A stretch of 63,989 bases of DNA, filler included, from Sandaracinaceae bacterium (GTDB taxonomy: Bacteria > Myxococcota_A > Polyangia > Polyangiales > JADJQN01): the NCBI GenBank assembly GCA_947483975.1. It is 5 parts of 5 records of this genome, joined end to end, with 100 filler letters (N's around TTAATTAATTAA, not from the genome) between each part and the next. Parts side by side here need not be neighbours in the genome. Positions count along the whole stretch, not along the records: positions 39,151 to 51,748 come from CANKOL010000127.1; 4 more parts are not named here. The stretch is one strand, 5' to 3'. The position numbers and the translations under genes were made by a program. Shown here piece after piece: positions 1 to 63,989 of this stretch; the first letter of the stretch is position 1; each line of letters begins with the position of its first letter. Below the pieces are notes generated by a model, which searched no databases, was not told the DNA's origin, and saw only the letters and a program-made list of their open reading frames with translations.

Positions 1-1
1 C

Positions 2-103
2 AGCGTCGGCGGGGGCGGCGGCTCGTTCAACGCCGGCGCGAACGCGGACGCCGCGCCGGGCGTGCAGGCGGGCCCTGGCCGCGTGATCGTTCAGCGGTTC
101 TGA
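2..103 (+). CDS. C-terminal fragment of a glycine-rich protein (5' end outside window)
   Basis: Reads SVGGGGGSFNAGANADAAPGVQAGPGRVIVQRF-stop (TGA 101-103); resembles the end of Gly-rich extracellular domains. Confidence 0.55.
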   Translation, partial: SVGGGGGSFNAGANADAAPGVQAGPGRVIVQRF

Positions 104-200
104 GCGGTTCTGAGCGGCCGTGAGCGGGCGGGGAAGGGCCCGCTCACGGCAAGGAGCCTGCAAACACGAAGCCCTCGCTCGACGGCAGGTGCCCGCAAAC

Positions 201-241
201 ACGAAGACCCCGCGCGCCAGCCAGCGTGCGGGGTCTTTCGT
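201..241. terminator. Probable bidirectional intrinsic terminator
   Basis: Inverted repeat ACGAAGACCCCGCGCGC...GCGTGCGGGGTCTTTCGT between convergent genes. Confidence 0.6.
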
Positions 242-286
242 CGTGGGGCGCTCGGCGCTCGAGCGCCCGGCTTCCGGCCGCCCGCG

Positions 287-1123
287 CTACACCGCGAGCT
301 GCTGCGGGCGCGTCGGGCGCGGCACGGCGAGGCGGCGCGTGGTCCAGACCTGGCGCGCCTTGGCGTACTGGCTCGGCGTGAACCCAAGGATGCGCCGGAA
401 CAGGCGCGTCAGATGGCTCGAGTCCGCAAAGCCCGCCTGCAGCGCGGTAGCGCCGCAGGGAACGCCGTCCGCGAGCAACTCCCGGGCCGCGGCGACGCGC
501 AGCTGCAGCAGGTAGGTGTGCGGCGGCACGCCTACCCAGGCGTGAAAGAGCCGCACGAGGTGCCCCTCGCTGACCCCCGCGAGGCCGGCGAGATGCCTCA
601 AATTCACTCGGTCGCTCGCGTGGTTCTGCAGGTAGCGGCGCGTGCGCAAGACCGCACCAGGCTCCGCGTGGCTCGACGCGCCTGCCGGTGCCGCGGCGAG
701 CGCCGCCCCGATCGTCGACAGCGCCGACCCGACGTCGCCGCAGCGATGCCCCGAGCGGGTCAACTCGGCGACGTTCCAGACCGCTCGCGCGAGCTCCGGC
801 TTGGTCGGCGGGGCGGGCGAGGCTCCGTTGGGGAGGCTCAGCGCGTCGGGCAGCCGGTCGAAACAGACGGTCGTGCGCCGGGTCGGAGCCGAGGCGCGCC
901 GCAGCACGACCTCGACCTCACCGGGCGCATAGACCGCGACGTGTCCGCTGCTCGCGGCCTCCAAGGAGCCGCGGTGCCAGAGCACCTCCTCGCCCTCCTC
1001 GAGCAGCGAGAGCGTCCAGCGATCGTGCAGGCGCGCCGGGCCCGCCGAGCTACCTCGTGTCGCCGTCACGACCTCCACGCCGCAGAGCGCGGCGGTCGTG
1101 TGAAGATCGACCTCCTCAGGCAT
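287..1123 (-). CDS. AraC family transcriptional regulator
   Basis: C-terminal double HTH (LAGLAGVSEGHLVRLF...GVPPHTYL...AGFADSSHLTRLFRRILGFTPSQY); start overlaps upstream stop. Confidence 0.92.
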   Translation of the reverse strand: MPEEVDLHTTAALCGVEVVTATRGSSAGPARLHDRWTLSLLEEGEEVLWHRGSLEAASSGHVAVYAPGEVEVVLRRASAPTRRTTVCFDRLPDALSLPNGASPAPPTKPELARAVWNVAELTRSGHRCGDVGSALSTIGAALAAAPAGASSHAEPGAVLRTRRYLQNHASDRVNLRHLAGLAGVSEGHLVRLFHAWVGVPPHTYLLQLRVAAARELLADGVPCGATALQAGFADSSHLTRLFRRILGFTPSQYAKARQVWTTRRLAVPRPTRPQQLAV

Positions 1124-1562
1124 GGCGTGTCGCTCCGCCGAGGGGCGGAGTCGCCGCCTCGGGTGCGAGCCGCTTCATCGCCGAGCGCCGCTTCAGCGCC
1201 TCCGCCAGCGCGCGGGCGAGCCGGGCGAGGTCGAGCGGCTTGGCGAGACAGCAATCCGCGCCGACGCTCGCGGCCTCTGCGGCAACCTCGGCCCGGCAGC
1301 TCGCCGTGACCACGATCACTGGGAGCTGCGCGTCGTGTTCGTGCAGCGCCCGCACGAGCTCGAGCCCGCTCATCTCCGGCATCTCCAGGTCGGTGATGAC
1401 CACATCCGGTCGCTGCGTCTTGGCGAGCTCCAGCGCTCCAGGCCCATCCGCGGCCGTCGTGACCTCCCAGCCGTCCCATCGCAGCAAGCGCGCGAGGCCG
1501 TTGCGGTGGCTGACGAGATCGTCGACCACCAGCACACGCCCGCACGTGACGTCCCGGCTCAC
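1116..1562 (-). CDS. Single-domain response regulator (receiver)
   Basis: VLVVDD, VVITDLEMPEMSGLE, VIVVT, LAKP motifs; GTG at 1562 overlaps the stop of the upstream small ORF (GTGA). Confidence 0.9.
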   Translation of the reverse strand: MSRDVTCGRVLVVDDLVSHRNGLARLLRWDGWEVTTAADGPGALELAKTQRPDVVITDLEMPEMSGLELVRALHEHDAQLPVIVVTASCRAEVAAEAASVGADCCLAKPLDLARLARALAEALKRRSAMKRLAPEAATPPLGGATRHA

Positions 1563-1792
1563 GCTGCCCCCGCTCTCTCGGCGAGTGGCTCGGCGGGATC
1601 GCGGCTCGCCACGGGGAGCTCGTAGACGACCGCCGCCGCGTATTGGTTCGCTGCGGCCAGCGACGCGAAGCGCACGTCGAGGATGCTGCCGTTCAGCGAG
1701 TGGACCGCCTGCCGGAACGTACTCAGGCGCTGGCGCAGATGGTCGTCGTCGCGCCCTTGCAGCTCGAACCGTCGGATCTCGAATACGCTCAT
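1559..1792 (-). CDS. Small hypothetical protein (77 aa)
   Basis: AGGAGG Shine-Dalgarno upstream of ATG; stop overlaps next start; globular composition unlike shadow ORFs. Confidence 0.7.
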   Translation of the reverse strand: MSVFEIRRFELQGRDDDHLRQRLSTFRQAVHSLNGSILDVRFASLAAANQYAAAVVYELPVASRDPAEPLAERAGAA

Positions 1793-1908
1793 GGGACACC
1801 CCTCCTGGTGGACGAGGTGTCAGCATCCGCTTTTGGTCCTCGGAGGGAATCCACACGATCGGGGGTTTGCGCCGCCGAGATCGGGGGGGGGACGAGGAAC
1901 GCAGGGAC

Positions 1909-2553
1909 TCAGTCCACGGACGTGAGACCCGCGCGGATCGCGAGCTTGGTGAGCTCGGCCACACTGTGCAGCCCGAGCTTCGCGCTGATCTGCTTGCGGT
2001 GCGTCTCGATCGTCGACGCAGCGACGTTCAACCGCGTCGCGGCCTCCTTCGAGGTCATGCCCTCGGCGATCAGCTGCAGCACCTCACGCTCGCGCGCGCT
2101 GAGCCCGCTCAGCGGGTCGACGGGCTGCGCGCTCGCGCCGCCGAGCAGCGCCTCCACGACGACCCCGGCGATCGTCGGGCCCACGTATTTCTCGTCGCGC
2201 GCGACGGCGCGGATGGCGCGGATCAGCTCCTCCGACGCGGAGTTCTTCAGCAGATAGCCCCACGCCCCCGCCTCGAACATCGCCTGCACGTAGCGCCGAT
2301 CGCCGTTCATCGAGAGGCCGATCACGCGGGTCCGCGGCAGCAGCGTGAGCAAGCGCCGCGTCGCCTCGATCCCGTTGAGCCCCGGCATGCTCACGTCCAT
2401 CAGGACGAGGTCCGGGCGCAGGCGCGGCGCCAGCTCGAGCGCGGACTGACCATCCGCCGCCTCACCGACGACGCAGAGGTCATCCTCTCGCTCGAGGAGG
2501 GCGCGGAGCCCTTGCCTCATCAGCTGGTGATCGTCGACGAGCAGGATGTTCAT
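1909..2553 (-). CDS. NarL/LuxR family DNA-binding response regulator
   Basis: ILLVDDHQLMRQGL, LVLMDVSMPGLNG, LSAREREVLQLIAEG...TIETHRKQISAKLG. Confidence 0.95.
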   Translation of the reverse strand: MNILLVDDHQLMRQGLRALLEREDDLCVVGEAADGQSALELAPRLRPDLVLMDVSMPGLNGIEATRRLLTLLPRTRVIGLSMNGDRRYVQAMFEAGAWGYLLKNSASEELIRAIRAVARDEKYVGPTIAGVVVEALLGGASAQPVDPLSGLSAREREVLQLIAEGMTSKEAATRLNVAASTIETHRKQISAKLGLHSVAELTKLAIRAGLTSVD

Positions 2554-4709
2554 CTCGGCCTTCGCGGTGGGAGGTTCGACTCGCGCGGTCGGAAAGGTAT
2601 GCGCAGAGTGACGTTCGTCCCGTGCCCCGGCCGCGAGGTGACGTCGAAGGTGCCCCCGAGGCGCGCGATCTGCTCTCGCACGCTGAAGAGCCCAAAGCCG
2701 TCGGTCGTCTCGTAGTCGCGCATCTTCGTCGGGTCGAAGCCCGCGCCTTCGTCCCTCACGGTCACCACGAGGTCGCTCCCGTCGCCGTGCAGCGTGACGG
2801 ACGCCGACTTCGTCTTGGCGTGCTTGACCACGTTGGCGAGGAGCTCGCGGATCGAGCGGAAGAGCAGCGCGGCCACCTCCTCATCGAGCGCCACGAGCGC
2901 GTCGTCGCACGCGAGCGAGACCTGCAGCTGATGGCGCGCCTCGAGCTGCTCGCCGAGCCAGCTGACGGCGGCGGCGAGGCCGAGATCATAGAGAATCGGG
3001 GGGCTCAGCTCGAACGTGAACGAGCGCGTGTCCTGGATCGCCTGGCGCACGAGCCGGAGCCCTTCGTCGAGGTCCGGGTGCGGGTTCGCGCCCGCCGCTG
3101 CGCGCGCCGTCGTGAGCCGCAGCTGCGCGAGCGCGAGCGCCTGACCGATGTTGTCGTGCAAGCCCGCGGCGATCCGCCGTCGCTCTCGCTCCTCGACGAG
3201 CGCCGCGTCGAAGGCCATCTGCTGCAGGCTCTGCTTGTGCTTGGCGACGCGCGCCGCTTGCTCCTGGCGCTCGGTGATGTCGTTGAGGAACGCGACGGTG
3301 AGGGGGCCATCGTCGCCCTCCATCGCGTTGAGCGTCAGCTGAATCGGGAAGACGGTGCCGTCCTTGCGGAGCGCCGACACCTCGCGCTCGGACATCACGC
3401 GCCCGTCGTCGCTCGCAGCGCGGAACGCCGCCCGGTGCGCAGGGTGCGCAGCGCGCACCGCCTCCGGCACGAGCGCCTCGACGGGCAGCCCGATGAACTC
3501 CTCCGCGGTGTAGCCGAACCACCGGATGGCCGTCGTGTTGGCGAAGGTGATCGTGCCGTCCTCACGCACGATGAAGATGGCCTCCGAGGCCGCCGCGAGC
3601 ATATCGCGCAGCGCCTTCTCGCTGCGGCGCACGAGCGCCTCGCTCTTCATGGCGTCCGTGACGTCCTCGAGCGCGAGCAAGAAGCGCCGCGTTCGCTCGA
3701 GCGCGCGCGCCATCGGACGCCCGGACAGCTTGATCGTGCGTGCTCCTCGCGGGGAGGCGCTCAGCTCGAGGCGGACGTCCTCGACGGCCTCCCCGAGCGT
3801 CAGCTGATCGAGCGCCGCGCTCAGCAGCGGGCTTCCCCAGGCGGGCCTGCCGAGCTCCTCGAAGCGCCGGCCCTCGACCTCCCTGCGCGTGAGGCTGAAC
3901 GCCTCGTAGAACGCGCGGTTCGCCGAGCGCACGCGGCGAGTCTCCTCGAGCACCACGAGCGGCACGTTGACCGTGTCGACGATGCACTCCGCGTAGTCGC
4001 GCGCCTCGGAGAGGAGCGTGTGACTCCGCTGCACGGCGTCCATGTTCACGATGCTGAGGACCGCGCCCGCGATGCTGCCTGACACGGTTTGATAGGGGCG
4101 CACCCCGAGCCTGTACCAGCGCCCCGCCTCGTCGGTGATCGTGTCCTCGCGCGGCACGAGGTTCTGGAGCACCTCGCGCACCGTCGCGACGAGGTCGGGC
4201 GCGTGCAGCCTCGACTTGACGTCGAAGATGGGGCGGCCCGCGTCGGTCGTGGCCAGGCTCAGCAAGCGCGCAGCCTCCGGCGTGAAGCGCCGGATCTTCA
4301 GCTCCAAGTCGACGAGCACGATCGCGACGCCGACGCTGTGCAGCACGTTGGTCAGGTCGTCGTTGATCCGGCGCGTCTCCGCGTTTCGATCGAGCAGGTC
4401 CGCGTTGGCGTCGCTGAGGGCCTCGTTCGACTCCCGCAGCTGACCTTGCGTCTCGCGCAGCGCCTCGTTGCTGTCTTGCAGCCTCGCGTTCTGCGCCGTC
4501 GTGTCCTCGCCAGCGGTGCGGAGCTCCTCGTTGCTCACCTCGAGCTGATGGATCGCCGCCTCGAGGTGCGCGCGAGTCGCCGTGAGCTCCTGACGCAGGG
4601 CGTCCTCTCGGAGAGAGGCTTCGCGTCTCGCGCGCGGCGCGTCCTCCGCGAGCGCGGTGAGATCGAGCGTGGGAGTTCCCGGCAAATCCGTCGCTGGTTG
4701 GTCGCTCAT
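2550..4709 (-). CDS. PAS-domain sensor histidine kinase (HisKA_3/NarX-like)
   Basis: ERERRRIAAGLHDNIGQ H-box, ELLANVVKHA, DEGAGFD, GFGLFSVRE; several PAS domains; N-terminal coiled coil; alternative start GTG 4739. Confidence 0.93.
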   Translation of the reverse strand: MSDQPATDLPGTPTLDLTALAEDAPRARREASLREDALRQELTATRAHLEAAIHQLEVSNEELRTAGEDTTAQNARLQDSNEALRETQGQLRESNEALSDANADLLDRNAETRRINDDLTNVLHSVGVAIVLVDLELKIRRFTPEAARLLSLATTDAGRPIFDVKSRLHAPDLVATVREVLQNLVPREDTITDEAGRWYRLGVRPYQTVSGSIAGAVLSIVNMDAVQRSHTLLSEARDYAECIVDTVNVPLVVLEETRRVRSANRAFYEAFSLTRREVEGRRFEELGRPAWGSPLLSAALDQLTLGEAVEDVRLELSASPRGARTIKLSGRPMARALERTRRFLLALEDVTDAMKSEALVRRSEKALRDMLAAASEAIFIVREDGTITFANTTAIRWFGYTAEEFIGLPVEALVPEAVRAAHPAHRAAFRAASDDGRVMSEREVSALRKDGTVFPIQLTLNAMEGDDGPLTVAFLNDITERQEQAARVAKHKQSLQQMAFDAALVEERERRRIAAGLHDNIGQALALAQLRLTTARAAAGANPHPDLDEGLRLVRQAIQDTRSFTFELSPPILYDLGLAAAVSWLGEQLEARHQLQVSLACDDALVALDEEVAALLFRSIRELLANVVKHAKTKSASVTLHGDGSDLVVTVRDEGAGFDPTKMRDYETTDGFGLFSVREQIARLGGTFDVTSRPGHGTNVTLRIPFRPRESNLPPRRPR

Positions 4710-4950
4710 CGCTGGTATCCCAAGGTCTCCCTGAGCCACTCCCGGACGGCGCCATGATGAAGCAAACGGACTTTGCCTGCGAGCGCTCGATCAACCGAGT
4801 GCGCGATTGAGTCCCGTTGATTTGGACGTTTTTGACCGTCCCCCGCGCGACGGAAACGGTCAGGAGCGTCCAACCGCCGAGGCGCGAGGTGCCTAACTCG
4901 AAGTTCGATGGCCCGCATCCCGCGCGGTCGTGTGCAAGGGGAGGATCGAG

Positions 4951-7900
4951 ATGTTCACCTTTCGAACGAGCAGGGCGCTCGTGGTTGCATCGCTCTTCAC
5001 CGCGCTCGCTGTCATGGGCTGTGGCAGCGAACGCGCGCTGATCGCGATACAGATCGACCCGCCGACCGGTGAGCTGCACGCCGGAGGCGGTGCGACGCTC
5101 CCGCTGACGGCGACCGGCGTCTACGACGACGGCACCCGCGGCATCGTCACGACGAAGGTGACCTGGACCTCGTCCAGCTCAGCCGTCGCGACGGTCACCT
5201 CAGCAGGCATCGTGCGCGCCGGCAACACCTCGGGCACGACGCGAATCGTCGCGACGAGCGGCGACGTGAAGTCGCCGGCTGCGACCATCGTCGTGCTCCC
5301 CTCGTCCGAGGTCGTCTCCGTCGAGGTCGCCCCCGCGAACGCGACGATTCCCTCCGGAACGCACCAGGTATTCACGGCCACGGCGCGCTATCTGGATGGG
5401 CGCAACGCGGACGTCACGCTCGACTCCGGTTGGTTCAGCTCCAACCCTGCCGTCGCGCTCGTCGGCGCTCGCGGCAACACGACGGCGGTCGCCCCGGGCA
5501 TGACGACCATCACCGCGGGCTTTGGCGGCCGCACGGGCACCGCCACGCTCAACGTCACGGACGCGACGCTCGTCGCGATCGACCTCGAGCCGGCGACGGC
5601 GACCTTGCCAGTCGGGGCTTGGCAGACGTTCACTGGGATGGGGCGCTACTCCGACGGCTCGGTGCACGACATCAGCAGCTCGCTCAGCTGGGCGAGCCTC
5701 GACGAGGATGTCGCGACCATCGGCTCGACGGGGCACGCCACGGGCGTGTCGGCCGGGACGACGACCATCACAGGCTGGCTCGGTGGGATCAGCGGCACGG
5801 CCACGCTCACGGTCACCAGCGCCACGCTCGTGCGGGTCGAGGTCGAGCCCGCGGCGCCGCCCGCCGTCGCGGTCGGTCGGACGTTCGCCTTCCACGCGAC
5901 GGGCGTCTACTCGGACGGCTCGGCGGTCGACCTCACCGCGAACCCGGGGCTCACCTGGACCAGCGATAACCCGGCGGTCGCGTCGATCTCGATCGCCGCT
6001 GCGACGGCGGGCGTCGCGACGGCGTTGTCGGTCGGCACCACGCACATCCTCGCTGTCTATGTGAACGGCGCGCACACGATGCAGGCCAGCCCCGTGACGT
6101 TCGCGGTCATGGACGCCGTGCTCGAGCAGATCGAGGTCACGCCCACCACGGCGACGCTCCCTGTCGGCTTCGAGCTGTCGTTCCGCGCGACGGGCCGCTA
6201 CTCGGACGGGCACGCCGACGACATCACGACGCTCGTGACGTGGTCGAGCGGGACCGTCGGCACCGCGACGATCTCCAACGCAGCGGGCGCCAAGGGCGTC
6301 TCGACGGCGATCGCGGCGGGCACGACGACCATCACCGCGACGCGAGACTCGATCACGGGCTCGAGCGTGCTCACGGTGAGCGCCGCGCGGCTCGTCTCGA
6401 TCTCCGTGTCTCCCCCGACGACCGACGTCGCCCTCGGCGGCGCCCGCCAGTTCACGGCGAGCGGCCGCTTCGACGACGGCTCGACGATGTCGCTGACGTC
6501 GCGGGCGACCTGGTCCGTGGCGCCCGGTGACCTCGGCCGCGGCGTCACCGTCTCGAACGCGACGGGCAGGCAGGGGCTCGCGACCGTCGCGGCGTCTGCG
6601 GTGCCGAGCGCGACCCCGGTGACGCTGTACGCGACCCTCGGCTCGGTCAGCGGCATCGCGCAGCTGATCGTCGTCGGCCCGCGCACGCTCATCGGGATCG
6701 TGATCGACGTCGACCAGCCGTTCATCCCCGTCGGGCTGACCGCGCAGGCGACTGCGCACGGGATCTACTCCGACGGAGTGCACTCGCCCGAGGTCGTGGA
6801 GATCACGCAGTACGTCACTTGGTCGCCGCTGATCGGCGGCATCGTGACCGTGTCCAACTCGGCCGGCACGAAGGGCAGAATCGCGGCCATCGCGCGCGGT
6901 CGCGACAAGATCAACGCGTGTCTCGGCGCGGTCTGCGCGGATGACCCGGGTGGCGTCGGCTCGGCCGCCGAGGTCGAGGTCACCGACTGCGCCTTCACGT
7001 CGCTCGAGATCTACCCGAACAGCACCGTCGATCGGCAGATTCCGCGCGGCACCTCACGGCAATATCGCGTGTACGGGGTGTTCGGAGAGTGCGGGCTCAC
7101 GGCGCGTCGCCGGGGCTTCGAGCTCACCGAACTCGCGACGTGGAACTCCTCCAATCGTGCGGTCTTCACCGTGAGCAACGCGCTCGGCAGCCGCGGCTTC
7201 GTGTCGGCGATGGCGGCTCCGCCGTCGCTCGAGGCGGACCTCACTGCGATGTACGAGGACCTCAGCGCGACCCTCGGGCTCTCGGTGATCGACGCCTGTG
7301 TGGACGTGCTGACCGTCAGCCCGGTCGCGGTGACGCTGCCGAGCGGCGTGCGCTTCCAGTTTTCGGCGACCGCGCGGCTCACCGACGGGCGCAGCATCGG
7401 CTACACGGACTCTGCTAGCTGGTCCGACGAGGAAGGCCGCTACGTCGGCGTCATCGGCCCCGGTCAGGTGCAGACGTACCTCTTCGGCGGCGCGGAGCTC
7501 ATCACCGCGACGGCGCTCGCGTCGCCGGGCTGCCCGACGCGCACGGGGACCGCGACGGTGACCGTGAGCGACGCGCGGCTCACCTCCATCGACGTGCAGC
7601 CGACGCCGGTGGACGTGCCGGTCGGCGGCAGCACGCAGCTCACGGCGACGGGTTCCTACACCGATGGGTCGACGCACGACCTCACGGACCTCACCAGCTG
7701 GACGTCGGCGAACAACGCGGTGGCCACCGTCTCCGGCGGTGAGGTCTTCGGCGTCGCCGCGGGCAGCGTCGTCATCCTCGCGACGCAGGGGACCGTGTCG
7801 GGCACGGCGACGGTCAGCGTCGGCGGGCGCGCGGTCGAGTCGATCGAGGTCGTACCCGACGAGAGCTTCGAGTGCGGCACCTTCGGCGACGCGTACGGCA

Positions 7901-10900
7901 CCGGCACCGCGATGCCCTTCCGCGCGTTCGCCTACTACACGGACGGCAGCAGGCCGGACGACGTCACCGCGCTCGCGACGTGGGGCTCGTCGGTCTCGAC
8001 GATCGTGTCGGTGACTGACGGTCTCGCGCAGATGATGTCGCCCGGCACCGCGAACGTCACCGCGACCTTCGGCGGTCAGACGGGCCTGCGCCGCGTCGAC
8101 GTCGTCGCCGCGACCCTCCGCTCGATCGACGTGCGGCCGACGCCGTTCCGGCTCCCCACCGAGGCCACGCGGCAGTTCCGCGCGTTCGGCTACTACAACG
8201 CGACGGGCTTCCCGTCCTCCGAGCGCTGCGAGATCTCGTCCATCGTGACGTGGGCCGCGCTGCCCGTCCTCAGCCTGACCATCGACGGCAACGGTCTCGC
8301 GACCACGAGCGCCATGCCGAGCCTCTCGGCGACCGTCACGGCGACCCGCGGCGCGACCGTCGGTATCGCGCGCGGTGTCGTCGTCGGCACCTGCGTCGAG
8401 AGCATCAACATCCGCCCGATCGCCGCGAGCGTGCCCCTCGGCGTGACTCAGCAGTTCCTCGCGGACGCGGTCCTCTCGGACGGCAGCACGTTCGACATCA
8501 CCGACGAGCACTCGACCGCTTGGTCCACCGCGAGCTCGACCATCGCGACGATCAACAGTCGGGGCCTCGCGACGCCGCGCGGCGCGGGCACCACGACCGT
8601 GACCGCGGTCTACTCCGTGGGCTCCGCCTCGTGCGCCGCCGCGGGCGCTCCGCTCTCGGCGACTGCCACTCTCGAGGTCAGCCCCGCGGCGCTCGAGTCC
8701 ATCGACGTCGTCTGCGCGGTCGACCAGTGGGGGACCGCCGGTGAAGGCATCCCCGCGGGCATTCAGACTCAGTGTCACGCGTATGGCTTCTACGCGGGCT
8801 CCGGTCCGATGTTGTCGCCAGCGCACCACCCCATCGACCTGACCGACTCGGTCACTTGGTCGAGCACCCTGCCGGCGATCGCGAGCATCAGCGACGCGGT
8901 CGGCAGCAAGGGCCGCGTCCTCGGGCGCACTCCTGGCATGACCACGATGAACGCCACGTTCGGCGGCATCACGAGCGGGCTGCCCTTCCACGTCCTCGGC
9001 GCGACGCTCGCGCATGTCGACGTCGAGCCGCACTACATGAGCCTGCCCGTCGGCTTCACCGAGCAGTACGGAGCGCGCGGCCGCTACACGCTCGGCTCCT
9101 CGAGCCACTCCTACGAGATCACGGAGCTCGCGAGCTGGTCCTCGAGCGCGCCGACCAAGGCGACCGTCAGCGACGCGCCCGGGACTCGCGGCGAAGCGCT
9201 GACCGTCGCCGTCACCACGACGCCGGTCTCCATCCGGGCCACCTATCAGACCGTGACGGGGGCCGCGTCGCTCAGCGTGAACGACGCCACGCTGCGGAGC
9301 ATCGAGGTCAGCGCGCGCTTGCGCTCGCTGCCCATCGGCCTGACTCAGCAGTACACCGCCATCGGCATCTACCGCGACGGCGCCGGACCGTTCTGGCGCG
9401 ACATCACTGACGCAGTCACGTGGGGCACCACGAACCCCGCGATCGCCGAGATCACGCCGGAGGGCGTCGCCACGGCGGCCTCCGTTGGGCTCGTCGCGAT
9501 CACGGCGGAGCTCGGCACCTCGAGCGGTAGTCTCCCGCTCCTCGTCGAGGACAAGTGCATCACGTCCCTCGAGCTCCTGCCCTCGGCAGCCACGGTCCCG
9601 GCGAACGTTCCCCTCGGCTTCCAGGTCATCGCGCACTACTCCACGGGCAACCCGGTCGCCATCACGAACACCGCGCACTTCCGCTCGAGCGACCCCGCGC
9701 GGATGCTCGCGCCCGACGCCGAGGGGTGGACTCGCTCCGCTCGCGGCGCCACTCCCGGAACGGTCACGCTCAGCGCGTGGAGCTCGACCAGCATGTGCGC
9801 CGGCGTCGACGGCGCGCAGGCCGTCGTGACCATCACCGGGGCGACCCTGAACACGATCGTCCTCACCTCGCAGGACGGCCTGACCGTGCCTGTCGGCCTC
9901 ACTCGGCAGCTCCGCGCCAATGGCTATTACAGCGATGGCTCGAGCTACGACATCACGCGCGCCGTGGACTCCTGGATCACGGGCAGTCCCCTGATCGCGT
10001 CGGTCTCGAGCGCGCCCCCGACGCAGGGCCTGCTGACGGCTCTCAGCGTCGGAGCGACTCCGGTCGTCGCGACGCAGGGGACCGTCTCGGGGACCGCGAT
10101 GGTGACCGTCGGGCTCGCGACGCTCACGCGCCTCGAGGCCCAAGGGCTCCGCACGCTCGACGGCTGCAACTCTCCGATGGAGACGGGCAGCTGGACGGCC
10201 GCGGCGTTCGCTCATCCCGCGGGCGGCTACCAGACCCGCGTGCGCGCCATCGGCTACCTCAGCGATGGCAACACCGTCGACCTGACGGAGCACGTCACGT
10301 GGAGCGTCTCGCTCCCTGACCGCGCGAGCGTCAGCAACGCACCGGAAAACCAGGGCGCAGTCCTCACCGGCGCCGCGGGCGCCGTGGAACTGATCGCGAC
10401 CGCCGACAACGACCTGAGCGACTCCATCACGCTCAACTCGGCTGCCGGAGTCCTCGACCGTCTCGAGCTCCAGCGCGGCGGCTTCGACCCCATCGTGCTC
10501 GCGCTCGGGAACTCGGCGAGTCTCACGCTGCAAGGGCGCTTTGGCGGCACGTACTACTGCGTGACGGAAGACGCGCTCTACAGCTCGGGCGAGCCGAACG
10601 TCGCCTCGGTCAGCAACGTGGACGGGCTTCACGGCGTCGTGCAGTCGCTCGCCGTCGGCACCTCGTTCGCGACGGCGAGCATTGGGCTCGTCAACGACAC
10701 GATCCTCATCACGGTTGGCAACCCGACGCTGTCCTACGTTGCCGTGGTGCCGGGGGCGGTCACCATGCGCGTCGGCGCGACTTCGCAGCTTCACGCGGAG
10801 GCTCACTACAGTGACGGCACGGTGAACGACGTCACGTACAACACCGGCACCAGTTGGACGTCGAGCAACCTCGGCGTCGCCGAGGTCGGCGCCGGAGCGA

Positions 10901-11010
10901 AGGGGTTGGTACGGGGTAACGGGGTCGGCATCGCCACGGTCGACGCATGCCTGACGGGTGTGTGTGGCAGTGTCGGGGCCCGGGCTTCTGCGGTGACTGT
11001 GACGCCGTAG
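4951..11010 (+). CDS. Giant lipoprotein with about 20 bacterial Ig-like (Big_2-type) repeats, Lig-like surface protein
   Basis: GGAGGA SD, signal peptide ending LAVMGC; recurring ATG.YSDGS..D[VI]T..[AV]TW.SS motif about every 90 aa; 2019 aa. Confidence 0.9.
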   Translation: MFTFRTSRALVVASLFTALAVMGCGSERALIAIQIDPPTGELHAGGGATLPLTATGVYDDGTRGIVTTKVTWTSSSSAVATVTSAGIVRAGNTSGTTRIVATSGDVKSPAATIVVLPSSEVVSVEVAPANATIPSGTHQVFTATARYLDGRNADVTLDSGWFSSNPAVALVGARGNTTAVAPGMTTITAGFGGRTGTATLNVTDATLVAIDLEPATATLPVGAWQTFTGMGRYSDGSVHDISSSLSWASLDEDVATIGSTGHATGVSAGTTTITGWLGGISGTATLTVTSATLVRVEVEPAAPPAVAVGRTFAFHATGVYSDGSAVDLTANPGLTWTSDNPAVASISIAAATAGVATALSVGTTHILAVYVNGAHTMQASPVTFAVMDAVLEQIEVTPTTATLPVGFELSFRATGRYSDGHADDITTLVTWSSGTVGTATISNAAGAKGVSTAIAAGTTTITATRDSITGSSVLTVSAARLVSISVSPPTTDVALGGARQFTASGRFDDGSTMSLTSRATWSVAPGDLGRGVTVSNATGRQGLATVAASAVPSATPVTLYATLGSVSGIAQLIVVGPRTLIGIVIDVDQPFIPVGLTAQATAHGIYSDGVHSPEVVEITQYVTWSPLIGGIVTVSNSAGTKGRIAAIARGRDKINACLGAVCADDPGGVGSAAEVEVTDCAFTSLEIYPNSTVDRQIPRGTSRQYRVYGVFGECGLTARRRGFELTELATWNSSNRAVFTVSNALGSRGFVSAMAAPPSLEADLTAMYEDLSATLGLSVIDACVDVLTVSPVAVTLPSGVRFQFSATARLTDGRSIGYTDSASWSDEEGRYVGVIGPGQVQTYLFGGAELITATALASPGCPTRTGTATVTVSDARLTSIDVQPTPVDVPVGGSTQLTATGSYTDGSTHDLTDLTSWTSANNAVATVSGGEVFGVAAGSVVILATQGTVSGTATVSVGGRAVESIEVVPDESFECGTFGDAYGTGTAMPFRAFAYYTDGSRPDDVTALATWGSSVSTIVSVTDGLAQMMSPGTANVTATFGGQTGLRRVDVVAATLRSIDVRPTPFRLPTEATRQFRAFGYYNATGFPSSERCEISSIVTWAALPVLSLTIDGNGLATTSAMPSLSATVTATRGATVGIARGVVVGTCVESINIRPIAASVPLGVTQQFLADAVLSDGSTFDITDEHSTAWSTASSTIATINSRGLATPRGAGTTTVTAVYSVGSASCAAAGAPLSATATLEVSPAALESIDVVCAVDQWGTAGEGIPAGIQTQCHAYGFYAGSGPMLSPAHHPIDLTDSVTWSSTLPAIASISDAVGSKGRVLGRTPGMTTMNATFGGITSGLPFHVLGATLAHVDVEPHYMSLPVGFTEQYGARGRYTLGSSSHSYEITELASWSSSAPTKATVSDAPGTRGEALTVAVTTTPVSIRATYQTVTGAASLSVNDATLRSIEVSARLRSLPIGLTQQYTAIGIYRDGAGPFWRDITDAVTWGTTNPAIAEITPEGVATAASVGLVAITAELGTSSGSLPLLVEDKCITSLELLPSAATVPANVPLGFQVIAHYSTGNPVAITNTAHFRSSDPARMLAPDAEGWTRSARGATPGTVTLSAWSSTSMCAGVDGAQAVVTITGATLNTIVLTSQDGLTVPVGLTRQLRANGYYSDGSSYDITRAVDSWITGSPLIASVSSAPPTQGLLTALSVGATPVVATQGTVSGTAMVTVGLATLTRLEAQGLRTLDGCNSPMETGSWTAAAFAHPAGGYQTRVRAIGYLSDGNTVDLTEHVTWSVSLPDRASVSNAPENQGAVLTGAAGAVELIATADNDLSDSITLNSAAGVLDRLELQRGGFDPIVLALGNSASLTLQGRFGGTYYCVTEDALYSSGEPNVASVSNVDGLHGVVQSLAVGTSFATASIGLVNDTILITVGNPTLSYVAVVPGAVTMRVGATSQLHAEAHYSDGTVNDVTYNTGTSWTSSNLGVAEVGAGAKGLVRGNGVGIATVDACLTGVCGSVGARASAVTVTP

Positions 11011-11042
11011 CGCTGCCTCGCACAGTTGGAAAAGGGGGGTAG

Positions 11043-11090
11043 TGGGCGGTCGGGTGGAGTGTTGTTCCACCCGACCGCCCATTGTTGTTT
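11043..11090 (+). terminator. Intrinsic terminator after the Ig-repeat gene
   Basis: 16-bp perfect stem TGGGCGGTCGGGTGGA/TCCACCCGACCGCCCA, 7-nt loop, followed by TTGTTGTTT. Confidence 0.75.
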
Positions 11091-11226
11091 GGAGCTCTTG
11101 GACCTGCCCATAGCCGCGGGGCCGAGTCGCAAGTCTCACGCCTCGTCACCGTGCGCCGCTATTGTGCATGGGTGTTGCGTGTCTATTTTGATTGTCGCCG
11201 GCCCGTGCCGACAGGGGGAGCAAATC

Positions 11227-11703
11227 ATGCGAATCGAAGAAGTGATGACTCGAAACGTGTTCTCGTGCGGGCCCGATGACACGGCAGCGAAGGCCGCCAA
11301 GGTCATGTGGGATCATGACTGTGGCTTCGTGCCGGTCGTCAATGAGAAGCGGATTCCAATCGGCGTGTTGACCGATCGAGACATCTGCATGGCCGCGTAC
11401 ACGCGCGGCAAGGCGCCGCACGAGCTGTCGGTGCGCTCGGTGATGTCGAACAGCGTGCGGATGTGCACGAAGAACGCGTCCGTCTCGAGCGTCGAGCACC
11501 TGATGGCCGAGGCTCAGGTGAGGCGCCTGCCGGTGGTGGACGACGCGGGAACGCTGATCGGCATCGTGTCTCTGAGCGACCTCGCGCGAGGCCGCGACCG
11601 CTCGGCGAAGGATCGAGTCACCGAGCACATCTTCGCCGACGTCGCCAAGACGCTGGCGGCGATCTCCAAGCCACACTCGTCGGCGAGCCTGCCCGCGGAG
11701 TGA
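11227..11703 (+). CDS. CBS domain-containing protein
   Basis: MRIEEVMTRNV, CGFVPVV...GVLTDRDI, QVRRLPVVD...GIVSLSDL; GGGGGAG SD. Confidence 0.92.
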   Translation: MRIEEVMTRNVFSCGPDDTAAKAAKVMWDHDCGFVPVVNEKRIPIGVLTDRDICMAAYTRGKAPHELSVRSVMSNSVRMCTKNASVSSVEHLMAEAQVRRLPVVDDAGTLIGIVSLSDLARGRDRSAKDRVTEHIFADVAKTLAAISKPHSSASLPAE

Positions 11704-11879
11704 CGTTGGCCGAGCCCGGCGCGCCGAGAGGTCGTGCCGGGCTCGCGGTGGCCGGTCGTGTGGACGCGTGTTGCGCCTCGAACCACCCACACTTGCGAGA
11801 GGCCAGGGATCGTGCACGAACGTCGCGCGCGATCTCTGGCCTCTCTTTGACTACCAACGTTTGCTCGCGGACCCGTCGC

Positions 11880-12341
11880 TCAGTGGATCTTCACCTCGAG
11901 CGACGGAGTCTGCTTACTCGGCATCTTCGGGACGATGATGTTCAGCACGCCGTCCTTGAAAGCTGCGTCGAGCTTGGCCGAGTCGACGTCCTCCGGGAGG
12001 GTGAAGCGGCGGAGGAACTTGCCGTAGAACGACTCCATCCGATGGTAGGTCGTCCCCTTCTCTTCCTTCTCCTGCTTGCGCTCGCCCTCGATGGTCAGGA
12101 CGGCGCCCTCGAGTCGGACGTGCACGTCCTCGCGCCTCACCTGCGGGAGCTCGACGTTCACGGCGTAGTGCTTGTCGGTCTCGGAGATGTTCACCGAGGG
12201 GGACCAGTCCGCCATGTAGGGAGCGACGTCGCCGCCGGTCGGCGGGGTCGGTCTGCTCATCATGCGGCCGAGGCGAGTCGACATCTCCTCGAACTCGCGG
12301 AATGGATCCCAGGTGCGGTTTTCCCAGCGTACGATGGCCAT
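11880..12341 (-). CDS. Hsp20/alpha-crystallin small heat shock protein
   Basis: WDPFREFEEM, WSPSVNISET, YHRMESFYGKFLRRFTLP, AAFKDGVLNIIVPK. Confidence 0.95.
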   Translation of the reverse strand: MAIVRWENRTWDPFREFEEMSTRLGRMMSRPTPPTGGDVAPYMADWSPSVNISETDKHYAVNVELPQVRREDVHVRLEGAVLTIEGERKQEKEEKGTTYHRMESFYGKFLRRFTLPEDVDSAKLDAAFKDGVLNIIVPKMPSKQTPSLEVKIH

Positions 12342-12592
12342 TTGCAATCCCCCGTTCGATTCTGCCGCACGAGATGCGCGACGCCAGCTGTCTGTATGCA
12401 CGGTGTTTCGGAATGCAACCCACGGAGTTGGTAGTCGGCGGGGGCGCGTGCCGTGTCGAGGTGCGAAGAGCGCCACCGAGAGGCGCTCTTCTCGAGGCGC
12501 GGAGCAGTGGAGTCTGAATAGTCCTGATGGACTCCGTCGCTCGCAGCGGGGGGCGGAGAAATACGGCCGCTGACGGGGGGCTAGGTAGCCAT

Positions 12593-13156
12593 TCAGCGCG
12601 CGTCGAGGTCGGCGGTGAGGGTGAACTCGCCGCCGCGTCCCGCGGTCAGATGAGCGCCCTCCGCGAGCTGGCGAAAGACCAGGGCTACGCACGTGCTCAC
12701 CTGGGCCTCATTGGGTGTCGACGGACTCGGGAATCCGACCCCGAGCCGCCCTCCCGCGCTGCCGTTGCCGAGGACGAGGAACTGAACGCTCGCGCGCGAC
12801 GGGCGTCCCGGCACGCGGCATCGGTCGAAGCGGCCGAGCCTGTCGGTCGCGAGGGCGCGGATGGTGGACAGATCGAGCTCCGTGCCGGGCATCGCCCGCG
12901 GCGGAAGGAACCGGACGCCCTGGCCAAAGGGGACCTGGACGCGGACCTGCTCTGGTCGCGCTTCCGGCGCCGGCGTCAGGGCCTCTGCGTCGGCCGGGGC
13001 GACGTGGTTCGAGCTCCGCGCGCTCGCTCGCGTTGACGGGACGGGAGGCGGTGCGGCGGTCGGCCGCACAGCAGCCGCGGGCAGTGCACCGGCGGGCAGT
13101 GCACCGGCGGGCAGTGCACCGGCGGGCAGTGCACCGGCGGGCGGTGCACCGGCGGG
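12593..13156 (-). CDS. Partial protein (5' truncated) with PAGAL repeats and a possible AgmX/PglI-like C-terminal domain
   Basis: Frame open to contig end; Pro/Ala linker then RFDRC...VQFLVLGNG...VSTCVALVFRQL. Confidence 0.5.
   Translation of the reverse strand, partial: PAGAPPAGALPAGALPAGALPAGALPAAAVRPTAAPPPVPSTRASARSSNHVAPADAEALTPAPEARPEQVRVQVPFGQGVRFLPPRAMPGTELDLSTIRALATDRLGRFDRCRVPGRPSRASVQFLVLGNGSAGGRLGVGFPSPSTPNEAQVSTCVALVFRQLAEGAHLTAGRGGEFTLTADLDAR
13079..13156. repeat. 15-bp tandem repeat x5 at contig end
   Basis: GCAGTGCACCGGCGG repeated; encodes PAGAL on minus strand; probable cause of the assembly break. Confidence 0.9.
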
Positions 13157-13256
13157 NNNNNNNNNNNNNNNNNNNNNNNNNNNNNNNNNNNNNNNNNNNN
13201 TTAATTAATTAANNNNNNNNNNNNNNNNNNNNNNNNNNNNNNNNNNNNNNNNNNNN
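13157..13256. other. Artificial contig linker
   Basis: N44-TTAATTAATTAA-N44. Confidence 0.99.
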
Positions 13257-15330
13257 CTCCATAGAGGCGCCGCACGATGGCCTCGACGCGCGCGCGCGCC
13301 GCCGCGTCCGGCGCGCGATTCCAGAAGAAGCCGAGCACGTCGAGCGGCGCCATCGCGATGGGCGGCGAGGCGTCGCGCGCGAGCGGTTCGAGCGCGGCGA
13401 GCGCAGGCACAGGCGCGAGCGAGCCGCTCTCCGTCGCCGCGAGCACGCCGTCGGCGAGCGACGCCCGCTCGCGCATCGTCAGGTGCGTCAGCCCGCGCGT
13501 CCGCAGCTGCGCGAGCGCCGCGTCGTCGAGCAGCCCTTGGTAATATCCGCCCCCGCCCGCGTTCGGCGTGACCCACTCCGGGCAGCCGCCCGCGAGGGCC
13601 GGCAACGCGAGCGTCCCGTGCGCCTCGGTCAGCAGCGTGCACGCCTCTTGCGCGACGGCCCCGCGCCCGTAGCGCACGCAGACCGGCACCTGCCAGACAG
13701 CCGCGCGCGTCGCCGTCGAGCCGATCGGCAGCCAGCGCGCCTGCGCGAGCGCGAGCGAGCCGACGCCCTCCGCGCACGACAGCGTCATCGACACCGCCGG
13801 CGCGCCGACCTGATCGAGGAAAGTCCCGAACGGCGTGCGCACGTTGCGCCCCGACGCGCCCGAGAGCGCCGCGAGCAGATCGTGCGCCGTCGCCGTGCCG
13901 AAGCGATGCGCCGCGAGGTGCGCGCGCACTCCGTCGCGGAACACCGTCTCGCCGAGCCAGCGCTCGAACATCCCGATCACCGCGCCGCCCTTCGAGTAGG
14001 TGATCCCATCGAACGCCGCCGCGATGTCGTGCGGGCTCTGGATCGGCTGCCGGATGCGCCGCGCGCTCTCGCGAGAGTCGTCGTGCATCGCGCCGCGCCA
14101 CTCCTCGATCCGCATCTCGTCGGCGCCGAGCTCCGGCGCGACCTCCGCGACGATGCGCGAGGCGATCCACGTCGCGAACCCCTCGTTCAGCCAGAGGTCA
14201 TCCCACCACGCCATCGTGACGAGGTTGCCGAACCACTGGTGCGAGAGCTCGTGCGCGATCGTGTTCTCGGACCAGCGACGCTGCGCCTCGGGCGCGCTCG
14301 CGCCGTCGACGAACAAGAGCCACTCCTGAAACATGATCAGCCCCGCGTTCTCCATCGCGCCGGGGAAGTCGTCGATCGCGACGAAGTCGAGCTTCGAGTA
14401 CGGATACGGAGTGCCGAAGTAGCGCTCGAGCGCGGCGATGATCGCCGGCACGCGCGACATCGAGTACGCGAGCTTCACGCCTCGACCGCGCATCGCGAGC
14501 CCGCGGAAGGCGAGCGGCTGCGGGCGCACGTCGTTCGCGGGGATGGGCGGCGCCTCGACCACGTCGAGCGGCCCGACGGCGAAGGCGACGAGGTACGTCG
14601 GCAGCGGCAGCGTCGGCGCGAAGACGACCGTGCGCTTGCCCTCGCCCGCCGGGCCCTCCGACGCGACCTGCGCGTTCGACACGGCGACGTCGCCCTGCGC
14701 GACGGTCAGGCTGAGCGTGAACGGCACCTTGAACGCCGGCTCGTCGAAGCCCGGGAACCCGCTGCGCGCGCTGATCGGCTCGAACTGCGTGAACACATAC
14801 GAGTCGGCGCCGCGCGTCACCTTGAAGACGCCGTCCCCGCCGTCGAGGAACGGCGCGCTCCAGCGGAGCGAGAGCTGCGCGGGGCCCGCCGGGACGTCGC
14901 ACGGGAACGTCAGGCGCGCGACGCCGGTGTCGTCCACCTGCTCGTAGCGCCCCTGCTGCGTGACGCCGCCCGCCTCGATCGACACCGCCGTGACGTCGAG
15001 CCCCTTGCCGTGCAGCCAGAGCGCGCGGCGCGGGTGATGGACCTCGAGCGCGATGGTCTCGCTCCCCGCAAAGCGCGCGACGCGCGGGTCGACGTCGAGC
15101 GCGAGCGTCACCGCCGTCGGCACGACCTCCTCGCCGAGGCGACCGAGGGGCGGCGGCTCCGCGAGCGTGCCGAAGCCCGGCGACGTCTCCGCGCAGGCGG
15201 GGAGCACCGGAGCGGCGACGGGACCCGTCGGGTGCGCCACGGGCACGACCGAGGTCGCGCCACCACACGCGGAAAACAGCGCGACGGCGAGAAAGGACGC
15301 GGACGAGCGGGCGAGTGAGCGCGGCGACAT
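13257..15330 (-). CDS. M1 family aminopeptidase lipoprotein (3' truncated)
   Basis: GAMEN and HELSH...NEGFA zinc motifs; lipobox LFSAC after ATG 15330. Confidence 0.93.
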
Positions 15331-15396
15331 ACGGCCTTTGTAGACCAGTCGGGCGCCGAGCCTCCGAAGAAACGCCCGCGCGCTATCCTGCCCGCC

Positions 15397-16065
15397 ATGC
15401 TGACGCCCTTCGCCGACGACGTCTGGGTCGCGACCCGCGAGGCGAAGTTCCTGCACCTCGAGACGGGCACGCGCATGACCATCGTGCGGCTCTCGGACGG
15501 CGGGCTCTTCGTGCACTCGCCCGTCCCGCTCGATGCCGACACACGCCGCGCCGTCGACGCGCTCGGCGAGGTGCGGGCGGTCGTAGCGCCGAGCATCTTC
15601 CATCACCTGAGCGTCGGCGAGTGGCAGCGCGCCTATCCACGCGCGGTGTTCGGCGCGTGTCCCGGGCTCGAGTGGAAGCGCGCCGATCTCGCGTTCGACT
15701 GCGTCCTCGCCGACGAGCCTCGCGCGGAGTGGTCGCGCGACCTCGCGCAGGTCTACTTCTCGGCGCGCCGCGAGAACGAGGTCGTCTTCTTCCACCCCAA
15801 GAGCCGCACGCTGATCTGCTCGGACGCGATGCTCAACCTCTCCGCGCATCCCGCGGCGACGACGCGCCTCGTCGCGCGCCTGACGGGCAACACCGCGCCC
15901 GGCTACGGCTGGCCCGAGCGCTTCATGATCCGCGACCGCAGGCTCGCGCGCCGGCAGGTGGATCGGCTGCTCGAGTGGGACGCCGACAAGGTCGTGCTCG
16001 CCCACGGAACGCTCGTCGACGGCGACGGACGCGAGGTCCTGCGGCGCGCCTACGCGTGGCTCTGA
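15397..16065 (+). CDS. DUF4336 family protein
   Basis: TRMTIVRLSDGGLFVHSPV, APSIFHHL, EVVFFHPKSRTLICSD, VVLAHG. Confidence 0.85.
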   Translation: MLTPFADDVWVATREAKFLHLETGTRMTIVRLSDGGLFVHSPVPLDADTRRAVDALGEVRAVVAPSIFHHLSVGEWQRAYPRAVFGACPGLEWKRADLAFDCVLADEPRAEWSRDLAQVYFSARRENEVVFFHPKSRTLICSDAMLNLSAHPAATTRLVARLTGNTAPGYGWPERFMIRDRRLARRQVDRLLEWDADKVVLAHGTLVDGDGREVLRRAYAWL

Positions 16066-16142
16066 GCGGCGCACTTCGCCCGGCCCCCGCGTAGCCTCGA
16101 GCGCCGCCTTGCGCCTCTGGTGCGTGCGCTACATTCGGCCGC

Positions 16143-18266
16143 GTGAACCACGCGCTCGACTGCCTGTTTCGTCCCCGCTCGATCGCCGTCGTCGGGGCCT
16201 CGCGCACCCGCGGCACGCTCGGCGCGGAGATCTTTCACAACCTCGTCAGCAACGGCTTCTCGGGGCCGGTCTATCCCGTCAATCCGGGGGCGGCGTCGGT
16301 GCAGTCGGTGCGCGCCTTCGGCACGGTCCTCGAGATCCCCGACCCCGTCGATCTCGCGATCCTCGTCGTGCCGCAGAAGCGCGTGCTGCCCGCGGTCGAG
16401 GACTGCGGCCGCAAGGGCGTGCGCGGCGTCGTCGTGATCAGCGCGGGCTTCGGCGAGACGGGCCTCGCGGGGCGCGCCCTCCAAGACGAGCTGATGGCGC
16501 GCGTGCACGCGCACGGGATGCGGCTGATCGGGCCGAATTGCTTGGGAATTCTCAACACCGACCCGGCCATCTCGATGGACGCGACCTTCGCGCCGACTTG
16601 GCCGCCGCACGGGGGAGTGTCGCTCTCCTCGCAGTCGGGCGCGCTCGGGGTCGCGATCTTGGACCGCGCGCGCGACCTCGGGATCGGCATCTCGCAGTTC
16701 GCGAGCATCGGCAACAAGGCGGACGTCTCGGGCAACGATCTCCTCGAGTACTGGGAGTCCGACCCCGCGACGCGCGTGATCCTGATGTACATGGAGAGCT
16801 TCGGGAACCCGCGCCGCTTCTGGCAGATCGCGCGCCGCGTCGGGCGCACGAAGCCGATCGCCGTGGTCAAGAGCGGGCGCACGGCCGCGGGCGCGCGCGC
16901 GGCGAGCTCACACACGGGCGCCCTCGCGGGGCTCGACGTCGCGGTGGACGCGCTGCTCGGGCAGGCGGGCGTCATCCGCACGGACACGATCGAGCAGCTC
17001 TTCGACGTCGCGATCCTGCTGGCCAACCAGCCCGTCGCCGCGGGCCATCGCGTCGCGATCCTCACGAACGCGGGCGGCCCCGGCATCATGGCGACCGACG
17101 CCTGCGAGAGCCGCGGGCTGCAGCTCCCCGCGCTCGCGCCGCACACCGAGGCCGCGCTGCGCGCCCTGCTCCCGCCCGAGGCGTCGCTCCGCAACCCCGT
17201 CGACATGATCGCGAGCGCGAGCGCGCCGACCTACGAGGCGGCGCTGCGCCTGCTGATCGCGGACCCGAACGTGGACTCGGTGATCGTGCTCTTCGTGCCG
17301 CCCGTCGTCACCGAGGCGACGGCCGTCGCGGAGGCGATCCGGCGCGGCGGCGCGGGCTCTCCGAAGCCCGTGCTCACCTGCTTCATGGGCACGCACGGTG
17401 TGCCGCCCGCGCTCTCGTCGCTGCGCGAGGGGCGCTTCCCCTCGTACGCGTTCCCGGAAGCCGCCGCGATCGCGCTCTCGCGCTCGGTCGCCTATGGCCG
17501 CTGGCTCGCGCGCCCCGAGGGCACGGTCCCCGCGCTCGACGACGTCTCCTCGGCTCGCGCGCGCGCCGCGATCGGCCCGGCGCGCGGCGAGCCCACGGGG
17601 CGCTGGCTCGAGCCGGAGCAGGTGCGCGAGGTGCTGGCTGCGTACGGCCTGCGCACGCCGCGCGGCATCGTCGCGCGCGATGAGGACGCGGCGGCGCGGG
17701 CGGCCGAGGGGCTCGAGCGCCCGGTCGCGGTGAAGCTGATGTCCGCGACGATCACCCACAAGACCGACGTCGGGGGCGTCGTGCTCGACGTGCGCGGGGG
17801 CCCGGCCGCCGCGAACGCGTTCCGCACGATCCGCGACCGCCTCACCGAGCGCGGGCTCGAGGGCGAGATGTCCGGCGTGCTCGTGCAGGAGATGTTCAGC
17901 TCCGGCGTCGAGACCTTCGTCGGCGTGACGCAAGACCCTGTCTTCGGCCCGCTGATCGGGTTCGGGCTCGGCGGCGTCAACGTCGAGGTCTGGAAGGACG
18001 TCGTCTTCCGCGTGCACCCGATCACCGACGAGGACGCCCGCGACATGATCGCGCAGGTGCGCGGCGGCAAGCTCCTCGACGGCTTCCGCGGCGCGCCGCC
18101 GGCCGACCGCGTCGCGCTCGTCGACGCGCTGATGCGCGTGAGCCGGATGCTCGCGGACCTGCCCGAGCTGCTCGAGATGGACATCAACCCGCTCCTCGCC
18201 CTCGGGCCCGGCGAGGGGACGGTCGCCGTCGACGCGCGCATCCGCGTGCGCGACTCGCTCACCTGA
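16143..18266 (+). CDS. Acetate/acyl-CoA ligase (ADP-forming), fused alpha-beta
   Basis: PRSIAVVGAS, GPNCLG, SQSGA, ASSHTGALAG (His retained), TNAGGPG, HKTDVGGV ATP-grasp, DINPL. Confidence 0.92.
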   Translation: MNHALDCLFRPRSIAVVGASRTRGTLGAEIFHNLVSNGFSGPVYPVNPGAASVQSVRAFGTVLEIPDPVDLAILVVPQKRVLPAVEDCGRKGVRGVVVISAGFGETGLAGRALQDELMARVHAHGMRLIGPNCLGILNTDPAISMDATFAPTWPPHGGVSLSSQSGALGVAILDRARDLGIGISQFASIGNKADVSGNDLLEYWESDPATRVILMYMESFGNPRRFWQIARRVGRTKPIAVVKSGRTAAGARAASSHTGALAGLDVAVDALLGQAGVIRTDTIEQLFDVAILLANQPVAAGHRVAILTNAGGPGIMATDACESRGLQLPALAPHTEAALRALLPPEASLRNPVDMIASASAPTYEAALRLLIADPNVDSVIVLFVPPVVTEATAVAEAIRRGGAGSPKPVLTCFMGTHGVPPALSSLREGRFPSYAFPEAAAIALSRSVAYGRWLARPEGTVPALDDVSSARARAAIGPARGEPTGRWLEPEQVREVLAAYGLRTPRGIVARDEDAAARAAEGLERPVAVKLMSATITHKTDVGGVVLDVRGGPAAANAFRTIRDRLTERGLEGEMSGVLVQEMFSSGVETFVGVTQDPVFGPLIGFGLGGVNVEVWKDVVFRVHPITDEDARDMIAQVRGGKLLDGFRGAPPADRVALVDALMRVSRMLADLPELLEMDINPLLALGPGEGTVAVDARIRVRDSLT

Positions 18267-18310
18267 GCGGAGCGCGCACGGACGCGGCGCTCAGCGAGCG
18301 AGCGCCGTCG

Positions 18311-18973
18311 TCACTTGAAGCGCACGCGCTGCGCCTTCGCCTTCTTGCGCTCCGCGGGCGTGCCGACTTTGTACTCGGCCTCGTAGTAGGGCTGCTTCGT
18401 GCCGCCGAGGCGGCTGCCGGCGACCTTCTTGAACGTCACGCCGGCGGTCGGGCGGAGCGCCTTCACGGCGTCGGGCGTCACGAAGATCTCGTACGGCCCG
18501 GCGAGGTCCTCGCCGAGCTTCGCGGCGAAGTTCACCTCGACGCCGAAGACATCCTCGTCGCCGAGCTTGAGGATGTCGCCGTAGCCGAGGCCGCAGCCGA
18601 GGTAGAGGCGGTCGGGCTCGGGCACCTCGGCGTTGTGCGCGTGGAGCACGCGCTGCGCCTCGACGCACGCGGCGAGCGCCGCCCGCGGGTCGCGAAAGAG
18701 CACGAGCTGCGAGTCGGCGATGTTCTTCAGGATGAAGCCCGCGTGCTCCTCGAAGACGGGCGTCGTCAGCTTGTGCAGCTGATGGATCAGCACGAGAAAC
18801 GGCACGATCCCCGTGCGCGCCGCGCGCCGCGAGAAGCCGGCCATGTCGGTGAAGACGATGCACCAGCGCTCGCCGAACATCTGCCAGATGCGCGCGTCGA
18901 GGGCCTCGTGATCGGCGCCCTCGGCGAGCCGCTGCTCGATCAGGCTGGAGAGCGTTTCTGAAGATCGTCCCAT
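18311..18973 (-). CDS. Class III adenylate/guanylate cyclase domain protein
   Basis: VFTDMAGFS, KNIADS, GLGYG, DVFGVEVNFAAKL. Confidence 0.85.
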   Translation of the reverse strand: MGRSSETLSSLIEQRLAEGADHEALDARIWQMFGERWCIVFTDMAGFSRRAARTGIVPFLVLIHQLHKLTTPVFEEHAGFILKNIADSQLVLFRDPRAALAACVEAQRVLHAHNAEVPEPDRLYLGCGLGYGDILKLGDEDVFGVEVNFAAKLGEDLAGPYEIFVTPDAVKALRPTAGVTFKKVAGSRLGGTKQPYYEAEYKVGTPAERKKAKAQRVRFK

Positions 18974-19209
18974 GAGTCGTTCGTCTCCTGTCTATTCCGA
19001 CTCGGCCGCGAGCGCGGCGAGCGAGCGCGCTTGTGCGGCGACCGTGTTTCCCGTGGCACCCGGCGAGGCGGCGCTCGGCTCAGTCCCCATGGCGAGCGAT
19101 GCTAGATCGTCGCGGTGGCCCGCGGCTATGCCGATGAGCCGGGCGAGCACGCGGGGCATTCCATCAGACGGGCGGCTGGTGTATGGGGGGACTCCGGGAG
19201 GAGCCAGCC

Positions 19210-19695
19210 ATGAGTATGTTCGGTGGACAGAACGATGCGCAGACCGAGTTCAATCGCGCGGTGAAGGTAGTCGAGGGGACGCTCACGGCGCTCGGGCTCG
19301 ACCCGAGCCAGTCGCGCCTCGCCACGACCGATGGCTCGACCGCCTTCACGCTGCTCCGCGGCAGCGCCGAGGTGCTGGTGTTCCTCAACCCCGCGAAGAA
19401 CGACGGCCCGAACTTCATCCGCATCGTCTCGCCGATCTGGCGAATGCCCGCGGAGAATCAGCCGCTGATCCTGCGCAAGCTGCTCGAGATGAACGCGCGC
19501 GACCTCTTCGGCACGGCGTTCGGGCTGATGGGTGACGACACCGTGCTCATCTCGGAGCGCTCGACGAAGGACATGGACCGCAGCGAGGTCGAGGAGATCC
19601 TGCAGAACCTCGGCGCCGCGGCGGACTACTTCGACGACTGGCTCGTGCAGCAGTTCGGCGGCACTCGCCTCGCGGATCTGCGCGCCGTCGTCTGA
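19210..19695 (+). CDS. YbjN/CesT-like chaperone-fold protein
   Basis: RGSAEVLVFL...LRKLLEMNA...AFGL...ADYFDDWLVQQFGG; GGAGGAG SD. Confidence 0.75.
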   Translation: MSMFGGQNDAQTEFNRAVKVVEGTLTALGLDPSQSRLATTDGSTAFTLLRGSAEVLVFLNPAKNDGPNFIRIVSPIWRMPAENQPLILRKLLEMNARDLFGTAFGLMGDDTVLISERSTKDMDRSEVEEILQNLGAAADYFDDWLVQQFGGTRLADLRAVV

Positions 19696-19699
19696 GCGC

Positions 19700-20347
19700 T
19701 CAGCGAGCGCGCGGCGCGCGCTGCAGCGTCCACACCATCGGGCCCTCGCCGGGCAGCACCAGCTGATGCGTCCGGCGGAAGCCCGCGCGCTCGTAGAAAG
19801 GCACGTTGGCGGCGACGGAGGTCTCGACGTGCGCGACGAGCCCGTCGGCGTCCGCGCGCGCGAGTCCATCGGCGAGGAGCGCCGCGCCCACGCCGCGTCG
19901 CTGCGCGTGCGGCTCGACGCCGAGCAAGGCGAGGTGCCAGTGCGGCTCGCGCGGGCGCTGTAGCTCCATCAGCTCGGCGCCCTCGCTGACGACGCCCAGG
20001 CGCGCAAAGCCCACGAAAGACAGCGTCTGCGGCAACATCGCGACCTGCGCGCCGACCGACGGCGGCCACGCGCCCGGCGGCACCCACGCCGAGACGCCCG
20101 CGAGGTCGCTCGTCGTGAACGCACCCCCGCGCGCGAGGCTCACGCGGCGCAGCATCAGGTCGAAGTACGCGTAGGCGCGCTGCTCTCGACCCGCGCCGCC
20201 GCGCACGACCCAGCCGACGAACGGGTCGTCGAGGAACGCGCGCGCGAACACCCCGAGGAGCGCCTCGACGTCCTGCGCCTCGACGGGGCGCACCCGCGGC
20301 AAAGGGGCGTCTTCCTGCGTCACGCGCACGTTGGGCGGCAGGCTCAT
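19700..20347 (-). CDS. GNAT family N-acetyltransferase
   Basis: ARAFLDDP, WHLALLGVEPHAQRRGVG, VETS..NVPFYERAGF; ATGA overlap with upstream gene. Confidence 0.9.
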   Translation of the reverse strand: MSLPPNVRVTQEDAPLPRVRPVEAQDVEALLGVFARAFLDDPFVGWVVRGGAGREQRAYAYFDLMLRRVSLARGGAFTTSDLAGVSAWVPPGAWPPSVGAQVAMLPQTLSFVGFARLGVVSEGAELMELQRPREPHWHLALLGVEPHAQRRGVGAALLADGLARADADGLVAHVETSVAANVPFYERAGFRRTHQLVLPGEGPMVWTLQRAPRAR

Positions 20348-22368
20348 CCGGGTCCTGGGCAGCGCCACTCGGCGCCGACGCGCACGACCCGCGGCGCGCC
20401 ATCGGCTGCGCTCGTCTCGAGGTGCAGCGCGACCTCGAGCACACCGCCCTCGGGCAGCGACAACGCCCAAGGTGTGCCGGGCACGCCAGGCGCCGTGCCG
20501 ACGTCCACGAACGGAGCCGCCGCGAGCGAAGCCTCGTCCGCCGCGTGGCGCGCAGCGAGGCTCACGCGCGACGCCGAGCCGTTACGCACGTCGAGGTGCA
20601 GCGCGGTCCAGCGCGTGCCGCCGTCAGGGCAGCCCGCGAACACATGCCTCGCGCTGCCCTGCGGGACGAAGCCGCCGCGCAGCGAGGCGCCCGAGAGATC
20701 GCCCTGCGTGTGCGGCGCAAAGCCGATGGCGAGCTGCGCCTCTGGGACCTCGTCGCCGCTCGTCGGCGCCTCGGCCGACAAGCGCGTCGCGACGCCGTCG
20801 CCCGAGGGCGCGCCGCTCGTCGAGATGGCCCAGACGTGCCCGAGCGTGTCGAGCGCGACGCCGATCGCCTCGCTCGGCGCGAACTCGCCCGACGCGAGCG
20901 ACACGCGCGAGCTGAGGCGCAGCCGCGCCCCGTCGCGCGTGAAGCGCGAGAGCGTCCCGCCCGTGTGCGTCACCCACGCGTTGCCCGCGGCATCGACGGC
21001 GACGCCGCGCGGGCTCGGATCGCTCGGGACCGTGCGCCAGGCGTCGGCGGTCGGATCGTAGAGGACCAGCTGATCGCAGGAGAATCCCGTGATCACCAGC
21101 CTGCCCCACGCGTCTCCGTCCATTCCATAGAACAGATAGCAGGGCAGCGGCGCCTCGAGGAGCGTCACCGGCGGCGAGCTCCCCGGCGCGTCGCTGCTCA
21201 GCCGATCGATGCGCGCGAGCCGACCATCGCGCTCCGCCATCCACACCGCGCCCCAGGCGTCGACGTGCGCGGCGTACGGCTTGAGGCCCAACAGATCGAC
21301 CTCGGTGCGCACCGCGCCCGTGAGTCCGTCGAGCTCCACGGCGCGCGACGCCTCGTTGAGCCCAACCCAGGCGTCCCCTCCCGAGGCGCCGTCGAGCCCC
21401 CGATCTCCGTCGATCGCGAGCGCGCGCGGCACCTCGCCCGGCGCGCCGACGGGCACCGTGAAGAGCACGCACTCGTCCGCGCCGAGGTCGAGCAGCTCCG
21501 CCGGCCCGTGCGAGGTCGTGATCTCGCCGTCCCCGTCTCGATCGACGCAGCGCGCGAGCTCACCGGCGATCTTCGTCACCGTGCCCTGCACGACGAACGA
21601 GCGATTGGCGACCCAGACGTCGCCCGCGTAGTCCACCGCGACGCGGCTCGGCGAGTCACCGCCCGTGCGATAGCGCGCCACCTCGCGCGCGCTCGCCGAG
21701 TCGAGCTTCGAGAGCGTGCCGTCGCCCGTGTTCGCGGCCCACAGCGTCGCGGACGAGCGCGTCTCGCGCGCCAGCGTGAGCAGCCCCTCCGGCGTGACGT
21801 CGAGCCCGTCGCCCGCCGTGAAGGGCGCGTCGCTCTCGCCCCAGACGCCGCCCGCGCACGACGGATCGCAGCCGCCGCACGGGCTCCGCACGCCCTCGTC
21901 GGCGCTCCCATCACAGTCCTGATCGACGCCGTCGCAGACCTCGCCGCTCGGCAGCACCTCGCCGACGCAGAGCCCCCACGTCCGGTTCACGCAGCTCGTG
22001 TGCCCGCTCTTGCAGGGCCCGACGCCGAGGGTCCCCGCGGCGCCCGCATAACACTCGACGAGCGTGTTCGCGAGGCACGGGCAGCCCGTCGCGAGCGGCG
22101 TCAGCGCGCAGTCGGGCGGCGGGAAGCGGTCGCAATTCGTGATGCGCGCGGCGTTGCGATCGTCGCAGTCGGGCCCGAGCGCGCAGCCGACGCCGAAGCC
22201 GTCGAGATCGAGGTCGACGCAGCGGACGTCCTCCGTGCCGCAAGCCGACGCGCCGAGCGCGAACGCCGCCGCGAGTATGGCCAGTGCGAGAGTCCTCGCG
22301 CGAGTGCGTCGCACGGGCACGAACGTAGCACGCACGCCGCTCGCCACGGGGCGCGCCTCACGCGGCAA
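20344..22368 (-). CDS. Cys-rich lipoprotein with Vgb-like beta-propeller
   Basis: Lipobox GASAC; DLDLDGFG...DCDD and EVCDGVDQDCDG motifs; PSRVAVD..GDVWVANR and PRGVAVD..GNAWV blades; start uncertain. Confidence 0.8.
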   Translation of the reverse strand: MPREARPVASGVRATFVPVRRTRARTLALAILAAAFALGASACGTEDVRCVDLDLDGFGVGCALGPDCDDRNAARITNCDRFPPPDCALTPLATGCPCLANTLVECYAGAAGTLGVGPCKSGHTSCVNRTWGLCVGEVLPSGEVCDGVDQDCDGSADEGVRSPCGGCDPSCAGGVWGESDAPFTAGDGLDVTPEGLLTLARETRSSATLWAANTGDGTLSKLDSASAREVARYRTGGDSPSRVAVDYAGDVWVANRSFVVQGTVTKIAGELARCVDRDGDGEITTSHGPAELLDLGADECVLFTVPVGAPGEVPRALAIDGDRGLDGASGGDAWVGLNEASRAVELDGLTGAVRTEVDLLGLKPYAAHVDAWGAVWMAERDGRLARIDRLSSDAPGSSPPVTLLEAPLPCYLFYGMDGDAWGRLVITGFSCDQLVLYDPTADAWRTVPSDPSPRGVAVDAAGNAWVTHTGGTLSRFTRDGARLRLSSRVSLASGEFAPSEAIGVALDTLGHVWAISTSGAPSGDGVATRLSAEAPTSGDEVPEAQLAIGFAPHTQGDLSGASLRGGFVPQGSARHVFAGCPDGGTRWTALHLDVRNGSASRVSLAARHAADEASLAAAPFVDVGTAPGVPGTPWALSLPEGGVLEVALHLETSAADGAPRVVRVGAEWRCPGPG

Positions 22369-22414
22369 AAACCGCGCGCGTGCGCGTCGGGGCCCGGTGC
22401 GCTACCCACCGTCG

Positions 22415-23467
22415 GTGAACGTCCTCGTCACGGGCGCGACGGGCTTCGTCGGCGCCGCCATCGCCAAGCGCTTGCTCGCCGAGGGCGACTCCGTGCACGT
22501 CCTCGCGCGCGACCCAAAGCGCGCTTCGAGCCTCGCCGCAGCAGGCGCGCGCGTGTTCGCGGGCACCATCGCGGACCCCAACGACGTCGCCGCGGCGGCG
22601 CGCGGCTGCAAGCTCGTCGTGCACGCGGCGGCGATCGCGTCCCACCGCGCTGGGCCCGCCGCGCTCCGCTGGACGAACGTCGCCGGCACCGAGAACGTCC
22701 TCACCGCCGCGCGGCACGTCGGCGTCGCGCGCGTCGTGTACGTCTCGTGCGCGGACGTCACGCTCGCCGACGAGGACCGCTTCGGCTGGAACGAAGACCG
22801 CTTGCCGCAGGGCGCGCTCCTCGACGAGCACGCGCGCACGAAGCGCCTCGCCGAGGACCTCGCGCTCGCCGCGCCCGGCCTCGAGGTCTGCGCGCTGCGT
22901 CCGCCGACGCTCTGGGGCGTCGGCGACACGACGATGCTGCCCGCGCTCTGCGCGGAGGCGCTCGCGCACGACGGCGCGGCGCTCTACGGCGACGGCCGCA
23001 ACGTGCTCGCGACCCTGCACATCGACAACCTCGTCGACGCCGTGCTCGCCGCGCTCGAGGCCGGCGACGTCGGAGGGCGCGCGTACTACGTCAGCGACAG
23101 CGAATTCCTCGACGCAGGCGAGGTGTTCGGGATGCTCTCGAAGGCCTGCGGCCTGCCGCCGCCGCGCCCGAGCGGCGTGCCGCTCTCCGTGAACCTCGCC
23201 CTCGCCTGGGCGCGCGAGCGGGTCCGCGCCGACGGCCCCTGGCGCACCGACGTCGTGCGCAGGGCACGCCCCACGCAATTCGACGTCTCCCGCGCCTCGC
23301 ACGATCTCGCCTGGAAGGCGCGCGTCAGCGTCGAGGACGGCATGAACTCCCTCGCGACCTGGGTCACCGCGACGGGCGGCCCCAAGGCGATCGCGGCGAT
23401 GCAGCGCAAGCCCGCCGACGACGCCGAGGTCGCCGCGCAGATCGCCGCCGCGACGCCCGCCCGCTAG
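22415..23467 (+). CDS. NAD-dependent epimerase/dehydratase (3-beta-HSD-like)
   Basis: VLVTGATGFVG, HAAA, NVAGTENV; catalytic YxxxK appears as HARTK. Confidence 0.88.
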   Translation: MNVLVTGATGFVGAAIAKRLLAEGDSVHVLARDPKRASSLAAAGARVFAGTIADPNDVAAAARGCKLVVHAAAIASHRAGPAALRWTNVAGTENVLTAARHVGVARVVYVSCADVTLADEDRFGWNEDRLPQGALLDEHARTKRLAEDLALAAPGLEVCALRPPTLWGVGDTTMLPALCAEALAHDGAALYGDGRNVLATLHIDNLVDAVLAALEAGDVGGRAYYVSDSEFLDAGEVFGMLSKACGLPPPRPSGVPLSVNLALAWARERVRADGPWRTDVVRRARPTQFDVSRASHDLAWKARVSVEDGMNSLATWVTATGGPKAIAAMQRKPADDAEVAAQIAAATPAR

Positions 23468-23551
23468 CCGCGCAGCGCCGCTGGCTCAGCCCTTCTCGCG
23501 CGAGCCGCGCAGCGCCGCCGGCTCAGCTCTTCTCGAGCAAGCCGCGCAGCG
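23466..23551. repeat. 37-bp imperfect tandem duplication of the hslO 3' end
   Basis: AGCCGCGCAGCG at 23466, 23503 and 23540 with similar intervening sequence. Confidence 0.7.
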
Positions 23552-24371
23552 TCTCGGGCTGCACTTCGTAGCTCTTGCCGCAGTAATCGCAGGCGATGTG
23601 CAGCATCTCGCCCGCTGCGACGAGCTCCGCGAGCTCCGTCGCGGGCAGCGTGCCGAGGCTGCCGACGACGCGCACCGCGCTGCACTGACACTCGAAGCGC
23701 AGCGGGCGCTCCTCGAGCGTCGTGTACGGCATGCCGTAGAGCAGCTCCGCGAGCAGCCCCTCCGGCGTCATCGACGCGCGCAGGAGCGGCTCCATCGAGG
23801 TGAAGTCCCGCAGCCGCTCGGTCATCACCATCAGCAGCTCGTCCTTGAGCTCCGGGAGCAGCTGCACGATGAAGCCGCCCGCCGCCTTCACCTCGCCGCC
23901 CTCGACGAGCGCGCCCACCGAGATCACCGAGAAGATCTGCTCGCTGTCGTGCATGTACTGCATCAGCGCGCCGCTGATGCCGCCCGCCTCGGGCACCTCG
24001 ACGATGCCCGAGTGCAGCGCGCCGTTGGGCAGCGTGCGCATCATCTGCAAGAGCGCGCCCTCGCCGAAGACGACGTCCTTGCGCCCCTCCGGCAGCGAGA
24101 CGAGCCCGCGCGTCGCGCCGTCGGGGTACGAGTCCGCGACGAAGCGCCCCGACCCGCTCGCGCCCTTGAGGAGCGCCTGCACGCGCAGCCCGGGCGACAT
24201 CGTCTCGCGCACGAGCACGGCGCCCGTCAGCAGGTCGGCGAAGCGCGCCGCCACGAGCCCCTCAGTTTGCTGTGCGGCGATCGCCGCGCGCACGGTCTCG
24301 GTGGTGCACGCCGTGATGACGCGGAAGGCGCCGTCGTCGGTCATCGCGCGAAGGAGTGAGTCAGCCGCCAT
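23523..24371 (-). CDS. hslO: Hsp33 redox-regulated chaperone
   Basis: DSLLRA start, YMHDSEQI, AAGGFIVQLLP, C-terminal CQCS...CDYC zinc motif. Confidence 0.93.
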   Translation of the reverse strand: MAADSLLRAMTDDGAFRVITACTTETVRAAIAAQQTEGLVAARFADLLTGAVLVRETMSPGLRVQALLKGASGSGRFVADSYPDGATRGLVSLPEGRKDVVFGEGALLQMMRTLPNGALHSGIVEVPEAGGISGALMQYMHDSEQIFSVISVGALVEGGEVKAAGGFIVQLLPELKDELLMVMTERLRDFTSMEPLLRASMTPEGLLAELLYGMPYTTLEERPLRFECQCSAVRVVGSLGTLPATELAELVAAGEMLHIACDYCGKSYEVQPETLRGLLEKS

Positions 24372-24500
24372 GATGCCTCTAGCGAGTCCCAACGGAGCCT
24401 AGTCCCAGCGACGCTCGAGCCAAGCGAAGCCCGCGTCCCAACCCTGCCCAGCCTCGTGACGCTGCCCCAACCGATGAGGCTGCGGCGCCTCAATTAGGAA

Positions 24501-24580
24501 GGCCCCGCCACACGCTGATCACCGCGACCGTTGCTTCCTTCCGGACCTGGCGGGTTTGGCGGGCCAGCGTTGGCGAGGCC
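24501..24580 (-). ncRNA. ffs: Signal recognition particle RNA (4.5S, small SRP)
   Basis: Minus strand contains helix-8 signature CCAGGTCCGGAAGGAAGCAAC within a long hairpin GGCCTCGCCA...TGGCGGGGCC; ends approximate. Confidence 0.9.
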
Positions 24581-24612
24581 ATAGGGACTACGCGAACACT
24601 ACACTACGGAAC

Positions 24613-24702
<90 letters not shown>

Positions 24703-24773
24703 GGGAGGCCTCGACACTAAGAGAAAGCCCGTCACTACGAAAAAGACTGCTCGAACTCAGAAGACGTACAGGG

Positions 24774-24860
24774 AGGAGAGCAAGGGATTCGAACCCTTGG
24801 TACCCTTGCGGGCACTCTTGATTTCGAATCAAGCGCCTTCGACCACTCGGCCAGCTCTCC
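24774..24860 (-). tRNA. tRNA-Ser(CGA)
   Basis: GGAGAGC/GCTCTCC acceptor, CTTGA-TTCGAAA-TCAAG, long variable arm; CCA not encoded. Confidence 0.95.
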
Positions 24861-24873
24861 ACATGAGGGCGCG

Positions 24874-24901
24874 AAGGTAGCAGAGCGTCCTCGGGTGTCA
24901 A
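24874..24901 (-). promoter_or_regulatory. Sigma70-type promoter for tRNA-Ser(CGA)
   Basis: TTGACA-16 bp-TACCTT; the -35 box contains the tadA stop codon. Confidence 0.65.
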
Positions 24902-25497
24902 CGCCGATCCGGCCCCCGCCTGGCAGCCCGCAGCCGCGCGAAGAATGCCGAGAGCTGCTCCCCGCACTCGGCCGCGAGCACGCCGGGGACCGCCTCGAAG
25001 GTGTGGTTCAGCTTGCCGTCGGTCCCGATCGTGTAGAGCGAGCGCACGGCGCCCGCCTTCGGATCATCGGCGCCCCACACGACCCGGTCGACGCGCGCGC
25101 TGACGAGCGCGCCGGCGCACATCGCGCACGGCTCGAGCGTCACGTAGCAGGTCACGCCCTCCAGCCGCCAAGTGCCGAGCCTCGCCGCCGCCGCGCGCAC
25201 CGCGATGTGCTCCGCGTGCGCCGTCGGATCCTGCGCGCGCTCGCGGAGGTTGTAGCCGCGCCCGACGACGACGCCGTCTTTGACGCAGACCGCGCCGACG
25301 GGCACCTCACCGAGCGCCTCGGCGCGCGCAGCCTCGACGAGCGCCGCGCGCATCCAGCCCTCGTCAGGCGAAGACGCTGCATCCGGCGAAGAACCGTCGC
25401 CCGACGAAGTCTGCATGAGGCCCTCGTCAGACGAATCCTGCACGAGGCCCTCGTCAGACGAATCCTGCATGAGGCCCTCGTCAGACGAATCCGGCAT
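24898..25497 (-). CDS. tadA: tRNA adenosine(34) deaminase
   Basis: GEVPVGAV, DPTAHAE, YVTLEPCAMCAGA, DPKAGA; the start could be any of several ATGs from 25497 to 25353. Confidence 0.95.
   Translation of the reverse strand: MPDSSDEGLMQDSSDEGLVQDSSDEGLMQTSSGDGSSPDAASSPDEGWMRAALVEAARAEALGEVPVGAVCVKDGVVVGRGYNLRERAQDPTAHAEHIAVRAAAARLGTWRLEGVTCYVTLEPCAMCAGALVSARVDRVVWGADDPKAGAVRSLYTIGTDGKLNHTFEAVPGVLAAECGEQLSAFFARLRAARRGPDRR
25411..25497. repeat. 27-bp tandem repeat x3 at tadA 5' end
   Basis: CTGCATGAGGCCCTCGTCAGACGAATC repeated; encodes DSSDEGL[MV]Q. Confidence 0.9.
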
Positions 25498-25533
25498 GAA
25501 CCCCACGACCGCGAAACAACGGAGAACTCGAGG

Positions 25534-25607
25534 CGGGCCCAGGAAGATTCGAACTTCCGACACCTGGTTCCGTAGACCAGTGCTCTATCCAGCTGAGCTA
25601 TGGGCCC
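25534..25607 (-). tRNA. tRNA-Arg(ACG)
   Basis: GGGCCCATAGCTCAGCTGGATAGAGC, anticodon arm CTGGT-CTACGGA-ACCAG, GTTCGAATC. Confidence 0.96.
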
Positions 25608-25620
25608 TCAGAAGGCGCGT

Positions 25621-25648
25621 ATCCTAGCGGCGGATCGTCTTCTGTCAA
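25621..25648 (-). promoter_or_regulatory. Sigma70-type promoter for tRNA-Arg/tadA
   Basis: TTGACA-16 bp-TAGGAT followed by a GC-rich discriminator. Confidence 0.7.
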
Positions 25649-25649
25649 C

Positions 25650-25739
<90 letters not shown>

Positions 25740-25842
25740 AGATGCGAAGGGCGCCAGATGTAGCCAGCCGCCGCTGGCCTGTCAATCACGGACGTACATG
25801 ACGTGCTCGCATGACGTCGAGCGTCGTGCCACCGTCGACCGA

Positions 25843-26178
25843 ATGCGCCCCCACGCCCTCGCCTCGCTGCGGCTCGTCACGGTCCTCGGCGCGGCGCTCG
25901 CCGTCTCGACGCTGCTCCCCCGCCCGGCGCAGGCGTGCACCTGCTCGAACGAGACGCCCGAGGCGCAATTCGCCGCGGCGACGGCAGTCTTCGAGGGACG
26001 CGTCGTCGCGATCGAGCGCGAGGGCGCTCCCGAGGTCGGTCCCGCGCGCCTCCGCGTGACCTTCGAGGTCGTGCAGACGTGGAAAGCGGCCAACGTCGAG
26101 CGCCTCATCGTGACGACGGCGACCGACGAGGCGGCCTGCGGCGTCGCCTTCGCGCAGGGCCGCTCGTACGTCGTCTAC
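25843..26178 (+). CDS. Secreted TIMP/NTR-like domain protein (3' truncated)
   Basis: Signal peptide then AQA-CTC, AVFEGRV, FEVVQTWK, ACGVAFAQGRSYVVY. Confidence 0.7.
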
Positions 26179-26278
26179 NNNNNNNNNNNNNNNNNNNNNN
26201 NNNNNNNNNNNNNNNNNNNNNNTTAATTAATTAANNNNNNNNNNNNNNNNNNNNNNNNNNNNNNNNNNNNNNNNNNNN
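26179..26278. other. Artificial contig linker
   Basis: N44-TTAATTAATTAA-N44. Confidence 0.99.
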
Positions 26279-26883
26279 GCTGCGACAGGAGCGGGAGCGG
26301 GCGCAGGCCGCGGAGTGACCTCCTCGAGGGCCTCCTCGAACTCGGCCTCGGGGGCGGCGGCCATGGCCGGGGGGACGTCGGAGATCGGCCCGGCGGCGGT
26401 CGCCGCGTCGCTCTCGAAGTCGGCGAACGCGGGAGCGGGCTCCTCTGCGGCGGTGTCGTCGCTGACCGGCTCGGGCGCGGGCTCCGGCTCCGGCGCCACG
26501 ATGGCCGCTTGCTGTGCCTCGAGCTGGGAGATGTCAATCTCCCCGGTCGGCTGATCGCCGCCCTGCGCCTGCTGGAACGCGAGCACGATGCGCTCCCAGA
26601 GCACCTCCGAGCGCCCGTCGTCGAGCTGCAGCTCGCCGAGGTAGACGTCGAAGCGCTCGGCGCCGAAGTCCTCCCCGTTGTCGTTCGTGCCGGCGTGCCG
26701 ACCGAGCCCCGTGAGCCCCGCGGTGCCGTCCGTCAGCAGCACCTCGAAGCGGACCCACTCGCCCTCGGCCACGTTCCCCGGCGCACGCAGGACGAGGTGC
26801 TCGCCCGTGTAGAAAGGCGCGAGCCCCTCGACGAGCTCGGTGAGATCGTTGAACGGGCTGTGGATCGTCAGAGAGTTCGTCAT
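26279..26883 (-). CDS. Hypothetical protein with degenerate PilZ-like N-terminal domain and acidic tail (3' truncated)
   Basis: GEWVRFEVLLTDG...LTGLGR resembles myxobacterial PilZ-like domains; ATGA overlap with xseB. Confidence 0.6.
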
Positions 26884-27149
26884 TTCTTCTCGTCCTCGTC
26901 GAAGGGGCGCGTGCGCACGCCGCCGGACTCATCCCCGAGCAAGCGCTCGACGCGCTGCTCCGCTTCCTCGAGCCGACGCTGCCCCGCGCGCGAGAGCTGC
27001 ACGCCCTCCTCGAAGATCGCGAGCGACTGCTCGAGCGGGAGGTCTCCGCGCTCGAGGTCGTCCACGACCTTCTGGAGCCGCGCCAGGATGCCCTCGAAGG
27101 GCACGGTCTCGGTCGCGGGGGGCTCGGTCGGCGTCGGCGGGGTCGGCAT
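26880..27149 (-). CDS. xseB: Exodeoxyribonuclease VII small subunit
   Basis: FEGILARLQKVVDDLERGDLPLEQSLAIFEEGVQL...LEEAEQRV. Confidence 0.93.
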   Translation of the reverse strand: MPTPPTPTEPPATETVPFEGILARLQKVVDDLERGDLPLEQSLAIFEEGVQLSRAGQRRLEEAEQRVERLLGDESGGVRTRPFDEDEKK

Positions 27150-27215
27150 CAGGGGTTCGTCGCGCACGATGCCCGAGCCGCGCGCACTGAGTCAATCGCT
27201 TCGAGCGGGCGAGCG

Positions 27216-27896
27216 TCAGAGCCCCGCGAACAAGCGCACCACCCAGAGGCCATAGCCGAGCCCGCCGAGGTCCACGCGGATGTGCGCGAGGGACGCGCCG
27301 AAGTGCAGCGTACGCGCCGGGTTGAGCTCGACGCCGATCTCGAGCCCTACGCCGAGCAGCGCGTCGGCGAACGTCGTGGCGAAGCGCTGCCCGATGACGA
27401 CGCCGGCCGACCCGAGCGCCGCGATGTACGGCACGAAGTAGCGCACGAGCTGGGTCCCCTGCCAGCCTGCGACGAGCGTCGCGCGGAGGACTCCGTCCGC
27501 GCCGCCGAGCGCGTAATCCCGCCCGCCGCCCTCGCCGATCACGCCGAGGCGAAGCTGACCCGTCGGCAGATAGCCACCGAAGGAGACCGCGTGCACGGTG
27601 CCCCCGCCGAAGCCGTCGCCGAGCACGTAGTGCGCGTAGCCGAGCTCGACGCGGGGCCCGCCCCACGCGGGCGCCTCGTCGGCAGCCGACGGCAGCGGCG
27701 CGGCACGGCGCGGACGAACGCCTGCCGGCGGCTCCGCGAGCACGGCGCCCGAGTCTTGCGAGGGAGGGCTCGCTTCGACGGCCGAGTCCGCGGCGGCGCG
27801 TGGCTCGTCGGCGCGCGCGCGAGTCGCGACGAGGCCCGAGGCACAGACGGCGACGACGGCGACGACGGCGAGAGCATGGACGAGTTGGGCGCGCAT
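27216..27896 (-). CDS. Secreted protein, probable small outer-membrane beta-barrel
   Basis: Signal peptide; alternating hydrophobic/Gly beta-strands; ends VVRLFAGL. Confidence 0.6.
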   Translation of the reverse strand: MRAQLVHALAVVAVVAVCASGLVATRARADEPRAAADSAVEASPPSQDSGAVLAEPPAGVRPRRAAPLPSAADEAPAWGGPRVELGYAHYVLGDGFGGGTVHAVSFGGYLPTGQLRLGVIGEGGGRDYALGGADGVLRATLVAGWQGTQLVRYFVPYIAALGSAGVVIGQRFATTFADALLGVGLEIGVELNPARTLHFGASLAHIRVDLGGLGYGLWVVRLFAGL

Positions 27897-27908
27897 GGCT
27901 CGGTCCGC

Positions 27909-28493
27909 TCAGTCGGCGAAGGGCTGCACGTCGATCGCGCGCAGCATGGCGTTGGCTTCGCGATCGGGGCGCGGATCTTCGTTCATCTCGAAGCGCACGA
28001 GCAGCGTGCGCTCGCCCGGCACCGGGAGCGCGACGAAGTGGAAGTAGAGGAGGTGCGCCGCGTCCTCGAGCACCGCATGAAAGCCCTCGTCGCCCGACTT
28101 CGTCGTGTACGGCGCCGGGCTCATGAGCACGCTCGCGTCGCTCCGGCGCGCGACCTCCGCCTGCAGCACGAGGAGCGGCGCTCCGCTGACGAGCGCGGCC
28201 GTGAGCGCGTACTTCGGCGGCACGCCCGCGTCGAGCGAGCCGTACACCGGCGGCACGACCAGCGAGATGCTGGCGTCCCCTTCCACCGCCGGCACGCGCT
28301 CCCACGGCGGCGCGAGGTAGCGCAGGCGGTAGACGCCCTCGCCGTCCGTCAGCGTCGTCCAGCCTGCGTACGGAGCGCTGCCGTCCTTGCCGCACGCCGC
28401 GAGCAACCCGACGCCGACGACGGTCGCCACGACGCCGGTCGCCGCGACGCCGACGCGGAGGACAGTCGCGAATAGTCGCGCTTTCGGGAGCAC
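27909..28493 (-). CDS. Hypothetical lipoprotein
   Basis: LLAAC lipobox, globular composition; start uncertain. Confidence 0.6.
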   Translation of the reverse strand: MLPKARLFATVLRVGVAATGVVATVVGVGLLAACGKDGSAPYAGWTTLTDGEGVYRLRYLAPPWERVPAVEGDASISLVVPPVYGSLDAGVPPKYALTAALVSGAPLLVLQAEVARRSDASVLMSPAPYTTKSGDEGFHAVLEDAAHLLYFHFVALPVPGERTLLVRFEMNEDPRPDREANAMLRAIDVQPFAD

Positions 28494-28593
28494 GCGCGAC
28501 TCTGGGAGGCGCGCTCGGCGCGGTCAAGGACGGTGCCGACGCGTCCACTCGACGACTCGCGGCCATGCTCGGAAGCGGCTATCGTCGGCGCCG

Positions 28594-30228
28594 GTGCGCA
28601 AGGTCTTCACGCTGCTGCTCGAACTGCGCTGCCAGAACTTCTGCGTGTTCTGCGGACAGCGCGAGGTCGACGAGACCGTCGTGCGAGTGCGCAGCCTCGC
28701 AGGCTTGTCGACCCCAGAGACCAAGTTTGGCGCCAAGCGCGCTCGCTACACCCTCGAGTCCGCGGTGGCGGCCCTCCGCGCCGCGCACGACGAAGGCTTC
28801 ACCGAGGTGTCGCTGCAGGGCGGCGAGCCGACGCTCTTTCCTGACATCGTGCAGGTCGTGGCCGCCGCGCGAGGCATCGGCTTCGAGCGAATCGGCGTCG
28901 TGACGAACGGCCGCAAGCTCGCGGTCGAGGCCTTCGCAGAGGCCCTCGTCGGCGCGGGCCTCGACAACCTCAGCCTATCGCTCGTCGGCTGGGACGAGGC
29001 GACCCACGACGCGGTGTCGCTCGCGCACGGCGCGTTCGCGCAGTTGATCGCGGGAGTCCGAAACGCGGTCGACGCCGCGGCGCGCCTCGAGCAGCAGGTG
29101 ACCATCAACGTCAACCTGACGACCTCGGCGGCGACCGTCGACCACCTGTCCGATCAAGTGCGTCTGCTCGCCGCGCTCGGCGTCGACGCCGCGAGCATTC
29201 ACCTCGTACGCTTCAATAACCTGGCCGCGGACCCTGTCGTGCGCGAGTCCCTGCGCTTCGACATCCGTCGCATCACTCCTGCGCTCGCGCTCGCGCGAGC
29301 CGAAGCCACGCGACTCCACATGCCGCTCCACGCGACGGATGTGCCGATTTGCCTGCACGACTCCCTCGTCGCCGACGAGCTCGCGCTCGTGCTGCACCGG
29401 GCCGACATTGGCCAACAAACGTTTCAGGGGCCGGACCACACCTACCAGCCCTCACGGACGAGACTGGCCACGCAACCCACCGCCTGCTCGGGTTGCATGG
29501 TCGAGCGCGCGTGCCCGCACATCCCGCCTGAGTACCTGCCGGCAGACCCTTCCACGACCTTGCGGCCGCTCACGCCGGAGCGCATCACGGCCTACGTGGA
29601 CGACGAGCTCGCGGTTCTCCACCCGAATGACGCCCGAGCAGCGGGGCGCGTCGCCGATCTTGCGCACTCCGTCGAACTGCTCAGCCAGCATGCGCAGACC
29701 CCCGCGCTCGCGGGAGTCTCCGCCCGCCTGCGAGGAGCCTTCGCCGACTTGACGCAGCTCGCACATTCCGGTGGCGAATGGGGACACGCGCTCGAAGCCT
29801 GCTGTGGGTACTTCGAGCTGCGCGCTCAGCGCTCGCCCGCGATCGAACCGAGTTGGCTCGGCGCGCCGATCGCGGAACTCTCACGCAGGACGAGGGCCAT
29901 CCCAGCGAGCGCAGCGTCGAGTGCCCGCCTGCGTTTCGTGCACCCCTTCGAGGTGAGCCTCACCGGCACCTCCTCGGGGAATGGCGACTTCGTGCTGACC
30001 GCCATACACCCGATCCTTCCGCCCCCCTCGCAGCGAGTCTCCAAGTCGCTCGTGACGCTCTTTCTCGCCCATATCTACCGACCCCTGATCGGGGCGCGAC
30101 GCCTGCGCGTCACTGAGGAGCGACTCCAGGTCGACTACGGGGACGGCTTTCGCCTCGCCTGGTCGTTCCGACGCGGAGGGGCGATCACCCTGGTGCCCCA
30201 TTCGGGCGAAGCCCTTTCGGCGGAGTAG
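28594..30228 (+). CDS. Radical SAM protein with auxiliary Cys cluster and C-terminal extension
   Basis: CQNFCVFC, LQGGEPT, VTNG, DVPICL and CSGCMVERAC. Confidence 0.88.
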   Translation: MRKVFTLLLELRCQNFCVFCGQREVDETVVRVRSLAGLSTPETKFGAKRARYTLESAVAALRAAHDEGFTEVSLQGGEPTLFPDIVQVVAAARGIGFERIGVVTNGRKLAVEAFAEALVGAGLDNLSLSLVGWDEATHDAVSLAHGAFAQLIAGVRNAVDAAARLEQQVTINVNLTTSAATVDHLSDQVRLLAALGVDAASIHLVRFNNLAADPVVRESLRFDIRRITPALALARAEATRLHMPLHATDVPICLHDSLVADELALVLHRADIGQQTFQGPDHTYQPSRTRLATQPTACSGCMVERACPHIPPEYLPADPSTTLRPLTPERITAYVDDELAVLHPNDARAAGRVADLAHSVELLSQHAQTPALAGVSARLRGAFADLTQLAHSGGEWGHALEACCGYFELRAQRSPAIEPSWLGAPIAELSRRTRAIPASAASSARLRFVHPFEVSLTGTSSGNGDFVLTAIHPILPPPSQRVSKSLVTLFLAHIYRPLIGARRLRVTEERLQVDYGDGFRLAWSFRRGGAITLVPHSGEALSAE

Positions 30229-31676
30229 TGGCCACCTCCAATCTCATCGCGCCCTCGCAGGGCCTCGACTCCGACTCCGACTCCGACTCCGCGAGTCTCC
30301 GCGAGGGGATTCGACCGCGCCGCTTTCAAGCGTTCTGTGTGGGTCTCCCCAAAACGGGGACGACGTCCCTCAAGACGATCTTCGACGGCTACCGGAGTTC
30401 GAAACTCCAGGGCAGCGGCATGAAGCAGTTGATCTGCGACGTCCGCGAGCACCGGCGGCCTCGAAGCGACCTCACTGCCTTCGTCCTCGCGAGGGACGCG
30501 GAGCGATGCCTGGAGATGGACGCGACGAGCAGCAACTGGGCGGTAGTTGACGACCTCCGAGACCACTTCCCTGCCGCACGCTTCGTGCTGACCATCCGAG
30601 ACTGCTACTCATGGTGCGACTCCCTGCTGAACGTGCTCGTCGGGCGCGACACGGGCACCGAGTTCTTCAGCGACAGCGCGCTCTTTCGTCGCTTCTTCGG
30701 CTGCGACCTGGAGCTATTCGGAAGCCCTGAGAGCGTCCTGGCCCATCGCGAGACCATCTTCGACGCGCTCCTGGCGTTTTGGACGCAGCAGTCCGTGACC
30801 GCCGTCGCGTGCCCGCCCGCGCGGACCCTCGTCGTTCGAACGGGCGACATTTCTTCGCACCTGGGCCAGATCGCGGAGTTCGTCGGCGTGCCACTCGAGA
30901 CGTTGGTCGTCGAGCAGGCCCACAGCCGGAAGACGGTCGAGAAGTTCGACCTCCTGCGACAGCTAGACCGCGAGTTCCTCGAGAACGCCTTCGCGAAGGC
31001 TGCCAGTTCGGAGTTGATGAGGGAGTACTTCCCCTCCACCTCACTCGAGACCTTCTTGAACGCGCCAGAGCAGGAGCCCCGGGCGCTTCGACCGAGGAAC
31101 TCCCACGCGCGGGGTGGCCCAGCCGATTCCGGCCCTGTCCCAAGGCAGCTCGATCCGACCGCGTATTGGACCGAGCGTATCGAGGCCGCCACCGCGGCCA
31201 AGAGGACCGATCTCGTGGAGCGCTTCCGCGAAGAGATGGCCGCGCTCGGACTCGCGCCGCCGGCGCCTCGCGTCGTGACGGACGCGCCACCCGGCGGACG
31301 CCGGGGTGAGCCTCGAACGGCTCCGGAGCCGGACGAGCCGCCAAGCGCGCCCGAGCTCCTCCAAGCCATGGCCATCGTCCGCGCCCTCGCCGCGCGGGAA
31401 TTGCCTGCAAAGTTTGGCCATCGCCTCGAGGCACACTCGCTGCGAGCCACTGGTGGTGAGCCTCGGGGGCTCTTGACGTTCGTGCGTGAGGGCAGGTCAC
31501 TGGTCCTCGAGGTGGCCCTTCGTCGGGGCTCCGCGGGCCACTGGCTCGCCTCCGAACGCTTCGCGATCTCTTACCGTCCCGACGCCCCTGCCACCGTGTT
31601 GGCCGATCTGGACCTCGCCACGCGGTTGCTGGCGACGTTCGAGCGCCACGTGAAGCACTTCGACCGCGGGGGCTGA
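30228..31676 (+). CDS. Sulfotransferase family protein with C-terminal extension
   Basis: 5'-PSB VGLPKTGTTSL and 3'-PB FVLTIRDCYSWCDS; start overlaps upstream stop. Confidence 0.82.
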   Translation: MATSNLIAPSQGLDSDSDSDSASLREGIRPRRFQAFCVGLPKTGTTSLKTIFDGYRSSKLQGSGMKQLICDVREHRRPRSDLTAFVLARDAERCLEMDATSSNWAVVDDLRDHFPAARFVLTIRDCYSWCDSLLNVLVGRDTGTEFFSDSALFRRFFGCDLELFGSPESVLAHRETIFDALLAFWTQQSVTAVACPPARTLVVRTGDISSHLGQIAEFVGVPLETLVVEQAHSRKTVEKFDLLRQLDREFLENAFAKAASSELMREYFPSTSLETFLNAPEQEPRALRPRNSHARGGPADSGPVPRQLDPTAYWTERIEAATAAKRTDLVERFREEMAALGLAPPAPRVVTDAPPGGRRGEPRTAPEPDEPPSAPELLQAMAIVRALAARELPAKFGHRLEAHSLRATGGEPRGLLTFVREGRSLVLEVALRRGSAGHWLASERFAISYRPDAPATVLADLDLATRLLATFERHVKHFDRGG

Positions 31677-31692
31677 GCTCGCGACGGCGCGC

Positions 31693-32118
31693 TCACTCGT
31701 GCGCCGAGATCTGCCGCGCCACGGCCTCGAGCACCGCGCTTCGCTCGGCCTCTGTGAGCGCTGCGCTCGCAGGCATCGGCCTCGTGTAGAAGAGGTCACG
31801 CGTGCGCGTCGAGCGCGGCGCCGCGTGAGGCTCGACGCCCCTCGGGGCCACGATGACGCGGAACGACACTCCATGCTTCGCGACGGTGAGCTGGATTCGG
31901 CCGCTCGAGTCCGCTTCGAGCGCCTCGACAGACCAGCCCGCGACCTGCGCTCCACGCGCGAGTCCAGCGCCGAACGGCAGCTGCTCGACTCGGTGCATTC
32001 CCGGCGTCCCGTGGTGATCGCCGCGCTGTCCGCGCTCCGGACCCGGGACCAGCGCCAGCGTCAACGCCAACGCTGCCGCTGCAGCCGGTACGGCGGGCCC
32101 GTCGAACAGACGCTTCAT
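31693..32118 (-). CDS. Hypothetical secreted/membrane-anchored protein
   Basis: Hydrophobic N-terminus; domain resembling the sulfotransferase C-terminus. Confidence 0.55.
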   Translation of the reverse strand: MKRLFDGPAVPAAAAALALTLALVPGPERGQRGDHHGTPGMHRVEQLPFGAGLARGAQVAGWSVEALEADSSGRIQLTVAKHGVSFRVIVAPRGVEPHAAPRSTRTRDLFYTRPMPASAALTEAERSAVLEAVARQISAHE

Positions 32119-32212
32119 CCGGGCCACCTTATCACGCGGGACGGTGCGCTCAGGAGTTCGCGCTGGGCTAGTTATTCGGACGACCACCGCGCCCAGCGGC
32201 TAGACTCGGCCC

Positions 32213-33874
32213 ATGGCGCGGCTCGAGGCATGGATCGACTGGGCCCTCGGCGCGTCCGCTGTCGCGTGGTTCCTCGGCGCCCTGAGCGCCGCGCAGGCGC
32301 TCGCCGTCGCGCTCGACCCAGGGTGGATGCACGACGAAGGCTTACTCACCTACGGCTACGCCCGGGGAATGGCGCAGGCCCCGCTCGCGTTCGCGTTCTT
32401 CCAGAAGAGCAAACCTCTTCTCGCCGCGTTCTACGCGGTCCCGGCGAGCTTCGGACTCCTGCCATTCTTGGTCGTACACGCGCTCGTCACTGCGCTCGCC
32501 GTACCGCTCGCGGCGGCAGCGGCCCGCGCGCTTGGGGCCCGTCGACCCAACGTCGCGGCGGTCTTCATCGCGCTGTCGCCGTTCTTCCTACGCAGCGGCG
32601 GGACGGGACTCTCGAATGCAGACGCCGTCGTCGTCGGCCTGCTCGTGATTCTGCTCGCGGCGAGGGGGCATTTGCTGACAGCGGGCCTCGTCGCGGGCGC
32701 ATCGATATGGGTTCGCTACGAGTCCGGCATACTCGCGGTGACGTTCTTCATCGCCGCGATCACGACTCCCTCACTCCGGCGTATGGCGATTGGACTCGCC
32801 GTATTCCCGACGCTCTACCTCGCCGCGGGCGCCCTCTACCACGCGGATGCGCTCTGGGTCGCTCACTGGCCACCGAGCATCACGGACCCGGTCGCGGCGC
32901 TCGGGCATCTCACTCCCTACGCGCATCACAACCCGGCGACCCTCGTGCGCGCGCTTCTCTCGGTGTCCCCAGCGGTCGTCGTGTTGGCGATCGTGCCATT
33001 TCAGAGGTTGTCCGCGCTCGAGCGCACACTCTTCATCTTCGTCGCGCTGTTCGTGTTGGCGTTCGGCGCCACGCACGTCGCCGTGCTGCCGATCGGACCG
33101 TTCTTCGTCCTCGGCTACTCCGAGCGCTACGCCATCGCCGTCCTGCCCGCCTTGGCCGTCCTCGCGGCACGCGCTGCCGAGCCTGCGGCGCCCGGGGAGC
33201 CAGGCTGGCGTGGGTCACTCGGCGCGTGCTTGGGACTAATCGTATGCGGGGTATTCGTGCGCTTCGCCTACTCTGAGCGAGCGTTGCTGCTGGCGCTGGT
33301 CGCGCCGACGCTCGCGCTGGCGTTCGCCGCGTCGCGGGCGCGAACGCTCGCTCCGTGGCCGCTGCTCATCCTCGCCCTCGCGGGCCCGATGACCGCGGCC
33401 CCGTGGCTCGATCAAGGCGGCTTCCGGTCGCGGCGTGAGGAGCTTCGCCAGATGGTCGCGCTCCTCGATCAGCACGCGCCGGACCGCACGGGCACCATCT
33501 ACACCAGCTCCGAGCTCCTGCGCGCGTACCTCGCTCGAACGCGCGACCCGCGCAGTCGACACATCACCTATTTCGTTCAGCCTGGGCAGACGTTCGAGCT
33601 CGACGTGCTCACTTCCTCGCGCCACGGACAGCGTCCGGCGGTGCGCGCTCTGTTGCTCGAGGCGGTGTTTGGTCCTGTGGTCGCGGTGGGGCGTCTTTCG
33701 CCGGCCACCGTTCGCCCAGCCGATCGCTTCCTGGTCCAGGACGCGCACGGCAAGGACGCACTTCCCGCCGCGACCTGGGGCGCGTCGCTGCAATCTCTCG
33801 GTCGATTGCGGGAGAGCCATTGGACCCTCTATCGGATGCGCGACGCGCTGCGTGAGTCCCCGTCGGCGCCCTAA
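32213..33874 (+). CDS. Polytopic membrane protein, GT-C (ArnT/PMT-like) glycosyltransferase candidate
   Basis: HDEG after first TM, KP motif, about 12 hydrophobic segments, RYE and ERY motifs, soluble C-terminal domain. Confidence 0.65.
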   Translation: MARLEAWIDWALGASAVAWFLGALSAAQALAVALDPGWMHDEGLLTYGYARGMAQAPLAFAFFQKSKPLLAAFYAVPASFGLLPFLVVHALVTALAVPLAAAAARALGARRPNVAAVFIALSPFFLRSGGTGLSNADAVVVGLLVILLAARGHLLTAGLVAGASIWVRYESGILAVTFFIAAITTPSLRRMAIGLAVFPTLYLAAGALYHADALWVAHWPPSITDPVAALGHLTPYAHHNPATLVRALLSVSPAVVVLAIVPFQRLSALERTLFIFVALFVLAFGATHVAVLPIGPFFVLGYSERYAIAVLPALAVLAARAAEPAAPGEPGWRGSLGACLGLIVCGVFVRFAYSERALLLALVAPTLALAFAASRARTLAPWPLLILALAGPMTAAPWLDQGGFRSRREELRQMVALLDQHAPDRTGTIYTSSELLRAYLARTRDPRSRHITYFVQPGQTFELDVLTSSRHGQRPAVRALLLEAVFGPVVAVGRLSPATVRPADRFLVQDAHGKDALPAATWGASLQSLGRLRESHWTLYRMRDALRESPSAP

Positions 33875-34575
33875 GCGGCCACGATCCGTCGCCCGCGACG
33901 CAGCCTCCGCGCGACGATTCCCCTCAAGATGCGGGCTCCGTCGCGAAACGAGCCGAGGTCGGTCGTGCCGTAAGTGCGCGCCATCCGACGGACCGGCACC
34001 TCGAGGACTCGCCCACTCGACTCGACCGCTGAGAGCAGGAGCTCCACCTCGATCTCGTAGCGCACGGCGCGGAGCACGAGTCCGTCGAGGAGACTCCTCG
34101 GGAACGCGCGAAAGCCTGCCTGCGTGTCGGTGAGGCGTACGCCATAGAGCAGATTCAGTATCTCGGTGAGAGCCCGATTACCGAGCTTGTTGAGTGGGGT
34201 GATCGCGCCTTCGCCGAAGGTGCCGAGAAAGCGCGAGCCGACCACCATCGCGACTCCCTCGGTGAGCGCCCCGAGGAGTCGCACGATGTCCTCCGGCGCG
34301 TCTTGCCCGTCCGCATCGAGCAGCACGATGACGTCGCCCTTCACCTCGCTGAGCGCGCGACGAAGCGCGACTCCTTTGCCGCGGTTCGGAGCGAGGCGGA
34401 TCACGCGCGCACCGGCGCGGGCGGCGAGGTCCCCGGTGCCGTCGGTCGAGCCATCGTCGATGACCAGGATCTCGAGCAGCTCGGGCACGCTGTCTCGGCA
34501 CCTCGTCACGATATCTTCGATCGTCCCCGCCTCGTCATGGGCGGGAAGCACCACACTCACGGTCCGTCGGTCCAT
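33871..34575 (-). CDS. GT2 glycosyltransferase (polyprenol-phosphate glycosyltransferase, DPM1-like)
   Basis: VVLPAHDE, DDGSTDGT, NRGKG, DADGQ, GSRF, TDTQAGFRAF, EIEVE. Confidence 0.92.
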   Translation of the reverse strand: MDRRTVSVVLPAHDEAGTIEDIVTRCRDSVPELLEILVIDDGSTDGTGDLAARAGARVIRLAPNRGKGVALRRALSEVKGDVIVLLDADGQDAPEDIVRLLGALTEGVAMVVGSRFLGTFGEGAITPLNKLGNRALTEILNLLYGVRLTDTQAGFRAFPRSLLDGLVLRAVRYEIEVELLLSAVESSGRVLEVPVRRMARTYGTTDLGSFRDGARILRGIVARRLRRGRRIVAA

Positions 34576-34607
34576 GCCCCGGACGTACCATGTTACGTTC
34601 GCCGCGC

Positions 34608-36146
34608 ATGGCATCCATCGCGCTGATTCGTCCGCCGAGCGTCGTGACCCGGTTTGCCCTGACGCTCAGCCAGACGCCTCCGCTCTCGATCGCGTACCTC
34701 GCCGGAAGTCTCCTCGCGGACGGGCACGAGGTCCTGTTGGTCGACGCGGTCGGCGAGGCCCTCGACCACCGCTGGCAAGGCTATCGACCTGAGATCCAGT
34801 GCAACGGCCTGGAGCTCGCCGAGATCGTGCGCCGAGTCCCCCACGACCGCGCGCTCGTGGGGATTTCCTGCATGTTCTCGAACGAGTGGCCGGTCGTTCG
34901 AGACCTGATCGCCTTGCTGCGAGAGGCGCTCCCGCGCGCGACCCTCGTGCTCGGCGGCGAGCACGCGACGGCGGTTCCGGAGCGTTGCCTCGAGGACTCC
35001 CCGGGCCTCGACGCGTGCGCGCTCGGTGAAGGCGAAGAGACCGTCGTCGGCCTCGCGCGCGCGCTCGATCGTGGGCAGCCGCTCACGAGCGTCGCGGGGC
35101 TTCTCGTCCGCGGTCCGGACGGCCCGCAGCGGACGTCGCCGCGGGCGCGAATTCTGGCCGTCGGCGCGCTGCCACGTCCCGCGTGGGAGCGCACTCCCCT
35201 CGAGCGCTACCTCGAGCGTGGGCTCTCGTTCGGCGTCGACCGTGGGCGCACGGTGCCGCTCGTGTCGACCCGCGGCTGCCCGTATCGCTGCACGTTCTGC
35301 TCGAGCGCCTCGATGTGGGGGACGCGGTATGTGATGCGTGAGCCGAGCGACGTCGTCGACGAGATGCAAGCACACGTCGAGCGCTATGGCGCCGAGGCCT
35401 TCGACTTCTACGACCTGACTGCGGTGGTCAAACGAGACTGGATCCTCGCGCTGTGCGAGGCGATGTCGCGGCGCGGTTTGCGCGTGACTTGGCAGCTTCC
35501 GAGCGGCACTCGCAGCGAGGCGATCGACGCGGACGTCGCGAAGGCGATGTATCGGGCGGGCTGTCGCAACGTCAGCTACGCCCCGGAGAGCGGCTCTCCG
35601 CGCACGCTCCGCCGAATCAAGAAGCAAGTGCGCCTCGACCATATGCTGAGTTCCATGAAGGCGGCGATCGGCGCCGGGCTCAACGTGAAAGCCAACCTGA
35701 TCATGGGCTTCCCCGGCGAGACCACGCAGGACATCGCCCAGACGCTGGCGTTCGCCGCGCAGATGGCGCGCGCCGGCGTGCACGATGCCTCTGTGTGGAC
35801 GTTCGTCCCGTATCCCGGCTCGGCGCTGTTCGATGAGCTGGTGGCGAGTGGGCGGATCGGCGCGCTCGACGACGACTACTACGCTTCGCTGCTCTCGTAT
35901 TCTGATCTCGCCAACGCGCGCTCCTACGACGATGCGCTCACCGACCGCGAACTCCAGCGCTATCGCTTGCTCGGACTCGCCACCTTCTACGGCGCGAGCT
36001 GGGCGCTGCACCCGGGGCGCCCCCTCGCGGCCGCCTCACACCTCGTGCGGGGGCGGTACGAATCTCGCGCAGAGATGTCGGTGGCGAGCCTCGTACGCCG
36101 CGCGACGGCGCGACTCGCAGAGGCGGCGGGCGGTCGACGTACTTGA
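34608..36146 (+). CDS. B12-binding radical SAM protein
   Basis: PPLSIAYLA, GISCMFS, GGEHAT, GEGE, STRGCPYRCTFC, APESGS, GFPGET. Confidence 0.93.
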   Translation: MASIALIRPPSVVTRFALTLSQTPPLSIAYLAGSLLADGHEVLLVDAVGEALDHRWQGYRPEIQCNGLELAEIVRRVPHDRALVGISCMFSNEWPVVRDLIALLREALPRATLVLGGEHATAVPERCLEDSPGLDACALGEGEETVVGLARALDRGQPLTSVAGLLVRGPDGPQRTSPRARILAVGALPRPAWERTPLERYLERGLSFGVDRGRTVPLVSTRGCPYRCTFCSSASMWGTRYVMREPSDVVDEMQAHVERYGAEAFDFYDLTAVVKRDWILALCEAMSRRGLRVTWQLPSGTRSEAIDADVAKAMYRAGCRNVSYAPESGSPRTLRRIKKQVRLDHMLSSMKAAIGAGLNVKANLIMGFPGETTQDIAQTLAFAAQMARAGVHDASVWTFVPYPGSALFDELVASGRIGALDDDYYASLLSYSDLANARSYDDALTDRELQRYRLLGLATFYGASWALHPGRPLAAASHLVRGRYESRAEMSVASLVRRATARLAEAAGGRRT

Positions 36147-36186
36147 ACGTCGCGTGACGCGAAGGGCTCTCAGCAGCGCGCGACGC

Positions 36187-37806
36187 TCAACCGGAGGCGG
36201 CGTCGGGCGAAGTCCAGGATGAAGGTGCCAGGGCGCGCGCGAGCGAGATCGCACGCCGGCCGACTCGGTGACGGGTCACGAGGTCACTGACTGACTTGTC
36301 GAGGCGAGTCTCCTGCTGCCCCGTGACTACGCTGCGGGCAAGCTCGAGGACGCGACGCGGCCGCAGCACGAATGAGCGGCCATAGAACTCTGCCATCGCC
36401 TGCCAGCGAAAGCGCGCGATGGCACGCTCATCCAGATGCTCACTCCACGACGTGCTGGCGGACAGATCGGAATAACAGCCGAGGGACTCGAAATACGCGT
36501 CATCGAGCGTGCCAATCCGACCGCGCGCCACCAAGCTCCGAAAGTCTTCGCTGCCTGGATATGGACAAAACGGCGTCACGTTGACGTCGTCGAGCCCGAT
36601 GCGCGCGAGTTCACGACAGAAGCCCACCGTCTCGGCGGCCTCGGCGGCGGTCTCGTCCGGAAAGCCCACGATCATGTTGGCCTTGACCCGTAGGCCCGCC
36701 GCCACCGCGTGGCGCATCGAGCTCTTCATCGTGTCGAGCGAAATCCGCTTCTTGACGCGCTCGAGCAGCGCCTGAGAGCCACTCTCCGGCGCGTAGGCGA
36801 TGTTGCGACAACCCGCGCGCCGCAGCCAGGTCGCCACTTCGAAGTCGATGGCCTCGCTGCGAGTGCCGGCCGGAATCTGCCACGTGACGCGCAGGCCGCG
36901 CTCCACCATCTTGCGGCAGAACTCGAGTACCCAGTCTGTGCGGACGACCGCCGTCAGGTCGTAGAAGTCGAAGTTCTGGGCACCGAAGCGCTCGACTCCT
37001 TCGCGCATCTCGTCGAGCACGTCGTCGGCAGAGCGCGCCGCCCATTTCGTCGTCCACATCGTCGAGCTCGAACAAAACGTGCACGTATACGGGCAGCCTC
37101 GGGTCGCCAGGATGGGCACGCTGCGCCCACGGTCGACCCCAAAACCGAGGCCGTTGCCGAGATAGGCCTCCATCGGGATCAAATCCCACGCCGGCCGGGG
37201 AATGCTCGCGAGGTCGGCGATGCGGCGCCGTCCAGCGGTGCGCGTCGGGGCGCCGCTGGCATCGCGCACGACCAACCCGGGGACGGTGTCGAGCGGCTCG
37301 CCGTCGGCGAGGGCGTACGCGAGCTCGACGATCGTCTGCTCGCCCTCGCCGAGCGCCACTGCCGCGATCGCGGGGCACGCTGCCAGCGCGTGGTCCGAGA
37401 GCGCCGTCGCGTGCTCGCCGCCGATCACGAGCGGCACGCCGGGGAAGCGCCGCGCGATCGCCTCGATGGTGCGGCGGACCACGGGCCATTCCTCCGAGAA
37501 CATGCAACTCACGCCGATCAGCACGGTGTCGGCGGGGATCGACCGCGCGATCGCCTCGTCGTCGATCCCGACGCGCATGAACCCGCGCTCGTACACCACC
37601 TCGAACGGGCCCGCGCCGACGGCATCGACGACGCACACGGGAATCCCGTGCCCCCGCAGCGCTGCGGCGAGGGACACCACGCCGAGGGGGGGACAGGCGA
37701 GCGTGACGTGGTTGCCCGCCGCCATTCGCATCGGCCCACGCACGAGCGTCACGCGGCCCGAGGGGTGGACAGGCGGCCGGCGGAGGGTCACGAGCGAAGA
37801 CCTCAT
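36187..37806 (-). CDS. B12-binding radical SAM protein (paralog)
   Basis: PPLGVVSLAA, GVSCMFS, GGEHAT, GEGE, ATRGCPYTCTFC, APESGS, GFPDET. Confidence 0.93.
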   Translation of the reverse strand: MRSSLVTLRRPPVHPSGRVTLVRGPMRMAAGNHVTLACPPLGVVSLAAALRGHGIPVCVVDAVGAGPFEVVYERGFMRVGIDDEAIARSIPADTVLIGVSCMFSEEWPVVRRTIEAIARRFPGVPLVIGGEHATALSDHALAACPAIAAVALGEGEQTIVELAYALADGEPLDTVPGLVVRDASGAPTRTAGRRRIADLASIPRPAWDLIPMEAYLGNGLGFGVDRGRSVPILATRGCPYTCTFCSSSTMWTTKWAARSADDVLDEMREGVERFGAQNFDFYDLTAVVRTDWVLEFCRKMVERGLRVTWQIPAGTRSEAIDFEVATWLRRAGCRNIAYAPESGSQALLERVKKRISLDTMKSSMRHAVAAGLRVKANMIVGFPDETAAEAAETVGFCRELARIGLDDVNVTPFCPYPGSEDFRSLVARGRIGTLDDAYFESLGCYSDLSASTSWSEHLDERAIARFRWQAMAEFYGRSFVLRPRRVLELARSVVTGQQETRLDKSVSDLVTRHRVGRRAISLARALAPSSWTSPDAASG

Positions 37807-37848
37807 CGGTTCCATAGTGCCAGAACGCCGTTCGACTATGCTAGGCCC

Positions 37849-38907
37849 GTGACCTCGTTCCTCCACGTCGTCGGGGCTCGACCGAACTTCGTGAAAGCAG
37901 CGCCGGTCTTCCGGGCGCTTCGGAGCGCGGGAGTCACGACGCAATGGCTGGTGCACACAGGCCAGCACTACGACGCGAATCTCTCCGACGACATCGCGCA
38001 GGCGGTGGGACTGCCGACGCCGGACGTCCGCCTCGAGGTCGGCGCCGTCGCGGCCGGGCGGCAGGTAGCCGCAGTGCGAGTCGGCGTGGCGGAAGCGTGC
38101 GCGCGATTCAGGCCGGACGTGCTGGTGGCCTACGGGGACGTGAACTCGACTCTTGGCGCCACGCTCGGCGCAGCAGAGGCGGGAGTGGCGGTCGCGCACG
38201 TCGAAGCGGGGCTGCGATCGCGCGACTGGCGCATGACCGAGGAGCTGAATCGGATCCTCGTGGACCATGCCAGTCGATGGCTGTTTGCGACGGACGAGAC
38301 TGCGTTCCTCAACCTGCGGACGGAGGGAGTCCCGGCCGACCGGATACACGTCGTGGGGAACGTGATGGCGGATACTCTGCTGACGGCGCTCAGCACGCGC
38401 GCCGAGCCGGGCGAGCACGCCGTGGTCACGCTTCACCGACCCGAGAGCGTCGAGAATCCCGAGGTGCTTCGTGCGCTCGTGTCGTCGATCGCTCGACTCG
38501 CGCGGCGAACCCAGGTGCTGTTCCCGACCCATCCGCGGACCCGCGCGCGCCTGGACGCCTTGGGATTGCAGGAGAGTCTGCGAGCGGATGGGCTCGAGTT
38601 CCTGCCGCCGCTCGGCTACCTCGACATGGCGCGGGCGGTCGACTCCGCGCGCGTCGTCGTGACGGACTCCGGTGGTCTCCAAGACGAGTGTGCGGTGCTC
38701 GGCGTCCCCTGCATCACTTTGCGGGACACGACTGAACGGCCGGCCACGGTGGCGTGTGGCTCGAACCGCGTCGTGGGGACTGCCCCGGAGGCGATCGCCG
38801 CGGCAATCGAGGCCGTGTGGGCTGGCCCGCGGCGTGTTCCCGAGCGTCCGCCGCTTTGGGACGGGCACGCGGCGACGCGCATCGCCGAGATTCTGGCGCC
38901 ACGCTAG
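37849..38907 (+). CDS. wecB: UDP-N-acetylglucosamine 2-epimerase (non-hydrolysing)
   Basis: VVGARPNFVK, HTGQHYD, GDVNST, HVEAGLRS, EELNR, TLHRP, TDSGGLQ, RDTTERP. Confidence 0.93.
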   Translation: MTSFLHVVGARPNFVKAAPVFRALRSAGVTTQWLVHTGQHYDANLSDDIAQAVGLPTPDVRLEVGAVAAGRQVAAVRVGVAEACARFRPDVLVAYGDVNSTLGATLGAAEAGVAVAHVEAGLRSRDWRMTEELNRILVDHASRWLFATDETAFLNLRTEGVPADRIHVVGNVMADTLLTALSTRAEPGEHAVVTLHRPESVENPEVLRALVSSIARLARRTQVLFPTHPRTRARLDALGLQESLRADGLEFLPPLGYLDMARAVDSARVVVTDSGGLQDECAVLGVPCITLRDTTERPATVACGSNRVVGTAPEAIAAAIEAVWAGPRRVPERPPLWDGHAATRIAEILAPR

Positions 38908-39050
38908 GTGACCGTCGGGCAAAGCCCCTGCGGCCCACGGTGCGGCGCTACCGCGGCTCGTGCGCGGCGACGTGGCATCGAGCCCCTGAGCGATCTGGAG
39001 GCGGCGAAGAGCGCCGAGGTCGCTTCTTTGGGTGCTTCCGCGAGGCCGTA

Positions 39051-39150
39051 NNNNNNNNNNNNNNNNNNNNNNNNNNNNNNNNNNNNNNNNNNNNTTAATT
39101 AATTAANNNNNNNNNNNNNNNNNNNNNNNNNNNNNNNNNNNNNNNNNNNN
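39051..39150. other. Artificial contig linker
   Basis: N44-TTAATTAATTAA-N44. Confidence 0.99.
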
Positions 39151-39852
39151 CACGGCCTCGTCGTGCGTCAGCTCCGTCTTCCATGCGCCGACGCGCGTCT
39201 CGAACGTCAGCGCGTGCCGCAAGAGGCGCAGAAAGCGCGTCCGCGGCCAGTCCTCGGCGCCGAAGCGCTTGAGGTGCTCGGTGCGCACCTGGCAGTCCAC
39301 GAAGTGAAAATTCCAGTGCACGAGGTGCCCGAGCAGCACCGCGAAGGCAACCTTGGACGCGTCGCTCTCCCGCGCGAACATCGACTCGCCGAAGAACGCC
39401 CGCCCGAGCGACACGCCGTACAAGCCTCCGACGAGCTTGCCGTCGCGCCACGCCTCGATGCTGTGCGCGAAGCCGCGCTCGTGCAGCGCGCAGTAGCCCT
39501 CGATCAGCGCCTTCGTGATCCACGTGCCGTCTTGCCCGGGGCGCGGGGACTCCGCGCACGCCTCGATCACGGCCCGGAACGCCGTGTCGAAGCGCACCTC
39601 GAAGTCGCCGCGCTTCACGCGCTTGCGGAGCGTGCGCCCGACGTGCGCGTCCTTCGGCACGAGCACGAAGCGCGGGTTCGGGGAGAACCACATCAGCGGC
39701 ATCCCCTCCGACGGCCACGGGAAGATGCCGAGCCCATATGCGAGCAGCAGTCGCTCGGGCTTCGCGTCTCCGCCGACCGCGACGACGCCCTCGCGCGAGG
39801 CGCCCTCTGGGGGCGGGAAAATCAGGTCGTCTGTGAGCAAATACACGGGCAT
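39151..39852 (-). CDS. aat: Leucyl/phenylalanyl-tRNA--protein transferase (last codons cut by contig end)
   Basis: AYGLGIFPW, WFSPNPR, GTWIT, AHSIEAW, LVGGLYG, FFGESMF, DASKVA, DCQ. Confidence 0.95.
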
Positions 39853-39965
39853 GGGTGCTGAGTGGCCTTCTTTGGGGGGCGTCGGCTTGCACGCGGCCCT
39901 TGACTCGTGCTCCCTTGGGGCCGCTCGCGCCCCCACTCAGGGCGGCGCCCCACCAGAGAGACTAC

Positions 39966-40601
39966 ATGAAGCACAGCATCGCCCTCCTCGCCATCCTCGC
40001 CTTCTCGCTCGCCGCCTGTGGCGACGACGACGTCACCCCGCCGGTCATCGTCGTGGACGCTGGCGGCGGCGTCGACATGAACGTCACGCCCGTCGACATG
40101 GGCCACCCCGACGTCGACATGGGCCCGGCCTGCGCGCCCGCCAACATCATGCCGCTCCCGGCCGCCGCGCTTCCGCGCTGCGCCGTCGCGACGCAGACCG
40201 CCGTCGCCGCCTGTGGCCTCCCCACGAGCGCCGCGGCCAGCATGTGCATCGGCGCCGCCCTCGCGGCGGACACCACCGCTGCGTTCGACGCGGGCGGCGG
40301 GCAGACCATCGACTGCGGCGGTTGCTACAACCTCCAGCAGGTCGCCTGCCTCTACTCGTCGGGCTGTGACACCCAACTCGACCACCTCCTCTGCTGCGCC
40401 GAGGCCAACGGCTGCGCGGACCCGAGCACCTGTGCCGCGTGCGACGCCGAGTACACGGCCGTCACCAGCTGCGCCCCCGCGCACCTCGACTGCTTCACCG
40501 CGACGACCGGCATGCTGAACGATTGCTTCGGCGCCACGACGCCGGTCGTCGACGGCGGCACCCCCGCGACCGACGGCGGCGCGGCTCCTGACGCAGCCTG
40601 A
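39966..40601 (+). CDS. Cys-rich lipoprotein
   Basis: MKHSIALL...LAAC lipobox, DAG/DMG linker, many Cys. Confidence 0.8.
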   Translation: MKHSIALLAILAFSLAACGDDDVTPPVIVVDAGGGVDMNVTPVDMGHPDVDMGPACAPANIMPLPAAALPRCAVATQTAVAACGLPTSAAASMCIGAALAADTTAAFDAGGGQTIDCGGCYNLQQVACLYSSGCDTQLDHLLCCAEANGCADPSTCAACDAEYTAVTSCAPAHLDCFTATTGMLNDCFGATTPVVDGGTPATDGGAAPDAA

Positions 40602-40628
40602 TCCGACGGGCTCACCGCCCATCTGACG

Positions 40629-40675
40629 AACGAGGCCGGCCACGCAGCGATGCGTCGCCGGCCTCTCTCGTTTCT
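40629..40675 (+). terminator. Probable intrinsic terminator
   Basis: GAGGCCGGC.ACGCA-GCGA-TGCGT.GCCGGCCTC hairpin followed by a T-rich tail. Confidence 0.55.
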
Positions 40676-41034
40676 GTCGCTTCCGCCGGACAGCGGACAC
40701 CTGCGGAGGTGGTGTTCGGGCGCTCGGCAAGTTGCCGCTCACTCGCGCGCAGGCCTGAGTCGCCCGTCGCCATCGATGCACCGCCCCTCGTCGAGGGGCC
40801 AAGTCCCCTCGGGGGATGGGCACACGGGCGAGGGGGAGGTGCCTCTCGAGCCAGGGTGTGTTCCGCGCTAGCGGAGGATCGCAACGACTGGCGAGGGGAA
40901 TTCGATCTGCAGCGTGGGGGATTCAGGTTCGCATAGAGGGGAATTCGAGCTTGCGGACGGGATATCGATCTTCGCGGAGGTGCGTGGTCCCCCTTGACCA
41001 GCATGGTCTCTCGGTGGCTGAATCGTGGCGCATT

Positions 41035-41072
41035 CGGCCCAAGGTTCGGGCGTTCTGTCCAAGGTTGGGCAC
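41035..41072. repeat. Two degenerate REP-like copies
   Basis: CCCAAGGTTCGGGC and TCCAAGGTTGGGC, 20-bp period; same core as the repeats flanking the Y1 transposase. Confidence 0.65.
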
Positions 41073-41084
41073 TCGGGAGGCACG

Positions 41085-41849
41085 ATGGCGAGGCTCACGA
41101 CGCGTCAGAAGGCGCTGCGGGTGGTGGAGTTCCTGCTCGGGGTGCGGCACGAGGGCGTCGCGAGCGCACTCGCGCGGCACGGCTTCACGCCGGAGGAGCT
41201 GGCGGAGGGCTGGAGGCTCGTCGCCGCGCTGACGAGCGACGCGTTCGCGGAGCGGGAGCCGGTCGAGGTGCGCCCCGCCGAGCTCGCCGCGCTCCTCGCG
41301 TGGGAGCGCGCGTGGTTCCCGATCGCTGCGGCGGCGCTGCGCGCGCGGCACCCGACGCTCCACGAGGCGCTCTTCAACCGCCTCGCGCCGACGGAAGGCA
41401 ACGCCGTCGTCCTCGCGGTCGGCACGTTCCTCGACCGCCTCGCGGACCTCGAGGCCACCGACGCTGGCCGTCAGGCGCGCCAGCTGCTCGCTGCGCGCGG
41501 GCTCGACGCGCCCACCGTCGCCGAGGCGATGCGGCTGCTGGCGAGCGTCCGCGAATTCCGCGTGCCGGCCCCCCTGAGCCTCCGCACGAGCGAAGCGGCC
41601 GACCGCGACGCGGCGCGCGAGGCGGCGCTCTGGAGCTGGTATCTCGAGTGGAGCGCGATTGCGCGCGTGGCCATCGACGATCGGCACCAGCTGCGCGCGC
41701 TCGGCTTCCGACCGGGCGGCGCTGCGAGCGCGACCGAGGAGCCGTCGCCGGAGCCGCAGCCCGGGTTGCCAGAGCCGCAGCCGAACCTTGGTCCGCAGCC
41801 CGGGTTGCCGGAGCCGGAGCCGAACCCTGGTCCGCAGCCCGGGTCGTAG
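41085..41849 (+). CDS. Hypothetical alpha-helical protein with Pro-rich repeat tail
   Basis: GGGAGG SD; GFTPEELAEGWRL and WYLEWSAIARVAI...LRALG motifs; 39-bp tandem repeat tail. Confidence 0.75.
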   Translation: MARLTTRQKALRVVEFLLGVRHEGVASALARHGFTPEELAEGWRLVAALTSDAFAEREPVEVRPAELAALLAWERAWFPIAAAALRARHPTLHEALFNRLAPTEGNAVVLAVGTFLDRLADLEATDAGRQARQLLAARGLDAPTVAEAMRLLASVREFRVPAPLSLRTSEAADRDAAREAALWSWYLEWSAIARVAIDDRHQLRALGFRPGGAASATEEPSPEPQPGLPEPQPNLGPQPGLPEPEPNPGPQPGS

Positions 41850-41875
41850 CCTGCTCGGCGAGGAAGACGGAATGA

Positions 41876-42062
41876 CGGAACCCGACCCACGTTGAGTTTC
41901 GGAGCCTGGCGAACGGTGAGCGTCGAGCTGCGTCAGGTAGAGCAAGACGGGTGCGGTGGCGGAACCCGACCCACGTTGCGGAACCCGACCCACGTTGAGT
42001 TTCGGAGCCTGGCGAACGGTGAGCGTCGAGCTGCGTCAGGTAGAGCAAGACGGGTGCGGTGG
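41876..42062. repeat. 84-bp exact duplication with three copies of CGGAACCCGACCCACGTTG
   Basis: 41876-41959 identical to 41979-42062; 19-mer at 41876, 41960 and 41979. Confidence 0.92.
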
Positions 42063-42159
42063 GGGGCGGAGGTCCCGGAAATAGAGCGCGCCGCCCGAGT
42101 AGAGCCGCGGGGCAGTTCCCTTTTCCAGGAGCCGCGCCCGACGGTGTACGCTGACCATC

Positions 42160-43569
42160 ATGCGATCGCACAGGCCGGAGTTCCTCCTCGCGCTCCTCGC
42201 ACTTACCGTCACCGCCGCCTCCGTGGGCTGCGCCGAGGAAGACGGCCGCAAGCCCTCCGACGCCCACCTCGACGCCGGCACCTCCGATGCGTCCCAGGTT
42301 GACGCCGGCCCTTCCGACGCGGGCCTAGACGACGCGGCGCTCCCCGACGCAGGCCATCCGCCGGCCGACGCGGGCCCCGGCGCCGGCATGCTCTGCGGTT
42401 CAGTTTCTTATGATCGTCGGCCAATCGGGGCGACGGGGCTCGGCGCCGTCACCGCGGAGCCTCTCGCGGGCGCGACGGTGCTGCTCTTGCGTGGGGGCGC
42501 AGAGGCCGACCGCAGCCTGAGCGATGAGCGAGGGGGCTTCTGCTTCGGCGCGCTCGATGAGAGCGAGAGCGTCGAGGTCCGTGTCCTGGCGAGCGACGAG
42601 TTGGAGCTCCCGGCGGAGGTAACGGACTTCTACGCCGCCCTCTACTCGGTTCGCGCAGGTCCCTTCGTCGTCGGCGCGGGGCCGGTCACGATCCGCATTA
42701 CGCAGGGCGAGAACGCGGGCGCCTTCGCGATCTTCGAGACCATGCGCGGGGGCCTGCTCTTTGCGCGCACCGCGTTTGCGCGCGCAGATCTTTTCCCGAC
42801 GCAGAGCAACCGCTGGGAGAAGGGCAACTCTACGCCGGGTGGCACCTCATACTTCGCCGGCGATGCGATCTGGCTCCTCGGCGGGCCGATGGACACCGAC
42901 GAATACGACACGGCGGTCATCCTCCACGAGCTTGGTCACTACATCGAGGCAGTCTACGGCGCGACCGATACGGGTTCCGGTTCGCCCCACGCGGGCGCGG
43001 ACACGGATCCACGGCTGGCCTGGAGCGAAGGTTGGGCCACCCACTTCTCGAACCTCGCGAGCGGGAGCGGTGAATACCTGGACTCTTACGGGGACGGCAT
43101 CGCCTTGAACTACGACGTCGCGACCCTGCCGCTCTCGGGCGAATACGCCGGAAACGCGAGTGGCGGACTCAGCCAGAACCTCAGCGAGTGGCTGATCGCC
43201 GCCTCCCTCTACCGGCTCTACGAAGCGGACACCCCCGCTACGCAGTCCGCCCGGATGATGGCCGTCATCCGCGATTGGTTCGATCCACTCGTAACCGATC
43301 GCGGCGCGGGCGGCGGGGACTTCGTAGACTACCTCGACGGCTACCTGTGTCTAAATGCTGACCTGCACCACGAATTGATCATGAGCCACATCGTGGGCGA
43401 GCGGACCTTCCCCTACGACTTCGCCGGGAGCTGCCCTGCGCCCAAGCCCGGCCGACCCTACGACGCCCTCTCGGCCGACCTCAACGATCGGCGCGAGCCG
43501 CCCGGCCAAGTCTTGACCGACGCGCGAGGCCGGACGCTCCGCGAAGCGCACATCGACCGAGTTCGCTGA
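42160..43569 (+). CDS. Lipoprotein zinc metallopeptidase (gluzincin-like)
   Basis: Lipobox SVGC; DTDEYDTAVILHELGHY and LAWSEGWA motifs. Confidence 0.82.
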   Translation: MRSHRPEFLLALLALTVTAASVGCAEEDGRKPSDAHLDAGTSDASQVDAGPSDAGLDDAALPDAGHPPADAGPGAGMLCGSVSYDRRPIGATGLGAVTAEPLAGATVLLLRGGAEADRSLSDERGGFCFGALDESESVEVRVLASDELELPAEVTDFYAALYSVRAGPFVVGAGPVTIRITQGENAGAFAIFETMRGGLLFARTAFARADLFPTQSNRWEKGNSTPGGTSYFAGDAIWLLGGPMDTDEYDTAVILHELGHYIEAVYGATDTGSGSPHAGADTDPRLAWSEGWATHFSNLASGSGEYLDSYGDGIALNYDVATLPLSGEYAGNASGGLSQNLSEWLIAASLYRLYEADTPATQSARMMAVIRDWFDPLVTDRGAGGGDFVDYLDGYLCLNADLHHELIMSHIVGERTFPYDFAGSCPAPKPGRPYDALSADLNDRREPPGQVLTDARGRTLREAHIDRVR

Positions 43570-43761
43570 TCCCGAACGCGGCGGTCTCCCTGAAAGGCAA
43601 GTGTCGGTGTTTCCCGCGGTGCCACCGCCGCGAGCCGCGCGCCATGGCCGGTCCCAGGCGTCCTCTTCGTCCGTCCGATGTTCGCTCGGCGCTCAGTTCT
43701 CGATGCGCTGCGGGGGCACCGTCGGACGGTGAGGGGCTACCGCCCATCGAGTGCGCGTCGA

Positions 43762-43800
43762 CCCGACCAAGGTTGGGCTACCCGACCAAGGTTGGGCTGG
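43762..43800 (-). repeat. REP palindromes (2 tandem copies)
   Basis: Minus strand reads GTAG-CCCAACC-TT-GGTCGGG, i.e. GTAG tetranucleotide plus imperfect hairpin. Confidence 0.85.
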
Positions 43801-44039
43801 ATGTGGGCACCTGGTGCCGCGTCGGGGAGGCGTCCTCGAGGCGGCCTTCGGACCCGACGCTCCGCTCTCCCGGTCTAATCGAAGCCGCCCACTGGCTTCC
43901 GGTGCTGTCGGCGCCTCCGGGCAACCCGCGGCAATCCAGTCTTGCGCGCCGCTCGGCTACACCGCGGCCTCGACGGCCACGGTCCGCGTGGCGCCCCGCT
44001 ACGCGCCCGCTGTGCCCGTCGTTTGCGTGTACGGCGTCT

Positions 44040-44942
44040 CTACGCGGCGACGGCCGCGCCGTGATGCCGCACCATCCACCAAGTGCCGGCGGGGAACACT
44101 GCGTCACGGAGCCCGGCACGCCATCGAGCGAGCGCCGCGTCGTACGCCGCGCGAAAAGCGCGCAACGCGCGGACCGCAGCCTGATACGCACCCGGGACAC
44201 CGCCTACCGCGAACGTGGGATTGCGCGACGCGAGTGGCTCGAAGCTCGTCGCTCGGTCGTGCGGCGATACGTTCTCGGCGCGCTCGGCCCCGAGGAACTT
44301 CCAGCCCTTGTCGGCGACCTCTTGGCGAGCGCGCGTCTCGTGCTCGGCTGCCGAGGCGCGCGCGGCGTCGCGCCACGCGTCGGCGTCTTCGGCCCCGACG
44401 CCCGGCGGCAACGACAGTTCGAGTTCGGCGTAGTCGGGCCAAGCACCGTTTTCGGCGTCGAAGTAGTAGGCGGGGCGCGCCGCGCGCATACGACCACCCG
44501 CGAGGTCGGCGATGCGGCTCTTGGGGCCTGGCCAGTCGCGCGCATACCGCACGAGCGCCGAGGCGACTGGGTTTGCCAGCGCATAGCCGATCTTGTCGAG
44601 GATCGCCGCGCGTGTCGTCAGCTGAACCACGGACGTCTGCGCGTCGTCCCATGCCGTTCCTTCCCACTCGCGGAGCACTTTGAGCCCGAGCGCCACCGAG
44701 CGATGAAAGTGCGCGAGGAACGCGGGTAGCTCGCCGCACGGGTCAGTCGCTACAAGGTGGTAGTGTGTCGACATGGCGCAGAACGCGTGTATCTGCAGGC
44801 CGTAGCGAGCGGCCGAGACCGCCAGCGCGTAGACGAATAGCTGCCGTACGTCGCGGTCGGGCCGGAGCAAGAAGTGCCTGCGCAGAGTGCGGCGCGTGAT
44901 GAAGACACTGGAGCCGGGGAGGACGGGGCGAGCGCGGGACAT
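44040..44942 (-). mobile_element. REP-associated tyrosine transposase (RAYT, HUH Y1 family)
   Basis: FITRRT start motif, AMSTHYHLV (HUH), YALANPV catalytic Tyr; REP-like repeats on both sides. Confidence 0.88.
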
Positions 44943-45055
44943 CCGCGGACGTGGAGCAGGCGGCGTGCCGGAGGTCGCTTGTGTGATTTCAAGGGGTTAT
45001 GCGGACGAATCGGCGGACTCGCCGACGGCCGCCGCCAGGCCGCCGCCGGAACGTG

Positions 45056-45162
45056 CGACCAAGGTTGGGCTGGCCGGGCTGCCGGAACGTGCGACCAAGG
45101 TTGGGCTGGCCGACCCAGGTTGGGCTGCTAGCTCGAGGGCTGGCCGACCCAGGTTGGGCTGC
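45056..45162. repeat. REP-like cluster (4 copies)
   Basis: CGACC[AC]AGGTTGGGCTG at 45056, 45092, 45111 and 45145. Confidence 0.88.
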
Positions 45163-45236
45163 TAGCTCGAGTGGAGCGCTTCCGATAGAGCTTTCGTGGA
45201 AGGCGCCGCGCCCCGGGGCGCCGCCTAGGTCGCCGC

Positions 45237-47546
45237 CTAGGTCGCCGCCGAGGTGCTGACGAGCGCGAGCGACTTCTCGTCGGCCGCGACGCCGAACTCC
45301 GCCGTGCCGCCGTCGCGCAGGTCCCCGAACAGCAGCGCCTCCGCGAGCGCCTTCTTCAGCTGTTGCTCGACGAGGCGCGCCATCGGGCGCGCGCCCATCG
45401 CCGGGTCGTAGCCGTTCACGGCGAGCCAGGTGCGCGCCGACGGCGTGAGCGCGACGGTCACCTTCTTCTCGTCGAGCTGCCGCTGCAGCGCCGCGACCTC
45501 CTTGTCGACGACGAGCAGGATGATCTCGGGCGTCAGCCCGCGGAACAGGATCTGCGCGTCGAGCCGGTTGCGGAACTCGGGCGTGAAGAGCTTCTCGATC
45601 GCGCTCTTGGCCTTGCCCTCGTCGACGCCCGCGCTCGCGCCGAAGCCGATCGACTTCGTCGCGAGGTCCCGGGCGCCCGCGTTCGTCGTCATGATCAGCA
45701 CGATGTTGCGGAAGTCGGCCTTGCGACCGTTGTTGTCCGTCAGCGTCGCGTGATCCATCACCTGCAGGAGGATGTTGAAGATCTCGGGGTGCGCCTTCTC
45801 GACCTCGTCGAGCACGACGACCGCGTGCGGGTGCTTGCGCACGGCGTCCGTCAGCAGCCCGCCCTGGTCGAAGCCGACGTAGCCGGGCGGCGCGCCGATC
45901 AGGCGCGAAACCGTGTGCCGCTCGCCGTACTCGCTCATGTCGTAGCGCAGGAACTCGACGCCCATCACTGCGGCGAGCTGCTTCGCGAGCTCCGTCTTGC
46001 CGACGCCCGTCGGCCCGGCGAAGAGGAAGTTGCCGATCGGCTTGTCCGCCGCGCGCAGCCCCGCGCGCGAGAGCTTGATGCTCGCGGTGATCTGCGCGAT
46101 GGCCTCGTCCTGGCCGAAGATCACCTTGTGGAGCTCTTCGTCGAGGTGCTTCAGCTTGTCGCGGTCTGACGAGCTGACGGTCTTCTCGGGGATGCGCGCC
46201 ATCTTCGCGACGACGTGCTCGATGTCCGCGACGCTGATCGTCTTGCCGCCGCGCAGGCGCACCATCGCGCCCGTCTCGTCGATGACGTCGATCGCCTTGT
46301 CGGGGAGCAGTCGCTCACGGAGGTGGAGCGCCGAGAGCTTGGTCGCCGCCTCGAACGTGCCCGGCTCGTACGTCGCGCCGTGGTGCGTCTCGTAGCGGCT
46401 GCGCAGCCCCTCGAGGATCAGCACGGTCTCGTCCTCCGAGGGCTCGTTGACCTCGATCTTCTGGAAGCGCCGGGCGAGGGCGCGGTCGCGATCGAAGCTG
46501 CTCTTGTACTCCTCGAACGTCGTCGAGCCGATGCAGCGCAGCTTGCCGCTCGCGAGCGCGGGCTTGAGGATGTTGGACGCGTCCATCGAGCCGCCCTGCA
46601 CGGAGCCTGCGCCGACGATCGTGTGGATCTCGTCGATGAAGAGGATCGCGTTCGGCAGCTCTTGCAGCTTCTTGATGACGCCCTTGAGCCGCTGCTCGAA
46701 CTGCCCGCGGAACTTCGTCCCCGCGAGCAGCGCGCCCATGTCGAGCGAGTAGACGCGCGCGTCCTTGATCGCGTCGGGCACCTTGCCCTCGAGGATGTGG
46801 AGCGCGAGCCCCTCGACGATGGCGGTCTTGCCGACGCCCGGATCCCCCACGAAAATGGGGTTGTTCTTGCGGCGCCGCACGAGGATCTGCACGGTGCGCG
46901 CGAGCTCGTCGGTGCGGCCGATCAGCGGGTCGATGTGCCCCGCGACCGCCTCGGCGTGCAGGTCGACCGTGTACGCCTTGAGCGGGTCCTTGGCGCTGTC
47001 GCCATCGCTCTCTTCGCCGTCTTCGCCGTCGTCGTCGTGGAGCTCGGGGATTCCGTCGATGCCCGAGTCGTGATCGTCGTGATCGTCGTCGTCGTCGTCG
47101 GAGCTCGGCTCGATGCCGTGCGAGAGGAACTGCTTGAGGTCGAACGCGGTGACCCCCTCGGCCTTCAGCAGGAAGACCGCGTGGGACTCCTCCTCCTTGT
47201 ACATCTGCACGAGCACGTTGCCGCCATCGATGATCTTCTGATCCGAGGACATCACGTGAATCGCCGCGCGCTGCAGCACGCGCTCGACCGAGATGGTCGT
47301 CTGCGGGCTGACGTCGACCTCCTCGGGCACGGCCGACATGCTCTCCGAGAGGAACTGCTCGAGCTCCTTGCGGAGGCGCGGGATGTTTGCTCCGCACGCG
47401 CGCAGCGCCTTCCCGGCGCGCGGGTCTTTCGTCAGCGCGAGCAGCAGATGCTCGAGCGTGACGTACTCGTGGCGGCGTTCAGTCGCCTCGTCGAAGGCGG
47501 TGCGCAGCGCTGCTTGAAGCTCTTTGGCGAGAATCGGGCTCGGCAT
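45237..47546 (-). CDS. clpA: ATP-dependent Clp protease ATP-binding subunit ClpA
   Basis: [45 protein letters not shown]; no ClpB middle domain; adjacent to clpS. Confidence 0.95.
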
Positions 47547-47550
47547 GGGA

Positions 47551-47871
47551 TCACTCTTCCGGCTCGATCGAGAGATGAAACGGGAACTCGAATTCACGCG
47601 CCAACTGCTGGACCGTCTTCAGCTTGGTCTCCGCGACCTCGAACGGGTAGACCCCGGCGACGCCGACCCCGTTCAAATGCACGTGCATCATGATCTGCAC
47701 GGCTTCCGTCTCCGACTTGTGGAAGATGGTGCGCAGCACATCCACGACGAACTCGCGCGTCGTGTAGTGATCGTTGTGCATCAACACTTTGTAGAGCGGC
47801 GGGCGCTTGGTCTTCGTGCCCGTCTTCTTCTCGGTGACGATGCCCGAATCGTTATCCCATCTAGTCGACAT
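47551..47871 (-). CDS. clpS: Clp protease adaptor ClpS
   Basis: YKVLMHNDHYTTREFVV...IMMHVH..GVGVAGVY.FEVAETK. Confidence 0.96.
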   Translation of the reverse strand: MSTRWDNDSGIVTEKKTGTKTKRPPLYKVLMHNDHYTTREFVVDVLRTIFHKSETEAVQIMMHVHLNGVGVAGVYPFEVAETKLKTVQQLAREFEFPFHLSIEPEE

Positions 47872-47943
47872 CGTGCTCGCCGCGTCCTCTGCTGTCGCGC
47901 CGCTGTCCGAGGGGACGGCGAGCGCCTACTCGAACTGACCATT

Positions 47944-48456
47944 CTAAGGCGTCGGCAGCGCTTGGGAAGCCGCGGGCGTCACTCTCCGCGCGACGAGGTC
48001 GCAGAGCGCGTAGACGCTCATGCCCTCGTAGCGCGGCTCGAGCACGAGCGGAGTCTCGGTGTCGAGGCGATGCACGAGCACGACGAGGCGGTCCTCGTCG
48101 ACGACCGCGGCGCGGATCGCGCTCCACGGGACCGTCTCCGTGCGGCCCGCCTCGCGCAGCTCGAGGGACGCCGCGCCGAGGGACAGCGAGTAGGTCGTCG
48201 GCAAGGAGGTGCGGCGGCGCGCGGCGACGAACGCGGCCGTCCAGCCCACCGAGGCGAGCGCGGCGACGCCGACGATGACCCAGCCGAAGAGCGTCGGACC
48301 GAGGGCGCCGATGGTCAGCGCGCCGAGCCCGCAGACGACGGCGCCGGTCAGGCGCAGGTAGGCCACGGCGTGCTCGTTGTGCACGTCGAGGCGCAGCACG
48401 AGGTCGGGCGCGTCGGGGGGCGCGCTCGGCGTCGAGGCCAGGCTCGCGGCGCTCAC
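47944..48456 (-). CDS. Hypothetical membrane protein
   Basis: Two TM segments plus PH-like soluble region; GTGA overlap with upstream gene. Confidence 0.6.
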   Translation of the reverse strand: MSAASLASTPSAPPDAPDLVLRLDVHNEHAVAYLRLTGAVVCGLGALTIGALGPTLFGWVIVGVAALASVGWTAAFVAARRRTSLPTTYSLSLGAASLELREAGRTETVPWSAIRAAVVDEDRLVVLVHRLDTETPLVLEPRYEGMSVYALCDLVARRVTPAASQALPTP

Positions 48457-48863
48457 TGCAGCACCAAGCGCACGAAGAAGTCCTCGTCGGTCGCGTTCTG
48501 GATCGTCACCGTGCCGTCGTCGCCGACGGCCTCGATGCGGGTGACGTTGCCCGAGGCGAGCGTGCTGCCGACGCCGCTCCGGTCGAACGCGATGTACGTG
48601 AGCAAACTGAGCGGCTTGCTCGGGAGCGGATGGTGGACCTTGAGGTGCGCGCGCGCTGGGAACGAGATCCAGCCGTCGCCCGCGGCGAGCGGGGGGAAGT
48701 CGGAACTCTGCCACTGCGCGCCGGCGAGGCGCTGCGACGCGGGCCACTGCGCGGCGGTGATCTCGACGAAGCTCTCGGCGACCGCCTTGCCACAGCCGGA
48801 CGCCGCGAGCGCGAGCGCCGCGGCGAGGGCGAGCACCGTGCGCCTCGACGAGGCCGGGCTCAT
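48453..48863 (-). CDS. Hypothetical lipoprotein
   Basis: [28 protein letters not shown] overlap with hemB. Confidence 0.7.
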
Positions 48864-49843
48864 CCGAGCACCTTCGCGGCGTCGAGCGCGTGATAGGTGA
48901 GGATGAGGTCGGCGCCCGCGCGCTTGATCGACAGCAGCACCTCCATCATCGCGCGTGTCTCGTCGATCAGGCCCGCGGCGGCGGCGGCCTTCACCATCGC
49001 GTACTCGCCGCTGACGTTGTAGGCCGCGACGGGCACATCGACCGCGTCGCGCACCTCTCGGATGATGTCGAGGTAGGGCAGCGCGGGCTTCACCATGATC
49101 ATGTCGGCGCCCTCGTCGAGGTCGAGGCGCACCTCTCGGAGCGCCTCTCGGCGATTGCCCGGATCCATCTGGTAGCCGCGGCGATCGCCGTGCTTCGGCG
49201 TGCTCTCGGCGGCGTCGCGGAAGGGGCCGTAGAACGCGCTCGCGAACTTCGCCGCGTACGAGAGGATCGCGATGTCGCTGAAGCCCTCGTCGTCGAGCGC
49301 GTCGCGGATCGCGCCGATGCGGCCGTCCATCATATCGCTCGGCGCGACGATGTCGGCTCCCGCACGCGCGTGCGAGAGCGCCTCCTTCGCGAGCAGATCG
49401 AGGGTCGCGTCGTTGTTCACGTCGGTACGCCCGCGGTGCGTCTCGAGCGGGCCGCAGTGCCCGTGATCGGTGTACTCGCACATGCAGACGTCGGTGATGA
49501 CGATGAGGTCGGGGAGCGCGCTCTTGATGGACGCGACGGCGCGCTGCACGGGGCCGTCGGGATCCCAGCCGCTCGAACCGACGGCGTCCTTCGTCTCGGG
49601 GATGCCGAAGAGCAGCACGCTCGGGACGCCGAGCGCCCAAGCCTCGCGCGCCTGCTCGACGATGATGTCGACGCTCGACTGAAAGACGCCGGGCATCGTC
49701 GCGATGGGGCGCTTCTCGCCCTTGCCGGCGCGCGCGAAGAGCGGGAGCACGAAGTCGCGCGGGGAGAGCTGAGTCTCACGCACCATCGAGCGGAGGGTCT
49801 CGGTGCGGCGTAGGCGGCGCGGGCGTTCTTCGGGGAAGGGCAT
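48860..49843 (-). CDS. hemB: Porphobilinogen synthase
   Basis: [55 protein letters not shown]. Confidence 0.97.
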
Positions 49844-49855
49844 CGGGGCTCCGGG

Positions 49856-51415
49856 TCAGGCGGGGGAGGGCGGGGTGAGGGCGGCGAGGTTCGCGAAGTG
49901 CGCGACGAGCGCGTCGAGGAGGCCGGGCGTGGTGTACTCCGTCGCGGTGACGGCGACATCCAGGCCGAGCTTCTGTGCGGTGGCCGTGGTGATGGGGCCG
50001 ATGGAGGCGAACGTCACCCCCAGGAGCAAGCGAGGCGCGTCTGCACCGAGGAGCGCGACGAGCTGCTCGGCGGTGGACGAGGAGGTCAGCGCGATGACGT
50101 CGAGGCTGCGCGCCTCGAGCGCCGCGCGGATGGCCGCGGCGTCTTCGTCCGACGCGCCGACGGTCACATAGGCGGGCACGATGTCGACGTGCGCGCCCGC
50201 CGCGACGAGGCGCTCGGGCAGGACCTCGCGGGCGACGGCGGCGCGCGGCAGCAGCACGCGGGCGCCGCGGACGCGCTCCCCGAGGGCGGTGAGCACGCTG
50301 TCGGCGGCCGCTTCGCCGCGGTACTCCGTGGGCACGATGTCGGCGCGCACGCCGTAGCCCTCGAGCGTCTCCGCGGTCGCGGGGCCGATCGCGCAGACGA
50401 GCGCGCGCCCGAGTCGTCGCGCGTCGCCGCCGTCTCGGCGGAGCGCCTCGAAGAAGCGCGTGACGCCGTTCGCGCTCGTGAAGACGACCGCGTCGTAGCG
50501 CGCAGCCTCCCTCGCCGCGCGCGCGAGCGGGTCCTCGTCGGCGGGCGGCACGAGGCGAATCGTCGGCAACAGCACCGGCTCAGCGCCCGCGTCGCGGAGC
50601 CCTCGCGCGAAGCCTGCCTCTTGTCCGCGCGGGCGCGTGACGAGCACGCGCTTGCCGAAGAGCGGCTGCGCGTCGAACCAGCGCAGCGCCTCGCGGAGGC
50701 GCACGACCTCGCCGACGACCGTCAGCGCAGGCGCGCCGAGCTGCGCTCCGTGCACGAGCGAGGCGAGCGTGCCCACCGTGCCGACGACCGTCCGCTGCTG
50801 CGGCGACGACGCGGACTGCACCGTCAGCGCGGGCTCGTGCGGGCTGCGACCGTGCGCGACGAGGCGCGCGAGCGTGCGCTCGAGCGAGCTGACGCTGCCG
50901 AAGAGCACGAGCGTCTTGGTCGCGGTCGCCAGCTTTTCCCAGTCGTGCGCGTTCTCGTCGTTCTCCGCGCTGTCGGCCATGGCGAAGAACGCCACGCTGT
51001 TCGAGAGGTCGCGATGCGCCAGCGTGAGGCCCGCGTACGCACACACGGCGAGCGGCGCGCTCACGCCGGGCACGATCTCGAACGCGACGCCCGCCGCGGC
51101 GAGCAGCGCGACTTGCTGAGCGCCTTGCGCGAAGAGCAGCGGATCGCCGCAGACGAGCCGCGCGACGCTGCGTCCCGCGCGCGCCTCGAGGATCAGCCGC
51201 TCGGTGACGGCGCGCTGTGGCTCGCTCGACGACTCGACGTCGACCGAGACGAGCACCGCGCCCGGCTTCGCGTGCGCCAAGAGCGACGGATGGACGAGCG
51301 CGTCGTAGAGCACCACCTCGCACTCACCGAGGCGCCGGAGCGCGCGAGCGGTGATGAGCTCCGGGTCGCCGGGGCCCGCACCGAGCAGAACCACCTTGCC
51401 GGCTGCGTGCTTCAT
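49856..51415 (-). CDS. hemD: Fused uroporphyrinogen-III C-methyltransferase / uroporphyrinogen-III synthase (CobA-HemD)
   Basis: LLGAGPGDPELIT, YDALV, VPGVS; then PLFGKRVLVTRP, VFTSANGV, AIGPATA, ASIGPIT. Confidence 0.9.
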   Translation of the reverse strand: MKHAAGKVVLLGAGPGDPELITARALRRLGECEVVLYDALVHPSLLAHAKPGAVLVSVDVESSSEPQRAVTERLILEARAGRSVARLVCGDPLLFAQGAQQVALLAAAGVAFEIVPGVSAPLAVCAYAGLTLAHRDLSNSVAFFAMADSAENDENAHDWEKLATATKTLVLFGSVSSLERTLARLVAHGRSPHEPALTVQSASSPQQRTVVGTVGTLASLVHGAQLGAPALTVVGEVVRLREALRWFDAQPLFGKRVLVTRPRGQEAGFARGLRDAGAEPVLLPTIRLVPPADEDPLARAAREAARYDAVVFTSANGVTRFFEALRRDGGDARRLGRALVCAIGPATAETLEGYGVRADIVPTEYRGEAAADSVLTALGERVRGARVLLPRAAVAREVLPERLVAAGAHVDIVPAYVTVGASDEDAAAIRAALEARSLDVIALTSSSTAEQLVALLGADAPRLLLGVTFASIGPITTATAQKLGLDVAVTATEYTTPGLLDALVAHFANLAALTPPSPA

Positions 51416-51434
51416 CGGCGCGATGATAGCCGCG

Positions 51435-51748
51435 TCACTCCGCCGGCGCCGCTGCGCCGCTGTCGGGGGCTGCCTGCCCCGCGAGGCGGGCGTTGCCGCG
51501 CTCCTCGTCGAAGCGCTCGGGTAGGTGCAGCACGAGGCCCGGCGTCTCCTCGCCGGCGCGGATGCGCGAGGGGTAGCGCGCTTGGACCTCGCCGGCGGCC
51601 GGGTGCCGCGCGCTCGGCCAAGCGTCGCCCGTGGGCACCCCGCGCAGCGTGAAACGCCCCTGCGGATCGGTGCGCGTCGCCTTCGTCCAATCGGGCGCGT
51701 CGCCCCCCGCGCCGACGGCGACCTCCGCCCCGGAGACGGGGGCACCGA
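51435..51748 (-). CDS. C-terminal fragment with carboxypeptidase regulatory-like domain (5' truncated)
   Basis: Frame reads GAPVSGAEV...TRTDPQGRFTLRGVPTG...ARHP to stop at 51435. Confidence 0.6.
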
Positions 51749-51848
51749 NNNNNNNNNNNNNNNNNNNNNNNNNNNNNNNNNNNNNNNNNNNNTTAATTAA
51801 TTAANNNNNNNNNNNNNNNNNNNNNNNNNNNNNNNNNNNNNNNNNNNN
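51749..51848. other. Artificial contig linker
   Basis: N44-TTAATTAATTAA-N44. Confidence 0.99.
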
Positions 51849-52891
51849 CCGCGGCGGACCTGACGCGCGACGTCGCGACGATCGCCGTCGCGCTCTACCA
51901 GCTTCGCGCGGAGGGCGCGGCGATCGTGCGCGGCGAGCGCGAGGACGAGCTGCCGCCGGTGCTGCCCGGCCTGTTCGCGGCGGGCGACGCCTCGCCGGAG
52001 CTGATCGCGCGCCTCGACGCGAACGGCGAGCACGCGGTGCTGCTCTTCGCGTTCTTCGTGCTCAAGACGCACCCGAAGAGCCCGGTGCCGATCCCCGACG
52101 AGCTCGTGCTCTACGAGGCCTCGCGCACCGACGCGGCGACGCTGCGCTTCGTCGGGCTGCGGCCCATCGCGCGGGCGGTGAAGGCGTGGATCTTCGGGAA
52201 CGCGTCGCTCTGCGATCTCGCGGCGGGCGAGGCGGCGGGCATCCCCGCGTCAGGTGACGCGGCCTGGCGCGCGGCGCTGCGCGACGACCTCCGCGTGCTC
52301 GGCGCGCCCGACGCGCCCGACGATGCGGAGCTCACGAAGGTGCACGCCGCCGCGCGCGGGCTCGCGCACGGGGAGGCGGCCGTCTGCTACCTCGACCGCG
52401 ACGAGCCGGCGAAGGCCGACGCCGAGCTCGAGGCGCTCGCCGATGCCGCAGAAGAAGCCGGGCTCCCCCGCGAGGACGTCGCGCCCATCCGCGCGTACCT
52501 CGCCTGGCGGCACGACGACCTGCCCGCCGCCAAGCGGCACCTCCTGCTCGCCCGCACGAGCCCGCGCCTCGACGCGCGCGACCGCGCCGCGATCGACGAG
52601 CTGCTCACCTACCTCGACGCGCGCGACCCGCGCTTCGGCGCGCACTTCGACCGCGTGTATTTCACGGTGTTCGCGGCGCGCATCTTCCTCGACGCGCTCG
52701 AGCGCGCGCACCTCGTCGATCAGCTCTCGGGCACGCCGCTCTATCGGCAGACCCGCGCCTTCGTGACCTCTGCGGGTCGCGTGCTCGGCGCGAGCCAGCA
52801 GGCGCTGCCGACCGCCGACTCGCTCGAGAAGGGCGCGGGCACGCTCTTCGAGCGCTTGCATCACAAGAAGACCGAGCGGCGCCCGCGTTGA
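51849..52891 (+). CDS. Hypothetical alpha-helical protein (5' truncated)
   Basis: Long ORF with typical codon usage, TPR-like helices. Confidence 0.65.
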
Positions 52892-52986
52892 CCTTTCGAG
52901 CGGGCTCGGGCACCGTTCCACGCGCGTTTCGGTGTCGCAGGACACCGTCTCGCGCGCCGCAGCCCGCACCCCGGCAGGAGTCCCGA

Positions 52987-53934
52987 ATGACGCGCTTTCT
53001 CTCGCTTACGTCCTCGGCGGTCGGTGTCGCAGCGCTCCTCGCGCTCGCCGGCTGCGCGAGCACCGGCCTGTCGACCGGCTTCGACCTCGGGCCCGCGGAG
53101 CCCGTCGACGGCTCGGTCCCCGACGCCTCGCCGTCCGATCTGGGCCCGTATCCCTACGACGGTGGCCCCATCTACGTGGACGGCGGCCCGTATCCGACCG
53201 ACGGCGGCCCGATCTACGTGGACAGCGGCCCGTACCCGATCGACGGCTGGGTCTACTCGGACGGTGGCCCGTATCCGACCGATGGCGGCCCGTATCCGAC
53301 CGATGGCGGCCCGTACCCCTACGACGGCGGCCCGTACCCCTACGACGGCGGCCCAATCTTCACGGACGGCGGTCCGTTCCCGACGGACGGCGGCCCGGTC
53401 TACGTCGACGGTGGCCCGTTCCCGACTGACGGTGGTCCGATCTTCACCGACGGCGGCGCGCGCGACGGTGGTCCGATCCTCAGCGACGCCGGTGGTCCTC
53501 CGACGGGCAGCGTCGGCGCCGGCTGCGCGACGGCGGCGGACTGCACCGCCATCATGGGCGGCACCTGCATCACGAACCTCGGCGGCTTCATCACGCTCCC
53601 CGGCGGCTACTGCTCGGTCGCGTGCACGACGGCGGCGACCTGCGGCGCTGGCGCCACCTGCCTGACGCTCGGCTTCGGCGGCGGCGGACAGTGCGTCGAC
53701 ACCTGCACCGCGAGCACTGACTGCCGCACGGCCGAGGGCTACGTGTGTCAGGCGCTCCCGTTCGGCCCCGGCGGGCGCGTCTGCATCCCGCCGTTCGGCG
53801 GCCCCGGCCGCGACGGCGGCGGCCCGCCGCCCATCCCGTTCGACCTCGGCGCTCCGCTCCCGGGCTCCGACGGTGGTGTCCCCGGCTTCCCCGACGGCAG
53901 CCTCCCGCCGATCCCGTTCGACCTCGGCTTCTGA
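52987..53934 (+). CDS. Lipoprotein with DGGP-xxx repeats and Cys-rich domain
   Basis: AGGAG SD, LAGC lipobox; about 16 seven-residue repeats; PGGYCS...C domain. Confidence 0.82.
   Translation: MTRFLSLTSSAVGVAALLALAGCASTGLSTGFDLGPAEPVDGSVPDASPSDLGPYPYDGGPIYVDGGPYPTDGGPIYVDSGPYPIDGWVYSDGGPYPTDGGPYPTDGGPYPYDGGPYPYDGGPIFTDGGPFPTDGGPVYVDGGPFPTDGGPIFTDGGARDGGPILSDAGGPPTGSVGAGCATAADCTAIMGGTCITNLGGFITLPGGYCSVACTTAATCGAGATCLTLGFGGGGQCVDTCTASTDCRTAEGYVCQALPFGPGGRVCIPPFGGPGRDGGGPPPIPFDLGAPLPGSDGGVPGFPDGSLPPIPFDLGF
53143..53493 (+). repeat. 21-bp coding tandem repeat array
   Basis: GACGG[CT]GG[CT]CC[CG]... units encoding DGGP(YPT/YPY/IYV/FPT/IFT). Confidence 0.88.
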
Positions 53935-53974
53935 GCCCCGCGGCGCCTCGCGCGCCGAGCGGACCTTACGAACC

Positions 53975-54949
53975 TTGGCGCATCTCCGAGTCGATCAGCT
54001 CCGCACCCTGACGCACGACGGCTGGCTCCTCGAGCTGACGCGGACGCACTCGACGCGTCACCGTCAGCCGCACCTGCCCCCGCTGCTGCTCGTCCCCGGC
54101 TACGGGATGAACAGCTTCATCTTCGGCTTTCACCCGCGCGGCACCTCGATGACGCGCAGCCTCGCGGAGCGCGGGCACGAGGTCTGGACCGTCAACCTGC
54201 GCGCTCAGCGCGGCTCCGCGCGCCTCGACGCGCGCGCGGCCGACGCGAGCCTCGAGGCGTACGCGCTCTCCGACCTCCCCGCGGCCATCGCGACCGTCTG
54301 CGAGGCGACGCATCAGGCGGACCGCCGCGTCGTGCTCGTCGGCTGCTCGCTCGGTGGCTCGCTCGCGTATGCCTATCTCGCGCACACGCCTGACGCGCCC
54401 GTCGTCGGGCTGATCGCGATGGGCGCGCCGCTCGCCTGGGACGATGTGCACCCCGCCGTGCGCGTCGCGTTCGGCTCGCCGCGCCTCGTCTCGCTGCTGC
54501 GCGTCCGCGGGACGGAGTCCTTCGCGCGCGCCGCGCTCCCCTTCGCTCGCCGCGTCCCGCAGGTGCTCGCGCCGTACCTCAACGCGGCGCAGGTCGACCT
54601 CTCCGCGGGCTCCGAGATGGTCCGCACCGTCGAGGACCCTCAGCCCGCCGTCAACGCCGACCTCGCGCGCTGGATCGCCGGGCGCGACCTCGTCCTGCGC
54701 GGCGTCAACGTGCGCGAGGCGCTGCGGCGCGTGACGGTGCCGCTGCTCGTCGTCGTGTCGAACCGCGACGGCATCGTCCCCGAGCGCGCCTCGCTCAGCG
54801 TGCTCGAGGCTTGGGGCGGCGCGGACGTCGAGGTGCTGCGCGTCGGGGACCCGCGCGTGTGGTGGGCGCACGCCGATCTCTTCGTCGCGGACGGCGCTCC
54901 GAGCCACGTCTTCGGGCCCCTCGCGACGTGGCTTGGCGCGCGCTTTTGA
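53975..54949 (+). CDS. Alpha/beta hydrolase
   Basis: LLVPGYG, GCSLGG nucleophile elbow, NRDGIVP, WAHADLF; start uncertain. Confidence 0.85.
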   Translation: MAHLRVDQLRTLTHDGWLLELTRTHSTRHRQPHLPPLLLVPGYGMNSFIFGFHPRGTSMTRSLAERGHEVWTVNLRAQRGSARLDARAADASLEAYALSDLPAAIATVCEATHQADRRVVLVGCSLGGSLAYAYLAHTPDAPVVGLIAMGAPLAWDDVHPAVRVAFGSPRLVSLLRVRGTESFARAALPFARRVPQVLAPYLNAAQVDLSAGSEMVRTVEDPQPAVNADLARWIAGRDLVLRGVNVREALRRVTVPLLVVVSNRDGIVPERASLSVLEAWGGADVEVLRVGDPRVWWAHADLFVADGAPSHVFGPLATWLGARF

Positions 54950-54959
54950 CCCGACTTCA

Positions 54960-54989
54960 TTGACCTTTGCGTACGCGCCTCGGTAGACT
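54960..54989 (+). promoter_or_regulatory. Putative sigma70 promoter of the kinase gene
   Basis: TTGACC-18 bp-TAGACT, 12 nt before ATG. Confidence 0.45.
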
Positions 54990-55001
54990 TGCGGCGCTTC
55001 G

Positions 55002-56348
55002 ATGATGGAACAAATCGGCAACTGCCGTGTGCTCGGCGAGATCGGCTCGGGAGGCATGGCCATCGTCTACAAGGCGATCCAGGAGCCGCTCGGGCGCCCG
55101 GTCGCCATCAAGGCGTTGAAGCCGTCCATCGCCGTCGACTCGCAGTTCGCCAAGCGCTTCGAGCGCGAGGCGCACTTCATGGCGGCGCTCCAGCACGAGA
55201 ACATTCTGCACGTCCACGACTTCGTCAAAGAAGGCGGGACGATGTACATCATCATGGAGTACGTGCAGGGCATCGACCTGTACGACCTCCTCGAGAAGAC
55301 GCCGCGTCTTCCGATCGACGTCGCGGCGATCGTCGCGTTGCAGATCGCGCGCGCCCTCGATTACGCGCACTTCCGCGGGATCATCCATCGCGACATCAAG
55401 CCCGCGAACATCATGATCTCGAAGCAGGGCGAGGTGAAGCTCATGGACTTCGGGATCGCGCGGGACGACACCCTCGCGGACCTGACCGAGACCGGCACCG
55501 GGCTCGGCACCCCGAGCTACATGAGCCCCGAGCAGATCCTCGGCGACAAGCTCGACTTCCGCAGCGACGTCTTCTCGCTCGGCATCGTCCTCTATCAGAT
55601 GGTCACTGGTCGCAAGCCGTTCATCGAGGACGACGCGCGGACCGTGATGCAGAAGATCCGCCTCGATCGCTACACGGCGGCGCGCAGGCTCAACACGGCG
55701 ATCCCGCGCGCGCTCGAGCGCATCCTCGCGCGCTGCATGGAGAAGATGCCGGCGAACCGGTATCCGACGACGCAGGCGCTGATCGACGATCTGATGGAGT
55801 TCCTCGCGTCGCGCGTGCCCATCAATTACAACGCGCGCCTCGTCATCTACCTGCGCGATACCGGCGTCGTCACCGACCAAGAAGCCGAGGAGATCCTCGC
55901 GGCGGGCGCGTCGCGCACGGCGCGCTCAGGCGGCGGAGATCGAGGGCTCTTGCGGGCGATCGGCCTCGCGCAGGCGGCGCTCTTGCTCGTGATCGTCGGC
56001 GCGGGCGGCGCGATTCAGTACGGCTCGGGGCGCTTCTCGAGCGGGCCGGGCGACTCGGCCGCGGCCGCGGGCACGCCGGTCGTGCCGCGCCTCGCGGGCT
56101 TCGTGCGCTTCGTCGTCGACCCCTGGGCGGAGGTCTACATCGACGGCCAGCTCGTCGTGACGACGCCGTCCGCGCGCGCCTTCGCGCTCGCGCCCGGGCG
56201 CCACTACCTGAAGCTCGAGAACCCGTTCTACCTGCCGCTCGATCGCAACGTGCAGGTCGTCACGGGCGAGACGCAGGTCGTCGACGTGACGCTCGAGCCG
56301 CGGCCCGGCACGCCGCACGTCCCGCCCCCGGGCGGAGGCGGGCCATGA
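55002..56348 (+). CDS. Membrane Ser/Thr protein kinase with PEGA-like domain
   Basis: GSGGMA, VAIK, HRDIKPAN, DFG, GTPSYMSPE; TM helix; PWAEVYIDG...TTP. Confidence 0.95.
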   Translation: MMEQIGNCRVLGEIGSGGMAIVYKAIQEPLGRPVAIKALKPSIAVDSQFAKRFEREAHFMAALQHENILHVHDFVKEGGTMYIIMEYVQGIDLYDLLEKTPRLPIDVAAIVALQIARALDYAHFRGIIHRDIKPANIMISKQGEVKLMDFGIARDDTLADLTETGTGLGTPSYMSPEQILGDKLDFRSDVFSLGIVLYQMVTGRKPFIEDDARTVMQKIRLDRYTAARRLNTAIPRALERILARCMEKMPANRYPTTQALIDDLMEFLASRVPINYNARLVIYLRDTGVVTDQEAEEILAAGASRTARSGGGDRGLLRAIGLAQAALLLVIVGAGGAIQYGSGRFSSGPGDSAAAAGTPVVPRLAGFVRFVVDPWAEVYIDGQLVVTTPSARAFALAPGRHYLKLENPFYLPLDRNVQVVTGETQVVDVTLEPRPGTPHVPPPGGGGP

Positions 56349-57409
56349 GCCGCGTCAGCCCGACCCTCCGCGCGGCGCTCGTCACGCTCGCGGCCGTCGT
56401 CGCCGCAGCGCTCACGCCGGGCGCCTCGGCGCGCGCCGACGGCAAGGTCTTCGTGCACATCGTGCGCCCGAGCGAGACGCTCGCGTCGATCGCGCAGCTC
56501 TATTACGGGGACCCGCGCCGCGAGAACGTCCTCGTCATGGAGAACGGCCTCAACACGCAGGGCGGCGCGGCGATCGTCGTCGGCGTGCGGCTCGACATCC
56601 CCGTCGTCAGCTACCACCGCGTCGCCGAGAACGAGTCTTGGCCGCAGCTCGCCGAGCGCTTCTACGGCGAAGCGCGCCGCGCGAGCGCGCTGATCGAGGC
56701 CAACGGCGGCGACTCGAACGCGCCGGATATGGGCGCCGAGATCCTCGTGCCGTATCCGCTGCGGCACGTCGCCGGGCAGCGCGAGACGCTCAACGAGGTC
56801 GCGCAGATGTACTACGGGCGCACGGACGCCTCGACGACGCTGCGCCGCTTCAACAACATCCGCGGCAACCGCCTGACGCGCGGGCAGATCATCCTCGTGC
56901 CGCTCGCGGACCTCGTGCTCTCCGACGCGGGCAAGACCCTCGTCGCGCAGTTCGACGAGACGCCGCAGCCGCTGCCTGCCGACGGCGGCGCCGTGCGTGC
57001 GCTCCAAGCGCGCATCGACGAGGACCTGCCGGTGCTGCGCGAGCACGTCCGCCGCGGGCGCTTCGCGGAGGCCGTCGGGCTCGGCAATCGGCTGCTCGGC
57101 GCGGGGGAACTGACTGGCAATCAGATCGTGACGATCCAGCGGGAGCTCGGCACAGCTTACGTCGCGCTCGAGCGCGAGGACCTCGCGATCCTCGCCTATC
57201 GCGAGGTGATCGCTCGGCAGCCCGACGCCGAGATGGACTCGATGCGCACCTCGCCGCGCGTGCTCGCCGCCTATCGCGCCGCGCGCGAATACCGGGCGCC
57301 GGTGACGGCGGGCGACGCGGGCGTCCCCGACGCCGCCTCGCCTGAGGCGCCTCCCGCAGCGGCAGCGGCTGCAGCAGCGGGCCCCGTGCCGGACGCCGGC
57401 GCGCACTGA
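56345..57409 (+). CDS. Secreted multi-LysM protein with C-terminal helical/TPR-like region
   Basis: HIVRPSETLASIAQLYYG, HRVAENESWPQLAERFYG, HVAGQRETLNEVAQMYYG; ATGA overlap with kinase. Confidence 0.85.
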   Translation: MSRVSPTLRAALVTLAAVVAAALTPGASARADGKVFVHIVRPSETLASIAQLYYGDPRRENVLVMENGLNTQGGAAIVVGVRLDIPVVSYHRVAENESWPQLAERFYGEARRASALIEANGGDSNAPDMGAEILVPYPLRHVAGQRETLNEVAQMYYGRTDASTTLRRFNNIRGNRLTRGQIILVPLADLVLSDAGKTLVAQFDETPQPLPADGGAVRALQARIDEDLPVLREHVRRGRFAEAVGLGNRLLGAGELTGNQIVTIQRELGTAYVALEREDLAILAYREVIARQPDAEMDSMRTSPRVLAAYRAAREYRAPVTAGDAGVPDAASPEAPPAAAAAAAAGPVPDAGAH

Positions 57410-57443
57410 CGCGAGCGCCCGTTGACGCTGACGCCCAAGGCGC

Positions 57444-58457
57444 TCAGCGCTTGGTCGCGCCCTTCTTCTTCGCGGACTTCTTCGGCTCGCCCTTCGCCTC
57501 GCCCTTCGTATCCGGCGCGGGCTCTTCTGCCTGCGGCGGGAGCGGCGGCGAGGCGAGGTTCGGCACGGGCGGCATCCCGAGCGCCTTCGCCTGCCGGTAG
57601 AACGTGAAGTACGCGAAGCCCGCGATCGGCACGAGCGCGAGGGAGATCAGCTGCGAGGTCGTGAAGCCAGCGAGCCCGCCGCGCTCAGGGTCGTCGCGCA
57701 CCATCTCGATGAAGAAGCGCCAGACGCCGTACGCCATCACGAGCACGAGCAGCGGCTGTCCGCGGAAGCTGCGCTTGCGCCAGACGAGCATCGTCACGCC
57801 GAAGAGCGCGAGCCCCGCGAGCGACTCGTAGAGCTGCGTCGGGTGCACCGGGAAGGACGCCGCGGCGTCGGCGGCGAGCCCGTACTGCGAGACGTGGTGG
57901 TTGAACGCGGGCGAGCCCGACGGCGGCGCGGCGCAGGCGAAGCCGCTGTGCACGGCGGTCGCCCAGTGCGGGAAGGTGCCGAGCGACTTGAGCCAGCCCG
58001 GCGCGGTCGGCGACAGCCGCGCGCCGAAGTCGCAGCCGAAGAGATAACAGCCGACGCGCGTGAACATCAGGCCCGTCGCGAGCGTCGGCGCGACGGTGTC
58101 GGCCCACGGAAGGAGGGCGACCTTCTTGCTGCGCAGGTACGCCCACGAGCCCGCGAAGCCCCCGAGAAAGCCGCCGTACGCGACGAGCCCGCCCGAGCGC
58201 ATATCGAACCACGACGCCGGCGAGTGAAACTCGTCGAAGTTGGTCAGGATGTAGAGGACGCGCGAGCCCGCGATCGCGGTGATGGCCGTCAGGATGAAGG
58301 TGTTGGCCATCACGTCGTGGCTGAGCCCCTCGCGCGTCGAGCCGAGCCACATCACGAGGTACCAGGCGACGATCAGCGAGAGGCCGAGCATCACGCCGTA
58401 GGAGAAGATCGGCAGGCCGCCCCAGGGCGTCGGGATGGTGAAGAGAATCGGGTGCAT
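57444..58457 (-). CDS. lgt: Prolipoprotein diacylglyceryl transferase
   Basis: MHPILF, SYGVML, GGLVAYGG, RVGCYLFGC, HPTQLYES, RFFIEMVRDD, SQLIS. Confidence 0.93.
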   Translation of the reverse strand: MHPILFTIPTPWGGLPIFSYGVMLGLSLIVAWYLVMWLGSTREGLSHDVMANTFILTAITAIAGSRVLYILTNFDEFHSPASWFDMRSGGLVAYGGFLGGFAGSWAYLRSKKVALLPWADTVAPTLATGLMFTRVGCYLFGCDFGARLSPTAPGWLKSLGTFPHWATAVHSGFACAAPPSGSPAFNHHVSQYGLAADAAASFPVHPTQLYESLAGLALFGVTMLVWRKRSFRGQPLLVLVMAYGVWRFFIEMVRDDPERGGLAGFTTSQLISLALVPIAGFAYFTFYRQAKALGMPPVPNLASPPLPPQAEEPAPDTKGEAKGEPKKSAKKKGATKR

Positions 58458-58531
58458 GGGCGCGACGAGCGTTCCTTGCGGCGGCGGGCGGGTCAAGGGA
58501 GGCGCGCCGTCGGGGCCTGTCGCGCGCTGAC

Positions 58532-59881
58532 TCAGGCCGACGCAGCGCCCCGCTTGCGTGAGGCGCGAAGCTCCCAGAGGCCCATCAGCAATATCGCCGG
58601 GCCGAGGAGGCACATGAGCACCGGCGTCCACCGCGAGGCGAAGTCGTCCACCATCGCGTCGCGCGGGCTGCTCGGGTCGTAGAGCACGCGCAGACGGCTG
58701 CCGACGATGGGCGGAGCGTCGGCCTTCGACAGCGAGGTGACGCGGTACACGACCCCATCGCCCCCCGCGTAGGCGACGATCGCTTGGTAGCTGACGTTGC
58801 CCGACTTGCTCGAGGTCCGGCTCGAGTCGACGACCGTGCCCTCGATCGGCACCGCGCGCGCCATCGTCGTCAGCTGCTTCGCCGCCAGCGCGCCGAGCAG
58901 CACCGTCAGCAACACGCCGAAGCAAATGAAGCCGATGCCGACGGCGGCCTTCGTCTTGGACGCGGCGGTGAGCGCGGCGCCCGCGGGAGTCGGCGCGTCG
59001 GCGGGATACGCGCTCGCGCCGACGCGGGCCCGCAGCAGCGCGAGGAGCGCCGCGAGCTCGTCCGGATCGTAGATGCGCAGCTTGCGAGGGCGCTCGCCGC
59101 GCAGGGTGAGAGTCGCGGTCATCGTGTCGAGCGCGCGCACGGACTCGACGTCTGAATACGCGTATTCGTCGTGTCCGCCGAACACCCGCGGATATTGCAG
59201 CGTCGTCGGCGACAAGAGGAGCTCGCGCCGCCTCGAGAACCAATACGTGCCAAACAGCCACACCGCGAGAAACACGACGAGAAACGGCGAATAGGGCAGG
59301 AGCTCGCGCCAGCCGAAGTCCGCGCGCAGCCGCGCCGCGAGGTGCCAAATCCAGAACGCTTGTCCGGCGAAGGCGCCGACGACAGGCAAGCCAATCCACG
59401 TCAGGACCGAGTAGTAGGTGGGAGTCGTCGTCGCGAGGAAGCGGCGAGCTCCGCCGTCGAGCGAGCGACCGAGCGCGTCGAGGAGCGCGCGCGCAGTCTC
59501 GCCGCTGCCGACCTCGAGGGTCAGCGCCGCGCGCCCGCGCAGGCGCACGCGGAGCAGCTGCGCCGCGCCCTTCGGAATCTGCAGTATGTCCGTGATCTCC
59601 GCGCTCGCCGCGATCGTCGCGTGGGTGGTCGCGTCGTGCAGCCCGGCGAGGCTCGGCAGGACCGTGACGTTCTGCCGCCGCGTCGAGAGCGCGAGCCCGA
59701 TCAGCCCGCCGTAGACGAGGATGAACACGAAGCGCCCGATCCCGAACGCCGTCGCCGCCTGCTCCTTCGGCAGCAGCACCGCGAGCGCGGCGAGCGGCAC
59801 CAGCCCGAGGAGCCCGAGCGGCAGCGCCCACCTGGCCATCGGATGCGGCGTGACGAGCGTGACCGCGTAGGTGTCCGCCAT
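58532..59881 (-). CDS. Membrane protein with C-terminal DUF3592-like domain
   Basis: Multiple TM segments; EGTVV...YQAIVAY...VGSRLRVLYDPSSP. Confidence 0.7.
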   Translation of the reverse strand: MADTYAVTLVTPHPMARWALPLGLLGLVPLAALAVLLPKEQAATAFGIGRFVFILVYGGLIGLALSTRRQNVTVLPSLAGLHDATTHATIAASAEITDILQIPKGAAQLLRVRLRGRAALTLEVGSGETARALLDALGRSLDGGARRFLATTTPTYYSVLTWIGLPVVGAFAGQAFWIWHLAARLRADFGWRELLPYSPFLVVFLAVWLFGTYWFSRRRELLLSPTTLQYPRVFGGHDEYAYSDVESVRALDTMTATLTLRGERPRKLRIYDPDELAALLALLRARVGASAYPADAPTPAGAALTAASKTKAAVGIGFICFGVLLTVLLGALAAKQLTTMARAVPIEGTVVDSSRTSSKSGNVSYQAIVAYAGGDGVVYRVTSLSKADAPPIVGSRLRVLYDPSSPRDAMVDDFASRWTPVLMCLLGPAILLMGLWELRASRKRGAASA

Positions 59882-59971
59882 GGGTGCGCAGAGTCTACGT
59901 CAGGGGGAGTCGTTCAGGCGCGCGCGGGCGGCGCGGGCGCGGCGTCGGCGCGGTTGCTGTAGAGTGCCGCC

Positions 59972-62900
59972 GTGTCGCAGCAGGAGCGCGGTCTCTACGA
60001 GACCTTGATCACCGAGGCGCTGCAGGCGCAGCTAGGCGAGTTGGGCGGCGCGCTCGAGGTACGTCGCTCGGAGCTCCACGAGGCGGAGGCCGCGGACCGC
60101 CTCGCGATGCATCTCTCTCGCGTGCTCGAGCGCGCGATCGCCTCGCTCGACCGGAAGGAGCGCGTCGCCGTCGGCACAGCCCTCGCGCGCCGTCTCGTCG
60201 GCGTGATCATCGAGGCGACTGCCGCCGAGGGCCTCGCGCCCGAGCGCCCGGTCGAGCCCGCGGAGGTGCTGCGCAGCGTGCTCGCGAGGCTGCCCGACGG
60301 CAGCTCCGAGGCGATCGCCGAGCCGCTGATCCCGCTGCTCGACACGACGCTGCTCACCAACGCGCCCGGCGAGCCGCGCGTCGGGACGCAGGTGCTCGCG
60401 GAGATCCCCTCGGCCGACCGCATCGACGTCGTGATGGCGTTCATCCGCCGGAGCGGGATCGCGCCGATGCTCGAGGCGCTCCGCGCGCACTGTGAGGCGG
60501 GGCGCGCGCTCCGGGTGCTGACCACGACGTATACGGGCTCGACCGAAGGGCGCGCGCTCGACGCGCTCCGAGAGACGGGCGCGGAGGTGCGCGTCTCCTA
60601 CGATCAGACCAGCACTCGACTCCACGCCAAGGCGTGGCTCTTTCATCGGCGGACGGGCTTCTCGACTGCCTACATCGGGTCGTCGAATCTGACGCACTCT
60701 GCGCAGATCAGCGGGCTCGAGTGGAACGTGCGCGCGTCGAGCGCGCGTAACGCGAGCGTCGTCGACAAGGTCGCTGCGGTGTTCGAGAGCTACTGGAACA
60801 GCGGTGACTTCGTCGACTACGAGCCAGCCGAGTTTCTCGCGCGCACAGCGAGCGCCAATGACCACGGGGCTCACCTGACGCTGAGCCCGCTCGAGCTGCG
60901 GCCGGAGCCGTTTCAAGAGCGCCTGCTCGAGCAAATCGCCCTCTCACGGCAGCGCGGCTATCACCGAAACCTGCTCGTCTCTGCGACGGGCACGGGCAAG
61001 ACGGTGATGGCGGCGCTCGACTATGTGCGGCTGCGCGAAGACCTCCCGCGCGCGCGCCTGCTCTTCGTGGCGCACCGCGAGGAGATCCTCACTCAGACTC
61101 TCGCCACCTTTCGACACGCCCTCCGCGATCACTCGTTCGGCGAGCTTTGGGTCGGGCGCGAGCGCCCGCGCCGCTTCCAGCACGTGTTCGCGTCGATCCA
61201 GAGCCTGCACGCCGCGGGCGTCGCGCACCTCGAGGCGCAGCACTTCGACGTCGTGGTGGTGGACGAATTCCATCATGCCGCTGCCGCGACGTATCGCGCG
61301 CTGCTCGAGCATCTCCGTCCGGTCGAGCTGCTCGGGCTCACGGCGACGCCGGAGCGCAGCGATGGGCTGCCGGTGCTCGAGTGGTTCGATGGGAGGATCG
61401 CGGCGGAGCTTCGGCTCTGGGACGCCATCGATCAGCACCGCCTCGTGCCGTTTGCGTACTACGGGATTCACGACGGCCTCGACCTGCGTCAAATCCCGTG
61501 GAGGCGCGGCCGCGGCTACGACGTCGAGGGCCTCTCGAACCTGCTGACGGGTAACGATGTGTGGGCGCGGCTCGTCCTGAAGGAGCTCGCGCGTCGAGCG
61601 GACAATCTCTCGCGGATGAGGGCCCTCGGCTTCTGCGTCAGCGTCGAGCACGCGCGCTTCATGGCGCGGATGTTCTGCGCCGCAGGCATCCCGGCGGTAG
61701 CGATCTGGTCCGACACGCCCGCCGACGAGCGCCGTCAGGCGCTGCGCGACCTCGCGGAGCGGCGCGTCAACGTCGTGTTCTCGGTGGACCTCTTCAACGA
61801 GGGAGTCGACGTGCCCGCCGTCGACACGCTGCTGATGCTGCGTCCAACGGATAGTCCGACGCTGTTCTTGCAGCAGCTTGGGCGCGGGCTCCGGCGGCAT
61901 CCGTCGAAGACGGTCTGCACGGTCCTCGACTTCGTGGGCCAGCACCGCTCGGAGTTTCGCTTCGATCGGCGCCTCCGGGCGCTGCTCGGCGGCACGCGGA
62001 GCGATGTCACCGCGCAGGTAGAGCAGGGCTTTCCGTTTCTCCCCGCGGGCTGCCATCTGGAGCTCGATCGGAAGGCGAGCGAGATCGTCCTGGCGAGCAT
62101 TCGCGGGGCGGTTCCGGCGCGCTGGACGGCCAAGGTGGACGAGCTGCGCGCTTACGCGCGGGGCGATGCAGCGGTGTCGCTGAGTGGCTTTCTCGCGGAC
62201 ACTGGGCTCGAGCTCGAGGACCTCTACGCGGGCGGCAGGAGCTGGTCGGAGCTGTGTCAGCACGCGGGGCTCGCGGTGCTGCCGGCGGGCGCGCACGAGG
62301 AGACGCTTCGTCGCGCGTGCGGGCGGCTGCTGCACGTCGACGATCAGCCGAGGCTCGACGCGTATCGACGGTTGCTCGGCGCAGACACGCCGCCGGACCC
62401 GCGCGCGCTGTCGGTGCCGGATGCGCGCCTGCTTCGTATGGTGATCGCCTCCCTCGTCGATCAGGCGGTGTCCAAGACCGCCACTCTCGCAGAGGGTTGC
62501 GCGGTGGTGTGGGGCCATCCGCAGGTGCGGCGTGAGGTGCTCGCCGTCCTCGCGGTGCTCGGGGAGCGCCTCTCGCACGTCTCGGTGCCGCTCCGCAGAC
62601 ACCCGGAGGTGCCGCTCTCCGTGCACGCCCGCTACACGCGCCTCGAGGTGCAAGCGGCGTTCGGCGTCGGGGAGGGGGCGAAGGTCGCGCCTTGGCAGTC
62701 GGGCGTCCTCTACGCGCGCGAGGCGAAGGCGGACTTGCTCGCGTTCACGCTCGACAAGACGAGCGGGCATTTCTCCCCGACGACCCGCTATCGCGACTAC
62801 GCGATCAGCCGGGACCTCGTGCACTGGGAGAGTCAGTCCGTCGCGCGCGCGGACGGCGAGACTGGGCAGCGCTATCAGCGGCACGCGAGCGAGGGCTCGA

Positions 62901-63067
62901 GCGTGATGTTGTTCGCCCGGCATCGCACGGAGGAGCGCGCGTTCTACTTCCTCGGTCCGGCGACCTACGTGAAGCACGAAGGCGAGCAGCCGATGGCCGT
63001 CACCTGGCGGCTCGCGCACTCGCTGCCGGGGGACCTGTTCGCGGCCTTCGCGGCGGCGGTCGCGTAG
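59972..63067 (+). CDS. PLD nuclease - SF2 helicase - DUF3427 protein (SauUSI-like type IV restriction candidate)
   Basis: LHAKAW...GSSNLT, SATGTGKT, DEFHH, TATPER, VDLFNEGVD, QQLGRGLR, YRDYAIS...HWESQ. Confidence 0.9.
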   Translation: MSQQERGLYETLITEALQAQLGELGGALEVRRSELHEAEAADRLAMHLSRVLERAIASLDRKERVAVGTALARRLVGVIIEATAAEGLAPERPVEPAEVLRSVLARLPDGSSEAIAEPLIPLLDTTLLTNAPGEPRVGTQVLAEIPSADRIDVVMAFIRRSGIAPMLEALRAHCEAGRALRVLTTTYTGSTEGRALDALRETGAEVRVSYDQTSTRLHAKAWLFHRRTGFSTAYIGSSNLTHSAQISGLEWNVRASSARNASVVDKVAAVFESYWNSGDFVDYEPAEFLARTASANDHGAHLTLSPLELRPEPFQERLLEQIALSRQRGYHRNLLVSATGTGKTVMAALDYVRLREDLPRARLLFVAHREEILTQTLATFRHALRDHSFGELWVGRERPRRFQHVFASIQSLHAAGVAHLEAQHFDVVVVDEFHHAAAATYRALLEHLRPVELLGLTATPERSDGLPVLEWFDGRIAAELRLWDAIDQHRLVPFAYYGIHDGLDLRQIPWRRGRGYDVEGLSNLLTGNDVWARLVLKELARRADNLSRMRALGFCVSVEHARFMARMFCAAGIPAVAIWSDTPADERRQALRDLAERRVNVVFSVDLFNEGVDVPAVDTLLMLRPTDSPTLFLQQLGRGLRRHPSKTVCTVLDFVGQHRSEFRFDRRLRALLGGTRSDVTAQVEQGFPFLPAGCHLELDRKASEIVLASIRGAVPARWTAKVDELRAYARGDAAVSLSGFLADTGLELEDLYAGGRSWSELCQHAGLAVLPAGAHEETLRRACGRLLHVDDQPRLDAYRRLLGADTPPDPRALSVPDARLLRMVIASLVDQAVSKTATLAEGCAVVWGHPQVRREVLAVLAVLGERLSHVSVPLRRHPEVPLSVHARYTRLEVQAAFGVGEGAKVAPWQSGVLYAREAKADLLAFTLDKTSGHFSPTTRYRDYAISRDLVHWESQSVARADGETGQRYQRHASEGSSVMLFARHRTEERAFYFLGPATYVKHEGEQPMAVTWRLAHSLPGDLFAAFAAAVA

Positions 63068-63105
63068 CCCCCGTCGAGCGTGACGGCTCGACGACGCCTC
63101 GCGTT

Positions 63106-63870
<765 letters not shown>

Positions 63871-63908
63871 GGGATGCGCGCGCGCGCGCGTCGAGACGGT
63901 GCGGGCGC

Positions 63909-63989
63909 GTGAGCGTCGAGGTCGCGGCGCTCGCCGGGCTGAGCCTCGTCGAGCGGGATGGCGGCGTGACGTTCGAGGTGCGCGTGCAG
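63909..63989 (+). CDS. N-terminal fragment, probable DUF167/YggU protein
   Basis: GTG start; ...ERDGGVTFEVRVQ at window end. Confidence 0.55.
   Translation, partial: MSVEVAALAGLSLVERDGGVTFEVRVQ

Follow-up and report, generated by a model that had tools for sequence, protein, structure and literature searches.

We propose that the DNA between clpA and aat on contig C127 is probably a REPtron-like unit whose repeat is atypical and of a non-GTAG type, and that this unit lies in a lineage-specific variable intergenic island and is not a cassette array. The window, i.e. the whole stretch of DNA that was analysed (63,989 nucleotides, filler included), consists of five unrelated MAG contigs joined by runs of N, and C127 (39151-51748) contributes the 12.6 kb that carry the locus, with the following features:

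39151-39936, minus strand: aat, Leu/Phe-tRNA protein transferase (PF03588, E 1.1e-71), truncated at the contig start
39966-40601, plus strand: Cys-rich lipoprotein with the lipobox LAAC, divergent from aat
40626-40671, no strand: terminator-like GC-rich inverted repeat directly after the lipoprotein gene (repeat I10)
41036-41070, plus strand: two degenerate motif copies, GCCCAAGGTTCGGGC and GTCCAAGGTTGGGC, upstream of hyp254 (repeat family D2)
41085-41849, plus strand: hyp254, 254 aa, lineage-specific at the clpA-aat site, member of a large hypothetical-protein family of Myxococcota
41754-41844, minus strand: 39-nt tandem repeat in 2.3 copies (TRF) with two inverted motif copies inside (repeats I22-I24)
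41876-42062, plus strand: array with three GACCCACGTTG copies before pep469 (repeats D3 and D7; TRF)
42160-43569, plus strand: pep469, lipobox protein with a HELGH motif (HExxH), putative secreted metallopeptidase, lineage-specific
43761-43798, plus strand: exact 19-nt unit ACCCGACCAAGGTTGGGCT in two copies, 242-279 bp past the Y1 stop (D1)
44040-44942, minus strand: RAYT-like Y1 HUH enzyme, 300 aa, intact ORF
45053-45171, plus strand: four-unit array (2 x GACCAAGGTTGGG, 2 x GACCCAGGTTGGG), 115-204 bp ahead of the Y1 start (D1, D4, D9)
45219-45254, no strand: 12-nt tandem repeat in 3 copies, which spans the clpA stop codon and is polymorphic between samples
45237-47597, minus strand: clpA (PF07724, PF00004, PF02861, PF10431)
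47551-47871, minus strand: clpS (PF02617, E 1.1e-29)

The gene order is as the earlier note had described it. The co-oriented clpS, clpA and aat are on the minus strand, with four ORFs between clpA and aat, of which those for the lipoprotein, hyp254 and pep469 are all on the plus strand and that for the Y1 enzyme is on the minus strand. The true start of aat is likely to be near 39852, as the alignments of relatives begin at about residue 26-29. The lipoprotein gene and clpA present convergent 3' ends to the variable spot, at which this genome holds about 4.6 kb more than its relatives, comprising hyp254, pep469, the Y1 gene and the arrays; on the left, this lineage-specific DNA is bounded by the inverted repeat at 40626-40671.

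The assignment of the ORF at 44040-44942 to a RAYT-like Y1 enzyme, also made in the earlier note, is supported by its catalytic motifs and by its predicted fold and profile, the latter two closest to E. coli TnpA_REP among solved structures. The protein has an N-terminal catalytic domain (about residues 5-143) followed by a conserved C-terminal domain of about 160 aa. Its H60-Y-H62 and Y120-A-L-A-N124-P125 motifs, which correspond to HuH and Y-x3-NP as defined in section 15 of Quentin et al, 2018 (PMC6006769), are invariant across 14 aligned family members and align with HMH and YIYINP of E. coli TnpA_REP (4ER8). The latter is the best match in a profile search against the PDB (E 0.0057), and 4er8_A ranks first in a Foldseek search with the AlphaFold model of Y1 (pLDDT 76.5) as the query (E 1.2e-5, TM 0.68 on the target), with the transposases of ISDra2 and IS608 next in rank. 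The match to NCBIfam NF047646 (REP_Tyr_transpos; E 1.3e-9, 38.1 bits) falls below the curated cut-off of 80, and a Pfam search of the protein returned neither Y1_Tnp nor any other family up to E 10. In Sorangium and Minicystis, homologues carry the name 'REP element-mobilizing transposase RayT' or just 'transposase'.

The core GACC[AC]A[GC]GTTG matches nine times in the window, always within the clpA-aat region, against 0.05 expected, a count reached by none of 100 shuffles. All of the roughly 13 motif copies listed in the earlier note were found in place, nine as core matches and four as degenerate copies (the two on the plus strand at 41036-41070 and two inverted at 41778-41832). Their location at gene boundaries holds overall, each boundary of the 4.6-kb insert having an array of 2-4 units with mixed strands and variants, but the inverted pair falls within hyp254 itself, at its 3' end, in the 39-nt tandem repeat that encodes its Pro-rich C-terminal tail. 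The GACCCACGTTG array sits in a 103-nt unit duplicated at 100% identity; its CAC variant is found nowhere else in the genome and is the RAYT-flanking variant of a genome of the same genus, G001. The array at 45053-45171 lies about 70 bp from the clpA stop. The repeat core, (C)CGAC-CNNN-GTTG(A/G)G, has a variable centre between conserved flanks and forms a short imperfect palindrome. A 'GTAG-hairpin form' nearest the transposase, as previously suggested, did not emerge: a single CTAC (43778-43781) is the sole GTAG or CTAC head at the motif copies of the locus. The stem enclosing the core is weakly favoured (native -4.19 vs -3.60 kcal/mol with swapped flanks; the native mean was attained in 187 of 5000 permutations), in-register covariation is absent past the first flanking pair (x2-y2 to x6-y6), and the copies form no consistent or stable hairpin.

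The earlier note had seen no copy elsewhere in the window, which is true but uninformative because the window joins unrelated contigs: genome-wide, GACC[AC]A[GC]GTTG has 75 matches, 66 of them on 31 other contigs. It had also held that a simply dispersed REP would refute its reading, and dispersal is what the genome-wide mapping gave, with 226 matches to the core GACCNNNGTTG vs 36 for the reversed control. The exact 13-mer, with 49 copies on 23 contigs and none for the reversed control, is specific to the species, being absent from 37 of 40 relatives and present once or twice in the remaining three. The copies are mostly extragenic, 120 of 168 enriched-variant copies lying outside gene calls that are crude and cover 86% of genome bases (about 4100 genes called), and they form same-strand tandem (head-to-tail) arrays of 19-45-nt units with array-specific spacers.

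The repeat family accompanies the enzyme throughout. All six Y1 paralogues of the genome have an upstream array (at least 2 copies, -115 to -350), and downstream there is an array in four cases and a single copy in two; the flanks are inverted at three loci and same-strand at the other three. Of the 29 arrays, ten have a Y1 gene no more than 260 bp away. In G001, six copies of CCGACCCACGTTG precede the single Y1 gene (62% identical), inverted degenerate copies follow it, and six of the seven exact CCGACCCACGTTG copies of that genome flank this sole gene. Related repeats containing CCGACC adjoin the Y1 gene in other genera. Because all six paralogues and the G001 copy have flanking motif copies, the proposition that the motif is the cognate repeat of the Y1 enzyme is supported; at the level of sequence, the comparison demonstrates an association of gene and repeat, each with its own variant, in this genome and in other genera.

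The locus thus probably comprises a Y1 (HUH) enzyme of RAYT (TnpA_REP) type, a nuclease/ligase for single-strand DNA, placed between two arrays of its cognate repeat, a family that has spread through intergenic DNA and accompanies all six diverged paralogues. The enzyme would bind one strand of the repeat, probably while DNA is single-stranded at replication, and would nick and rejoin DNA there, so that arrays are seeded and lengthened preferentially near its own gene. The hyp254 and pep469 genes would be lineage-specific accessory genes that came to share the variable spot, with no finding that links their arrival to the enzyme. No Pfam family was found for hyp254, whose only match is a weak one to NF052641 (22 bits vs a cut-off of 80); it belongs to an Atlas cluster of 4751 members, its best identities among 40 relatives are 34-49%, in other families, and a paralogue on C47 is 46% identical and lacks the Pro-rich tail. 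For pep469, no Pfam family exceeds the cut-off and the best identities among the 40 relatives are 29-38%; its GC3 of 0.83 is below that of aat, clpA and the lipoprotein gene (0.92-0.95).

With the E. coli-type REPtron (RAYT/TnpA_REP with REP/BIME; 4ER8), which corresponds to class 2 of TnpAY1 in the classification of Quentin et al, 2018 (PMC6006769), the locus shares the HUH and Y-x3-NP motifs, the Y1 fold, a gene flanked by a short, species-specific repeat that is also dispersed intergenically, and diverged paralogues. The differences concern both partners. The protein has 300 aa including its conserved C-terminal domain, vs 165 aa for the 4ER8 chain, its HuH is preceded by T/S and not by D/N as in the motifs published there, its W motif is WD/WE, it falls outside the NCBIfam and Pfam models as described above, and six copies occur per genome. 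The locus repeat lacks the GT[AG]G head and a clear hairpin, whereas a canonical REP forms a stable hairpin with 5' GT[AG]G at its foot, and it is arranged in same-strand tandem arrays instead of inverted REPIN pairs. As characterised by Di Nocera et al, 2013 (PMC3733652), TIRYT/TIRtron systems resemble it in having a Y1 gene longer than typical RAYTs and non-REP flanking repeats that can form dispersed families in dimers or clusters. However, the TIR consensus GGGGWSAS given in that paper is absent from the Y1 flanks, which consist of arrays with the core GACCNNNGTTG, inverted at only three of six loci, and not of single terminal inverted repeats. Table 1 of Quentin et al. lists long TnpAY1 subclasses, 2.1 and 2.3, with medians of 238 and 325 aa and conserved C-terminal domains, and the multi-copy, diverged state described for subclass 2.3 is comparable to that found here. 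According to the account of these two subclasses in the same paper, REP-like sequences were not found by automatic or manual searches, whereas a cognate dispersed repeat is evident here; compared by the published motifs, the signatures are NH[VYF]H and YIELNP or YVDLNP in 2.1/2.3 vs THYH and Y[AV]LANP here.

The number of Y1 genes, six in this genome and up to 34 matches in one relative, recalls an IS more than RAYTs, of which one or two are usual. The array-Y1-array unit could be an active or recently active IS (IS200/IS605-like or 'TIRtron') that hops whole and leaves the dispersed arrays as solo ends or footprints, a reading that we consider unlikely, albeit the strongest of the alternatives. 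The six copies do occupy unrelated loci, but none are near-identical: protein identity is 64-80%, and DNA similarity between the loci is confined to the motif and a leader of about 65 nt. At the second Y1 locus examined, C119, the gene order A-B-[array-Y1-motif]-C-D-E-[array]-F corresponds to A...C...F without Y1 in G001, and such a clean insertion of about 1.3 kb is what a mobile element would leave, as are the many fragments, truncated or with stops, among the 34 matches of the relative and the frequent location of the family on very short contigs. Against this, searches of 72,556 plasmids and 50,697 phage records returned no match. The inverted flanking arrays of three of the six loci and of G001 would also suit an IS, but the flanks of the other three loci are in the same orientation. 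The Y1 HUH transposase fold and short DNA elements recognised on either side of the gene are shared with IS200/IS605; in contrast, the tyrosine motif is of the Y-x3-NP (RAYT) class and not the Y-x3-Q given for IS200 in PMC6006769, no tnpB-like gene lies beside Y1, whose neighbours are pep469 and clpA, and the flanking arrays are also dispersed here without the gene.

The earlier note had favoured an integron-like capture locus, in which Y1 would recombine DNA at the repeats and so capture single-gene cassettes and stack them in the clpA-aat interval; we regard this as very improbable. The arrays at every boundary of the insert, the lack of close orthologues of hyp254 and pep469 in 40 relatives and the lower GC3 of pep469 and Y1 are in its favour, as is the array before pep469, whose variant, foreign to the rest of this genome, is typical of sister-species Y1 flanks. 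The interval is variable without RAYT: of 56 same-contig clpA-aat pairs in the taxonomic order, 44 are at most 300 bp apart, 8 are separated by 1.1-11 kb and 4 are rearranged, and none of the seven enlarged gaps fetched from other genomes contains Y1. In G001, a lipoprotein homologue (57% identical) occupies the same position between clpA and aat, which indicates that this gene was at the site ancestrally and is outside the insert; between it and clpA, G001 has a comparable hairpin and no motif. The C119 unit is a simple insertion in conserved gene order with no cargo, and a nine-unit array on C333 separates orthologues that are adjacent in G001, at 252 bp there vs 517 bp here. Locus gene content is unchanged in contigs from the lake metagenomes of three other studies: X3 and X5, runs of other studies, yielded contigs that reach across aat-lipoprotein-hyp254 and across pep469-array-Y1 and show 0-8 differences, and in X11, which represents a strain about 5% divergent, the positions of aat-lipoprotein-hyp254 and of pep469 are unchanged. 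The X3, X5 and X11 contigs, which are assembled and, among those listed, span fewer than two arrays, contain no credible joint at an array; only the MAG assembly supports the joins across the arrays at about 41905-42033 and 45075-45141, where the contigs listed for four other runs end. Integron-like capture is thus not supported, because the repeat is dispersed through extragenic DNA like any REP family, the lipoprotein is ancestral, C119 is free of cargo, the enlarged gaps are without Y1 and gene content is constant in the strains seen. The likeness to an integron cassette array is superficial and concerns the layout, in which short repeats mark gene boundaries next to an enzyme that breaks and joins DNA: the genes do not share the orientation of the enzyme, the arrays vary in variant, number and strand, and the IntI tyrosine recombinase, attI and Pc are absent, the HUH Y1 being the only DNA-processing enzyme in 39151-51748 (Pfam, other ORFs).

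A related proposition, that arrays act as single-strand entry points joining foreign or duplicated genes into the chromosome in a RAYT-driven gene acquisition, is in our view equally improbable; if it were true, lineage-specific genes would accumulate beside arrays, as at clpA-aat, C38, C171 and C151. Among five arrays away from Y1 genes, two are in conserved synteny and these three (C38, C171, C151) each adjoin one gene or more for which the sister genomes G001 and G002 have no close orthologue, a tally made without base-rate control that would also suit cassette capture and may reflect some tie between arrays and lineage-specific DNA. The repeat variant of the array beside pep469, foreign to this genome, would be compatible with this route as well. 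Finally, that the arrays are host-protein binding sites or transcription terminators/attenuators independent of Y1, whose nearness would be secondary, is the least credible explanation, since the short palindromic core resembling many protein sites, the missing stable hairpin and the similar arrays in tandem, divergent and convergent intergenic regions (64, 22 and 17 copies) are outweighed by the concentration of 10 of 29 arrays near 6 genes of about 4100 called, by the recurrence of the association in other genera with changed motifs and by the exact copies clustered around the sole Y1 of G001.

The lake metagenomes also provide direct evidence that array copy number differs between natural populations, X5 carrying one additional 21-nt repeat unit behind 41875. 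At the clpA stop codon, 12 nt are missing at 45219 in one contig each from X5 and X10.

The interval between clpA and aat probably holds a REPtron-like unit that belongs to an atypical RAYT family of long proteins, and this unit shares a variable intergenic island with two lineage-specific genes. The 63,989 bases of the window are five contigs (C122, C124, C125, C127 and C135) of one metagenome-assembled genome, G000 (5.29 Mb in 524 contigs, 81% complete, 71% G+C), separated by N runs. At each join (13157-13256, 26179-26278, 39051-39150 and 51749-51848) the runs are paired, 2 x 44 N around 12 bases, and adjacency across them is not real. The finding lies on C127 (39151-51748), whose start truncates aat. 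The genes clpS, clpA and aat are all on the minus strand, in keeping with the co-orientation stated in the earlier note, and the features of the locus are as follows:

clpS, minus strand, PF02617 (E 1.1e-29)
clpA, minus strand, AAA_2, Clp_N and other domains
aat, minus strand, PF03588 (E 1.1e-71)
39966-40601, plus strand, Cys-rich ORF with a lipobox, between clpA and aat
41085-41849, plus strand, hyp254, between clpA and aat
42160-43569, plus strand, pep469, an ORF with a lipobox and an HELGH motif
44040-44942, minus strand, Y1, a 300-aa ORF between clpA and aat

Pfam holds no family for any of the four interval ORFs, and the Rfam and tRNA scans of C127 gave zero matches each. The GC3 of pep469 (0.83) and Y1 (0.82) is lower than the 0.92-0.95 of aat, the lipoprotein, hyp254 and clpA. 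Residues 5-138 of Y1 match the NCBIfam model REP_Tyr_transpos (E 1.3e-9), with 38 bits against a curated cut-off of 80. Fourteen aligned family members share without exception the HUH motif (H60-x-H62), Y120-x3-N124-P125 and many residues of the ~160-aa C-terminal domain. The closest solved relative by alignment profile is E. coli TnpA_REP (4ER8, E 0.0057), with which both motifs align; the AlphaFold model (pLDDT 76.5) has the same structure as its top Foldseek match (4er8_A, E 1.2e-5, TM 0.68 on target), followed by the ISDra2 and IS608 transposases. Homologues in the databases are named "transposase" (Sorangium, Minicystis) or "REP element-mobilizing transposase RayT". Profile, motifs, fold and homologue names thus uphold the earlier label of HUH Y1 transposase, and Y1 is, by its sequence and modelled fold, an intact, long and divergent member of the RAYT kind. 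Of the 41 genomes of the order that were searched, 24 contain the family; the highest number of matches per genome is 34, many of these being partial. Plasmid and phage collections contained no match to Y1. G000 itself carries six full-length paralogues, 64-80% identical to the window copy. A GC-rich 22-mer lies ~90 nt before the Y1 start (45030-45051) and has exact copies at C139 9228-9249, upstream of a Y1 paralogue, and at C56 108-129, at the contig start; a 65-nt leader at C7 34644-34708 is 85% identical. C56, which opens with copies of the motif, may flank a further Y1 copy, the seventh, that is missing from the assembly.

The link between enzyme and repeat recurs at each paralogue. An array, meaning at least two motif copies in tandem, lies upstream of all six, at -115 to -350, and downstream there is an array at four and a single copy at the other two. 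For ten of the 29 arrays of the genome, the distance to a Y1 gene is at most 260 bp; the two flanks are inverted relative to each other at three Y1 loci and in the same orientation at three. G001, a genome of the same genus, carries only one Y1 gene (62% identical), with six copies of CCGACCCACGTTG upstream and inverted degenerate copies downstream, and six of its seven exact CCGACCCACGTTG copies adjoin this gene; in G000 this CAC variant is found only 5' of pep469. The flanks of the G001 Y1 locus have orthologues on G000 contigs C6, C249 and C140, the C249 and C140 matches being near contig ends. Related repeats adjoin Y1 genes in other genera: CGAGATCCGACCGTGGTC six to seven times in G025, GAAGATCTGACCGACGTTGA three times in G026 and GGCGAGCCGACCCAGGTTCG twice in G022. 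The cognate repeat of Y1 is a short, non-canonical, non-GTAG element whose arrays run head-to-tail.

The motif copies reported for the clpA-aat region were recovered as nine matches to the proposed core plus four degenerate copies. The nine all fall within 41884-45156, where 0.05 are expected, and none of 100 shuffles reaches nine. The 3' end of hyp254 contains two inverted copies, placed within a 39-nt tandem repeat that encodes a Pro-rich tail lacking from the paralogue on C47, and the three copies 5' of pep469 belong to a 103-nt unit duplicated at 100% identity. The GTAG-hairpin form described by the earlier note was not seen: no copy has a GTAG head, and one CTAC occurs, at 43778. Its statement that the motif is found nowhere else in the window is literally correct, but the contigs compared there are unrelated, so that this absence is no sign of a local motif. 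Genome-wide there are 75 matches to the core pattern, of which 66 are spread over 31 other contigs. The genome-wide consensus GACCAAGGTTGAG has 49 exact copies on 23 contigs (reversed control, 0) and 216 copies with at most two mismatches (control, 28). When the centre is left free, as in GACCNNNGTTG, the count is 226 (control, 36), and the enriched central triplets are AAG (64), GAG (36), GAC (30), GTG (12) and GAT (9). The exact 13-mer, present 49 times in G000, is absent from 37 of 40 relatives and occurs once or twice in the other three. Crude gene calls cover 86% of bases, and 120 of the 168 enriched-triplet copies lie outside them. Within each of the 29 arrays the copies are on a single strand, and the spacer is usually array-specific. 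The motif is a dispersed extragenic repeat family, the outcome that the earlier note had itself named as speaking against its reading. Such arrays break short-read assemblies, a practical point for metagenome-assembled genomes of this group.

A hairpin enclosing the core was rejected as the structural basis of the repeat, given that its stem is only weakly favoured (mean -4.19 versus -3.60 kcal/mol with swapped flanks, 187 of 5000 permutations reaching the native value) and that the flank positions display no in-register covariation past the first pair. The sequences would instead allow a 4-bp mini-stem, CGAC/GTTG with a G.T pair, enclosing a variable tetraloop. Such a mini-stem would account for the variable centre and would provide strand specificity; the GTCG form in G025 is compatible with it.

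Class 2 TnpAY1 enzymes are defined by Y-x3-NP, and REPtron arrangements are reported for five subclasses, according to the main text of Quentin et al. 2018 (PMC6006769), which reports no REP-like sequences for the long, C-terminally extended subclasses 2.1 and 2.3. In contrast to those subclasses as described there, the long form observed here has associated repeats. Sorangium and Myxococc- are absent from the main texts of that paper, of Bertels et al. 2017 (PMC5581495) and of Di Nocera et al. 2013 (PMC3733652), whose supplements may list such genomes, and a search of the RAYT/REP literature for the same two terms returned no description of such a family in myxobacteria. This RAYT-like 300-aa family is of interest as one that is widespread in the order and missed by Pfam. 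Two of its features could help to explain the selection and amplification of DNA targets by Y1 enzymes: the six diverged enzyme/repeat pairs of a single genome, and arrays whose length differs from one natural population to another.

The alternative put forward by the earlier note is a RAYT/REP-driven, integron-like gene-capture locus, which, if true, would represent a new route of gene capture. The site also varies in genomes that lack Y1 there. Among 84 other genomes of the order in which clpA and aat were found, 56 have both on one contig, with a spacing of at most 300 bp in 44, 1.1-1.8 kb in five, 5-11 kb in three and a rearranged order in four. In seven enlarged gaps, homologues of the lipoprotein, hyp254, pep469 and Y1 are all absent. 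Within the family, the gap of G002 holds a 532-aa oxidoreductase-like ORF. Neither hyp254 nor pep469 has a close orthologue in 40 relatives, the best identities (34-49% and 29-38%, respectively) being in other families. The sole gene in the G001 gap encodes a homologue of the Cys-rich lipoprotein (57% identical) and is oriented divergently from aat and convergently with clpA; between the 3' ends of clpA and the lipoprotein gene there is a terminator-like hairpin and no motif. This position makes the lipoprotein ancestral to the site, and the DNA specific to G000 amounts to ~4.6 kb, from the lipoprotein terminator (40626-40671) to the clpA stop. A metagenome search by aat for close strains was set aside, its 58 loci being at most 61% identical and only one of them having clpA directly upstream. 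The G001 clpA (L018, G001:C4, 2142-4503) is 47-51% identical over most of its length, with two in-frame TGA codons and two frames, beside normal-looking clpS (80%) and aat (68-70%); it could be degraded or mis-assembled.

Arrays elsewhere in G000 bear directly on cargo. On C119 the succession is A, B, array, Y1, motif, C, D, E, array, F, and the G001 counterpart retains the order and spacing of A...C...F but lacks Y1, from which the Y1 gene and arrays are seen to be a ~1.3-kb insertion without cargo; the distant C119 array lies in a conserved intergenic region. The nine-unit array of C333 separates two genes whose orthologues (80-81% identical) are neighbours in G001; the spacing is 252 bp in G001 and 517 bp in G000. 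Since C119 and C333 carry no cargo, the repeat is genome-wide, the lipoprotein is ancestral and the genes covered by contigs of the metagenome runs X3, X5 and X11 are the same, integron-like gene capture is not upheld, and the REPtron-like unit is the reading retained. A looser link between arrays and lineage-specific DNA may exist. Neither gene flanking the C38 array has an orthologue in G001 or G002, one flank of the C171 array matches at only 34% and its two G001 matches are ~22 kb apart, and one flank of the C151 array is a lineage-specific paralogue. For C38, DNA-level synteny with G001 was abandoned in favour of protein searches, only multi-copy gene fragments having matched. The tally is two of five arrays in conserved synteny and three not, from which no enrichment over random intergenic regions can be claimed between genomes as distant as G000 and G001. 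A 465-aa gene pair, 77% identical (C151 9801-11195 and C48 18329-19696), has no clear G001 orthologue; the C151 copy directly adjoins an array and the C48 copy is ~2 kb or less from one, the two arrays being different variants (AAG versus GAC).

The stretch, or part of it, was found in Logan contigs of twenty runs from nine studies, all lake or freshwater metagenomes, two without an organism label. Contigs were compared for four runs of four studies, none of them the run marked as the possible source. Those of X3 and X5, with 0-8 differences, cover aat-lipoprotein-41140, then 41112-41905, then 42033-45074/45078, the last taking in pep469, the array and Y1. As the listed contigs end inside the arrays at 41905-42033 and 45075-45141, both joins rest on the assembly of G000; a true in-place insert is supported by the ancestral neighbours flanking both its ends and by even contig depths (12-15 in X3, 18-26 in X5). 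Among the 15 joints listed, the shorter side measures 21-37 letters, none is at an array and none is credible; joints this short often reflect other organisms or repeats, and contigs cannot show rare excision or circle forms. X11 represents a strain ~4.5-6.5% divergent with aat-lipoprotein-hyp254 and pep469 in the same places, and the cover of X10 is patchy. A 3311-nt X11 contig follows pep469 to 43753, the array start, and continues with ~1415 unlike letters; at 90% likeness about 43753-45137 is without cover, which resumes at 45137. In this strain the Y1 segment may have been replaced or may have diverged much further.

Functional leads from Pfam, NCBIfam and Atlas for the lipoprotein, hyp254 and pep469 are weak: M90, M60 and CarboxypepD_reg below cut-off, and Mycolysin_M in 14% of one cluster. 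The paralogue of hyp254 on C47 (9836-10700, 46% identical) is directly followed by an ORF with a P-loop (GMTGSGKTG), and the G001 gene adjoining a hyp254 homologue (C6:383699-384255) is similar to DNA of contig C38 in G000; in its usual setting hyp254 may be part of a multi-gene system, of which the copy at clpA-aat would be an orphan. The 410-bp non-coding stretch 5' of hyp254 includes three copies of a 16-nt, GAGGGGAATTCGATCT-like unit (40893-40971), and several substitutions and small insertions occur around 40863-40897 in X5 and X11. Behind 41875, X5 contains one additional 21-nt repeat unit. The 12-nt tandem repeat CGCCGCCTAGGT is present three times across the clpA stop codon (45219-45254), and one unit is absent from one contig each of X5, as a 12-nt deletion, and X10, so that the length of the ClpA C-terminus varies between populations.
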